A stretch of DNA of 44,610 bases, taken from the NCBI GenBank assembly GCA_900547835.1, contig URIJ01000001.1:1-44610 (forward strand), in the 5' to 3' direction. The notes below the pieces were generated by a model. The model did no database searches. It was not told where the DNA came from and saw only the letters and a list, made by a program, of their open reading frames with translations. The position numbers and the translations under genes are program-made. Shown here one piece after another: positions 1 through 44,610 of this stretch; position 1 is the stretch's first letter, and each line of letters begins with the position of its first letter. Source of the DNA: an uncultured Collinsella sp. Its GTDB lineage: Bacteria; Actinomycetota; Coriobacteriia; Coriobacteriales; Coriobacteriaceae.

Positions 1-261
1 AGCGAGGTCATCAGCCTGATCGGTCGTGGCGAGCCGCGCGAGAACATTGCGCGTGGCGTGATCGAAAGCGTCGTGTCGCGCGTGGCGACTATGGCCGGCC
101 AGGCGGCGGGCGTCCCGTACTATCTGACCGGCGGTCTGTGCGAGAACACCTACGTTGTGGAGCGGCTGGCCGCGCTGCTGGGGTCGCCGGTTACCACCTC
201 GCCCCAGGCTCGCTTTGCCGGTGCCATCGGTGCGGCGATTCGCGCACAGGCGCTCATGTAA
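1..261 (+). CDS. 3' end of a CoA-substrate-specific enzyme activase (HgdC/BadF-BadG-BcrA-BcrD ATPase family), truncated by the window edge
   Basis: Frame 1 reads SEVISLIGRGEPRENIARGVIESV...YLTGGLCEN...ARFAGAIGAA, matching the SEVIS / TGG / GAxGAA signature of acyl-CoA dehydratase activases; TAA at 259-261. Confidence 0.8.
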   Translation, partial: SEVISLIGRGEPRENIARGVIESVVSRVATMAGQAAGVPYYLTGGLCENTYVVERLAALLGSPVTTSPQARFAGAIGAAIRAQALM

Positions 262-344
262 GGGGCGGTGTCATTCGCCGTCCGCTCTCGGCGCCGCCAT
301 GCGTATACTGGGAGGAACTGATTGACCTACGAGAGGAGGAATCG

Positions 345-1394
345 ATGGCTGACGATGTTATTAAGCTCACGCAGATGACCGCTGCCTCTGGTTGAGCTGC
401 TAAGTTGGCTCCTGGAGCCCTCGCCCAGGTCCTGGGCGATTTACCCAATGTGCATAACGACAACTTGCTCGTGGGGTTCGATACCTCCGACGATGCGAGC
501 GTCTTCCGCGTAGGGGAGAACCTGGGGCTCGTGCAGTCCATCGACTTCTTCCCACCGATGGTCGACGACCCGTTCCTCTTTGGCCAGATCGCCGCGGCCA
601 ACTCGCTGTCGGACATCTACGCCATGGGCGGGCGGCCGAGCCATGCCATGAACCTGCTGTGCATTCCCAGTTGCCTGGGCGTCGAGGTCGCAGGTCAGAT
701 TCTGGCGGGCGGCGCCGACAAGTGCGTCGAGGCGGGTTGCTCCATCGCGGGCGGCCACACCATCAACGACGACGAGCCCAAGTACGGCCTGTCCGTGAGC
801 GGCTTTGTCGCGCTCGACCGCATGCTCGCCAACAGCGGTGCATGCGTGGGCGATGTCCTGCTGCTGACCAAGGCGGTTGGCTCGGGCATCATCACCACAG
901 CCATCAAGGGCGAGCTCATCGAGCAGGACGAGGCCGCAGCCATGTTTGACTCGATGTGCACCCTCAACGAGGCGCCGATTCGTCTGGCCGAGGGACTTGA
1001 GCTTCACGGCTGCACCGATGTCACGGGCTTTGGCCTGATCGGGCACGCGTGCGAGATGGCCGAGGGCTCGGGCGTGCAGGCTGAGCTTGCGTCGGGAGCG
1101 GTACCGCTCTTTGATCAGGTGCTCGACATGGCGCGCCTGGGCATTATCCCCGCGGGCTCCTACCGCAACCAGGACTTCTTTGGCCCGCGTGTAGCTGCCG
1201 ACGATGACCTGGAGCCGGGCATGCTGGATGCGCTGTACGATCCGCAGACCTCGGGCGGCTTGCTCATTGCGGCGCCTGCTGCCGATGTGGATGAGCTTGC
1301 GCGCCGTCTGCATGCCGAGGATCGCATCGCCGCCGTTATCGGTCGCGTGTGCGAGGCGGTGCCGGGCGGTCCTGCCGTCCACGTTGTCCGTTAA
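345..1394 (+). CDS. selD: Selenide, water dikinase SelD; selenoprotein with UGA (393-395) read as Sec17
   Basis: RBS GAGGAGG then ATG 345; MADDVIKLTQMTAASG-TGA-AAKLAPG continues in frame into ORF 405-1394 (DDASV, DFFPPMVDDP, ANSLSDIYAMGG, GGHT, TDVTGFGL, DPQTSGGLL). U17/K20 align with the catalytic Cys17/Lys20 of E. coli SelD. Confidence 0.95.
421..439 (+). promoter_or_regulatory. Candidate bacterial SECIS element of selD
   Basis: TCGCCCAGG-T-CCTGGGCGA perfect inverted repeat with GGTC at the apex (same apical motif as the fdhF SECIS), starting 25 nt after the UGA; a smaller hairpin GGCTC-CTG-GAGCC lies at 407-419. Confidence 0.55.
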
Positions 1395-1452
1395 CGACAC
1401 GTTTATTGAGCTATGTACCGTTCTAAAACGATTTATTCGAAAGGAATTTACT

Positions 1453-2079
1453 ATGTCTACCAAAATTGAAGTCAATGCCATGGGCGATGCCTGCCCGCTG
1501 CCCGTCGTCAAGACGCTCAAAGCCCTGAAGCAGCTCGATGGCGAGGGCACAGTCGTGACCTCGGTCGATAACGAGACCGCCGTCAAGAACATCTCCAAGA
1601 TGGCGCAGGAGAAGGGCTGCGCGGCCTCGGTCGAGAAGGTTTCTGACGCCGAGTGGCACGTGACCGTGGCGACCTCTGGCGCCGTTGCCGTGGCCGATCC
1701 CGAGCAGGATGGCGCTGCCTTCTGTGATGCCAGCGCCGGCAAGGGCAAGCTCGTCATTTCCGTCTACACCGACTGCATGGGCCGTGGCGACGACGAGCTG
1801 GGCCACAAGCTCATGAAGGCGTTTATCTTCGCCGTGACGCAGCAGGAGGAGCTGCCCGCGACCATGCTGTTCTACAACGGCGGCGCCAAGCTCACTGTCG
1901 AGGGCTCACCGGTACTCGACGACCTGAAGGGTCTGGCCGAGCAGGGTGTCGAGATCCTTACCTGTGGTACCTGCCTCGACCACTATGGCATTAAAGACCA
2001 GCTTGCTGTGGGCGAGGTCACCAACATGTACGTGATTGTGGAGAAGATGGAGCAGGCCGTGCGCGTCGTGCGCCCGTAG
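1453..2079 (+). CDS. yedF: Sulfurtransferase-like selenium metabolism protein YedF (TusA/SirA domain + DsrE-like domain)
   Basis: N-terminal GDACPLPVV (CPxP TusA motif); C-terminal MGRGDDELG...FYNGG...CGTCLDHY...GEVTNMY; AAGGA RBS before ATG 1453. Confidence 0.85.
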   Translation: MSTKIEVNAMGDACPLPVVKTLKALKQLDGEGTVVTSVDNETAVKNISKMAQEKGCAASVEKVSDAEWHVTVATSGAVAVADPEQDGAAFCDASAGKGKLVISVYTDCMGRGDDELGHKLMKAFIFAVTQQEELPATMLFYNGGAKLTVEGSPVLDDLKGLAEQGVEILTCGTCLDHYGIKDQLAVGEVTNMYVIVEKMEQAVRVVRP

Positions 2080-2098
2080 CGTATTGGTTGGAGTTGCC

Positions 2099-2350
2099 AT
2101 GAGGGAGAAGCGCCCGGCGCTTGTCATCACGTTTCCCACCACGGCGGCCGCCATGGGGTGCGAGACCCTATGCATCGAGCGCGGACTTCCCGGGCGCACG
2201 ATTCCCGTGCCCGGGGAGGTCGCTGCCGGCTGCGGCTTGGCGTGGAAGGCGCTGCCTTCGGATGAGGGCCTGCTGCGCGGCGAGCTTTCCGCGGCGGGCG
2301 TCCCCACCGAGAGTTTTACGGTGATCGACATGTGGGAGGTCGTGCGATGA
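2099..2350 (+). CDS. DUF3343 family putative Se/S carrier protein
   Basis: ITFPTTAAAM.CE...PGRTIPVPGEVAAGCGLAW motif; GGAG RBS; ATGA overlap with next gene. Confidence 0.75.
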   Translation: MREKRPALVITFPTTAAAMGCETLCIERGLPGRTIPVPGEVAAGCGLAWKALPSDEGLLRGELSAAGVPTESFTVIDMWEVVR

Positions 2351-3486
2351 TCTACCTGGATAACGCGGCGACGACCATGTATAAGCCGCAAACGGTCATC
2401 GATGCCGTGACGCAGGCTATGTGCTCGCTCGGCAATGCCGGGCGCGGTGCCACGTCGGGTGCGCTCGATGCGGCGCGTACCATCCACGGCTGCCGCGCCA
2501 AGCTTGCGCGCTTGCTGGGCTGCCCGCGTGCTGACCATGTTTGTTTTACGCCCAACTCCACCGCGGCGCTCAACACCGTCATCAATGGCGTGGTGCGCCC
2601 CGGCGACCGTGTGGTCACAACGGTGCTCGAGCACAACTCCGTGCTGCGTCCGCTCAACCGCCTGGCGGCAGAGCAGGGCGTGACCGTTGAACATGCGGGC
2701 TGTGACGCGAACGGCGTGCTTGACTATGACGAGCTCGAGCGGCTGATCACGCCCGGTACGCGTGCCGTGGTGGTGACGCACGCCTCCAATGTGACCGGCA
2801 ACGCCGTTGATGTTGCACGTGTGGCGGCTGTGGCTCATGCGGCCGGCGCGCTGATTATCGTCGATGCCTCGCAGTCTGCCGGTGCGGCGCGTATCGATAT
2901 GCAGGCCATGGGGCTCGACGTGGTGTGCTTTACCGGCCACAAGGGGCTCATGGGTCCGCAGGGGACCGGCGGCCTGGCCGTGGCAGAGGGTATTGACGTA
3001 GCCCCTTGGGCCATGGGCGGTACGGGCGTGCACAGTTTCGATGCGCTGCAGCCGCTTGAGTGGCCCACGCGCCTTGAGGCGGGCACGCTCAACGGCCACG
3101 GTATCGCCGGCCTTTCCGCTGGTCTCGACTTTATCGAGGCCCAGGGTGGGGTCGAGGCGATTGCTGCCCACGAGCGTGCGCTCGCTGATCGCTTCCTTGC
3201 CGGTGTGCGCAAGATTCCGGGGATTAAGCTCTACGGTGCCTTTGACCAGTCGACGCACTCTGCGATCGTGTCGCTCAACGTGGGCGATATCGACTCTGCC
3301 GAGATCTCGGATGCGCTCATGCAAGGGTGGGGGATTGCGACGCGCCCCGGCGCCCATTGCGCCCCGCTCATGCACCGTGCGCTGGGGACCGAGCGCCAGG
3401 GCGTCGTCCGCTTCTCATTTGGGTATTTCAACACGACCGAAGAAGTCGACACGGCTATCGATGCTCTGTGCGATTTAGCCTGCTAA
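2347..3486 (+). CDS. Cysteine desulfurase / selenocysteine lyase-like class V PLP enzyme
   Basis: MIYLDNAATT, EHNSV, HASNVTG, DASQS, FTGHKGL (PLP lysine), EAGT, RPGAHCAP. Confidence 0.9.
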   Translation: MIYLDNAATTMYKPQTVIDAVTQAMCSLGNAGRGATSGALDAARTIHGCRAKLARLLGCPRADHVCFTPNSTAALNTVINGVVRPGDRVVTTVLEHNSVLRPLNRLAAEQGVTVEHAGCDANGVLDYDELERLITPGTRAVVVTHASNVTGNAVDVARVAAVAHAAGALIIVDASQSAGAARIDMQAMGLDVVCFTGHKGLMGPQGTGGLAVAEGIDVAPWAMGGTGVHSFDALQPLEWPTRLEAGTLNGHGIAGLSAGLDFIEAQGGVEAIAAHERALADRFLAGVRKIPGIKLYGAFDQSTHSAIVSLNVGDIDSAEISDALMQGWGIATRPGAHCAPLMHRALGTERQGVVRFSFGYFNTTEEVDTAIDALCDLAC

Positions 3487-3508
3487 AGCTGCTAGAGCGT
3501 ATATACTT

Positions 3509-3540
3509 GCGGGACGGGTGTTTTTGCCCGTCCCGTTTTT
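3509..3540 (+). terminator. Intrinsic terminator after the selD cassette
   Basis: GCGGGACGGGT...GCCCGTCCCGT stem followed by a T-run. Confidence 0.7.
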
Positions 3541-3563
3541 GTTTCGACCTGAAAGGTGTGTCT

Positions 3564-4922
3564 ATGGCCTCATCCGCGCCGCGCGGTCTGCGCTCCGACC
3601 ATGTCGTCACCGTCGGCATCGCCCTGTTCTCGATGCTCTTTGGCGCCGGCAACCTCATTATTCCACCACTGCTGGCGCTGCAGGCAGGTTCTGCCACGCC
3701 GGTCGCCATGCTCGGCTTTCTCATCGCCGCCATCGGCCTGCCCGTCATGGGCTTTATCGCCGTGGCGCTTGCCGGAACGGCGCGCGAGCTTGCCGGCCGC
3801 GCGCACCCCAAGTTCGGTGAGTTCTTTGTCGCGGCGGTCTATTTAGCGATCGGCCCGTGCCTGGCCATTCCGCGTACGAGCTCCACGGCCTTCGAGATGC
3901 TGGTGCCGCTGCTGCCCGAGGGCGTCTCGCTTGGCACGGCTCGCCTAGTGTTTGCCGTTGGCTTCTTTGTCGTCGCGTTTGCGCTCACGCTGCGTCCGGG
4001 CGTCATCACGCGCGTGCTCGGCCGCATTACGGGCCCCGCGCTCATTGCGCTCATCGTGCTGGTCGTGGGTGCCGCCGTGATCTCGCCGCTGGGACCGGCT
4101 GCCGCCCCGCAAGCTCCCTATGATGCCGGTGCTGCCGTGCAGGGCTTCTTGACCGGCTACCAGACCATGGACCTGCTTGCGTCGCTCGCCTTTGGCATTA
4201 TCATCGCCGAGACCATTCACGAGCTGGGCGTGACCGACGACAAGCGCGTCGCTTTTGAAATTTCGCGCTCCGGTGTGATCGCCGGCGTGCTCATGGCCAT
4301 CATCTATTGCGGCTTGGCCCTTGCCGGCATGCAGCTCGGCACCGTGATGCCCGACGCCACCAATGGCGCTGCCATCCTTGCTCGCTCGGCCTCCATGCAC
4401 TTTGGCCTTGCCGGCACGGTCGTGGTCTTCGCAATCTTCTTCCTCGCCTGCATGAACGTGTGCATCGGCCTCATCAGCTGCTGCTCGCGCTACTTCTGCG
4501 AAACGTATGTGGTCGAAGGGGGAGCGGAGGCCTCTGAGGAGGCCATGCGCCGTCCCTTTGCGGTTCTCGCCTTTGTGTTCGCAACGTTTTCGTGCGTGCT
4601 CTCCAATGTGGGCCTCGACGTGATCCTTATGTTCTCGGTGCCCATGCTCAACGCCTTGTATCCCGTCGCCATCGTGCTGGTCCTCATGGGTTTGGTACAC
4701 GGTTTTTGCGACGCAAATCCGCAGGTGTGGGTGTGGGTCGGCGGCGTGGTCGCCGTGCAGAGTGTGATCACCTCGGTCCGCGATGCGTTCTTTGTGGGCA
4801 CGTGGCTGCCGTTTGATGTTCTTCCGCTGGCGGATATCGGTGCCGCGTGGGCGCCGGTTGCCGTGGTTGCCTTTGTGATCGGTCTGCTCCATAGTCGTTT
4901 TGTCGCACATTCGAGGAGCTAG
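3564..4922 (+). CDS. brnQ: Branched-chain amino acid transport system II carrier protein
   Basis: LFSMLFGAGNLIIPP, IGPCLAIPRT, GYQTMDLLASLAFG, LYPVAIVL motifs; about 12 hydrophobic segments. Confidence 0.9.
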   Translation: MASSAPRGLRSDHVVTVGIALFSMLFGAGNLIIPPLLALQAGSATPVAMLGFLIAAIGLPVMGFIAVALAGTARELAGRAHPKFGEFFVAAVYLAIGPCLAIPRTSSTAFEMLVPLLPEGVSLGTARLVFAVGFFVVAFALTLRPGVITRVLGRITGPALIALIVLVVGAAVISPLGPAAAPQAPYDAGAAVQGFLTGYQTMDLLASLAFGIIIAETIHELGVTDDKRVAFEISRSGVIAGVLMAIIYCGLALAGMQLGTVMPDATNGAAILARSASMHFGLAGTVVVFAIFFLACMNVCIGLISCCSRYFCETYVVEGGAEASEEAMRRPFAVLAFVFATFSCVLSNVGLDVILMFSVPMLNALYPVAIVLVLMGLVHGFCDANPQVWVWVGGVVAVQSVITSVRDAFFVGTWLPFDVLPLADIGAAWAPVAVVAFVIGLLHSRFVAHSRS

Positions 4923-4933
4923 GGTTTCTGCGC

Positions 4934-4962
4934 TTGCACAGGCGGGGAGTCTCCCCTATAAT
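4934..4962 (+). promoter_or_regulatory. Sigma70-type promoter of the tRNA-Pro/tRNA-Gly pair
   Basis: TTGCAC-17 nt-TATAAT about 50 nt upstream of tRNA-Pro. Confidence 0.75.
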
Positions 4963-5013
4963 TTCCTTCGCTTTGGGACACGCAAGGTTTAGACCTTAGC
5001 TGCTCAACACCTT

Positions 5014-5090
5014 CGGGACGTGGCGCAGTTTGGTAGCGCGCCTGCTTTGGGAGCAGGATGTCGCAGGTTCAAATCCTGTCGTCCCGACCA
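5014..5090 (+). tRNA. tRNA-Pro(TGG)
   Basis: CGGGACG acceptor / CGTCCCG-ACCA; anticodon arm CCTGC-TT TGG GA-GCAGG; GTTCAAATC T-loop. Confidence 0.97.
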
Positions 5091-5096
5091 TATCTT

Positions 5097-5170
5097 GCGG
5101 GCGTAGTTCAATGGTAGAACCCCAGCCTTCCAAGCTGATGACGCGGGTTCGATTCCCGTCGCCCGCTCCA
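5097..5170 (+). tRNA. tRNA-Gly(TCC)
   Basis: GCGGGCG / CGCCCGC-TCCA; anticodon arm CAGC-CT TCC AA-GCTG; GTTCGATTC. Confidence 0.97.
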
Positions 5171-5182
5171 TAGGATATCTTT

Positions 5183-5218
5183 AACGGCTTTGGCTCCTTT
5201 TGGTGCCAGAGCCGTTTT
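5183..5218 (+). terminator. Intrinsic terminator after the tRNA pair
   Basis: AACGGCTTTGGC...GCCAGAGCCGTT stem followed by TT. Confidence 0.65.
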
Positions 5219-5250
5219 CATATACATGCCGGGGACCCCACATCCCCTCC

Positions 5251-5321
5251 TAAGTTGCGGTGAAATAGTTCCTGGATTAGCCGCAAAAGCTGTTATCCAG
5301 GAACTATTTCACCGCAACTTA
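5251..5321. repeat. Palindromic REP/MITE-like repeat, copy 1
   Basis: 27-bp perfect inverted arms TAAGTTGCGGTGAAATAGTTCCTGGAT (5251-5277) / ATCCAGGAACTATTTCACCGCAACTTA (5295-5321). Confidence 0.95.
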
Positions 5322-5382
5322 TTGAGGCCGAGCGGGCTGGGTCGATGATGGGTTCTGTTGTCGAGAAGATGAAGACAGCCGG

Positions 5383-6390
5383 TCAGGAGTCTGCGTAGGG
5401 TTTTGTGGTTGGTATACCGTAGCCGCGCATCATGGAGCCGAACGCTTTGACATCGTAGGTGTCTGAGAGCTTGAAATGAATGACGTTGTGGCCCATGGCA
5501 CGCAGGTTCGTGTCGCGCATGAGGGCAGCTCGATAGGTTTTTGCCGCAGTATGTTCCGGATCATTTTGGGCATCGTCCTCAAACTTGCCTAGTCCATGCA
5601 GCTCAGCCAGCATCCAAGAGCCGTTTGGCATCTGCCAGCCGTAATCTGCCAAATAATAGCCGGCGTTTCCCGGTCGAGTGATTTCAACCTGAAGTTCGGG
5701 AGCGGCAACTCCCGCCAGAATCATTGCCGCCCGTGCTTCGGATTCTCCACCGTTATCCGATCTGCCATCCATGTGTTCAAAAACGTCAAATGCGCGCGCG
5801 ATGCCGTGCAGTCCGCGGCAGTTCCTTTGTGCATATGCACGCAATTCTTCACGCTCGACACCGTACTCACGAGCCAACCCGTCGACATAGCCTAGTGCAT
5901 ATCGAAAAGCGTTAGTTCGGGCGATGTCGACCACCGTGCGATATGGATTCGTTAACGTAAAAGGACCGAGCTGCCATACGTCGCCCGGCCGCCAGCGTCG
6001 GTATTCAACGAATTCGTACATATCGCGTCTGGTGGAACGCGGCAACAGCACTTGCACCTTGTCGAGAAGCGAATATGCAGAACCGATGCCATAGAGCAGT
6101 GCCGCCGTTGCTCCACAAAACACGGCATTCGGTTCAACGACCGCAATAGCGGATGCCAATTGAAAGATGCGATCTTCGACGCCGAGGTCATTCCAATACG
6201 CGGGATCAGCGTAGACATGGTTGTAGAGTCGAATAATCATCTCTTTTTGCATGAGCGCGTAGGCACAGCGTTCATCCCATTTTTTGGTAGCTACAAACAG
6301 GTGCCCGCCATGATGGGCCTCGAATAACCGGAAGAACAGCTCTAATTGCGGTTTGGTACAGCGTTTATCATGACTCATTTTCGACCCCAT
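5383..6390 (-). CDS. Actinobacterial AbiEi-like protein with C-terminal DUF559/Vsr-like PD-(D/E)XK-type domain (function unknown)
   Basis: 335-aa ORF of visibly lower GC; motifs AVFCGATAALLYG, TNPYRTVVDIAR, SDNGGESEAR, YLADYGW...MLAELHGLGKF, RDTNLRAMGHNVIH resemble the SHxSAAxLxG / TSPxRTxxD / SESxxES / DxxW...ExDG / RDxxLxxxGW pattern of this family. Confidence 0.65.
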   Translation of the reverse strand: MGSKMSHDKRCTKPQLELFFRLFEAHHGGHLFVATKKWDERCAYALMQKEMIIRLYNHVYADPAYWNDLGVEDRIFQLASAIAVVEPNAVFCGATAALLYGIGSAYSLLDKVQVLLPRSTRRDMYEFVEYRRWRPGDVWQLGPFTLTNPYRTVVDIARTNAFRYALGYVDGLAREYGVEREELRAYAQRNCRGLHGIARAFDVFEHMDGRSDNGGESEARAAMILAGVAAPELQVEITRPGNAGYYLADYGWQMPNGSWMLAELHGLGKFEDDAQNDPEHTAAKTYRAALMRDTNLRAMGHNVIHFKLSDTYDVKAFGSMMRGYGIPTTKPYADS

Positions 6391-6562
6391 GGTCTCGAGG
6401 GGGAGTGAATGACACTACGCTATCCCATATTTGGCCCGCCTGACCTTGCCATGAACTGACCAAAAGCTTGACGGGGCAGGTCAGAGTCATGAGTCGTAGC
6501 CAAACATATCGGCAAACGGTTGATTAGTGCCCCTCGGCGGCACTAAAAACCACCCTTACAGA

Positions 6563-6608
6563 AAGTTGCGGTGGAATAGTTCCTGAAAGGCTCGAATAAG
6601 CCTAAATC
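6563..6608. repeat. Palindromic repeat copy 2, left arm and spacer (split by the IS)
   Basis: AAGTTGCGGTGGAATAGTTCCTG followed by a 23-nt spacer ending ATC, where the IS begins. Confidence 0.9.
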
Positions 6609-7907
6609 GGGGGTGCGGACGATTTCTTGGACCGCGCCTAGGCGTATCCAAGCTTCCTGCGGTACTCCATCGGGCTCAGCCACCCGAGGGACTTCTTGAT
6701 CCGCTCCTCACGATAGTACACGAGGTAGGCCTCGAGCCTTCCCATGAACTCCTCGGCCGTCACGCCCTCCCAGTCCCTGTAGTGGAAGAACTCGTTCTTG
6801 AGGCGCCCGAAGAAGCCCTCGCAGGCCGAGTTGTCCGGGCTGCAGCCCTTCGCGGACATGCTCCTGATCAGGCCGTTCTCCTCGCAGATCCCGATCCACT
6901 CCGGCCAGCGGTAGTGGCCGCCCCGGTCCGAGTGGATCGTCGTGCGCGCGCCCGCCGGCCTCGCCGCGCAGGCCTTGAGCAGGCTCGAGTTCGCGAGGCG
7001 CTTGTCGGGGTGCAGCCCGATCGACCAGGCGACGGGCATCCCGTCGAAGCAGTCGACGATCGGGCTCAGGTAGACCTTCTCGCCGCCCGGGAGCCTGAAC
7101 TCGGTGATGTCGGTGAGCCACAGCCGGTTGGGCTCGTCGGCGTGGAAATTCCTGCTCACGAGGTTCTCCGGCGCCTTGGAGACCTCGCCGGCGTAGGAGC
7201 TGTAGCCCCGGGCGCGCCTCTTGTTGTAGACGACCTCGAGGCCCTCCTCGCGCATCACGCGGGCCACGCGCTTCTCGCTGGCGCGGACCCCCTCGCGGCG
7301 CAGGCGCGCCCAGACGGTGCGGTACCCCCAGCACCCCGAGCCCTCGCGGAAGATGCGCACCACGCGGTCGCGTATGTCGGCGTCGCGGTCGCGCGGCGCG
7401 GCGACGCGGGGCCTCCAGTACTCATAGGAGCTCTTCGATATCCTCAAGAAACCTGTGATCGAGCGGAGGGGCAGGGCGGTCGCCCGCCTCAATCTCTCGC
7501 CGAGCTCGCACTTGCTCCTGTTCGAGATCGAAGCCGGGTCCCACCCTTCCGCTTTTAGGTCGGCCAACACCGCCCTGAGCAGCAGGTTCTCTATCTGGTC
7601 CTCGTTGAGCCCGGCGAGCGGGCCGGTCGCCGGCGGGGCGTAGGTCGACTTGTCGGGGCCCAAGCTGGCCTCCTTCCGTGGCGGTTTCCTCGCCCCGATT
7701 CTACAGCGCGCCCCGGTGTAGCTGTGCGGGAGGTGCCCCGTCGCCCACTTCTTGGCCGCGCCCACCGAGACCCCCGCGAACTTCGCGGCGGCGGTCGGCC
7801 CCATGCCGTCCTCCGTCGCCAGGAGGAAGAGCTCGACCTTCTCCCTGCTGTACATGCGAACCTCCAGTCCGGACCGCTTCACGGTCCAACTTTCTGTCCG
7901 CACCCCC
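6609..7907 (-). mobile_element. IS3-family insertion sequence, 1299 bp, with 3-bp target duplication ATC
   Basis: Imperfect 26-bp IRs GGGGGTGCGGAC-N6-TTGGACCG at both ends; ATC at 6606-6608 and 7908-7910; encloses a DDE transposase. Confidence 0.9.
6638..7855 (-). CDS. IS3-family DDE transposase in a single reading frame (OrfA+OrfB fused)
   Basis: MYSREKV HTH-like start after GGAGG; WGYRTVW, NRLWLTDITEF, IHSDRGGHY, DNSACEGFFGRLKNE, SPMEYR. Confidence 0.92.
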   Translation of the reverse strand: MYSREKVELFLLATEDGMGPTAAAKFAGVSVGAAKKWATGHLPHSYTGARCRIGARKPPRKEASLGPDKSTYAPPATGPLAGLNEDQIENLLLRAVLADLKAEGWDPASISNRSKCELGERLRRATALPLRSITGFLRISKSSYEYWRPRVAAPRDRDADIRDRVVRIFREGSGCWGYRTVWARLRREGVRASEKRVARVMREEGLEVVYNKRRARGYSSYAGEVSKAPENLVSRNFHADEPNRLWLTDITEFRLPGGEKVYLSPIVDCFDGMPVAWSIGLHPDKRLANSSLLKACAARPAGARTTIHSDRGGHYRWPEWIGICEENGLIRSMSAKGCSPDNSACEGFFGRLKNEFFHYRDWEGVTAEEFMGRLEAYLVYYREERIKKSLGWLSPMEYRRKLGYA

Positions 7908-7944
7908 ATCCAGGAACTATTTCACCGCAACTTAAGAGGGGATG
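7908..7944. repeat. Palindromic repeat copy 2, right arm plus outer extension
   Basis: ATCCAGGAACTATTTCACCGCAACTTAAGAGGGGATG is the reverse complement of 5241-5277 with one mismatch. Confidence 0.9.
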
Positions 7945-7978
7945 GGGCTGAGTGGCGGGCGATGCCGTTGCCTGTCGG

Positions 7979-8455
7979 TTAGTGGCGGGATTGGTGGCGG
8001 AGCTTGTCGATGGTGGAGTCGGTGCTTCGGCTGCGGGCTTCGGCGGCGCGGTCGCGGGCGTCGGCGGCGGTTTGGCGCTGGCGGCGGTAGTCGATCATGC
8101 CTTGGATGATGGGCTTGCCAAAGCTCACGACATCATCGTTGTAGATGGCGGTTCGGGCTGCGAGGAGGCAGTCGGTAAAGTCCATATGGGTCTTGCCAAA
8201 GAGTTTGACGGCAAGGGCGACAACGGTGGGCTCGTCGACCATGACGTCATCGAGCAGCCTTTTCATGGCCGCAGCAATCTCAACGCGGGGAACCTTATAG
8301 ACGTCGCGCAGCGTGACCACGACGCGCGTGATGATCTCGGGGTAGACGCGAGCGGTGCGTGTGGCGATGACCTTGGCAGCGCGAGGTGACAGAACTTCGT
8401 CGTCATTAAGCAGATAGCGCAGGATTACGGTCTCGTCGATGATGGTGCTACTCAT
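7979..8455 (-). CDS. PIN-domain (VapC-like) protein, putative toxin
   Basis: IIDETVILRYLLND N-terminus and MDFTDCLL C-terminal PIN acidic motifs; start overlaps the end of the upstream antitoxin-like gene. Confidence 0.7.
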   Translation of the reverse strand: MSSTIIDETVILRYLLNDDEVLSPRAAKVIATRTARVYPEIITRVVVTLRDVYKVPRVEIAAAMKRLLDDVMVDEPTVVALAVKLFGKTHMDFTDCLLAARTAIYNDDVVSFGKPIIQGMIDYRRQRQTAADARDRAAEARSRSTDSTIDKLRHQSRH

Positions 8456-8771
8456 GGATATCTACTTCCTCGGGACCCAAAATCGAATCGTCGCTTTCTG
8501 TGGCAAGATACTCAATCCAGGCATTGCGCTCCTCGGAGCGGCGATTGGGGTCCCCATATGCTTTGAGCGATCCATAGGCGGCGGTGCCGTCCTTTGAGCG
8601 CACGGCGACCGGCTGAAAGGGGAGCTTGCGCATCAAAATACTCTGCGCGACAAATAGACGGACAGCCTCGGCGAGCGATGTGCCCATGGCGTCGTAGAGA
8701 CGTTCGGCATGCTGCTTGTCTTCCTCGCGAATGCGCACCTGCAGGATGGCTCGTTTTTGAGTCGATGACAT
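8448..8771 (-). CDS. RelB/DinJ-family ribbon-helix-helix antitoxin
   Basis: ILQVRIREEDKQHAERLYDAMGTSLAEAVRLFVAQSILMRKLPF is a typical RelB/DinJ pattern; GGAGG RBS on the minus strand. Confidence 0.8.
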   Translation of the reverse strand: MSSTQKRAILQVRIREEDKQHAERLYDAMGTSLAEAVRLFVAQSILMRKLPFQPVAVRSKDGTAAYGSLKAYGDPNRRSEERNAWIEYLATESDDSILGPEEVDIHE

Positions 8772-8818
8772 CACTGGCCTCCCTTAATGAGCGTGCAATT
8801 TGAATAGTCAAATACAGC

Positions 8819-8838
8819 ATTGGCTAATAATAGCCAAT
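8819..8838. promoter_or_regulatory. Candidate operator palindrome upstream of the antitoxin gene
   Basis: ATTGGCTA-ATAA-TAGCCAAT in the AT-rich divergent intergenic region. Confidence 0.4.
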
Positions 8839-9200
8839 CTTACAACCATTACTTTATTGCACTAGAGTAATTGAGTGTAAACGATATTACAAACGTACTA
8901 CATCCTTCAGAAACGAGCGTGAAATCTCCCTTGGATGTACGCATGTAATACACTCACCTTTATAGCTTCTAGAGAATAATTCCAACCTGCCAAAACCCCT
9001 GCAATACACCCGTATTGCAGGGCCTATGCTCAAGTTTGCCACCTGCAACTGCGTATATTTAACCTGTATATCGTTGGAGGAATTCTATCGAAGTGCCTGT
9101 TTCGCCGCATGCATTCGATACGCCGATGCCAGGCCACGGGCGGCTTGGGGCAACGTCGACAGGGTCTCTCCGGCATGGGATTCAGGAGGGAGTGAACAAC

Positions 9201-9719
9201 ATGGGCAATAAACGAGTCGTAGCCGATTCCTCACGCTGCATTGGGTGCCAAACCTGTATGGCGGCGTGCATCGAGGCACACGATATTCCCGGCAACATCG
9301 CCGCGCCGCGCCTGCGCGTGACGCGTACGTACGAGATCTCCGCACCGGTGGCTTGCCATCATTGCGAGGATGCCCCGTGCGCGAAGGCCTGTCCTACGGG
9401 CGCCTTGTTCTTTGATCCAAAGAACCATCGTATCGGCGTTAACGAGGACAACTGCATCGGCTGCAAGAGCTGCGTCATGGCATGCCCCTTTGGTGCCGTG
9501 AGCGTGGCGACCACGCAGGTCCCCGTCTTGATGGGTGACGTGCGCGTGGGTTCGCAGACTAAGAGCTTCGTGCTCAAGTGCGACCTGTGCGTGGACCGTC
9601 CCGGCGGTCCGGCGTGTGCCGAGGCGTGCCCGACCAAGGGCCTCACCCTGGTAGACGAGGAACGTTTGGCGGAGCTGACTGCCGAGCGTGCCCGCGCCAC
9701 CATCGAAAACGAGGCGTAG
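9201..9719 (+). CDS. hydN: 4x[4Fe-4S] electron-transfer protein (HydN/HycB family)
   Basis: CIGCQTCMAAC, CHHCEDAPCAKACP, CIGCKSCVMACP, KCDLC...PACAEACPTKGL; GGAGG RBS. Confidence 0.75.
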   Translation: MGNKRVVADSSRCIGCQTCMAACIEAHDIPGNIAAPRLRVTRTYEISAPVACHHCEDAPCAKACPTGALFFDPKNHRIGVNEDNCIGCKSCVMACPFGAVSVATTQVPVLMGDVRVGSQTKSFVLKCDLCVDRPGGPACAEACPTKGLTLVDEERLAELTAERARATIENEA

Positions 9720-9795
9720 GCGGGCGGCCATACAAGCCCAACGATTGTCAAATACGTACCGATTAATCGGTAGCAGAAAAAGGAAGGAGGGTGTC

Positions 9796-12018
9796 ATGGA
9801 GAAGCATAAAGTGATCTGCCCGTACTGCGGCGCCGGTTGCCAGTTTAACCTCCTGGTCCAAAACGGCCAGGTCGTGGGTACCGAACCGCTCAACGGCATC
9901 ACCAACCAGAGCGAGCTGTGCCTTAAGGGCATGAGCGGCTACGACTTCATCAACGACACCAAGATCTTGACTCCTCGCGTACTGCACCCGATGATCCGCC
10001 GCACTAAGGGCGCGGATCTTGAGCGCGTAAGCTGGGACGAGGCACTGGATTTCACCGCATCTAAGATGCAGGCCATAATTGACGAATATGGTCCTAACGC
10101 TGTCATGACCACCGGCTCTTCGCGAGGCGGCGGCAATGAGGCGAACTACGTCATGCAGAAGTTTACGCGTGCGTGCATCGGCACCCACAGCGTAGACAAC
10201 TGCGCCCGTACTTGACACGGCCCTACTGTCCTCGGTCTGATGGACACGGTTGGTTCAGGTTGCATGTCATGCTCCATCCCCGGTATGGAGGATGCGGGCT
10301 GCATTTTCCTCTTCGGCTATAACCCTGCCGATTCGCACCCCATCGTCGCAAGGCGTATCGTGCGAGCCAAAGAAAAGGGTTGCAAGATCATCGTCGCCGA
10401 CCCGCGCCATATCGAAACCGCGCGTATCGCCGATCTCTACCTTCCGATCAAGAACGGTTGCAACGTCGCGTTCCTCAACGCCTTTGCCAACTGTCTGGTC
10501 AACGATGGCCTCTACGACAAGGAATTCGTCGCCGAGCACACGAACGGCTTTGACGAGTGGTGGGAGACCATCAAGAACTACACTCCCGAATCCGTACAGG
10601 ACATCACGGGTGTCGAGCCCGCGTTGATCCACCAAGCTGCCGAGATGTACGCCACGGCGAAGCCCTCTGCCATCATTGGCTGGGGTATGGGCGTATGCCA
10701 GCAGAAGCAGAACCTGAAGACGGTGCACACCATCGCCTCCATCGCCTGCGTTGCCGGCCAGATCGGCAAACCCAATTCCGGCCTCGCGCCCGTGCGCGGT
10801 CAGAACAACGTCCAGGGCTCCTGCGATATGGGCATGCTGCCCAACCTGTACCCTGGCTACCAGAAGGTCACCGACCCGGCAGTGCGTGCCAAGTTTGCCA
10901 AGGCTTGGGGCGTACCCGAGGAAAAGCTCCCGCTCGAGGAGGGCTACAAGCTCACCGACCTGGGTCACCTGGTCGACGAGGGCAAGGTGCACTGCTTCTA
11001 CAACTACGGCGAGGACCCGGTGCAGACCGAGCCCGATTCGGCCGGTATGCGCAAGACGCTCTCCGAGCTGGATCTGTTCATTTGCCAGGACATCTTTATG
11101 ACGCAGACGACCATGCTCGCCGACGTCATCCTGCCCGCTACCTCTTGGGGCGAGCACGAGGGTGTCTTTACCGCATCCGACCGTAGCTTCCAGCACTTTG
11201 ACGCGGCCGTTCCGCCCAAGGGCGAGTGCCGTCACGACTGGGAGATCTTCGCGGACCTGTCTACGCGCATGGGTTACCCCATGCACTACGACAACACCGA
11301 GCAGATCTGGAACGAGTGCATTAGCCTGTGCCCCAACTTTGTGGGCGCGACCTACGAGAAGATGGCTCCCGAGGGCGGCTACGCCCAGTGGCCGGTCAAG
11401 AGCACCGATGTGAACGACCACGGTACGCCCGACATGTTCGCTGGTGGCAAGTTCACCACCAAGGACGGCCGCGCCAACCTGATGGCGCACGACTGGGAGG
11501 CGCCCTCCGAGCTTCCCGACGATGAGTACCCGCTCATCCTGTGCACCGTCCGCGAGGTCGGCCACTACAGCTGCCGTTCGATGACCGGCAACTGCAAGAC
11601 GTTGGCGCTGCTTGCCGACGAGCCCGGCTTTGTCCGCATGAATCCCGCGGACGCCGAGGCGCGCGGCATCAAGAACGGCGACATCGTCTCGATTCACAGC
11701 CGCCGCGGCCAGGTATACAGCCGCGCCGACGTGAGCGACCGCATCAATAAGGGCACGGTCTACATGACCTACCAGTGGTGGATCGGCAAGTGCAACGAGC
11801 TGACCATTCACAAGGTTGACCCGGTCTCGCATACGCCCGAGGACAAGTTCTCCGCCTGCCAGGTCGACGCTATCGCCGACCAGGTCTGGGCCGAGGGCGA
11901 GGTCGAGCGTCAGTACACCGAGCTCAAGCAGGCTCTGGTGGACGCCGCCGCTCCCCAGGACGTTGAGCCCGGCGCCGCCAAGTTCGACGACGAGACGCAC
12001 GTGAACCAAATCGTGTAG
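9796..12018 (+). CDS. fdhF: Formate dehydrogenase H, selenocysteine-containing (UGA 10213-10215 = Sec140), 740 aa
   Basis: MEKHKVICPYCGAGC...LCLKG; VDNCART-TGA-HGPTV in frame with ORF 10240-12018 (RGQNNVQG, ADVILP, EVGHYSCRSMTGN); the Sec position equals E. coli FdhF U140-H141. Confidence 0.96.
10227..10246 (+). promoter_or_regulatory. SECIS element of fdhF
   Basis: Begins 11 nt after the UGA: TGTCC-TC-[GGTCT]-GA-T(bulge)-GGACA, comparable in spacing and loop to the E. coli fdhF SECIS. Confidence 0.8.
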
Positions 12019-12039
12019 TCCCGTTCTCGTTGGCTTTTT

Positions 12040-12081
12040 GGGCCGGGCGTCCCGTACGTTCGGGAGCCCGGCCCGTTATTT
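12040..12081 (+). terminator. Intra-operon GC-rich hairpin (partial terminator or mRNA stabiliser) between fdhF and hyfA
   Basis: GGGCCGGGC-G-TCCCG / CGGGA-GCCCGGCCC followed by GTTATTTT. Confidence 0.5.
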
Positions 12082-12096
12082 TGAAAGGAAGTGGGG

Positions 12097-12714
12097 ATGA
12101 ACCGCTTCATCGACATCAACCCGGAGAGGTGCATCGGCTGCGGAACATGCCAGTCCGCCTGTGCCGACGCCCACCGGATGCAGGGTCTTCAGGATACGCC
12201 GCGCCTGGCGCTCGTGAAGACCGGCGGTATTTCGGCCGCCCTTGCCTGCCACCATTGCGAGGGTGCCCCCTGCGCCGAGGTTTGCCCGGTGAATGCCATC
12301 GAGCACGATGGCGATCGCATCCACGTCAAGGAGCAGGAGTGCATCGGGTGCAGGCTGTGCGCCATCGCGTGCCCCTTCGGAGCCATCCATCCCGATGGCA
12401 CGTCTATCGCCGGTGTCGCAGGCATGTGCGACCCGACGCCTTCGTACCCTAAGTCCCTGAGCAGCCTGCTTACGTGGGCGCCCGGCCAGTACACCTGTGC
12501 CGTCAAGTGCGACCTGTGCGCCTTCGATCCGGACGGCCCGCATTGTGTGGCGGCGTGCCCCACCAAGGCGCTGACCGTCATGGGCGGCGCGGCCGATCGC
12601 GAGCTCGACGAGGCCAAGCGCCTGCGCTCGATCGAAAACGGTCCGGCCGTCGACGTTACCGCTGTGGCCCAGGGTCTGTCCGAGAAAGCAGAAGGGAGCG
12701 TAAACAATGGATAG
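12097..12714 (+). CDS. hyfA: Hydrogenase-4 / FHL iron-sulfur subunit (HyfA/HycB)
   Basis: MNRFI...CIGCGTCQSAC, CHHCEGAPC, CIGCRLCAIACPFG, AVKCDLC...CPTKAL. Confidence 0.85.
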   Translation: MNRFIDINPERCIGCGTCQSACADAHRMQGLQDTPRLALVKTGGISAALACHHCEGAPCAEVCPVNAIEHDGDRIHVKEQECIGCRLCAIACPFGAIHPDGTSIAGVAGMCDPTPSYPKSLSSLLTWAPGQYTCAVKCDLCAFDPDGPHCVAACPTKALTVMGGAADRELDEAKRLRSIENGPAVDVTAVAQGLSEKAEGSVNNG

Positions 12715-14725
12715 CATGACGCTGTTTATCGCATCGCTTGCCGTCTCGTGCATCGGTGCGCTCGCCTCGGTTCTGCTGATTCGCGCCGATAACGCCGCCA
12801 AGACCGCCGGCTGCCTGATCGGCGCCGTCGCGGCCGCGCTGTCGTTCATCGCGGGCCTCGAGGCCGTGCTTGGCGACGTTACGTCCCTCAACACGGTCTT
12901 CTTCTTCCCGTTCGCCCGTCTCGAGCTCTTGCTCAACGGTCTTGCGGGCCTGATCGTGGTCCTCATTTCGATCCTCGCCTTTGCGGGCTTCATCTACGGT
13001 CTGTCCTACTTCGACGAGTACCCGGGCAAGGTCGGGCGCGCCGGCTTCTTCATGAACACCTTCGTCGCCTCCATGATGCTCGTCATCACGGCCGACAATG
13101 TGTTCTGGTTCTTGGTCGCCTTTGAGCTCATGTCGCTTACGAGCTACTTCCTTGTCGTCATCGAGGAGAACAAGAACTCCATTAGGGGCGGTTGGCTCTA
13201 CTTCGTCATCGCGCACGTGGGCTTCGTCCTCATCATGGCGAGCTTTCTGCTCATGACCAACGGCGTGGGCGGTTCCTTCAGCTTCAGTGATTTCCGTACG
13301 CATGACTTTGGACCCGCCGTCTCCTCCGCGTGCTTCGTCCTCGCGTTCTTCGGATTTGGCGCGAAGGCCGGTATCATTCCACTGCACTCCTGGCTGCCCC
13401 AGGCGCACCCCGAGGCGCCGTCCAACGTGTCCGCCCTCATGTCCGGCGGCATGATCAAGATCGGCATCCTGGGAATCCTCAAGGTCGGTCTCGACCTGCT
13501 CGCGGGTTCGGGCGTCCAGCTCTGGTGGGGCCTCATGGTCCTGGTCTTCGGATCCATCTCGTCGGTCCTGGGTGTCGTCTACGCCCTCCACGAGCACGAC
13601 ATTAAGCGCCTGCTGGCCTACCACTCCGTCGAGAACATCGGCATCATCTTGCTCGGTGTCGGCGCGTCCATGACGGCGCACGCCCTGGGCAACGACGTCA
13701 TCGCGACGATCGCGCTCATGGCCGCCCTCTACCACACGCTCAACCACGCCATGTTCAAGGGCGAACTGTTCCTCGGCGCGGGCTCCCTGCTCTATGCCAC
13801 GGGTACGCGCAACATGGAGAAGATGGGCGGCCTGTTCCGCCGTATGCCGGTCACGGCCGTCTGCTTCCTCATCGGTGCCCTTGCCATCTCGGCTATCCCG
13901 CCGCTCAACGGCTTCGTTTCCGAGTGGTTCACCTACCAGTCCCTGTTCAACATCTCGACGCTCTCCGACCCGGTCGTCATGGTGTTCGCCGTCGCCTCCG
14001 CGGCCGCCCTCGCCATCACCGGTGCCCTGGCCGTCACGTGCTTCGTGAAGGCCTACGGCGTCTCGTTCGCGAGCAGCCCTCGTTCCCAGGAGGCCGCGAA
14101 CGCCAAGGAGTCCCCGGCTCCGATGTTGTTCTCGCAGATGCTCCTCGCGGCCATCTGCGTGGTGCTGGGAATCGGCTCTCCCGTCATCGCCCCGGTTCTG
14201 GGCGACGTCGCCCAGAGCGTGCTTTCCGGCTCCGCCGTCACAGCCACCTCGGGCGTCTCTCTCGTGAATGAGATTTCCGGTGCCGCTACTTCCACCCCCG
14301 CGATCGCCATCGCGCTCGTGGTCCTCACCGGCCTCGCGTTCGTGTTGAGGTCCTGCCTCGGCACCAAGGCCCCCGCTAAGAAGACCGACCCTTGGGCGTG
14401 TGGCTATGAGCCCAACGAGCACATGCCCGTCGTCGCCACGAGCTTTGCGTCCGACGTCGAGCTCTTCATGGGCCCGCTCTATACCCTGCGCGAGGTATGC
14501 ACCAAGATCTGCTGGTCCATCGCGCACGTGTTCCAGAAGCTCACCGGTGTCGCCCAGGGCGTCGAGCCCCTGCCCGACCGCTTCCTGGTCGATGCACCGA
14601 GCGAGGGTGCCGACAAGCTGGCCGGCCTCGCCTCCAAGATCGAGGGCGGCAACTACTCCGTATACATCTGCTACATCGTCGCGGCGCTCGTGGTCTTCCT
14701 CGTGCTCGCCGTGGTCATGGTCTAG
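12707..14725 (+). CDS. hyfB: Hydrogenase-4 membrane subunit B (antiporter-like)
   Basis: 672 aa hydrophobic; FELMSLTSY, KAGIIPLHSWLPQAHPEAPS, LLAYHSVENIG, PPLNGFVSEW, WACGY. Confidence 0.9.
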   Translation: MDSMTLFIASLAVSCIGALASVLLIRADNAAKTAGCLIGAVAAALSFIAGLEAVLGDVTSLNTVFFFPFARLELLLNGLAGLIVVLISILAFAGFIYGLSYFDEYPGKVGRAGFFMNTFVASMMLVITADNVFWFLVAFELMSLTSYFLVVIEENKNSIRGGWLYFVIAHVGFVLIMASFLLMTNGVGGSFSFSDFRTHDFGPAVSSACFVLAFFGFGAKAGIIPLHSWLPQAHPEAPSNVSALMSGGMIKIGILGILKVGLDLLAGSGVQLWWGLMVLVFGSISSVLGVVYALHEHDIKRLLAYHSVENIGIILLGVGASMTAHALGNDVIATIALMAALYHTLNHAMFKGELFLGAGSLLYATGTRNMEKMGGLFRRMPVTAVCFLIGALAISAIPPLNGFVSEWFTYQSLFNISTLSDPVVMVFAVASAAALAITGALAVTCFVKAYGVSFASSPRSQEAANAKESPAPMLFSQMLLAAICVVLGIGSPVIAPVLGDVAQSVLSGSAVTATSGVSLVNEISGAATSTPAIAIALVVLTGLAFVLRSCLGTKAPAKKTDPWACGYEPNEHMPVVATSFASDVELFMGPLYTLREVCTKICWSIAHVFQKLTGVAQGVEPLPDRFLVDAPSEGADKLAGLASKIEGGNYSVYICYIVAALVVFLVLAVVMV

Positions 14726-14742
14726 AGAGGGGAGAGGATATT

Positions 14743-15666
14743 ATGAACATCGTTCTTGCGATAGCGCAGGGCCTCGTGGTTATGCTGGTCGCGCCCTTCT
14801 TCTCCGGCCTCGCCCGTGTGATTCGCGCGAAGATGCACAATCGCCGCGGTCCGTCCATCCTTCAGGATTACCGGGACCTCGCGAAGCTCATGGCGCGTCC
14901 CGAGTCCGTGAGTTCCGACTCGAGCTTCGTGCTGCGCATCATGCCGCCGCTGTTCCTCGCGGTGTCGTTCATGCTCGCCATGGGCCTGCCCATGTTCACG
15001 CTCGAGAGCCCCATGCCCGTCTTTGGTGACGCCATCACCATCATGTACGCGCTCGCGCTGTCCCGCTTCTTCTTCGCGCTGTCCGGCGTGGATTCCTCCA
15101 ACGCCTACGCGGGCTTCGGCGGTATCCGCGAGCTCCTCATGAGCGTGCTCATCGAGCCGTCCATGCTCATCGCGCTGTTTACCGTCGCCATCGTGTGCGG
15201 CTCCACGGACATTGCGACCATGGGTCAGCACATCGTTACGGGCAACGTCTCGAGCGTCGTCGCCGTCATCCTCGCCGGCGTCGCCTTCGCGGCCGCCTGC
15301 TATATGGAGCTCGGCAAGCTTCCGTTCGATCAGGCCGAAGCCGAGCAGGAGCTCCAGGAGGGCCCGCTCGCCGAGCTCTCCGGCCCGTCCCTGGCCATGA
15401 TGAAGCTCGCCATGGGCATGAAGCAGGTCGTGGTCGTCGCTTGGTTCACCTCCATCTTCATCCCCTGGGGAGAGCCCGCGACCATCGGCGTCACCGCTCT
15501 CGTGGGCGCCGTCGTCTTCCTCGTCAAGTGCCTGGTCGATTTCGTCGTCTGCGGCGTGCTCGAGAATTCCGTTTCCCGTTCGCGCTTCAAGGTGCTCGGT
15601 AACCAGACCTGGGCCGTCGTCGGCATCGCGGTCCTCGCGTTCGTCTTCGTTGTCGTAGGCGTGTAG
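14743..15666 (+). CDS. hyfC: Hydrogenase-4 membrane subunit C (NuoH/HycD family)
   Basis: RAKMHNRRGPSILQDYRDLAKL, GKLPFDQAEAEQELQEGPLAE. Confidence 0.9.
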   Translation: MNIVLAIAQGLVVMLVAPFFSGLARVIRAKMHNRRGPSILQDYRDLAKLMARPESVSSDSSFVLRIMPPLFLAVSFMLAMGLPMFTLESPMPVFGDAITIMYALALSRFFFALSGVDSSNAYAGFGGIRELLMSVLIEPSMLIALFTVAIVCGSTDIATMGQHIVTGNVSSVVAVILAGVAFAAACYMELGKLPFDQAEAEQELQEGPLAELSGPSLAMMKLAMGMKQVVVVAWFTSIFIPWGEPATIGVTALVGAVVFLVKCLVDFVVCGVLENSVSRSRFKVLGNQTWAVVGIAVLAFVFVVVGV

Positions 15667-15682
15667 GGAGAAGGGAGAAACT

Positions 15683-17140
15683 ATGTCAATCGAATCGAGC
15701 TTGTCCCTCTTTGCCATGGTGGCGATCGCCGTCCCCATGCTGGGCTCCCTGCTCATCGTCATGCTGCCGCGTCCCTACGCTAAATGGATCTGCGCCTTCG
15801 CCGGCGGCATCGCCACGGTCGCTTCCGTTGGCTTGGCTGCGACGTTTGCCGGAAACGGCATGAACGCGGTCGATGTAACCTGGGCGAGTATGGGCCAGAC
15901 CTTGGTCATGGGCTTCATATTCGACCGGATGAGCACGCTGCTCGCACCCGCGTTCGTCGCTATCGGCCTGCTCGTCGTCATCTATTCGTTCCCGTACATG
16001 AGCGATAAGAACAAGGAGCATCCCGACGCGCCCCGTCGCCGCTTCTACGTGTACTTCTCCACGTTTATCGGCGCCATGGCCGGTCTCGCCTACAGCTCCA
16101 CCATCGTCGGCCAGCTCGTTTTCTTCGAGATCACCGGCGTGTGCTCCTGGGGCCTCATCAGCTACTACATGACGCCCACGGCCAAGAAGGCCGGTATGAA
16201 GGCGCTCATCATCACCCACATCGGCGCTTTGGGACTCTACATCGGCGCGGCCTTCCTGTTCGCCGGAACCGGCACGTTCGCGCTGAGCGCGATCTCCCAG
16301 CTCGATTCCGGTATGAAGACCGTCGTGCTGCTGCTCATCCTGTTCGCCGCTTGGGCCAAGTCCGCCCAGTTCCCGCTCTACATGTGGCTGCCCTCCGCAA
16401 TGGAGGCCCCCACGCCCGTTTCCGCCTACCTCCATGGCGCGTCCATGGTGAAGGTCGGCGTGTGCGTGTTCGCCCGCGCTCTTGCGAGTGCCGGCGATAT
16501 CCCCGAGATCGTCGGTTGGGTCGCCATCATCGACGCCGTCGTGACCATGCTCTTCGGCTTCCTCATGTACCTGCCCCAGAAGGATATGAAGCGCCTGCTT
16601 GCCTTCTCGACGATCGCGCAGCTCGCCTACGTGTTCTTCGGCCTGGGCCTCTCCGTGTTCGGAAGCCAGATGGCGTTCAACGGCGCCGTCGAGCACATCT
16701 TCAACCACGCGTTCACCAAGACCCTGTTCTTCCTCATCGCCGGCTCCCTCAGCTTCACGCTGGGAACCCGTATGTTGCCCAAGATCCAGGGCCTCATGAA
16801 GAAGTACCCGGTCACGGGCGTGGGCTTCGCGGTCGCCGCGACCGCTATCGCCGGCGTGCCCCCCATGAGCACGTTCTTCTCCAAGTTCCAGATTATTTCC
16901 GGTGGCTTCGCGGTTGGTGCTTCCAACACGGTCATCTTCGTCCTCGTGTGCGTCATGGTCGTCGAGACCGTCGCCACCTTCGCATGGTTCCTGCGTTGGA
17001 TGGGTAAGGTCCTGCCCGGTGAGCCGAGCGAGACCGTGGCCGCCGGCCAGCCCCTTCCGCGTGCCATGGCGTTCGTGTTCGTCGTCCTCATGATCATGGT
17101 CGTCGTCGCCGGTCCTCTGTCCTCTAGTTGGATGGGTTAG
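15683..17140 (+). CDS. hyfD: Hydrogenase-4 membrane subunit D
   Basis: KSAQFPLYMWLPSAMEAPTPVSAYLHGASMVKVG, QKDMKRLLAFSTI. Confidence 0.9.
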   Translation: MSIESSLSLFAMVAIAVPMLGSLLIVMLPRPYAKWICAFAGGIATVASVGLAATFAGNGMNAVDVTWASMGQTLVMGFIFDRMSTLLAPAFVAIGLLVVIYSFPYMSDKNKEHPDAPRRRFYVYFSTFIGAMAGLAYSSTIVGQLVFFEITGVCSWGLISYYMTPTAKKAGMKALIITHIGALGLYIGAAFLFAGTGTFALSAISQLDSGMKTVVLLLILFAAWAKSAQFPLYMWLPSAMEAPTPVSAYLHGASMVKVGVCVFARALASAGDIPEIVGWVAIIDAVVTMLFGFLMYLPQKDMKRLLAFSTIAQLAYVFFGLGLSVFGSQMAFNGAVEHIFNHAFTKTLFFLIAGSLSFTLGTRMLPKIQGLMKKYPVTGVGFAVAATAIAGVPPMSTFFSKFQIISGGFAVGASNTVIFVLVCVMVVETVATFAWFLRWMGKVLPGEPSETVAAGQPLPRAMAFVFVVLMIMVVVAGPLSSSWMG

Positions 17141-17150
17141 GAGGTAGGAC

Positions 17151-17804
17151 ATGGGTTATTCGTTAGTCAATATCCTGGGCGGTCTTCTGATCGTGACCTC
17201 CACCATGGTGGTCGTCTCAAAGACCATCCCGTCCGCCATCAAGTGGTACGCGATCCAGTCGGTTGTCCTGGTGGGCGTGCTGCTCACCCTGGGCCTCACC
17301 ACCGGTGCCACCGAGCTTCTCATGTGGGCCGCGTCGGCCTTCGTCACCAAGGTGATCCTCGTTCCGTTCATTCTCAACCGTGCCTACAAGAAGATGGGTT
17401 CGCCTGCCGATAGCACGCTGACCTCCTCCATCAAGCCGGCTTGGACCATCATCCTCACCGGTCTGGAGGTGGTCATCTGCTTCGCGGTGGTCACGCGCCT
17501 GAGCCTGCCCACCGCCGAGGTGGCCACTCCGGCCCTCGCCATCAGCTTCGCGCACTTCTTCGTCGGCCTCACGTGCATCATCTCCCAGCGCAACATCCTC
17601 AAGCAGATCTTCGGGTACTGCCTTATGGAGAACGGTAGCCACGTGACGCTCGCCCTGCTCGCGCCCACGGCCCCCGAGATCATCGAGATTGGTATCGCCA
17701 CCGACGCCATCTTCGCCGTCATCATCATGTCCGCCGTCGTCGTGAGGATCTGGAACGACACCAAGTCGCTCGACTCCCACGACCTGACCGAATTGAAGGG
17801 GTAG
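17151..17804 (+). CDS. hyfE: Hydrogenase-4 membrane subunit E
   Basis: QRNILKQIFGYCLMENGSH, EIGIATDA, C-terminal LKG. Confidence 0.9.
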   Translation: MGYSLVNILGGLLIVTSTMVVVSKTIPSAIKWYAIQSVVLVGVLLTLGLTTGATELLMWAASAFVTKVILVPFILNRAYKKMGSPADSTLTSSIKPAWTIILTGLEVVICFAVVTRLSLPTAEVATPALAISFAHFFVGLTCIISQRNILKQIFGYCLMENGSHVTLALLAPTAPEIIEIGIATDAIFAVIIMSAVVVRIWNDTKSLDSHDLTELKG

Positions 17805-17807
17805 GCC

Positions 17808-19373
17808 ATGGATGTTTCAATGCTGACGGTCGCCCTGCTCGCTTGTCCCCTCGTGTTCTCCCTGATTATGGCTGCGCTCCCCAAGACGACGTCCTACAGC
17901 GTCTTTGCGGGGCTCAACACCATCTCCGTCGCGGCGACCCTCGTCCTTTCGGTCGTCACCGCGGGAACCATGCTCTCGAGCGGGCAGAATATCGACGCTT
18001 TGGGCCTGTGGCTCCATCTCGATTCGCTCTCGTCGATCTTCGTCCTTCTGGTAGGCATCATCGGGTTCATCACCGGCGTGTACTCCATCTCCTATATCAA
18101 GATCGATATCGAGGAGAAGACCATGCCGGCCGAGCGCACCAAGCAGTACTACGCGCTGTTTAGCCTGTTCGTTTTCACGATGCTGCTCGCCTGCCTGTCC
18201 AACAACATCATCCTCACCTGGGCGGCGGTCGAGGCCACCACGCTGTCGACCGTGTTCCTCGTGGGCATCTACAAGAACAAGCAGGCGCTCGAGGCGTCTT
18301 GGAAGTACGCGATGGTCTGCACCGCCGGCGTGGCCTTCGGCCTGTTCGGCACGCTGCTCATCTACGCGAACGCCGCCGATATCATGCCCAACGCGCATGA
18401 GGCAGCCTTCCTCACCTCCATCATGCCCTACGCCGACCAGTTCGACCCGATGCTCGTGCGCCTCGCGTTCGCGTTCATCGTCATCGGCTTCGGCACCAAG
18501 GCGGGCCTGTTCCCCATGCACACTTGGCTGCCCGACGCGCACTCCCAGGCTCCGAGCCCGGTCTCCGCGCTGCTCTCGGGCGTGCTGCTCAAGTGCGCCA
18601 TGCTGGTGATCATCCGCTTCTACTCCCTGTCCATCATCACGGTGGGCGACACCTATCCGCGTACGCTCCTGCTCATCCTGGGCACGCTGTCCATCCTGGT
18701 GGCCGCCCTGTGCATCTTTAAGCAGGACGATATCAAGCGCCGCTTCGCGTACTCCTCCGTCGACAACGTCGGCGTGGTCGCGCTGTGCCTGGGTATCGGT
18801 GGTCCGCTCGGTATCGCCGCCTGCCTGCTGCACTGCATCTTCCACGGTTTCACGAAGGCGCTCGCCTTCTGCATGGCCGGTAACATCCAGCACATCTACC
18901 ACACCCGCGACCTGAACAAGATCAAGGGCGTCGTCGAGATCGCGCCCATCACGGCCGCGCTCACCATCGTCGCTCTGCTCGCGCTCGCCGCTTTCCCGCC
19001 GTTCGCCCTGTTCATCTCCGAGTTCCTCACCTTCGTGGCCGGCGTCCAGTCCGGTCCCATCTGGGTGGTCGTGCTCGTGGCCATTGGCCTCACCGGCGTG
19101 TACTTTGCCCTTACCGGCATCGCGCTCAAGTCCATCTTCGGCAAGGCGCCCGAGGGCATGAAGCGCCACGAGGTGCCCGCCCTCATGATCATCCCCGAGA
19201 TCGCCCTCGCGATCGTGGTCATGTGGTTCGGTATCGCCACCCCGGTCGCCATCACGAGCGGCGTCGAGGATGCAACGTCCGTCGTTTTGAACCAGAGCGT
19301 CGAAGAGCTCCACGAGGCTCCTCTCTACCGCATGGTGTTCAGTTCCCAGACCAAGACAAGCGAGGTGAATTAG
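17808..19373 (+). CDS. hyfF: Hydrogenase-4 membrane subunit F
   Basis: WAAVEATTLS, LEASWKY, GFGTKAGLFPMHTWLPDAHSQAPSPVSALLS. Confidence 0.9.
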   Translation: MDVSMLTVALLACPLVFSLIMAALPKTTSYSVFAGLNTISVAATLVLSVVTAGTMLSSGQNIDALGLWLHLDSLSSIFVLLVGIIGFITGVYSISYIKIDIEEKTMPAERTKQYYALFSLFVFTMLLACLSNNIILTWAAVEATTLSTVFLVGIYKNKQALEASWKYAMVCTAGVAFGLFGTLLIYANAADIMPNAHEAAFLTSIMPYADQFDPMLVRLAFAFIVIGFGTKAGLFPMHTWLPDAHSQAPSPVSALLSGVLLKCAMLVIIRFYSLSIITVGDTYPRTLLLILGTLSILVAALCIFKQDDIKRRFAYSSVDNVGVVALCLGIGGPLGIAACLLHCIFHGFTKALAFCMAGNIQHIYHTRDLNKIKGVVEIAPITAALTIVALLALAAFPPFALFISEFLTFVAGVQSGPIWVVVLVAIGLTGVYFALTGIALKSIFGKAPEGMKRHEVPALMIIPEIALAIVVMWFGIATPVAITSGVEDATSVVLNQSVEELHEAPLYRMVFSSQTKTSEVN

Positions 19374-19377
19374 CACC

Positions 19378-21150
19378 ATGGCAGAACCTGAAAAGAAGGA
19401 CTACGCTCGTCGTTGCGAAAGCCACGTCGAGGCCCTGCGCGCCGCAGTGCCGGGCGCTATCGAGAAGGTTGAGTGGCAGTGCGAGGACCAGCTGACGATC
19501 ACCGTCAAGCTGGACCGTCTGCCCGAGGCCGTCCACTACCTGTACTACGAGCGCTACGGCTGGATTCCCGTGATCATCGGCAACGATGAGCGCAGCCTGT
19601 GCGGCCGTTACGCCGTGTACTATGTCATCTCCATGGAGGGGGAGGATCCCGGTTGGGTGACCGTGCGCACCGAGGTCGATCCCGCCAAGATGACGTTCCC
19701 GTCCGTGACACCGTTCGTCCCCGCCTGTGTGTGGGGCGAGCGCGAGCTTCGCGACATGTTCGGCCTGATCCCCGAGGGTCTGCCCGACCGTCGTCGCCTG
19801 GTGCTGCCCGACGATTGGCCCAGCGGCCTGTACCCGCTGCGCAAGGACTCCATGGACTACCGCTTCCGTCCCGCTCCCGCGAGCGACATGGAAAACTACG
19901 AGTTCTTGGCCGATACCAAGGGCAAGGAGACGACGCTTGTCCCCATGGGCCCGTTGCACATTACCTCCGACGAGCCCGGCCACTTCCGCCTGTTCGTTGA
20001 GGGCGAGACGATCGTCGACGCCGACTACCGTCTGTTCTACGTGCACCGCGGCATGGAGAAGGTCGCCGAGACGCGCCTGAACTATGACGCCGTGACGTTC
20101 CTCGCCGACCGCATCTGCGGCATCTGCGGCTGCGCCCACTCGGTGGCCTATGCCGAGGCCGTCGAGCGCGCCCAGGGCATCCATGTCCCGCCGCGCGCCC
20201 AGTACATCCGCGCCATCATGCTCGAGGTCGAGCGTCTGCACTCGCACCTGCTCAATATTGGCCTCGCATCGCACTACACCGGCTTCGACTCCGGCTTCCA
20301 GCAGTTCTTCCGCGTCCGCGAGAAGTCCATGGACCTGGCCGAGAAGCTCTCCGGTCACCGCAAGACCTACGGCCTCAACGTGATCGGCGGCGTGCGTCGC
20401 GACATTTTGGCCGAGCAGAAGCTCTCCACGCTCACGACCATCCACCAGCTGCGCTCCGAGGTTCAGGAGCTCGTCGACGTGCTGCTCTCCACGCCCAACT
20501 TTATTGAGCGTACGAGTGGCATCGGCATTCTGGACCGCAAGATCGCACGCGACTTCTCGCCGGTCGGCCCGCTCATGCGTGGCTCGGGCTATGCCCGCGA
20601 CGTGCGCTTTGACCATCCCTTCGACGGCTACGCCGATCCGGACGTCCAAAAGATGCACGCCGCCACGGCCGACACCTGTGATGCCTTCGGCCGCACCGCC
20701 GTCCGCATCCAGGAGGTCTACGATTCGATCGACATGATCGAGACCATGCTCGAGAACTGCCCGTCGGGTCCCATCCTCACCACGGATTGGGAGTACACCC
20801 CGCACAAGTACGCCATCGGCGCCACCGAGGCTCCGCGTGGCGAGGATGTGCACTGGGCGATGCTCGGCAACAACCAGAAGTGCTACCGCTGGCGCGCCAA
20901 GGCCGCCACGTACAGCAACTGGCCGGTCCTGCGCTACATGTTCCGCGGCAACACCGTGGGCGACGCGGCGCTGATCGTCGGCTCGCTTGACCCGTGCTAC
21001 TCCTGCACCGACCGCGTGACGGTGACCGATGTCGCCGCCAAGCGCGACCACGTGCTCGACAAGGAGCAGTTCGAGAACGTCTGGCGCGACAAGTCGCCGC
21101 TTGCGGGCGAGGGCACCATGGCCGCTCCGCTCGATGAGGAGGCGCTCTAA
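19378..21150 (+). CDS. hyfG: Group 4a [NiFe] hydrogenase large subunit (HyfG/HycE)
   Basis: NuoC-like N-terminus (WGERELRDMFG, RRLVLPDDWP), GPLHITSDEPGHF, RICGICGCAH and DPCYSCTDR Ni-binding motifs, cleavable C-terminal tail. Confidence 0.93.
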   Translation: MAEPEKKDYARRCESHVEALRAAVPGAIEKVEWQCEDQLTITVKLDRLPEAVHYLYYERYGWIPVIIGNDERSLCGRYAVYYVISMEGEDPGWVTVRTEVDPAKMTFPSVTPFVPACVWGERELRDMFGLIPEGLPDRRRLVLPDDWPSGLYPLRKDSMDYRFRPAPASDMENYEFLADTKGKETTLVPMGPLHITSDEPGHFRLFVEGETIVDADYRLFYVHRGMEKVAETRLNYDAVTFLADRICGICGCAHSVAYAEAVERAQGIHVPPRAQYIRAIMLEVERLHSHLLNIGLASHYTGFDSGFQQFFRVREKSMDLAEKLSGHRKTYGLNVIGGVRRDILAEQKLSTLTTIHQLRSEVQELVDVLLSTPNFIERTSGIGILDRKIARDFSPVGPLMRGSGYARDVRFDHPFDGYADPDVQKMHAATADTCDAFGRTAVRIQEVYDSIDMIETMLENCPSGPILTTDWEYTPHKYAIGATEAPRGEDVHWAMLGNNQKCYRWRAKAATYSNWPVLRYMFRGNTVGDAALIVGSLDPCYSCTDRVTVTDVAAKRDHVLDKEQFENVWRDKSPLAGEGTMAAPLDEEAL

Positions 21151-21151
21151 T

Positions 21152-21868
21152 ATGCTGAAGCTTTGGAAGGTTAACGCCAAGGCCGGCGACGCGACGGTCA
21201 AGTACCCGTTTGCGCCGTTCCCCACCAACAAGGACATGCGCGGCAAGCCCGAGCACAACGCGGAGCTCTGCATCGCCTGCGGTGCCTGCGGCGTGGCGTG
21301 CCCGGCCGATGCCATTCGCATGGACACCGACCTTGCGGCCGATACCATCACCTGGTCGATCGACTACGGTCGCTGCATCTTTTGCGGCCGCTGCGAGGAA
21401 GCCTGCCCCATGGAGGCCATCAAGCTCACCGAGGAGTTTGAGCTGGCCGTCATGAGCAAGGACGACCTCACCAGCAAGAGCGTCTATACGCTCGAGCACT
21501 GCTCGCGTTGCGGCAAGCCGTTTGCCCCGCACAAGGAGATCGACTACGCCAAGCGCCTGCTGCAAAAGGCCGGCGGCATGGAGGCCGAGCAGGCCGCCCG
21601 TACCGTCGGTATGTGCCAGGAGTGCAAGCGCGAGCTCGACGCCCTGCGCGCCGCCTCGGCCGTAAAGACCGGCAACGCGCACGGCATGGCTGCCAACGAG
21701 ACGCTTGCGTCCGGCGAGCCCCAGGGCCCCGGCATGGAGTATCTGGGCGGCCACGGCGTGAACCCGGAGTATATCGACCGCGAGCTCAACCCCGATGCGC
21801 CCGAGATTCCCGCCGGTCCGGCGCCGGTCGAGGGCATCATCATGGATTTTGATACGAAGGAGGAGTAA
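21152..21868 (+). CDS. hyfH: FHL iron-sulfur subunit (HyfH/HycF, NuoI-like)
   Basis: TVKYPF, CIACGACGVACP, CIFCGRCEEACP, CSRCGKPF...CQECKR. Confidence 0.88.
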   Translation: MLKLWKVNAKAGDATVKYPFAPFPTNKDMRGKPEHNAELCIACGACGVACPADAIRMDTDLAADTITWSIDYGRCIFCGRCEEACPMEAIKLTEEFELAVMSKDDLTSKSVYTLEHCSRCGKPFAPHKEIDYAKRLLQKAGGMEAEQAARTVGMCQECKRELDALRAASAVKTGNAHGMAANETLASGEPQGPGMEYLGGHGVNPEYIDRELNPDAPEIPAGPAPVEGIIMDFDTKEE

Positions 21869-21870
21869 CC

Positions 21871-22653
21871 ATGGCCGAACCCACGCTTTTGCCCGAGCGG
21901 CTTCAGTACCGCCCGACCAAGATCGAGCTCGACGAGAGCATCGAGAAGGCCAAGGCGACCCTTCTTAAGAAGATCAAGCGCTCGGTGTATGTCTACCGCG
22001 TTGACTGCGGCGGCTGCAACGGCTGCGAGATCGAGATCTTCGGTTCCATCACGCCCGTCTTCGACGTCGAGCGCTTTGGCATCAAGGTCGTGCCCTCGCC
22101 CCGTCACGCCGATGTGCTGCTGTACACCGGCGCCGTGACGCGTGCCATGCGCATGCCGGCCCTGCGCGCCTTTGAGGCCGCACCCGATCCCAAGATCGTG
22201 GTGTCCTATGGCGCGTGCGGCTGCACCGGCGGCATCTTCTACGACAACTACTGCGTCTGGGGCGGCACGGACAAGATTCTGCCGGTCGATGTCTACATCC
22301 CCGGCTGCCCGCCCAGCCCCGCGCAGACCATCTACGGCTTTGCCATGGCGCTCGGTCTGCTGGACCAAAAGCTCCATGCCGAGACCACGGTGGAGGCCGC
22401 CGGCGAGCAGGCCGATATCCTGCACCCCGGCGTGCCGTACAAGCTGCGCGTTGCCATCGAGCGCGAGGCTCGCGCCATGAGCGGCTACCGTTACGGCCGC
22501 GACCTGGCCAACGAGTTTATGGACACGCTCGAGGGTGCGCCCAAGGGCGATATCCGCGGTGCCATGGCGCTGCTCATCGACAAGCAGGACGATCCGCGCC
22601 GCGTTGAGGTCTACTCGGCGCTGCAGGATCTGGTGCTGGCCGGAGGTCGCTAG
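21871..22653 (+). CDS. hyfI: Hydrogenase small subunit (HyfI/HycG, NuoB-like)
   Basis: RVDCGGCNGCEIE, PRHADVLL, GACGCTGG, PGCPP. Confidence 0.92.
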   Translation: MAEPTLLPERLQYRPTKIELDESIEKAKATLLKKIKRSVYVYRVDCGGCNGCEIEIFGSITPVFDVERFGIKVVPSPRHADVLLYTGAVTRAMRMPALRAFEAAPDPKIVVSYGACGCTGGIFYDNYCVWGGTDKILPVDVYIPGCPPSPAQTIYGFAMALGLLDQKLHAETTVEAAGEQADILHPGVPYKLRVAIEREARAMSGYRYGRDLANEFMDTLEGAPKGDIRGAMALLIDKQDDPRRVEVYSALQDLVLAGGR

Positions 22654-23235
22654 ATGGAGCTCACGGACCGCTCTGGTTACTTTGCGGGCCCCGGTATGCT
22701 CGGCGGCTCCTTTGGCGATGCCTCGCGCGCAAGCGACGAGGCCGCCGAGGGCGTCGCCGACCCCTGCCTGGGCCATGCGCCCGACCAGGTGGTCTTTTAC
22801 GAGCTCACGCGCAAGTTTGTGGAGACCGAGGAAGACGTTCCCCAGGAGGCCTGCGACGTGCTGTACTACACGCTCGCCGTGGGCCACCACACCGGCGTGC
22901 TCGACTGCTTTGAGCCGCGCCTGTCGGTGTCGGTGGATGTGTTCTATTCGCTCGTCGACGCGCTGCCGGAGGGGGAGGCCAAGACCAAGTTTGAGGCCAT
23001 CCGCTCCTTTGGCGAGTGCCAGCTCGACAAGGCGGCGGTGCCGTCGCTGCTCGAGGCCTGCGATGCGCTGCTCGACGAGCGCGGTTTTCGCGGGTCGGCC
23101 AAGGCCGGCATCTCGGTGTTCGACGACGACTTTGGCCTGCATGCCCAGCAGGTCGCGTTTCTGATGAAGTTCCGCGATCTGGTTGAGCGCGTGCGCGATG
23201 TGTCGGGCGTGTATCTGACGGGAAGGTTGCAGTAA
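22654..23235 (+). CDS. hyfJ: Formate hydrogenlyase maturation protein (HyfJ/HycH)
   Basis: VVFYELTRKFV...LYYTLAVGHHTGVLDC, KF...FGE motif; about 45-aa N-terminal extension. Confidence 0.8.
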   Translation: MELTDRSGYFAGPGMLGGSFGDASRASDEAAEGVADPCLGHAPDQVVFYELTRKFVETEEDVPQEACDVLYYTLAVGHHTGVLDCFEPRLSVSVDVFYSLVDALPEGEAKTKFEAIRSFGECQLDKAAVPSLLEACDALLDERGFRGSAKAGISVFDDDFGLHAQQVAFLMKFRDLVERVRDVSGVYLTGRLQ

Positions 23236-23738
23236 TGGGTCGCGTTGTGGATGGCCGTGTGAACGGCGCCCCGTTTGCGGGTATCGTGCTCACGGCGGGA
23301 AGCGTGCTGCGTGCCGACGATGCCGCCGGCCCCGTGCTCTCCAAAAAGATGGAAGACGCACCCATCGCCGGTTGGTACACCATCGACGGCGGCCAAACGC
23401 CCGAGGACGACATCATCGAGGTCAAGCGCGAGCGTCCGCCTCGCCTGGTCTTGGTCGATGCCGCTGACATGGCGCTGCCCGTCGGGTCCATCCGCCTGCT
23501 CGACAAGCGCGATGTGGCCCGCAAGTCGATGTTCACCACGCATTCGCTTCCTTTGTCGATTCTGATCGAGGAAATCGAGCAATCGTGTGATGATATCGTC
23601 TTCGTTGGGATTCAGCCGGGCGACACGGAGTTCTACAACCCCATGTCCCCGGAAGTCTTTGACGCCGTCGACGCCGTGTATGACGCCGTGGCTGCCAACG
23701 ACTTTTCCCACTTTGTCCGCTTGGGGCAAGAGCAATAG
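23235..23738 (+). CDS. hycI: Hydrogenase maturation endopeptidase HycI
   Basis: GSVLRADDAAGP, DGGQTPE, VDAADM, TTHSLPL, GIQP. Confidence 0.88.
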   Translation: MGRVVDGRVNGAPFAGIVLTAGSVLRADDAAGPVLSKKMEDAPIAGWYTIDGGQTPEDDIIEVKRERPPRLVLVDAADMALPVGSIRLLDKRDVARKSMFTTHSLPLSILIEEIEQSCDDIVFVGIQPGDTEFYNPMSPEVFDAVDAVYDAVAANDFSHFVRLGQEQ

Positions 23739-23777
23739 GAGCGCTTGTCCCTGCTGATTAGGAAAGAAGTGATTGAC

Positions 23778-24617
23778 ATGGCAGATTCTAAGATGGAGTA
23801 CCCCGCTCCCGATTGCCTGGCGCCCGCCGCGATCGAGGCCAAGACCGAGGCCGCCGGCGTGACCAAGGCCAACCTGCCGGTCGCAAAGGCCTTTCTGTTG
23901 GCAATGTTCGCCGGTGCGTTTATTGCCTTCGGTGGCCTGTTCTTTACCGTGTTCTTGAGCGATAGCGCGCTGGGCTGGGGTGCCCAGCGCGTCGTGGGCG
24001 GTCTGTGCTTTTGCCTGGGCCTGGTGCTGGTGCTGGTGTGCGGCGCCGAGCTGTTTACCGGTAATTCGCTTATGGTCTGCGCGCTCAAGAGCAAAAAGAT
24101 CACCCTGGTCCAGATGCTCAAGGCCTGGGTCGTCGTATGGGTCGGTAACTTTGTCGGTGCCCTTTTCATCGTCTTTTTGGTGTACATGGCTGGCATTTAC
24201 AAGCTCAACGGCGAGGCGGTCGCCAATTCCATGGTGAGCGTCGCCGCCGGCAAGGTGACGATCGACTGGTTGACGATCTTCTTCCGCGGCATCCTGTGCA
24301 ACATCTTTGTGTGCCTGGCCGTGTGGATCGGTACCGCCGGCAAGACCGTGGTCGATAAGGTTGTTGGCATTCTGCTGCCCATCGCCGCCTTTGTGGCATG
24401 CGGTTTTGAGCACTGCGTTGCCAACATGTACTTTTTGCCCATGGGTGCCGTGATGCACGCGTGCGGTTATGGTGCCGACGTCGCCGGTGCCGATGCACTC
24501 AACGCTGCGGGCATTGTGTTTAACCTGTCCGCCGCTACGCTGGGCAACATCGTGGGCGGCGCGGTTCTGGTCGCGCTCGGCTACTGGTTTATCTACGCCA
24601 AGAAGTCCGAGGCGTAA
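23778..24617 (+). CDS. Formate/nitrite transporter (FocA/FocB/FdhC family)
   Basis: AGAFIAFG, GAELFTGN, GNFVG, GILCNIFVCLAVW, GFEHCVANM, TLGNIVGG. Confidence 0.92.
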   Translation: MADSKMEYPAPDCLAPAAIEAKTEAAGVTKANLPVAKAFLLAMFAGAFIAFGGLFFTVFLSDSALGWGAQRVVGGLCFCLGLVLVLVCGAELFTGNSLMVCALKSKKITLVQMLKAWVVVWVGNFVGALFIVFLVYMAGIYKLNGEAVANSMVSVAAGKVTIDWLTIFFRGILCNIFVCLAVWIGTAGKTVVDKVVGILLPIAAFVACGFEHCVANMYFLPMGAVMHACGYGADVAGADALNAAGIVFNLSAATLGNIVGGAVLVALGYWFIYAKKSEA

Positions 24618-24639
24618 GGTATCGTCTGTTTGACGTTGG

Positions 24640-24675
24640 GCCTCCCGCGGGGCGTTGCCGTGCGGGAGGCTTTTT
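24640..24675 (+). terminator. Intrinsic terminator ending the FHL operon
   Basis: GCCTCCCGC...GCGGGAGGC followed by TTTTT. Confidence 0.8.
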
Positions 24676-24739
24676 GGGTCCGGGACTCGTTGCCGGGCTT
24701 TTGGCCTGTTGTGTTTGGCTGATGAAAGGGGTAATCGAG

Positions 24740-26857
24740 ATGGCATCTGCTGTGAAGCGTGACGGTCGCTCCGTGGTGACCACATGCGGGGGATGCTATG
24801 CCGATTGCGCCTTTGCGGCCCATGTTGAGGATGGGCGTGTGGTGGCCGAGTTACCGGTGCCGGGGCACCCGTGCGCAGCGCGTGCCCTGTGCGCCCGCGG
24901 GCGCCATCGCCTGTCTATGCCGTTTGACGAGCGCGATCGCATTGTGCACCCCATGCGCCGCCGCCAGGACGGCTCGGGGTTCGATGCGATTTCCTGGGAT
25001 GAGGCGTTTGCCCAGATTGCCGAGCGCCTTTTGGGGATTGTTGACGAGCGCGGGCCCCGTGCGCTGGGCATGACACTCGGCGTGCCCTCGTTCGACCGCT
25101 ACTGGGCCTATCGCCTTATGCATGCGTTGGGTTCGCCCAACGTGTACGGTGCCGATGGTGCCTGTGAGGTAAGCCGACTTACCGGTTGGGAACACAGCCT
25201 GGGTTACAGCCCCGCCTCCGACCTGTCACATACCGATTGCATCATGTATTTGGGACGTTCCATTGTCGATTCGTCGACGATGGGGGCCGTTGATGCGCTC
25301 AACGATGCCCGTCGCCGTGGGGCGAAGATTATCGTGGTCGACCCCCGGCGCAGCGGTTCGGCTGCGCTTGCCGACCGCTGGCTACGTGTGCGCCCGGGTT
25401 GCGACCTGGCCTTGCTGTTGGGCATTGCGCATGTGCTCATTGCCGAGGACTTGTACGACCACGAGTTTGTTGCCCGCTATACCACGGGGTTTGACGAGCT
25501 GGCGCAGGCGGCGAGCGCCTGGACGCCCGAGTGGGCCGAGTCGATGTGCGACGTGCCGGCGGACGATATCCGTGCGACTGCGCGTGATTTGGCTGCCGCG
25601 GCGCCTGCTGCGGTGGTGGACGCTGGCTTTCATGGTGGCATCGGCATTGCGTATGCCAACAGCACCCAGACCGCGCGTGCTATCTGCCTGGTCGATGTGC
25701 TGCTGGGCTGTATTGGACATGCGGGCGGCGCGCTCAATCCACCCACACCGCTTGCGCTGGGCGACCTTGATCCCGCACGCTTTGCGACACCGCCGGTGCC
25801 GCGCATATCCAAGCTGGGGTCCGAGCGCTATCCACTGGTCGATCCGGTGCGCGGTCTGTGTACGACCATCGGTCAGTCGATTCTTGCCGGCGATTTGCGT
25901 GGACTCATCGTCTATGCCAGTAACCCCGGTGCGGGCTATGGCAATGCGCAGGCTTGGTTGGGTCTTTTGCAGCAGCTCGACTTGCTCGTGACGATTGATA
26001 TTCGCTGGTCCGAGACGGCGCGCGCTTCTGACTTCGTGCTGCCCGACGTGACGTATCTGGAGGCTGACCGCGGCGTGGGAACGGTGACAGGCGCCAACGA
26101 TGCGCGCGTGTTCTACCGCAACGCCGTGCTGCCCATTTTGCATGACGACACGAGACCGGGGCGGGAGATCTTTGCCGGGTTGGCTGCGGCCTGCGGCGTT
26201 GGCGAGTGCTTCGACTTTACGTCCGACGATCTGGCCGCTGCTCAGGTGGCGCCTTTTGGGATTGATCTGGACGAGCTCAAGGAGCGCGGCTGGGCCGACA
26301 CGGGTGTTGCGTTGCCGTCGCGTACGGGCGAGCCGGCGATTCCCTTGGATGGCGGCAAAATTGCGCTGGCAAGCGACGTATGGGAACGAGCCGGTCTGGG
26401 TCGTGTACCCAACTGGATCGCTCCCATGGTGGAGCCCGGCCCAGGAATGTTTCGCCTCATTAGCGGCAATCGACCCTTTGAGTCGCATACCTCGCGAAGG
26501 CTTGCGGCCCAAGGTGCCGCCGAGGCTGGATCGGACCTGGATGCCGTGCAGATGAATGCCGATGCTGCTACGCGCATGGGCATCGCCGACGGCGAGATCG
26601 TCGAGCTCGTGAGCGATATGGGCCGCGACCGCGTGCGCGTGGAGACGACGCCGTATCTGCATCCGGCGTGCATCTTTACATCGGCCGCCCCCGGTGGGCG
26701 TTCATTTGGCGCCGATGCCGGTTGCGCTCAAGCCTTGGGCGTGGGCCCGCTCGACCATACGCCGTTGCGTTGGGACCCGTTGACGGGCGCCGCGCTCACC
26801 CAGGAAAACGCCGTTCGCGTGGAAAAGATTGTCGCGCGCGGGGATAATGACGAGTAA
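24740..26857 (+). CDS. Mo/W-bis-PGD oxidoreductase (DMSO reductase superfamily, PsrA/PhsA-like), no Tat signal
   Basis: TTCGGCYADC...LCARG [4Fe-4S] motif, ALGSPN..GACEVSR (Cys ligand region), VVDPR, SETARASDFVLPDVTYLE, C-terminal MNADAA..MGIADG molydopterin-dinucleotide domain. Confidence 0.85.
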   Translation: MASAVKRDGRSVVTTCGGCYADCAFAAHVEDGRVVAELPVPGHPCAARALCARGRHRLSMPFDERDRIVHPMRRRQDGSGFDAISWDEAFAQIAERLLGIVDERGPRALGMTLGVPSFDRYWAYRLMHALGSPNVYGADGACEVSRLTGWEHSLGYSPASDLSHTDCIMYLGRSIVDSSTMGAVDALNDARRRGAKIIVVDPRRSGSAALADRWLRVRPGCDLALLLGIAHVLIAEDLYDHEFVARYTTGFDELAQAASAWTPEWAESMCDVPADDIRATARDLAAAAPAAVVDAGFHGGIGIAYANSTQTARAICLVDVLLGCIGHAGGALNPPTPLALGDLDPARFATPPVPRISKLGSERYPLVDPVRGLCTTIGQSILAGDLRGLIVYASNPGAGYGNAQAWLGLLQQLDLLVTIDIRWSETARASDFVLPDVTYLEADRGVGTVTGANDARVFYRNAVLPILHDDTRPGREIFAGLAAACGVGECFDFTSDDLAAAQVAPFGIDLDELKERGWADTGVALPSRTGEPAIPLDGGKIALASDVWERAGLGRVPNWIAPMVEPGPGMFRLISGNRPFESHTSRRLAAQGAAEAGSDLDAVQMNADAATRMGIADGEIVELVSDMGRDRVRVETTPYLHPACIFTSAAPGGRSFGADAGCAQALGVGPLDHTPLRWDPLTGAALTQENAVRVEKIVARGDNDE

Positions 26858-26909
26858 TTGACTCAGCTGATGTATTCGACTGATCCACGTTTCTTTTGAA
26901 AGGCCGCAC

Positions 26910-28367
26910 ATGAGCGATAGCCAGAACATGTCCGATGAGGTGCGCGCCCGCCTGCGCGCCATTCCTTCCGTCAACGAGCTGCTTGCCGAGTGGCCGGTGG
27001 TGAAGGCGGCGGGGGAGACCTGCGACGCGGTGGTGCATGCCGCCGTCATGGCCGAGCTCGACGAGGAGCGCGCCGCGATTCGTGCCGGCGCCGATCCGCG
27101 CTCCAAGCGCGAGCTGGCATCGGCCATCGAGTGGCGTGCGCATCGCTCCGCACTGCCGAGCCTGCGTCCCGCCGTCAACGCCACGGGTGTTGTTATCCAT
27201 ACCAATCTGGGCCGAGCCCCGCTCGCGGAGTCGGCCGCCAAGGCCGTGGCCGAGGTCGCGCGCGGCTACAGCACACTCGAGTACAGCGTGGACACCTGTT
27301 CGCGCGGGTCGCGCAAGGAGCATGCCGCGCAGCTGATTCGCTCGCTCACCGGTGCCGAGGACGCGCTCGTGGTCAACAACAACGCCGCCGCGGTGCTGCT
27401 GGTGCTGGCGACCCATGCCGCAGGCAAAGAGGTCATCGTCAGCCGCGGCGAGCTTGTCGAGATTGGCGGCAGCTTCCGCATCCCCGATGTCATGGCGGCC
27501 TCGGGCGCCAAACTCGTCGAGGTCGGCGCCACCAACCGCACACATCTGGGCGACTACGAGCGCGCCATCACGCCCGAAACGGCCATGATCTTGAAGGTCC
27601 ATCCTTCCAACTATCGCATCGAGGGTTTTCACGAGGAAGTGAGCTCAAGGGAGCTCGCCGCACTGGCCCATAAGCATTGCCTGCTGTTCTATGAAGACCA
27701 GGGCTCAGGGGCGCTGTTGCCTGACGACATCCTGGTTCGCGGCGGCGAGGAAACCACGCCGGCTTCGGTTTCGGCAGGGCTCGATTTGGTGTCGTGCTCG
27801 GGCGATAAATTGCTCGGTGCCGCACAGGCGGGCATCATCATGGGCCGTCGTGACCCGGTCCAGGCCTGTGGGTCGCATCCGCTTATGCGCGCCCTGCGCC
27901 CGGGCAAGTTGGCGCTCACGGCGCTCGAGGCCACGCTGCGCATCTACATGGACGGTGCCGATGTTGCCCATCGCGATATTCCGGTGCTCAGCATGCTCAC
28001 GCTTCCGCAGGCTCATTTGGAGCGACGTGCCCGCAAGCTGCGCGATCGTATGGTCGCCGGGCTCGATAAGGCCGGTTGCCCGTGCGCCGTTGAGTTGGAG
28101 ATTGTCGAGGAATCGTCGACCCCCGGTGGCGGCTCGCTGCCTACCGTGGAGCTGCCCACGATGTGCGTTGCCGTGCGTCTTGTTGACGAGCGCCTGACGG
28201 TTGACGCGCTCAAGCGCTCGCTTGTCCAGGACTTCGACACACCGGTCGTCACACGAACCTCGCACGATCGCATTTTGTTTGACGTCCGTACGCTTGTGGG
28301 CGACCGCGATATCGAGACGGCGGCATCGACGCTCGTCGCGTGCGTTGAGAAGGCGATTGCTCAATGA
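26910..28367 (+). CDS. selA: L-seryl-tRNA(Sec) selenium transferase
   Basis: VNATGVVIHTNLGRAPL, VVNNNAAA, SRGELVEIGGSFRIP, VHPSNY, SGDKLLG, GGGSLP. Confidence 0.96.
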   Translation: MSDSQNMSDEVRARLRAIPSVNELLAEWPVVKAAGETCDAVVHAAVMAELDEERAAIRAGADPRSKRELASAIEWRAHRSALPSLRPAVNATGVVIHTNLGRAPLAESAAKAVAEVARGYSTLEYSVDTCSRGSRKEHAAQLIRSLTGAEDALVVNNNAAAVLLVLATHAAGKEVIVSRGELVEIGGSFRIPDVMAASGAKLVEVGATNRTHLGDYERAITPETAMILKVHPSNYRIEGFHEEVSSRELAALAHKHCLLFYEDQGSGALLPDDILVRGGEETTPASVSAGLDLVSCSGDKLLGAAQAGIIMGRRDPVQACGSHPLMRALRPGKLALTALEATLRIYMDGADVAHRDIPVLSMLTLPQAHLERRARKLRDRMVAGLDKAGCPCAVELEIVEESSTPGGGSLPTVELPTMCVAVRLVDERLTVDALKRSLVQDFDTPVVTRTSHDRILFDVRTLVGDRDIETAASTLVACVEKAIAQ

Positions 28368-30331
28368 GTGAGGTTCAGGCGCTGGTGGAGTGTCCCGTTA
28401 TCGTTGGCACGGCGGGTCACGTTGACCATGGTAAGTCGGCATTGATCGAGGCACTGACCGGCAAGAATCCCGACCGTCTGGAGGTCGAGCGCCGTCGCGG
28501 TATGACCGTGGAGCTGGGCTTTGGCGAGCTGGCGCTGCCGAGTGGCAAGATCGTCGGCCTGGTCGACGTGCCGGGCCACGCGCATTACTTGCGCGCCATG
28601 GTGCAGGGTGCCACGGGCATCGACGTGGTCGTGCTGGTGGATTCGGCCGTCGAGGGCGTGATGCCGCAGACCCGCGAGCACGTGCGTGTGCTGGAGCTGC
28701 TGGGCGTTACGCATATGGTGGTCGCGCTGACGATGTGCGACTTGGCCGATAACGAGATGACCGAGCTTGCCGAGCTCGATGTCGATGACTTTTTGTCGGG
28801 TACCGTGTTTGCGGACGCGCCGATCGTGCCTGTGTCGTCCAAGACAGGCGAGGGGATTGAAAGGCTGCTCGCCGTGCTCGACGAGCAGGTTGCCGCTTGC
28901 TGGGATGCCTGCCGTGCCCGTGCCGAGCTCACTGATGCCGCGCCGCGTCTACCGATTGACCGCTGCTTTACGATCAAGGGCGTCGGCACTGTCGTGACGG
29001 GAACGTTGCACGATGCGCCGGTTGCGGTGGGCGATGAGCTCGTCGCGCTGCCGTCGCGCACGGCCTGTCGCGTGCGTGGGATCCAAGTGCATGGCGACAC
29101 TCAGCAGGCGCTGCCCGGTCAGCGTGTGGCGCTCAACTTGGTGGGCGATGGCGTCGCCGCACTTGACCGCGGTGAGATGCTCGGCGTGGCGGGCCGCTTT
29201 GGCCAGACGATGCGCTTTATGATGACGTTTACGTATTTGGGTCGCGAGGGAGCCAAGCCGCGCGTGCTCGAGTCGGGCGCGCGTGTGCATGTGATGGCCG
29301 GCACGGCCGAGGTCGTCGGCCGCATCATGCTTTTGGAGGGCGAGGCCCCCATGGCGGTGGGCGAGACCCGTACCGTGCAGGTGCGCCTGGAGGAGCCGCT
29401 GCCGCTGCGTGCCGGAGACCGTGCCGTGGTGCTGTCGTATTCGCCCGTTATGCTCATTGGCGGCGGGCGCGTGCTGCTTTCGCGCTGCCGTCGTACGCGA
29501 GAGCTTTCGGCGGGGGAGCGCACGCTGCTTGCAGCGCTTGAGGCCGGCGATGCCGTCGCTGGTGTTGAGGCGTGGTTGGCGCTGCAGACGTTGCCGGTCG
29601 TGGCTGCCGACGTTGCCGCGGCGCTAGACCTTGTTTCCGGTGGGGCCGATGCCGCGCTGAACGAGTTGGTGGCGCGAGGTGCTGTGCGCGAGCTTGCGGG
29701 CTCGGGCGGTAGGCTGTATGTGAATGCTGCCGTGCTCGATGCCGCCATGGACGTGCTGGCGGCGACCCTGGCCGCTATGCACGCGGCGGCTCCCAAGGAG
29801 ACGGGCTTTACGCCCGGCGCCGTTGCCCATGCCGCCTGGCCCGCTGCTGATGATGGCGTTGCCGCGGCTCTGATTGCCGAGGGCTGCTCGCGCGGCGTGT
29901 GTGCCTCCGAGGGCGCCGAGGTATTCGATCCGCACTCCGCTGCCGCCGCGGCGCGTGTGGTGCGCGAGGCCTGCGAACGTATCGTTGCCTTGCTGGACGA
30001 AGCCGGCCTCGATGCACCGACGTTGCCCGAGGTGGGCGAGCAATTGCAGCTCGATCGCGACACCATGACGCGTGCCCTGCGCGAGCTTTCGCTCAACCGC
30101 TCTATCGTAAAGGTCGAGCGCGATGTGGCCCTGTCTGCAGCTGCTGAGGCCTGCGCGCGTGAGCTCGTCGCCTCTGCCATTGCCGACGCCGGTGGCGCTG
30201 CTACCACGAGCGTGCTGCGCGAGGCGCTGGGCGTGTCGCGCAAGCGTGCCATCAGCATCTTGGAACACCTGGATGCCGTGCGCTTCACGGTGCTCGACAA
30301 AGAAGCCGGCGGCCTGCGCTCCCTGCGCTAG
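28364..30331 (+). CDS. selB: Selenocysteine-specific translation elongation factor
   Basis: GTAGHVDHGKS, ERRRGMTVELGF, DVPGH, PIDRCFTIKGVGTVVTGT, C-terminal winged helix LGVSRKRAISILEHLD. Confidence 0.95.
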   Translation: MSEVQALVECPVIVGTAGHVDHGKSALIEALTGKNPDRLEVERRRGMTVELGFGELALPSGKIVGLVDVPGHAHYLRAMVQGATGIDVVVLVDSAVEGVMPQTREHVRVLELLGVTHMVVALTMCDLADNEMTELAELDVDDFLSGTVFADAPIVPVSSKTGEGIERLLAVLDEQVAACWDACRARAELTDAAPRLPIDRCFTIKGVGTVVTGTLHDAPVAVGDELVALPSRTACRVRGIQVHGDTQQALPGQRVALNLVGDGVAALDRGEMLGVAGRFGQTMRFMMTFTYLGREGAKPRVLESGARVHVMAGTAEVVGRIMLLEGEAPMAVGETRTVQVRLEEPLPLRAGDRAVVLSYSPVMLIGGGRVLLSRCRRTRELSAGERTLLAALEAGDAVAGVEAWLALQTLPVVAADVAAALDLVSGGADAALNELVARGAVRELAGSGGRLYVNAAVLDAAMDVLAATLAAMHAAAPKETGFTPGAVAHAAWPAADDGVAAALIAEGCSRGVCASEGAEVFDPHSAAAAARVVREACERIVALLDEAGLDAPTLPEVGEQLQLDRDTMTRALRELSLNRSIVKVERDVALSAAAEACARELVASAIADAGGAATTSVLREALGVSRKRAISILEHLDAVRFTVLDKEAGGLRSLR

Positions 30332-30343
30332 GCCACCCTTATC

Positions 30344-30410
30344 AGTTGCGGTGAAATAGTTCCTGTTTTTGGGGTCTTGCAGCCTAAACAAGAACTATTC
30401 CACCGCAACT
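30344..30410. repeat. Palindromic repeat copy 3 (solo) between selB and selC
   Basis: AGTTGCGGTGAAATAGTTCCTG-23 nt-CAAGAACTATTCCACCGCAACT. Confidence 0.92.
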
Positions 30411-30446
30411 TCTTGCTCGTCTTTTTGGGATGGGGCCTGTTTGGTT

Positions 30447-30455
30447 TGGTAAAAT
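30447..30455 (+). promoter_or_regulatory. Extended -10 promoter of selC
   Basis: TGGTAAAAT ending 12 nt before the tRNA-Sec 5' end. Confidence 0.5.
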
Positions 30456-30467
30456 ACCGGCGCACTT

Positions 30468-30564
30468 GGGAACGGATGGGCTCCGGTGGGCTCCGCGGTC
30501 CTCAAAACCGTTGCGAGGCGTGCAAAACGTCTTGGATGTGTTCGATTCACATACGTTCCCGCCA
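30468..30564 (+). tRNA. selC: tRNA-Sec(TCA)
   Basis: 97 nt; GGGAACG/CGTTCCC-GCCA acceptor, 6-bp D-stem with CGGT loop, anticodon arm GCGGT-CC TCA AA-ACCGT, long variable arm, ATGTG-TTCGATT-CACAT T-arm; directly downstream of selAB. Confidence 0.93.
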
Positions 30565-30718
30565 TACGCTACCAGCGCTTTTGTGCTCGCGGTCTTGCTG
30601 CGTGCCGCAAAGGCGCTGTTTTGTTTTTGCACGAGCTTTTCGTAGCGCCGCTATTTCGGCGGCGGTATTTAGCTTCGTGCACCGGGTTTCGAGCATGCCG
30701 ATGGAGGTGTTTTGCCGT

Positions 30719-31351
30719 ATGACTACCGTAAGACGTGCCGATCTTTCTTGTGTCGTCCAAGCGGGCGGGCTGTCCTCGCGCATGGGCTGTGATAAGGCTC
30801 GCATGGCGTTTTGCGGCGAGCCGCTCATCGAACGCGTGCTGGGTCGGCTGGCGCCAGTTGCCGGCGAGTTGGTCGTGACGACTTCGCGTCCCAGCGAGCT
30901 TTCCTACCTTGAGGAGCGCGCGTTTGGCGGCCTGGTGCCGCGAATAGTGTCGGACCTTGAGGGGCCGGCGGGCGCCATGCGCGGCATCGCGAGTTCGCTG
31001 ACTGCGGCCCGGCTGCCTCTCGTGGCGATCGTTGCCTGCGATATGCCGTTTGTCTCGCCGGAACTCATCGGCGCGCTTGCCGATCGTGTCGAGGCCGAGG
31101 CGCTCGACGTGTGCGTGCCGCGCGAGGAGCGGGGGATTGAGCCGCTTTGCGCCGTCTGGCGCCGTGACGCGTGTGCGCCGGTTGCCCAAGAGCTACTCGC
31201 CTGCGATCGCCAGCGCATTCGCTGCCTGATCAATCGCGTTCAGGCCGGTTATATGGATGAGCTGCAGATCGTTAAGGCCGCCGGCTCCACGCTCTGCTTC
31301 GAAAACGTCAATACGCCCGAGGAGTTTGCGGCGGCCGAGTTACTCGCCTAG
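30719..31351 (+). CDS. mobA: Molybdenum cofactor guanylyltransferase
   Basis: VQAGGLSSRMGCDKA, VACDMPF, EPLCAVW, FENVNTPEE; GGAGG RBS upstream. Confidence 0.9.
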   Translation: MTTVRRADLSCVVQAGGLSSRMGCDKARMAFCGEPLIERVLGRLAPVAGELVVTTSRPSELSYLEERAFGGLVPRIVSDLEGPAGAMRGIASSLTAARLPLVAIVACDMPFVSPELIGALADRVEAEALDVCVPREERGIEPLCAVWRRDACAPVAQELLACDRQRIRCLINRVQAGYMDELQIVKAAGSTLCFENVNTPEEFAAAELLA

Positions 31352-31366
31352 ACGATGGGAGTTGCC

Positions 31367-31762
31367 ATGCCTCACGATATCTGCCCCGATACCGGGGAAC
31401 CTTGCACTTGCGATGGGTCCGAGCCTTGTACTTGCGGCTGCGGAGGCTGCGGGCACACCGCGGAAGAGGAAGCGGCCGCCGCGGCGTATCGTGAGGCACA
31501 CCGCGAAGGCCCGTCCGGTGATGCCCTCGACCACGAACGCAAGATCATCGTGTCGTTCGACAGCACCTTCGATGTGATGGAATGCGAGCAACTGTGCCTT
31601 GCCGCCGGTGTGCCCGGGCGCATCATGCCGCTGCCCGGCTCCATCACCGCCGGCTGCGGCCTGTGCTGGGTCATGCCGTTCTCGGGCGATGCCCTCGCCG
31701 CCTTCCGCGCCGCCACCGAGGGCCGCGTAACCCCCGCCGACTACCACCAGCTCGTCCTCTAG
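31367..31762 (+). CDS. DUF3343 family protein with Cys-rich N-terminal extension
   Basis: MPHDICPDTGEPCTCDGSEPCTCGCGGCGH then IVSFDSTFDVMECE...PGRIMPLPGSITAGCGLCW. Confidence 0.75.
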   Translation: MPHDICPDTGEPCTCDGSEPCTCGCGGCGHTAEEEAAAAAYREAHREGPSGDALDHERKIIVSFDSTFDVMECEQLCLAAGVPGRIMPLPGSITAGCGLCWVMPFSGDALAAFRAATEGRVTPADYHQLVL

Positions 31763-31768
31763 CTACCA

Positions 31769-31807
31769 AAACCACCACAAAGGTGCCTGTCCCCTTTGTG
31801 GTGGTTT
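31769..31807. repeat. 15-bp perfect hairpin with GGTGCCTGTCCCC core (terminator or dispersed repeat)
   Basis: AAACCACCACAAAGG-TGCCTGTCC-CCTTTGTGGTGGTTT. Confidence 0.6.
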
Positions 31808-32018
31808 GGAACACGTGGACGAAACAGGTTTGAAACACGGGTTTTGCGCGTCAGACACTCAAAAACGCTTCTACCTGCATCGTAATCAAAACGAAACATC
31901 TGCTCGTCGGCTTATGCGAAACTTTGCTGCAACAGTGCGATATTATCCATACTCGATAAAGCTCGCGGCGCATAGGGTGCCGCGACCAACATTTTCGTTT
32001 CCCATCATTGGAGGAAGC

Positions 32019-33374
32019 ATGAGCTACACGCAGAAAGTTCTCGAAGAGCTCAAGGCCCGCTATCCCGAGCAGCCTGAGTTCATCCAGGCCGCGACCGAGA
32101 TCCTCGGCACCATCCAGCCGGCGCTCGACGCCCACCCCGAGTACGAGGAGGCCGCCCTGCTGGAGCGCCTCGTCGAGCCCGAGCGCATCGTCATGTTCCG
32201 TGTTCCCTGGGTCGACGACCAGGGCAAGGTTCAGGTCAACCGCGGCTATCGCGTCGAGTTCAACTCTGCCATTGGACCCTACAAGGGCGGCCTGCGCTTT
32301 AATCCGACGGTCACCCTGGGTATGCTCAAGTTCCTGGGTCTGGAGCAGATCCTCAAGAACAGCCTGACCACCCTTCCCATGGGCGGCGGCAAGGGCGGCT
32401 CCGACTTTGACCCCAAGGGCAAGTCCAACAACGAGATCATGCACTTCTGCCAGTCCTTCATGACCGAGCTCTATCGCCACATCGGCCCCAACACCGACGT
32501 TCCCGCCGGCGACCTGGGCGTTGGCGGCCGCGAGGTTGCCTACCTGTTCGGTCAGTACAAGCGCCTGACCAACGAGTGGACCGGCGTCCTCACCGGCAAG
32601 GGCCTCTCCTTTGGCGGCTCGCTCGCCCGTACCGAGGCCACCGGCTACGGCCTGGCCTACTTTGTGGACGAGTACCTCAAGAGCCGCGGCGACTCCTTCG
32701 AGGGCAAGAACGTCGTCGTTCATGGCTCCGGCAACGTCGCCATCTACGCCGTCCAGAAAGTCTCCCAGCTCGGCGGCAAGGTGCTGGCCTGCTCCGATAC
32801 CCACGGCTGGGTCGAGGATCCCGACGGCATCGACTACACCGTGCTCGAGCTCATCTACAACAAGAAGCGCTCCGGCCACGACAAGGGCGTTACGCTCGCT
32901 ATGTACGTTGACGAGAGGCCCAGCGCCGTGTGGCACGAGGGCGACGGCCGCGGCGTGTGGCAGCTGCCCTGCGACATCGCGCTGCCCTGCGCTCGCGAGA
33001 ACACGCTGCTGCTCGAGGACGCCCAGGCGCTCGTCGCCAACGGCTGCAAGGTGGTCGGCGAGGGCGCGAACATGCCCACGACCATCGAGGCCACGACCTA
33101 CTTCCAGGAGAACGGCGTCGCCTTTATGCCCGGCAAGGCTGCCAACGCCGGCGGCGTACTCGTATCCGGCCTGGAGATGAGCCAGAATGCCGAGCACCTG
33201 TCCTGGACCTTCGAGGAGGTCGACGGCAAGCTCGAGCAGCTCATGCGCGGCATGTTCCACAACGTGGACGACACCGCCAAGGAGTATGGCCAGGAGGGCA
33301 ACTTTGTCATGGGCGCCAACATCGCCGGCTTCCTGAAGGTCGCCGACGCCATGCTCGCCCAGGGCGTCTGCTAA
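32019..33374 (+). CDS. gdhA: NADP-specific glutamate dehydrogenase
   Basis: GPYKGGLRF, MGGGKGGSDFDPKGKS, DVPAGD, RTEATGYG, GSGNVA, EGANMP, PGKAANAGGV. Confidence 0.96.
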   Translation: MSYTQKVLEELKARYPEQPEFIQAATEILGTIQPALDAHPEYEEAALLERLVEPERIVMFRVPWVDDQGKVQVNRGYRVEFNSAIGPYKGGLRFNPTVTLGMLKFLGLEQILKNSLTTLPMGGGKGGSDFDPKGKSNNEIMHFCQSFMTELYRHIGPNTDVPAGDLGVGGREVAYLFGQYKRLTNEWTGVLTGKGLSFGGSLARTEATGYGLAYFVDEYLKSRGDSFEGKNVVVHGSGNVAIYAVQKVSQLGGKVLACSDTHGWVEDPDGIDYTVLELIYNKKRSGHDKGVTLAMYVDERPSAVWHEGDGRGVWQLPCDIALPCARENTLLLEDAQALVANGCKVVGEGANMPTTIEATTYFQENGVAFMPGKAANAGGVLVSGLEMSQNAEHLSWTFEEVDGKLEQLMRGMFHNVDDTAKEYGQEGNFVMGANIAGFLKVADAMLAQGVC

Positions 33375-33401
33375 ATCTTCGCTCGACATAGCATGTGATG
33401 A

Positions 33402-33433
33402 GGCTCCCAGCTATCCGGCTGGGAGCCTTTTTC
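33402..33433 (+). terminator. Intrinsic terminator after gdhA
   Basis: AGGCTCCCAGC-TATCCG-GCTGGGAGCCT followed by a T-run. Confidence 0.85.
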
Positions 33434-33507
33434 TATGGTGACGATGGCGGCGCCCCCTCGTTTGGTACACTTAAACGTACTGGACAAGTGGAGAGATGGG
33501 GGAGAAC

Positions 33508-34410
33508 GTGCTCAAGTTCGGTACCTACGTCCGTGTTGGAAACGCGGCCGAAGCCTATGAGCTCTTGCAGAAGAACCGCAACAACAAGATTGTGGGCGGC
33601 GGCATCTGGATGCGCCTGGGTTCGCGTCGTGTGGCGACGGCGATTGACCTTTCGGCCTGCGGACTCGATCAGATCGAGGAGACCGAGACCGAGTTTCGCA
33701 TCGGTGCCATGTGCACCCTGCGCCAGCTCGAGCGCCATGCCGGGCTCAACGCGCTTGTCAACCATGTCTTTGAGTTCGCCGTCCACGACATCGTGGGCGT
33801 GCAGCTGCGCAATACCGCCACGGTGGGCGGCAGCATCTACGGCCGTTTTGGTTTCTCGGACGTGCTCTCGGCCTTCCTGGCGCTCGATTCGTATGTTGAG
33901 CTGACGGGTGCCGGCCGCGTGCCGCTCGCGGAGTTCGTGCGGATGGGCTACGTTCGCGACGTGATCGAGCACGTCGTGGTCGTTAAGCACGACTACCGCG
34001 CGAGCTATGAGGCCGTGCGCAAGGCCGCGACCGACTTCCCCTCCTTAAACGTCACCGCCGCCTGGTGGGACAACAGCTGGCATGTCACCGTGGGTGCCCG
34101 TCCGCTGCGCGCGACCCTGCTGCAGGGCGCGGCGTGCGGCCTTACCAGCGAGCAGCCTTCCGAGGACGAGCTTCGCGCCCTTGCCGCATCCGTGCGCGCG
34201 CTGAGCTACGGCACCAACCTGTGGGGCTCGGCCGACTACCGCCGCTGCATCTCGGCCCCGCTTGCCGTGCAGGCCGTGCGCCGCGCCGCCGGCATTGAGC
34301 TTTCGGCCGCGCTTGCCCGCGAGCTCGAGACCGTGCAAGTGCCTAAGTTTGCCACGGACGAGTATTCCTGCCGCCGCGTGCCCGGCGTCGATTCTAGCGA
34401 GGTGCGCTAA
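33508..34410 (+). CDS. Xanthine dehydrogenase family FAD-binding subunit (YgfM/XdhB-like); GTG start preferred, ATG 33496 alternative
   Basis: IVGGGIW, IGAMCTL, QLRNTATVGG, GSADYR. Confidence 0.85.
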   Translation: MLKFGTYVRVGNAAEAYELLQKNRNNKIVGGGIWMRLGSRRVATAIDLSACGLDQIEETETEFRIGAMCTLRQLERHAGLNALVNHVFEFAVHDIVGVQLRNTATVGGSIYGRFGFSDVLSAFLALDSYVELTGAGRVPLAEFVRMGYVRDVIEHVVVVKHDYRASYEAVRKAATDFPSLNVTAAWWDNSWHVTVGARPLRATLLQGAACGLTSEQPSEDELRALAASVRALSYGTNLWGSADYRRCISAPLAVQAVRRAAGIELSAALARELETVQVPKFATDEYSCRRVPGVDSSEVR

Positions 34411-37241
34411 TGGCTGCCAAACTCATCGATCTTTCCTTTACGCTCAACGGCCGCAAGGTCAAGGTTCAGATTGCCCCCGACACCATGCTCTTCGCGCTGC
34501 TGCGCGAGCAGGGTTGCGCGTCGGTGCGCTGTGCCTGCGAAACCACCAACTGCGGCCTGTGCACGGTGTGGCTCGACGGCGACCCGGTGCTGAGCTGCTC
34601 GGTTCCCGCCGCCCGTGTTGAGGGACACACCATCACCACGCTTGAGGGCCTTAAGGTCGAGTCCGAGGCTCTCGCCCGTGCGATGGCTGCCGAAGGCGCC
34701 GAGCAGTGCGGTTTTTGCGCCCCCGGCCTTATCATGAACGTGCTGGCGCTCGCCCGCGCCGCCAAGGAGGATCCGAGCCTCGTCGCAACGCGCGAGGAGC
34801 TCTCGCGCCAGCTCGCCGGCAACCTGTGCCGTTGCAGCGGCTACGAGAGCCAGCTGCGCGCCATCGTCCGCTTCCTTAACGAGTCTGGCGTGCAGGTGGG
34901 CTTTGAGATGCCCGAGCTGCCGGTCAACGACACCAGCTGCGACGGCGTCACCTACAAGCAGATCACCCACAAGCAGCCTAAGAAGGACTCGAAGGCCCTG
35001 CTCGAGGGCCGTCCCGTCTACACGGGCGATATGGTGCCCGCCGGCGCGCTCATCGTCAAACTCAAGCGCAGCCCGTATGCTCGCGCCAAGATCCGCTCCA
35101 TCGACACCTCGCGCGCCCTGAAGGTGCCCGGCGTGGTGGGCGTCTACACCTACGAGGACGTGCCCAAGCGCCGCTTTACCATCGCCGGCCAGAGCTATCC
35201 GCAGCCTAGTCCCTACGACCGCCTGATCCTCGAGAACCTGGTGCGCTACCAAAACGAGGAGGTGGCGATCGTCGCCGCCGAGACCGAGGAGGCCGCCGAT
35301 AAGGCACTCAAGCTCATCAAGGTCGACTACGAGGTGCTCGAGCCGCTGCTCGACTTTACCCAGGCACTCGATAACGACATCGTGGTCCACCCCGAGGGCG
35401 ACGTGACCTTTATGTTCCCGCAGGGCGGCGACGTTGCTCGCAATCTGGTGTGCAGCGGTACCAGTGATTTTGGCGATCTGGACGAGGCCTTCGCCCAGAG
35501 CGACATCGTCTTTGAGCGCACTTACACCAGCCAGGCCACGCAGACCGCGCCCATGGAGACCTTCCGCGCCTTCGCGACGACCGACGCGTTCGGCCGCATC
35601 TCGGTGACCACCTCCACGCAGGTGCCCTTCCACGTGCGCCGCATGGTCGCGCAGTCGCTCGACATTCCGCAGTCGCAGGTGCAGGTCATCAAGCCGCGCA
35701 TCGGCGGCGGCTTTGGCTCCAAGCAGACGGGCTGCTGCGAGATCTTCGTGGCGTTCGTGACCCAGCAGACCGGTCGTCCGAGCTACTGCTGCTACACCCG
35801 CGAGGAGACCATCACCGCGGGCAACTCGCGCCACCAGATGCAGATGACCGTTAAGCTGGGCGCCATGAACGACGGCACCATCACGGCCATCGACCTGCAT
35901 ACGCTGTCCAACGCCGGCGCGTACGGCGAGCATGCCACCACGACGATCGGCCTTTCGGGCCACAAGAGCCTGCCCATCTACAACCATGTGAAGGCGAGCC
36001 GCTTTAGGTGGGACGCCGTCTACACCAACACCAACCGCGGCGGCGCGTATCGCGGCTACGGTGCCACCCAGGGCCAGTTTGCCGTGGAGAGTGCCGTCAA
36101 CGAGCTCGCCGACATGCTGCACATGGACCCCGCCGACCTGCGCCTTAAGAATATGGTGCACGAGGGCGAGGTCATGCCGCAGTACTACAACGAGAAGCTC
36201 AACGCCTGCGCACTCGACCGCTGCCTGCTGCGCGCGATGGACATGATCGGCTGGCGAGACAAGCCACTAGCCGTCGACCTGGGCGACCGCGTGCGTGCCC
36301 TGGGCTGCGCGCTCACCATGCAGGGCTCGGGCATTTCCAACGTGGACATCGCCGGCATCGACATGCGCCTGGAAGAGGACGGCTTCATTACCATCGGCAC
36401 CGGCGCCACCGATAACGGCATGGGCGTCGACACGATCCTGGCGCAGATTGCCGCCGAGGAGCTGGGCGTGGAGAGTTCGCTGATCGTGGTGCGCGGCGTG
36501 GACACCGACGTGTCGCCGTTCGACGCCGGCTCGTACGCGAGCTCGGGCACGTACGTGACGGGCCTGGCAGCCAAGAACGCCGCGACCGAGCTGCGCGAGA
36601 AGATCTGCGCCAAGGCCGCCCAGATGTGGGACGTTGACGCCGCCGACGTGGTCTTCGATGGTCAGTACGTGCGACTGTCCGACGAGCGCGCCGCTCGCGA
36701 GTGCGGACGCTACCTCACGCTGCGCGACTTTGCCAACCTGTGCGTCAAGAACATCGCGGGCGGCGACGCGCTGACCTCGCACGCCTCTGCCTGCCTGCCC
36801 GTTTCGCCCCCGCCGTTTATGGCCGGCATTGCCGAGGTCGAGGTCGACAAGGCCACCGGCAAGGTGACTGTTGTGGATTACGCCGCCGCCGTCGACTGCG
36901 GCACCGTGATCAACGAGGCGCTCGCGCGCGTCCAGGCCGAGGGCGGCATTGCCCAGGGTATCGGCCACGCGCTCTATGAGATTGTCGAGCACGATGACCG
37001 CGGCCGCCTGCGCACCGGCAACTTTATGAGCTACAAGCTGCCCACGCGCCTGGATATCGGCAGCATTCGCGTGGCCTTTGAGCCGAGCTACGAGCCGACG
37101 GGCCCGTTTGGCGCCAAGTCGATCGGCGAGGTCGTCATCAACACGCCGCTCGCCGCAGTAGCCTCGGCCGTGGCGCACGCCACCGGCCATCAGGTTCGCT
37201 CACTGCCCATCACGCCCGAGAAGGCCCTGCTGGGGGAGTAG
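34410..37241 (+). CDS. Xanthine dehydrogenase family fused 2x[2Fe-2S] + molybdopterin-binding subunit (XdhD/YgfN-like)
   Basis: CETTNCGLCTV, QCGFCAPG, GNLCRCSGY, GGGFGSK, AYRGYGATQ, SYASSGT, GPFGAKSIGE. Confidence 0.9.
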   Translation: MAAKLIDLSFTLNGRKVKVQIAPDTMLFALLREQGCASVRCACETTNCGLCTVWLDGDPVLSCSVPAARVEGHTITTLEGLKVESEALARAMAAEGAEQCGFCAPGLIMNVLALARAAKEDPSLVATREELSRQLAGNLCRCSGYESQLRAIVRFLNESGVQVGFEMPELPVNDTSCDGVTYKQITHKQPKKDSKALLEGRPVYTGDMVPAGALIVKLKRSPYARAKIRSIDTSRALKVPGVVGVYTYEDVPKRRFTIAGQSYPQPSPYDRLILENLVRYQNEEVAIVAAETEEAADKALKLIKVDYEVLEPLLDFTQALDNDIVVHPEGDVTFMFPQGGDVARNLVCSGTSDFGDLDEAFAQSDIVFERTYTSQATQTAPMETFRAFATTDAFGRISVTTSTQVPFHVRRMVAQSLDIPQSQVQVIKPRIGGGFGSKQTGCCEIFVAFVTQQTGRPSYCCYTREETITAGNSRHQMQMTVKLGAMNDGTITAIDLHTLSNAGAYGEHATTTIGLSGHKSLPIYNHVKASRFRWDAVYTNTNRGGAYRGYGATQGQFAVESAVNELADMLHMDPADLRLKNMVHEGEVMPQYYNEKLNACALDRCLLRAMDMIGWRDKPLAVDLGDRVRALGCALTMQGSGISNVDIAGIDMRLEEDGFITIGTGATDNGMGVDTILAQIAAEELGVESSLIVVRGVDTDVSPFDAGSYASSGTYVTGLAAKNAATELREKICAKAAQMWDVDAADVVFDGQYVRLSDERAARECGRYLTLRDFANLCVKNIAGGDALTSHASACLPVSPPPFMAGIAEVEVDKATGKVTVVDYAAAVDCGTVINEALARVQAEGGIAQGIGHALYEIVEHDDRGRLRTGNFMSYKLPTRLDIGSIRVAFEPSYEPTGPFGAKSIGEVVINTPLAAVASAVAHATGHQVRSLPITPEKALLGE

Positions 37242-37265
37242 CGTGTCGGCGAACAAGTCGTAATT

Positions 37266-37295
37266 GGCGGGGCGGGGCAACTCGTCCCGCCTTTT
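37266..37295 (+). terminator. Intrinsic terminator after the xdh-like genes
   Basis: GGCGGGGCGGG-GCAA-CTCGTCCCGCC followed by TTTT. Confidence 0.7.
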
Positions 37296-37381
37296 GCACT
37301 CGTGGTGAGGTCGTGAGCTTGTAAAAGGTGTGCGTGCGCTTGCCGTTCGTATCTGCTATCATTCCTAGTCTGTGCGCTCAT

Positions 37382-37465
37382 GCGGGCGTGGCGGAATTGG
37401 TAGACGCGCCAGATTTAGGTTCTGGTGGGATTCCCGTGAAGGTTCGAGTCCTTTCGCCCGCACCA
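37382..37465 (+). tRNA. tRNA-Leu(TAG)
   Basis: GCGGGCG/CGCCCGC-ACCA; CCAGA-TT TAG GT-TCTGG; variable arm; GTTCGAGTC. Confidence 0.96.
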
Positions 37466-37556
37466 ACGCATCTGCGTCGGCTTCGGCCGTCGCGACTCTT
37501 TGTTGCATAAAGGTACCAGCACCTCAGATAAGCTGGGCAGTATGAGGAGGAACGTG

Positions 37557-38855
37557 TTGAACATCACCGCTTCTGACGTCAAGGACGCCAAGCTCACCGC
37601 TACGGTCACCATCCCGGCCGCCGACGTCGACGCCGCGATCAAGAAGGCCTACAAGGACACCGCCAAGAAGTACCGCTTCCCGGGCTTCCGCGCCGGCAAG
37701 GCTCCCCGTCCGGTCATCGACTCTGCTCTTGGCGCCGAGGCTACCCTCGCTCAGGCCACCAACGACCTGATCGCTGCCAACGAGCCCGTCGTCCTCAACG
37801 AGCTGGACATCGTCCCCACCAAGAACGGTGACTACAAGGAGCTCGACCTCGCCAAGGATCACGAGGACTACACCTACACCGTCGAGTTCTCCCTGCGTCC
37901 TGCTGCTGAGCTCTCCTCCTTCGACGCCGTCGAGATCGAGATGCCTCCTGCGGAGGTCACCGAGTCCGAGATCAACAACCAGGTCGAGATGCTCCTCAAC
38001 TACCGTGCCACCTTCGAGGACGTCGAGGGTCGCGCCGTCGAGGCCGAGGACTACGTTACCGTCGACCTCAAGGCCGTCGAGAACGCCGACAACTTTGCCG
38101 CCGAGGGCCGCATGCTCATCGCCGGTAGCGACAGCAACCCCAAGGAGTTCAACGAGGCCCTGATCGGCGCTAACGTTGACGACGTCAAGACCGTCACCTG
38201 GACCGACGAGGTCGAGGAGGGCGAGGAGGCCGAGACCCACACCGTCGAGGTCACCGTCAAGGGCATCAAGGTCCGCAACACCCCCGAGCTCACCGACGAG
38301 CTCGTCAAGTCCGACTTTGGCTTCGACAGCATCGACGCCATGCGCGACGCCATCAAGATCGAGATCGAGCAGGACAAGGCTTCCCGCCTCCCGGCCGAGA
38401 AGGAGAACCGTTGCGTCTCCGCTCTCGCCGAGCGCCTGCAGCTCGACGAGATGGACGCCGACTACGAGCAGTCCGTCTTTGAGGAGCTTGGCCAGAACTT
38501 CCTGTCCAACCTCGCTGCCCGCGGCATGACGCTGGACACCTGGCTGCCCGCTTCCGGCCTGACCATGGAGCAGTTCATCGGCGACCTGCACAAGCAGGCC
38601 AACGACGTTGCTCGTGAGTCCCTGGCTCTCGACGCTCTCGCCCGCGAGCTCAAGATTGAGGTCACCGAGGACGACATCAACGCCGAGTTCGAGAAGGCCG
38701 GCGTCAAGGACGTCGAGGCTTCCAAGGCCGAGTTCATTGCCGATGGCCGCATGCCTGCCGTCCGCGAGTCCATCCGTCGCTCCAAGGCCGTCGACCACCT
38801 GGTCGAGAACGCCAAGGTGACCGAGGTCGACGAGACCGCCAAGGACGTCGAGTAA
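37557..38855 (+). CDS. tig: Trigger factor (TTG start after GAGGAGG)
   Basis: FPGFRAGKAP ribosome-binding signature; position upstream of clpP-clpX. Confidence 0.92.
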   Translation: MNITASDVKDAKLTATVTIPAADVDAAIKKAYKDTAKKYRFPGFRAGKAPRPVIDSALGAEATLAQATNDLIAANEPVVLNELDIVPTKNGDYKELDLAKDHEDYTYTVEFSLRPAAELSSFDAVEIEMPPAEVTESEINNQVEMLLNYRATFEDVEGRAVEAEDYVTVDLKAVENADNFAAEGRMLIAGSDSNPKEFNEALIGANVDDVKTVTWTDEVEEGEEAETHTVEVTVKGIKVRNTPELTDELVKSDFGFDSIDAMRDAIKIEIEQDKASRLPAEKENRCVSALAERLQLDEMDADYEQSVFEELGQNFLSNLAARGMTLDTWLPASGLTMEQFIGDLHKQANDVARESLALDALARELKIEVTEDDINAEFEKAGVKDVEASKAEFIADGRMPAVRESIRRSKAVDHLVENAKVTEVDETAKDVE

Positions 38856-39017
38856 TTCTCGCCACCTTTTCCGCGAGCGCATGGATGCGCCCGTGATGGG
38901 GTAAAGTTATAAGCCGGTTATCCGGTTGCTTCGTACGGTGCCAGCCAATGCATAGCATGCGGGCACCGTACGTTTGTCTAGAACCACTATTGGTCCGTAA
39001 GAGAAATGGAGATGCGT

Positions 39018-39638
39018 ATGATCGCTAAGTTCGATTCCGCCCTCGTGCCATACGTTATCGAGCAGACGCCGCGCGGCGAGCGCAGCTACGATATCTATTC
39101 GCGCCTGCTCAACGACCGCATCATCTTCTTGGGCGAGGAGATCAACTCCGTCAGCGCCAACCTGGTCGTTGCCCAGCTGCTGCATCTTGAGAGTCAGGAT
39201 GCCGAGAAGGATATCTCGCTCTACATCAATTCGCCCGGCGGCGAGGTCTACTCCGGCCTGGCGATTCTGGACACCATGAACTTCATTAAGCCGCAGGTTT
39301 CCACCATTTGCGTCGGTATGGCTGCGTCCATGGCCGCCGTGCTGCTTTCGGCCGGCGCCAAGGGCAAGCGCTTCTGCCTGCCGCACTCCAAGGTCATGAT
39401 TCACCAGCCCAGCGGCGGTGCCCAGGGCCAGCAGACCGAAATCGAGATCGTGGCCGAGGAGATCAAGAAGACCCGCCGCGAGCTCAACCAGATCCTGTCC
39501 GATGCCTCGGGCCAGCCCATCGAGAAGGTCCAGGCCGATACCGAGCGCGACAATTACCTGACCGCTGCCGAGGCCCTCGACTACGGCCTGATCGACCGTA
39601 TCGTCACCTCGCGCGATCTTGCCGCGAAGGACGCCTAG
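39018..39638 (+). CDS. clpP: ATP-dependent Clp protease proteolytic subunit
   Basis: [45 protein letters not shown]. Confidence 0.97.
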
Positions 39639-39639
39639 G

Positions 39640-41052
39640 ATGGCCGGTAACATGCAGGACAACTTTGACGAGAACGGCAACCCCATCCGCTGCTCCTTCT
39701 GCGGAAAAGAGCAGGGTCAGGTTCGCCGCCTTGTTAAGGGTCCGACCAACATCTTTATCTGCGACGAATGCGTCGCCGCCTGCTCCGAGATCCTTGAGGA
39801 GTCGCTGGCTTCGGACTTTATGGACGCCGCCCGCAACGGCAATCTCCCGGGTTTCCTCAACGACCACGGCCAGGCTGCGTCCCAGCCCGCCGTTGACCCC
39901 GAGGCCGAGGGTTTTGAGCTCGAGGACGACCGTCAGGTCATCACACACGTGCCGACGCCGCACGAGATCTATGACGAGCTTTCGGCCTATGTTATGGGCC
40001 AGGAGGACGCTAAGCGCGCCATGTCGGTGGCCGTGTACAACCACTACCGCCGCGTGATTGAGGGCGGCGCCGCGGTGTCTGCCTTTGACGAGGCCTCGGG
40101 TATGGGCGGCCAGTTTGACGATGACATAGATGAGGTGGAGCTCGCCAAGTCCAACATCTTGCTGCTCGGCCCCACCGGTACCGGCAAGACGCTGCTGGCC
40201 CAGACGCTCGCGCGCATCCTCGAGGTGCCGTTTGCCATCGCCGATGCCACCGCACTCACCGAGGCCGGTTACGTGGGCGAGGACGTGGAGAACATCCTGC
40301 TTAAGCTCATCAATGCTGCCGATGGCGATATCGAGCGCGCGCAGGTTGGCATTATCTACGTGGACGAGATCGACAAGATCGCCCGCAAGGCCGAGAACCT
40401 CTCCATCACCCGCGATGTTTCGGGCGAGGGCGTTCAGCAGGCGCTGCTTAAGATTCTTGAGGGCACGGTGGCAAGCGTTCCGCCCACCGGCGGCCGCAAG
40501 CATCCCCAGCAGGAGCTGCTGCAGATCGACACGACCAACATCCTGTTTATCTGCGGTGGTGCCTTTGTGGGTCTGGACAAGATCATCGCCGACCGCGTGG
40601 GCAACAAGGGCGTGGGCTTTAACTCCGAGATCGCCGGCCCCACCTCGGTCGACGAGAACGACCTGCTGCGTCAGGTGCTCCCGCAGGATCTCAACGCCTT
40701 TGGCATGATCCCCGAGTTCGTGGGCCGTACGCCCGTCGTCACCCAGACGCAGGCGCTCGACGAGGATGACCTGGTGTCGATCCTGACGGAGCCCAAGAAC
40801 GCCGTGGTGCGCCAGTACCGTAAGATGTTCCAGCTCGAGGACGTTGAGCTTGAGTTTGAGGATGCCGCCCTGCACGAGATCGCCCGAATGGCGCTTGCCC
40901 GTAAGACCGGCGCCCGCGGCCTGCGCTCCATCTGCGAGGACGTGCTGCAGCAGACGATGTTCGACCTGCCCAGCGAGGAGGGCGTCGCCAAGGTCATCGT
41001 GACCGAAGCCTCCGTAAAGGGCGAAGAGCAGCCCCAACGCATCTACGGGTAA
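39640..41052 (+). CDS. clpX: ATP-dependent Clp protease ATP-binding subunit
   Basis: CSFCGK...ICDEC zinc finger, [39 protein letters not shown]. Confidence 0.97.
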
Positions 41053-41073
41053 ACCTGCCAAAAACGTGCTTGC

Positions 41074-41110
41074 AAATAGCCTCCGACCATCCGCGGTCGG
41101 AGGCTATTTT
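41074..41110 (+). terminator. Intrinsic terminator after clpX
   Basis: AAATAGCCTCCGACC-ATCCGC-GGTCGGAGGCTATTTT. Confidence 0.85.
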
Positions 41111-41203
41111 ATATATACGCAATAACCCCAACTACCTGTGTTATTCTGTGTGTTTGTTTAAGCCTCGGCAAAGTCAATTCAGACTGAAGTAATCGATACC
41201 TAA

Positions 41204-41319
41204 GGGGAGGAATGTAGGCCCGATTTTCGTAGATTCCGCACGAGCCGAAGACCACTTAATGTGGTCTTCGAGCGAGCCCAGGACCTGACCGAGCGAAAAT
41301 CGGGCCTACATTCCTCCCC
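41204..41319. repeat. Long imperfect hairpin A upstream of valS
   Basis: 26-bp perfect outer arms (41204-41229 / 41294-41319); inner stem CGAAGACCAC-TTAAT-GTGGTCTTCG. Confidence 0.85.
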
Positions 41320-41339
41320 GACGGGCAAGGGAGAGATAT

Positions 41340-44036
<2,697 letters not shown>

Positions 44037-44055
44037 GGTTCACTCGGGGGCGCGT

Positions 44056-44156
44056 CCCGATGCTTTGCTCTCCGCTGCGGACAGTCCTGCGCAAGACGGA
44101 CAGCACATTAAGTGCTGTCCTTTGCGTGCGGAACTTGCGGCGAGCAAAGCATCGGG
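44056..44156. repeat. Long imperfect hairpin B downstream of valS, same family as hairpin A in opposite orientation
   Basis: 15-bp outer arms CCCGATGCTTTGCTC / GAGCAAAGCATCGGG; inner stem GGACAGCAC-ATTAA-GTGCTGTCC. Confidence 0.85.
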
Positions 44157-44316
44157 CCGCTCCTAGTTCGTTTACGTTGTTGTTTGCATCTGGCGTGTTA
44201 GGGCCACTGGGTTGTGGCCTTGATCTCGCTGCAAGCGGGTAAAGGCTGATATTGTCAACGTGAGGGGCTCATTCTTTTTGATGGGCCTCTTTTTCTGTTA
44301 TGGGGGACTTTGGGTT

Positions 44317-44610
44317 ATGGCTAAGCGTTCTGGGTCGTATGTCGTTCCTTTTTCGTTTGATTTGCTTTCGTTTGGTGAGGCTGTTGGGCTGGCTGCTGAT
44401 ACGGGGCGGATTTCTGGGGATGCTGGTCCTTTGCTCGAGACGGTTGTCGATATGCTCGATGAGCTGGGACGTCCGGATGAGTATTTCGATTGCATTCAGG
44501 TTGCCGGTACCAATGGCAAGACTTCGACCACGCGTTTTTCGGCTGCCATCCTTCGTGGTGAGGGGCTCAAGACCGCACTGTATACGTCTCCGCAGTTGGT
44601 GCGCTATCCC
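44317..44610 (+). CDS. folC: Folylpolyglutamate synthase / dihydrofolate synthase, 5' part (runs off the window)
   Basis: LDELGRPD...IQVAGTNGKTST...LYTSPQL motif; usual position after valS. Confidence 0.9.
   Translation, partial: MAKRSGSYVVPFSFDLLSFGEAVGLAADTGRISGDAGPLLETVVDMLDELGRPDEYFDCIQVAGTNGKTSTTRFSAAILRGEGLKTALYTSPQLVRYP

Follow-up and report, generated by a model that had tools for sequence, protein, structure and literature searches.

A low-GC gene enclosed by two long palindromes raises the question of whether the repeats flank the gene by accident, serve as binding sites for its product, or are spread and maintained by the enzyme that it encodes. We pursued this question for ORF335, located in a 44,610-nt stretch of Collinsella DNA (hereafter, the window) in which every element listed in the original prediction was found again (Table 1). 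The explanation that we favor, and to which we give about an even chance of being right, is that a dispersed Collinsella palindrome family has ORF335 as its partner gene, which is present in one copy and inherited vertically; a nuclease-driven mechanism is proposed below.

ORF335 lies between two palindromes of one repeat family

As predicted, the 335-amino-acid gene is low in GC (53.3%, whereas the window has 63.0% and the genome 60.2%) and resides between palindromes of ~69 bp, termed P1 and P2. The latter is split by an IS3-family insertion sequence, which leaves its right arm at ~7906–7934. The arms of P1 are 100% complementary, and its DNA fold of −34.7 kcal/mol (z = −11.5) was matched by none of 200 shuffled sequences. 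The 23-nt palindrome arm occurs six times in the window, whereas none is expected (100 shuffles), and a solo palindrome was indeed located elsewhere in this DNA. When the IS3 element and one copy of the ATC duplication that brackets it are removed, the unit measures 1408 bp, in agreement with the ~1.4 kb first estimated, and it follows the tRNAs and a terminator-like hairpin with a T-run, in line with the original description. ORF335 is the sole ORF within the unit, and the upstream palindrome is positioned 173 nt ahead of its start codon.

Terminal inverted repeats of 37 bp had also been claimed. These are present, and they extend to 40 nt at 95% (5238–5277/7908–7947); they are not element-specific ends, however, but two oppositely oriented members of the repeat family.

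The tRNA-Pro/tRNA-Gly pair (5014..5170; Rfam scores of 70.2 and 69.1 bits) is the constant left neighbor in all orthologous loci with sufficient flank, and a RelB/PIN-like pair lies beside the unit in this variable, tRNA-adjacent region. An Rfam scan of positions 5000–8000 placed the tRNAs alone above threshold. Sub-threshold matches of the palindrome to microRNA hairpin models were taken as generic hairpin matches. RNA-library contigs from three runs cover ORF335, which gives a weak hint of its transcription. Sequencing-run contigs end at the palindromes, and uncovered parts carry no meaning.

Table 1. Features of the ORF335 locus and of the solo palindrome in the window
Feature	Position	Strand	Basis or remarks
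tRNA-Pro(tgg)	5014–5090	+	ARAGORN; Rfam tRNA
tRNA-Gly(tcc)	5097–5170	+	ARAGORN; Rfam tRNA
Terminator-like GC-rich hairpin and T-run after the tRNAs	5184..5218	+	Read from sequence
Outer 13-nt extension of left palindrome, CCACATCCCCTCC	5238..5250	.	Pairs with 7935–7947
Palindrome P1, family 1	5251..5321	.	27-nt arms, 17-nt loop
ORF335, 335 aa	5383..6390	-	Predicted AbiEi-like N-terminal half and Vsr/DUF559-like C-terminal half
Palindrome P2 (family 1), left arm and loop to duplicated ATC	6563..6608	.	Arm 6563–6590
IS3-family insertion sequence in P2 loop	6609..7907	-	Inverted repeats, ATC duplication, transposase match
Palindrome P2, right arm	7908..7934	.	27 nt, 100% identical to 5295–5321
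Outer extension of P2, AGAGGGGATGGGG	7935..7947	.	Inverted partner of 5238–5250
Solo family-1 palindrome	30343..30411	.	12 nt past the stop of a selB-like ORF, 57 nt before tRNA-SeC

Family-1 palindromes are dispersed through Collinsella genomes

The 2.04-Mb Collinsella assembly that contains the window (G000) carries 41 complete copies of this repeat, called family 1, in addition to the split P2 and two copies with one diverged arm. Of 61 genomes of the genus, 57 contain members of the family, compared with none for a reversed-pattern control. Each repeat is ~70 bp in length, with a foot, AAGTTGCGGTGAAATA, below an upper stem and loop that vary. Stem positions 6–13 and 15–18 are paired in 94–100% of 38 copies and hardly vary, and positions 19–22 are variable, with changes on both sides in 15–16 copies; what is conserved in the repeat is its foot. 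The 13-nt outer extension occurs at 17 of the 38 measured copies versus 1 in a wrong-orientation control. This extension belongs to the repeat family, marks the orientation of a copy by lying on one side, and is not peculiar to the ORF335 locus.

Intergenic position was verified for inspected copies only, and those follow gene ends. The solo copies that we compared are old and fixed, being found at the same positions in species that are 85–97% identical. For example, the copy at C12:11735 lies within uninterrupted matches in all five relatives. The site at C23:10846 carries a different repeat in two of the genomes (G004 and G016). No clean insertion, excision, or empty site of a solo palindrome was seen when two contigs were compared with five relatives. 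Family-1 palindromes also flank a GntR-like gene, an oxidoreductase-like gene, and a helicase-like cassette (~1000 aa) that some species have and others lack.

Two other kinds of repeat, integron attC sites and Correia-like MITEs, were considered and dropped: the copies are dispersed and not arrayed, their loops are not alike, and a transposase partner is not apparent.

The unit is inherited at a tRNA-Gly site and does not move as a whole

ORF335 is present in a single copy in G000. Among the 80 closest loci, 78 carry the unit beside tRNA-Gly, with the remaining two unreadable for orientation, and more distant orthologues likewise reside at the tRNA-Gly site. Both palindromes are kept at 9 of 11 orthologous loci (contig ends truncate the remaining two), and a palindrome is present in 70 of the 72 upstream flanks and 66 of the 68 downstream flanks that are long enough to judge. 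Its presence differs among species: two genomes lack the unit (G003 and G005), and in a third it is eroded to a 12-nt arm remnant (G019). In a clade of 81–84% identity, the unit is inverted between the 40-nt repeats.

We found no target-site duplication at the ends of the unit, where the bases outside the repeat, GCCGGGGAC and CTGAGTGGC, do not form a direct repeat. A classical insertion sequence or transposon was therefore rejected: the 40-nt inverted repeat is present, but the unit has no target duplication, is single-copy, and occupies one locus. The unit itself does not hop as a whole, contrary to the initial suggestion of an IS-like element.

These comparisons also bear on whether a common intergenic repeat flanks ORF335 merely by accident, or appears to do so through an assembly artifact. 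With ~44 copies distributed over roughly 2000 intergenic regions, we estimate that about one gene per genome would be flanked on both sides, and the other genes bracketed by family 1 agree with this expectation. However, the same arrangement is found in 80 public Collinsella records, which are independent assemblies, for a paralogue that has a different repeat family, and in other genera with further families (see below), and we consider chance or artifact extremely improbable.

Repeat copy number was compared with the presence of the gene. The four genomes of the genus without family 1 are also without an ORF335 orthologue, although families 1 and 2 (the latter described below) are missing from the same four genomes, and the co-absence may therefore reflect one deep split. 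Repeats persist in genomes without the gene: five assemblies that are 92–99% complete (G024, G031, G019, G036, and G003) contain 34–73 family-1 arms with no orthologue found, and in G031 an ORF335-based query matched no member of the protein family at all. Genomes with the gene average 63.5 arms (n = 22) and those without it 53.8 (n = 10), a small difference that is confounded by phylogeny and that leaves out the four zero genomes.

ORF335 is predicted to join an AbiEi-like half to a Vsr/DUF559-like nuclease domain

An AF2 model of ORF335 (pLDDT 87.7) was used for structural comparison. Residues 13–208 align with AbiEi 6y8q (Z 11.5, 178 aligned, rmsd 7.2), and the N-terminal half also resembles 1zel (Rv2827c; Z 7.3). 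PADLOC calls the protein AbiEi at 1.2e-7, and Foldseek assigns a probability of 0.99 to the AbiEi-type region. Residues ~209–327 match Vsr (1cw0; Z 9.8, rmsd 3.0), and the C-terminal domain resembles the homing endonuclease I-Bth0305I (3r3p; Z 9.7) and the DUF559 protein 3hrl (Z 8.3). A Foldseek search of the model against PDB gave nothing at E ≤ 0.001; the AbiEi and Vsr matches came from a wider structural search. Pfam returned no match to ORF335 itself at E ≤ 0.1, PF04480 included, nor did NCBIfam, and the family profile had no match to PDB sequences at E ≤ 1. Distant homologues bear PF13338 or PF09407 together with PF04480, and the C-terminal domain of homologues is assigned to PF04480 or PF18741. 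The model and these homologue domains agree with the family assignment made at the outset, and they predict an AbiEi-like winged-helix half (~13–208) followed by a Vsr/DUF559-like PD-(D/E)XK domain (~211–327).

In 24 aligned sequences, E216, D249, and K269 are invariant and E263 is nearly so. Conservation of these four residues across homologues of 22–29% identity speaks for a functional active site within the family. The aspartate of the E-x-D-G motif is replaced by His265 (AELHG) in ORF335 and its orthologues, and the ORF335 clade could therefore be catalytically altered or dead.

The likeness to AbiE type IV toxin-antitoxin systems (AbiEi; 6y8q, Rv2827c/1zel) lies in the fold of the N-terminal half. 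Unlike in those systems, no AbiEii (DUF1814 nucleotidyltransferase) gene adjoins ORF335, whose neighbors are the tRNAs, the IS3 transposase, and the RelB/PIN-like pair, and ORF335 has a nuclease domain fused at its C terminus. The likeness to Vsr/DUF559 endonucleases (1cw0, 3hrl, 3r3p) lies in the fold of this C-terminal domain, and I-Bth0305I, as a homing endonuclease of the same fold, offers a precedent for break-driven copying. ORF335 differs from these enzymes in its histidine at the E-x-D-G position and in having no intron or intein context.

Homologous genes are paired with palindrome families of their own

A 28%-identical paralogue on contig C178 of the same genome sits between doublets of another palindrome, TGTCTCGATCTGTAAC..., and this second family is likewise dispersed (89 arm hits at about 22 loci). 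We extended the comparison to the class by examining 60 non-orthologous full-length homologue loci for a pair of similar hairpins, one on each side and no more than 600 nt away, with 152 ORFs of 250–500 aa from the same loci serving as controls. Such hairpins are present at 24 of the 60 homologue loci versus 1 of the 152 control ORFs (Fisher p 2.6e-14, with loci that are not independent), and hhalign relates the lone positive control ORF to the protein family as a distant member (probability 54%, E 1.3e-4). The 24 loci represent 17 distinct palindrome families from 19 genomes. Among the 36 loci that failed the both-sides test, 23 have a hairpin nearby but no similar pair (19 on one side only), and 13 have none. 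Further cognate families are also dispersed, with 9 copies in G222, 15 in G097, and ~7 loci in G198. The paralogue and homologues across the class are each paired with a private palindrome family, as the original prediction had anticipated.

This pairing bears on the view that ORF335 is passive cargo, wherein palindromes that are prone to recombination, or that are moved by another enzyme such as an IS200-like Y1 transposase, bracket accessory cassettes among which AbiEi-DUF559 genes, perhaps defense- or toxin-antitoxin-like, are frequent. Family 1 does bracket unrelated genes and the variable helicase-like cassette, and the locus occupies a variable region beside the RelB/PIN-like pair. Moreover, two PF01797 (IS200-like Y1_Tnp) genes are present in G000 (contigs C153 and C22), and Y1_Tnp genes are found in the three palindrome-bearing relatives searched and not in the palindrome-free G015. 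Passive cargo, however, would be expected between whichever repeat family a genome has, and instead each paralogue has its own (17 families, two of them in this genome), while the pattern is seen at a single control ORF that belongs to the protein family. In addition, the Y1_Tnp contigs of G000 carry no palindrome of family 1 or family 2, and neither kind is found within 1.5 kb of the Y1_Tnp genes in the three relatives. We therefore regard this explanation as quite improbable.

A second alternative is that ORF335 binds the palindromes without cutting them, acting as an autoregulator, a global regulator, a nucleoid organizer, or a hairpin "caretaker." The palindromes would then be operators or binding sites, the nuclease-like domain would be inactive or otherwise used, and the repeats would spread by other means. 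AbiEi represses its own promoter by binding inverted repeats there, and the AbiEi fold of the N-terminal half, the palindrome 173 nt upstream of the start codon, the histidine substitution in the ORF335 clade, and the retention of repeats in genomes without the gene all fit such a role. Yet an operator is needed upstream only, whereas cognate hairpins occur at both ends in 24 of the 60 homologue loci and in essentially all orthologues. The nuclease-core residues are conserved in homologues, and ~40 dispersed sites, of which the inspected ones follow gene ends, would make an unusual regulon. Binding alone is in our judgment unlikely.

A REP/RAYT-like architecture with a different candidate enzyme

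The reference system for a gene–repeat partnership is the REP/REPIN-RAYT arrangement (REPtrons) of Proteobacteria, the subject of PMC3116915, PMC3337134, PMC5581495, and the RAREFAN preprint. The parallel originally drawn with this system holds at the level of architecture. In both, copies of a short palindromic repeat flank a gene that is single-copy and passed on vertically, the repeat is also dispersed genome-wide in tens of copies, several gene–repeat pairs can occur per genome with each gene having its own family, and the repeats receive IS insertions. In contrast, RAYTs are relatives of HUH/Y1 single-strand transposases (PF01797), whereas ORF335 is without an HUH or Tyr motif and has no Pfam match to Y1_Tnp. 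The repeats described here are longer (65–130 bp, compared with 20–40 bp for REPs), and their loop and upper stem vary. The hairpin 5′ foot of REPs carries a GTAG or CGTC tag (PMC3733652), whereas neither tag is present in the family-1 consensus, in which the foot reads atAAGTTGCGGTG. The chemistry of any mobilization must differ. A RAYT-type Y1 enzyme as mobilizer of the repeats was rejected because neither family-1 nor family-2 palindromes lie near the Y1_Tnp genes of G000 and three relatives, although such an enzyme might act in trans.

We infer from these comparisons that ORF335 binds and cleaves the repeats and contributes to their spread or maintenance, and that it would form with them a repeat–enzyme partnership resembling REP/RAYT but based on an unrelated nuclease. 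In the mechanism that we propose, the AbiEi-type winged-helix half would recognize the conserved foot of the hairpin, be it as duplex, extruded cruciform, or single-strand hairpin, and the Vsr/DUF559-type PD-(D/E)XK domain would nick or cut at the foot. Repair of the break from another copy could then duplicate, homogenize, or move palindromes in a homing-like manner, and the same process may hold the gene between two palindromes. The upstream palindrome is probably also the operator of ORF335.

More broadly, and with confidence falling slightly short of even, AbiEi-DUF559 proteins may constitute a second class of enzymes that partner with repeats, one without relationship to the HUH/Y1 RAYTs, namely structure- or sequence-specific nucleases that create, copy, or homogenize their own long palindromes by break repair and are lodged between two of them. 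If so, this class would span Actinomycetota, including the abundant human-gut genus Collinsella, and the origin of the dispersed palindromes in these genomes would be explained. A literature search found no description of such an AbiEi-DUF559 gene–palindrome partnership.

Actinomycetota very commonly encode DUF559 and AbiEi-like "antitoxin domain" proteins, which have no known role; in public data, the close relatives of ORF335 include two clusters, the largest ones, with >8000 member sequences each. To our knowledge, the origin of dispersed palindromes outside Proteobacteria is likewise largely unexplained. The gene–repeat pairing observed over 17 or more repeat families joins these two puzzles and makes them testable. 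Should the nuclease drive the copying of repeats, the system would have converged on the REP/RAYT arrangement by way of different chemistry and might be a source of sequence- or structure-specific nucleases. In addition, the repeats mark places where the genome of a major gut commensal gains or loses cassettes, shows inversion, or receives IS elements.

An IS3-family element inserts into family-1 loops

The element that splits P2 is 1299 bp in length and has 26-nt terminal inverted repeats that are 77% complementary. Its transposase ORF (6638–7909) matches NF033516 at 6.1e-88 and the Pfam families rve, HTH_21, and rve_2, and a 3-bp ATC duplication, read from the sequence, brackets the element (6606–6608 and 7908–7910). 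IS1397/ISKpn1-type elements of the IS3 family target REP loops, and insertion of IS elements into such loops was reportedly treated by Tobes and Pareja in 2006. The insertion into the loop of P2 resembles these cases, a likeness that bears on the IS and not on ORF335, and the repeats here belong to another family, one that is undescribed and has an actinobacterial host. P2 is intact without the IS in six relatives (L002–L005, L007, and L008), and the same IS ends are found in family-1 loops of G024, G031, L117, L148, L159, L167 (twice), and L184.

Arrangement of the ORF335 locus

The unit under study comprises ORF335, a 335-aa gene, and its two flanking palindromes, P1 and P2, and it lies beside a tRNA-Gly gene on contig C1 of the source genome (G000). 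The original description of this locus was borne out in every particular, from the palindromes and the gene to the IS3-family element, the outer inverted repeat, and the solo palindrome, whose location is listed with the other features in the table. When folded as DNA, P1 yields -34.7 kcal/mol (z -11.5). The GC content of ORF335 is 53.3% versus 60.2% for the genome. The IS3 transposase matches NF033516 at 6.1e-88, and the unit measures 1408 bp without the IS element.

Features of the ORF335 locus and of the solo palindrome in the window
Feature	Position	Strand	Description
tRNA-Pro	5014-5090		left of the unit
tRNA-Gly	5097-5170		left of the unit
Terminator-like hairpin	5184-5218		read from the sequence, after the tRNAs
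Outer inverted repeat	5238-5277 / 7908-7947		outer arms of P1 and P2; 40 nt, 95%
Palindrome P1	5251-5321		perfect; 27-nt arms, 17-nt loop
ORF335	5383-6390	minus	335 aa
Palindrome P2	left arm 6563-6590, right arm 7906-7934		arms split by the IS3-family element
IS3-family element	6609-7907		1299 bp; 26-nt terminal repeats; 3-bp ATC duplication
Third (solo) palindrome	30343-30411		between a selB-like ORF and tRNA-SeC

At window positions 7979-8774 on the minus strand, a gene pair adjoins the unit: a RelB-like antitoxin gene (PF04221, 2.5e-6) and a 158-aa ORF that has a weak PIN match (E 0.057), with an 8-nt overlap between the two. RNA-library contigs of three runs cover ORF335 (window 5332-6600), each as a separate contig that ends at the palindromes. 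These contigs give a weak hint that ORF335 is transcribed, as DNA carry-over is possible and the contig stops are assembly breaks at repeats.

The flanking palindromes belong to a dispersed family

A search of the G000 assembly (2.04 Mb, 238 contigs) with a 15-nt core and at most two mismatches recovered 89 arms of the ~70-bp palindrome family to which P1 and P2 belong (family 1), corresponding to 41 complete palindromes and 7 unpaired arms. The unpaired arms include both halves of P2 and two from copies with one diverged arm; the remaining three look like chance matches. Length is identical in 38 of the 41 complete copies. Across these 38, the stem foot (AAGTTGCGGTGAAATA) is nearly invariant, stem positions 6-13 and 15-18 are paired in 94-100% of copies, positions 19-22 take alternative forms with both sides changed in 15-16 copies, and the loop is free. 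Of the 38 copies, 17 carry a CCCATCCCCTC-like extension of 13 nt on one side or the other, with 1 in a wrong-orientation control. The original prediction described the outer inverted repeats as terminal repeats; because so many copies have this extension, the repeats are not peculiar to the unit and are simply two outward-facing members of family 1. The family is present in 57 of the 61 genus genomes searched, with 23-85 arms each (reversed-pattern control, 0), and the palindrome has no match above threshold in Rfam.

ORF335 resembles AbiEi joined to a Vsr-like nuclease

ORF335 has no match in Pfam or NCBIfam and carries no HUH/Y1 or DDE domain. The PADLOC AbiEi model matches residues 77-189 at 1.2e-7. 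A large protein collection contains 114 relatives at E <= 1e-5, and distant relatives combine PF13338 or PF09407 (AbiEi) with PF04480 (DUF559) or PF18741. The AlphaFold model of the protein is confident (pLDDT 87.7, pTM 0.83). Foldseek returned weak matches only with this model, the top ones being AbiEi 6y8q and Rv2827c 1zel. In a wider structural search, residues 13-208 resemble AbiEi (Z 11.5, 178 aligned, rmsd 7.2) and residues 211-327 resemble Vsr 1cw0 (Z 9.8, rmsd 3.0); the latter region also resembles the catalytic domain of the homing endonuclease I-Bth0305I (3r3p; Z 9.7) and the DUF559 protein 3hrl (Z 8.3). According to PMC3424549, Vsr, DUF559, and a group I intron homing endonuclease form one PD-(D/E)XK clade. 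The PADLOC match, the domains of the homologues, and the structural matches support the earlier assignment of an AbiEi-like domain and a nuclease domain.

Homologues of ORF335 are paired with palindrome families of their own

One ORF335 paralogue (379 aa, 28% identity) is encoded in G000, on contig C178, where it lies between doublets of another palindrome, TGTCTCGATCTGTAAC...GTTACAGATCGAGACA. This palindrome, family 2, is the cognate family of the paralogue. It is dispersed in G000 (89 arm hits, about 22 loci), often in tandem with a ~80-nt period and in clusters of 2-5 units (contigs C12, C32, C39, C71, C78, C178, and others), and the number of units at the same site differs between species. 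Family 2 occurs in exactly those genus genomes that have family 1 (57 of 61).

A first look at seven paralogue or homologue loci from relatives revealed own flanking palindromes at six, the seventh having only a 23-nt inverted repeat. By profile search, the ORF335 protein family was found in 56 of 151 genomes searched in the class; across several hundred Collinsella genomes, a relative is encoded at 576 loci. Pairing was then scored for 60 full-length non-orthologous homologues from the profile search, a non-random set that took in every such hit beyond the genus together with some of the paralogues within it, using 12.9 kb around each gene (contig ends truncate loci L075 and L045). Hairpins were called by one fixed rule, with similar hairpins within 600 nt of both gene ends as the criterion, and all remaining non-overlapping ORFs of 250-500 aa at these loci served as controls (n = 152). 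A hairpin was present on at least one side of 47/60 homologues and 63/152 control ORFs, hairpins were present on both sides of 28/60 and 7/152, and similar hairpins on both sides of 24/60 and 1/152. Fisher's exact test on the last comparison gives p 2.6e-14, with loci that are related and not independent. For the sole control positive (L064 9511-10659), hhalign against the family profile gives a probability of 54% and E 1.3e-4, with an EYDG motif in the alignment; this ORF is probably itself a family member.

The 24 positive loci represent 19 genomes and 17 unrelated palindrome families; pairing of this kind is what the original prediction offered as its test. Other cognate families are dispersed as well (9 copies in G222, 15 in G097, and about 7 loci in G198). 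Among the 36 loci that failed, 23 have a nearby hairpin but no similar flanking pair (19 are one-sided) and 13 have no hairpin; L075 fell one match short of the similarity cut-off. The partnership between gene and repeat is real and non-random, and chance is an extremely improbable explanation for it. A functional link of whatever nature between protein and repeat is quite probable. The partnership is apparently undescribed, and a full-text literature search found no paper that connects dispersed palindromes flanking a gene with proteins of the DUF559 or AbiEi-like kind.

A palindrome-recognizing nuclease is proposed

Because each paralogue has a private palindrome family, the hairpin foot is conserved, and the protein combines a DNA-binding half with a nuclease half whose core is conserved and whose fold is shared with a homing endonuclease, we propose that ORF335-type proteins are palindrome-recognizing nucleases, a reading whose probability we judge to be evenly balanced. 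Such a protein would recognize the foot of its own palindrome and make a nick or cut there. Repair from other copies would duplicate or homogenize the repeats, and the same repair process would hold the gene between two palindromes. If a solo copy were broken, the two full palindromes around the gene could in principle serve as the repair template, and the gene would thereby be copied in; recombination between the flanking copies would give rise to the observed deletion and inversion.

In an alignment of 24 sequences, E216, S217, R220, P231, L233, Q234, D249, W252, G266, K269, and R292 are invariant and E263 is nearly so. Where the family motif has Asp (A-E-x-D-G-x-x-K-Y), ORF335 and its orthologues have His (AELHGLGKF); the 379-aa paralogue has the canonical E-x-D-G motif. 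Binding without cutting, by which the protein would be an operator-binding protein, a regulator, or a caretaker of the repeats, is possible but rather unlikely.

Family 1 also exists apart from the gene

Genomes G003, G019, G024, G031, and G036 (92-99% complete) have 34-73 family-1 arms, and no orthologue was found in them with the ORF335 query, which in G031 matched no member of the whole protein family. The mean arm count is 63.5 in genomes with an orthologue (n = 22) and 38.4 in those without (n = 14), or 53.8 for the latter once four repeat-free genomes are left out. These four also lack family 2 and probably form one deep branch, so that the co-absence amounts to a single observation at best.

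The solo copy at C12:11735 lies inside uninterrupted matches in all five relatives compared (85-97% identity), and the site C23:10846 has a different repeat in G004 and G016. Genes of G000 unrelated to ORF335 likewise lie between family-1 palindromes, namely a GntR-like gene, an oxidoreductase-like gene, and a two-gene segment. At C23:14118-14182, G000 and G013 have a single palindrome; in G035, G028, and G004 (L101-L103), two family-1 palindromes enclose a segment of ~3.6 kb that contains a helicase-like ORF of ~1000 aa. The unrelated bracketed genes and this variable cassette indicate that family-1 repeats are general sites of cassette gain and loss.

Persistence without an orthologue, old fixed copies, and other bracketed genes argue against a simple account in which the enzyme spreads the repeats. 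That the gene is passive cargo, with the repeats moved by something else, seems improbable to us. G000 has two IS200-like Y1_Tnp (PF01797) genes (C153:686-970 and C22:6874-7200), both with an extra C-terminal helix-turn-helix-like tail and an HxH motif and both conserved in relatives; neither family-1 nor family-2 palindromes were found on these two contigs or near these genes in relatives.

The unit is single-copy and confined to one site

Close orthologues (81-97% identity) are present in 22 of the 36 same-genus genomes of the first draw, and other genera have distant relatives only, in 1 of 23. Both palindromes are present at 9 of the 11 orthologous loci fetched, and the other two loci are cut by contig ends. 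For the closest 80 public loci (96-100% identity), flanks were judged where they span at least 330 nt, and an intact palindrome lies upstream at 70/72 and downstream at 66/68. Three of the four missing palindromes (both at L167 and the downstream one at L148) are replaced by a half palindrome beside an IS3 end, and the fourth (upstream, L151) by a half palindrome with no IS end. Orientation is as in the window at 78 of these 80 loci, the other two being unreadable.

The clade L010-L012 (81-84% identity) carries everything between the 40-nt repeats in the opposite orientation relative to the same outside flanks, and loose ends of the RNA-library contigs of run X19 fit the inverted form. A focA-like gene directly follows tRNA-Gly in G003 and G005, with no palindrome; G019 retains 12 nt of arm plus extension beside a PIN-like gene; and the contigs of G024 and G031 end in an IS3 copy inside the loop of the first palindrome. 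The unit is single-copy, resides at one site, has been lost or eroded in some species, and has been flipped once or a few times. No sign of its transposition was seen across the loci compared, and its ends lack a target duplication. The term "mobile unit" in the original prediction was overstated, and identity as a classical IS is ruled out.

The IS3-family element occupies a family-1 loop in the window, and at least seven other assemblies (L017 and L018, from G031 and G024, and L117, L148, L159, L167, and L184) have ends of this IS within loops of family 1. Its position within the loop differs among G000, G024, and G031, the IS-end offsets differ in L148, L159, and L184, and both flanking palindromes of L167 carry an insertion. 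The insertion looks loop-targeted, and loop-targeted insertion likewise occurs for IS1397 and ISKpn1 in enterobacterial REPs.

Relation to known systems and further observations

The closest known system is that of REP/REPIN sequences with RAYT, which has the same architecture and population structure. However, the ORF335 enzyme is unrelated, and the Collinsella repeats are longer and have no GTAG or CGTC tag; the ORF335 unit is therefore not a member of the REP/RAYT system. An AbiE toxin-antitoxin identity is ruled out because the AbiEii gene is absent. As listed in a table of PMC9881135, "DUF559 domain-containing protein" is enriched (odds ratio 14.3) among predicted programmed-inversion targets, which may be a trace of the same gene-palindrome arrangement. 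Palindromic candidate RNAs in gut microbiomes are mentioned in PMC8040213, and family 1 is not named with them. The Coriobacteriia result places the pattern of a gene between its own palindromes in a human-gut lineage.

G003 and G005 lack the RelB-like/PIN-like pair as well as the unit. In the unit-less loci L019, L020, and L021 (G005, G003, and G019), part of the tRNA-Gly 3' end recurs downstream of the tRNA in inverted orientation, followed in G005 by a further, direct partial copy, and these copies look like leftovers of integration at the tRNA. Many Collinsella-family loci, including L104 and L105 (G004 and G016) and several of the 12.9-kb loci, contain palindromes with a GGGGAC / GTCCCC core, which constitute at least one more dispersed family (examples are L041 12222-12284, L063, L069 3384-3450, L073, and L084 664-720).
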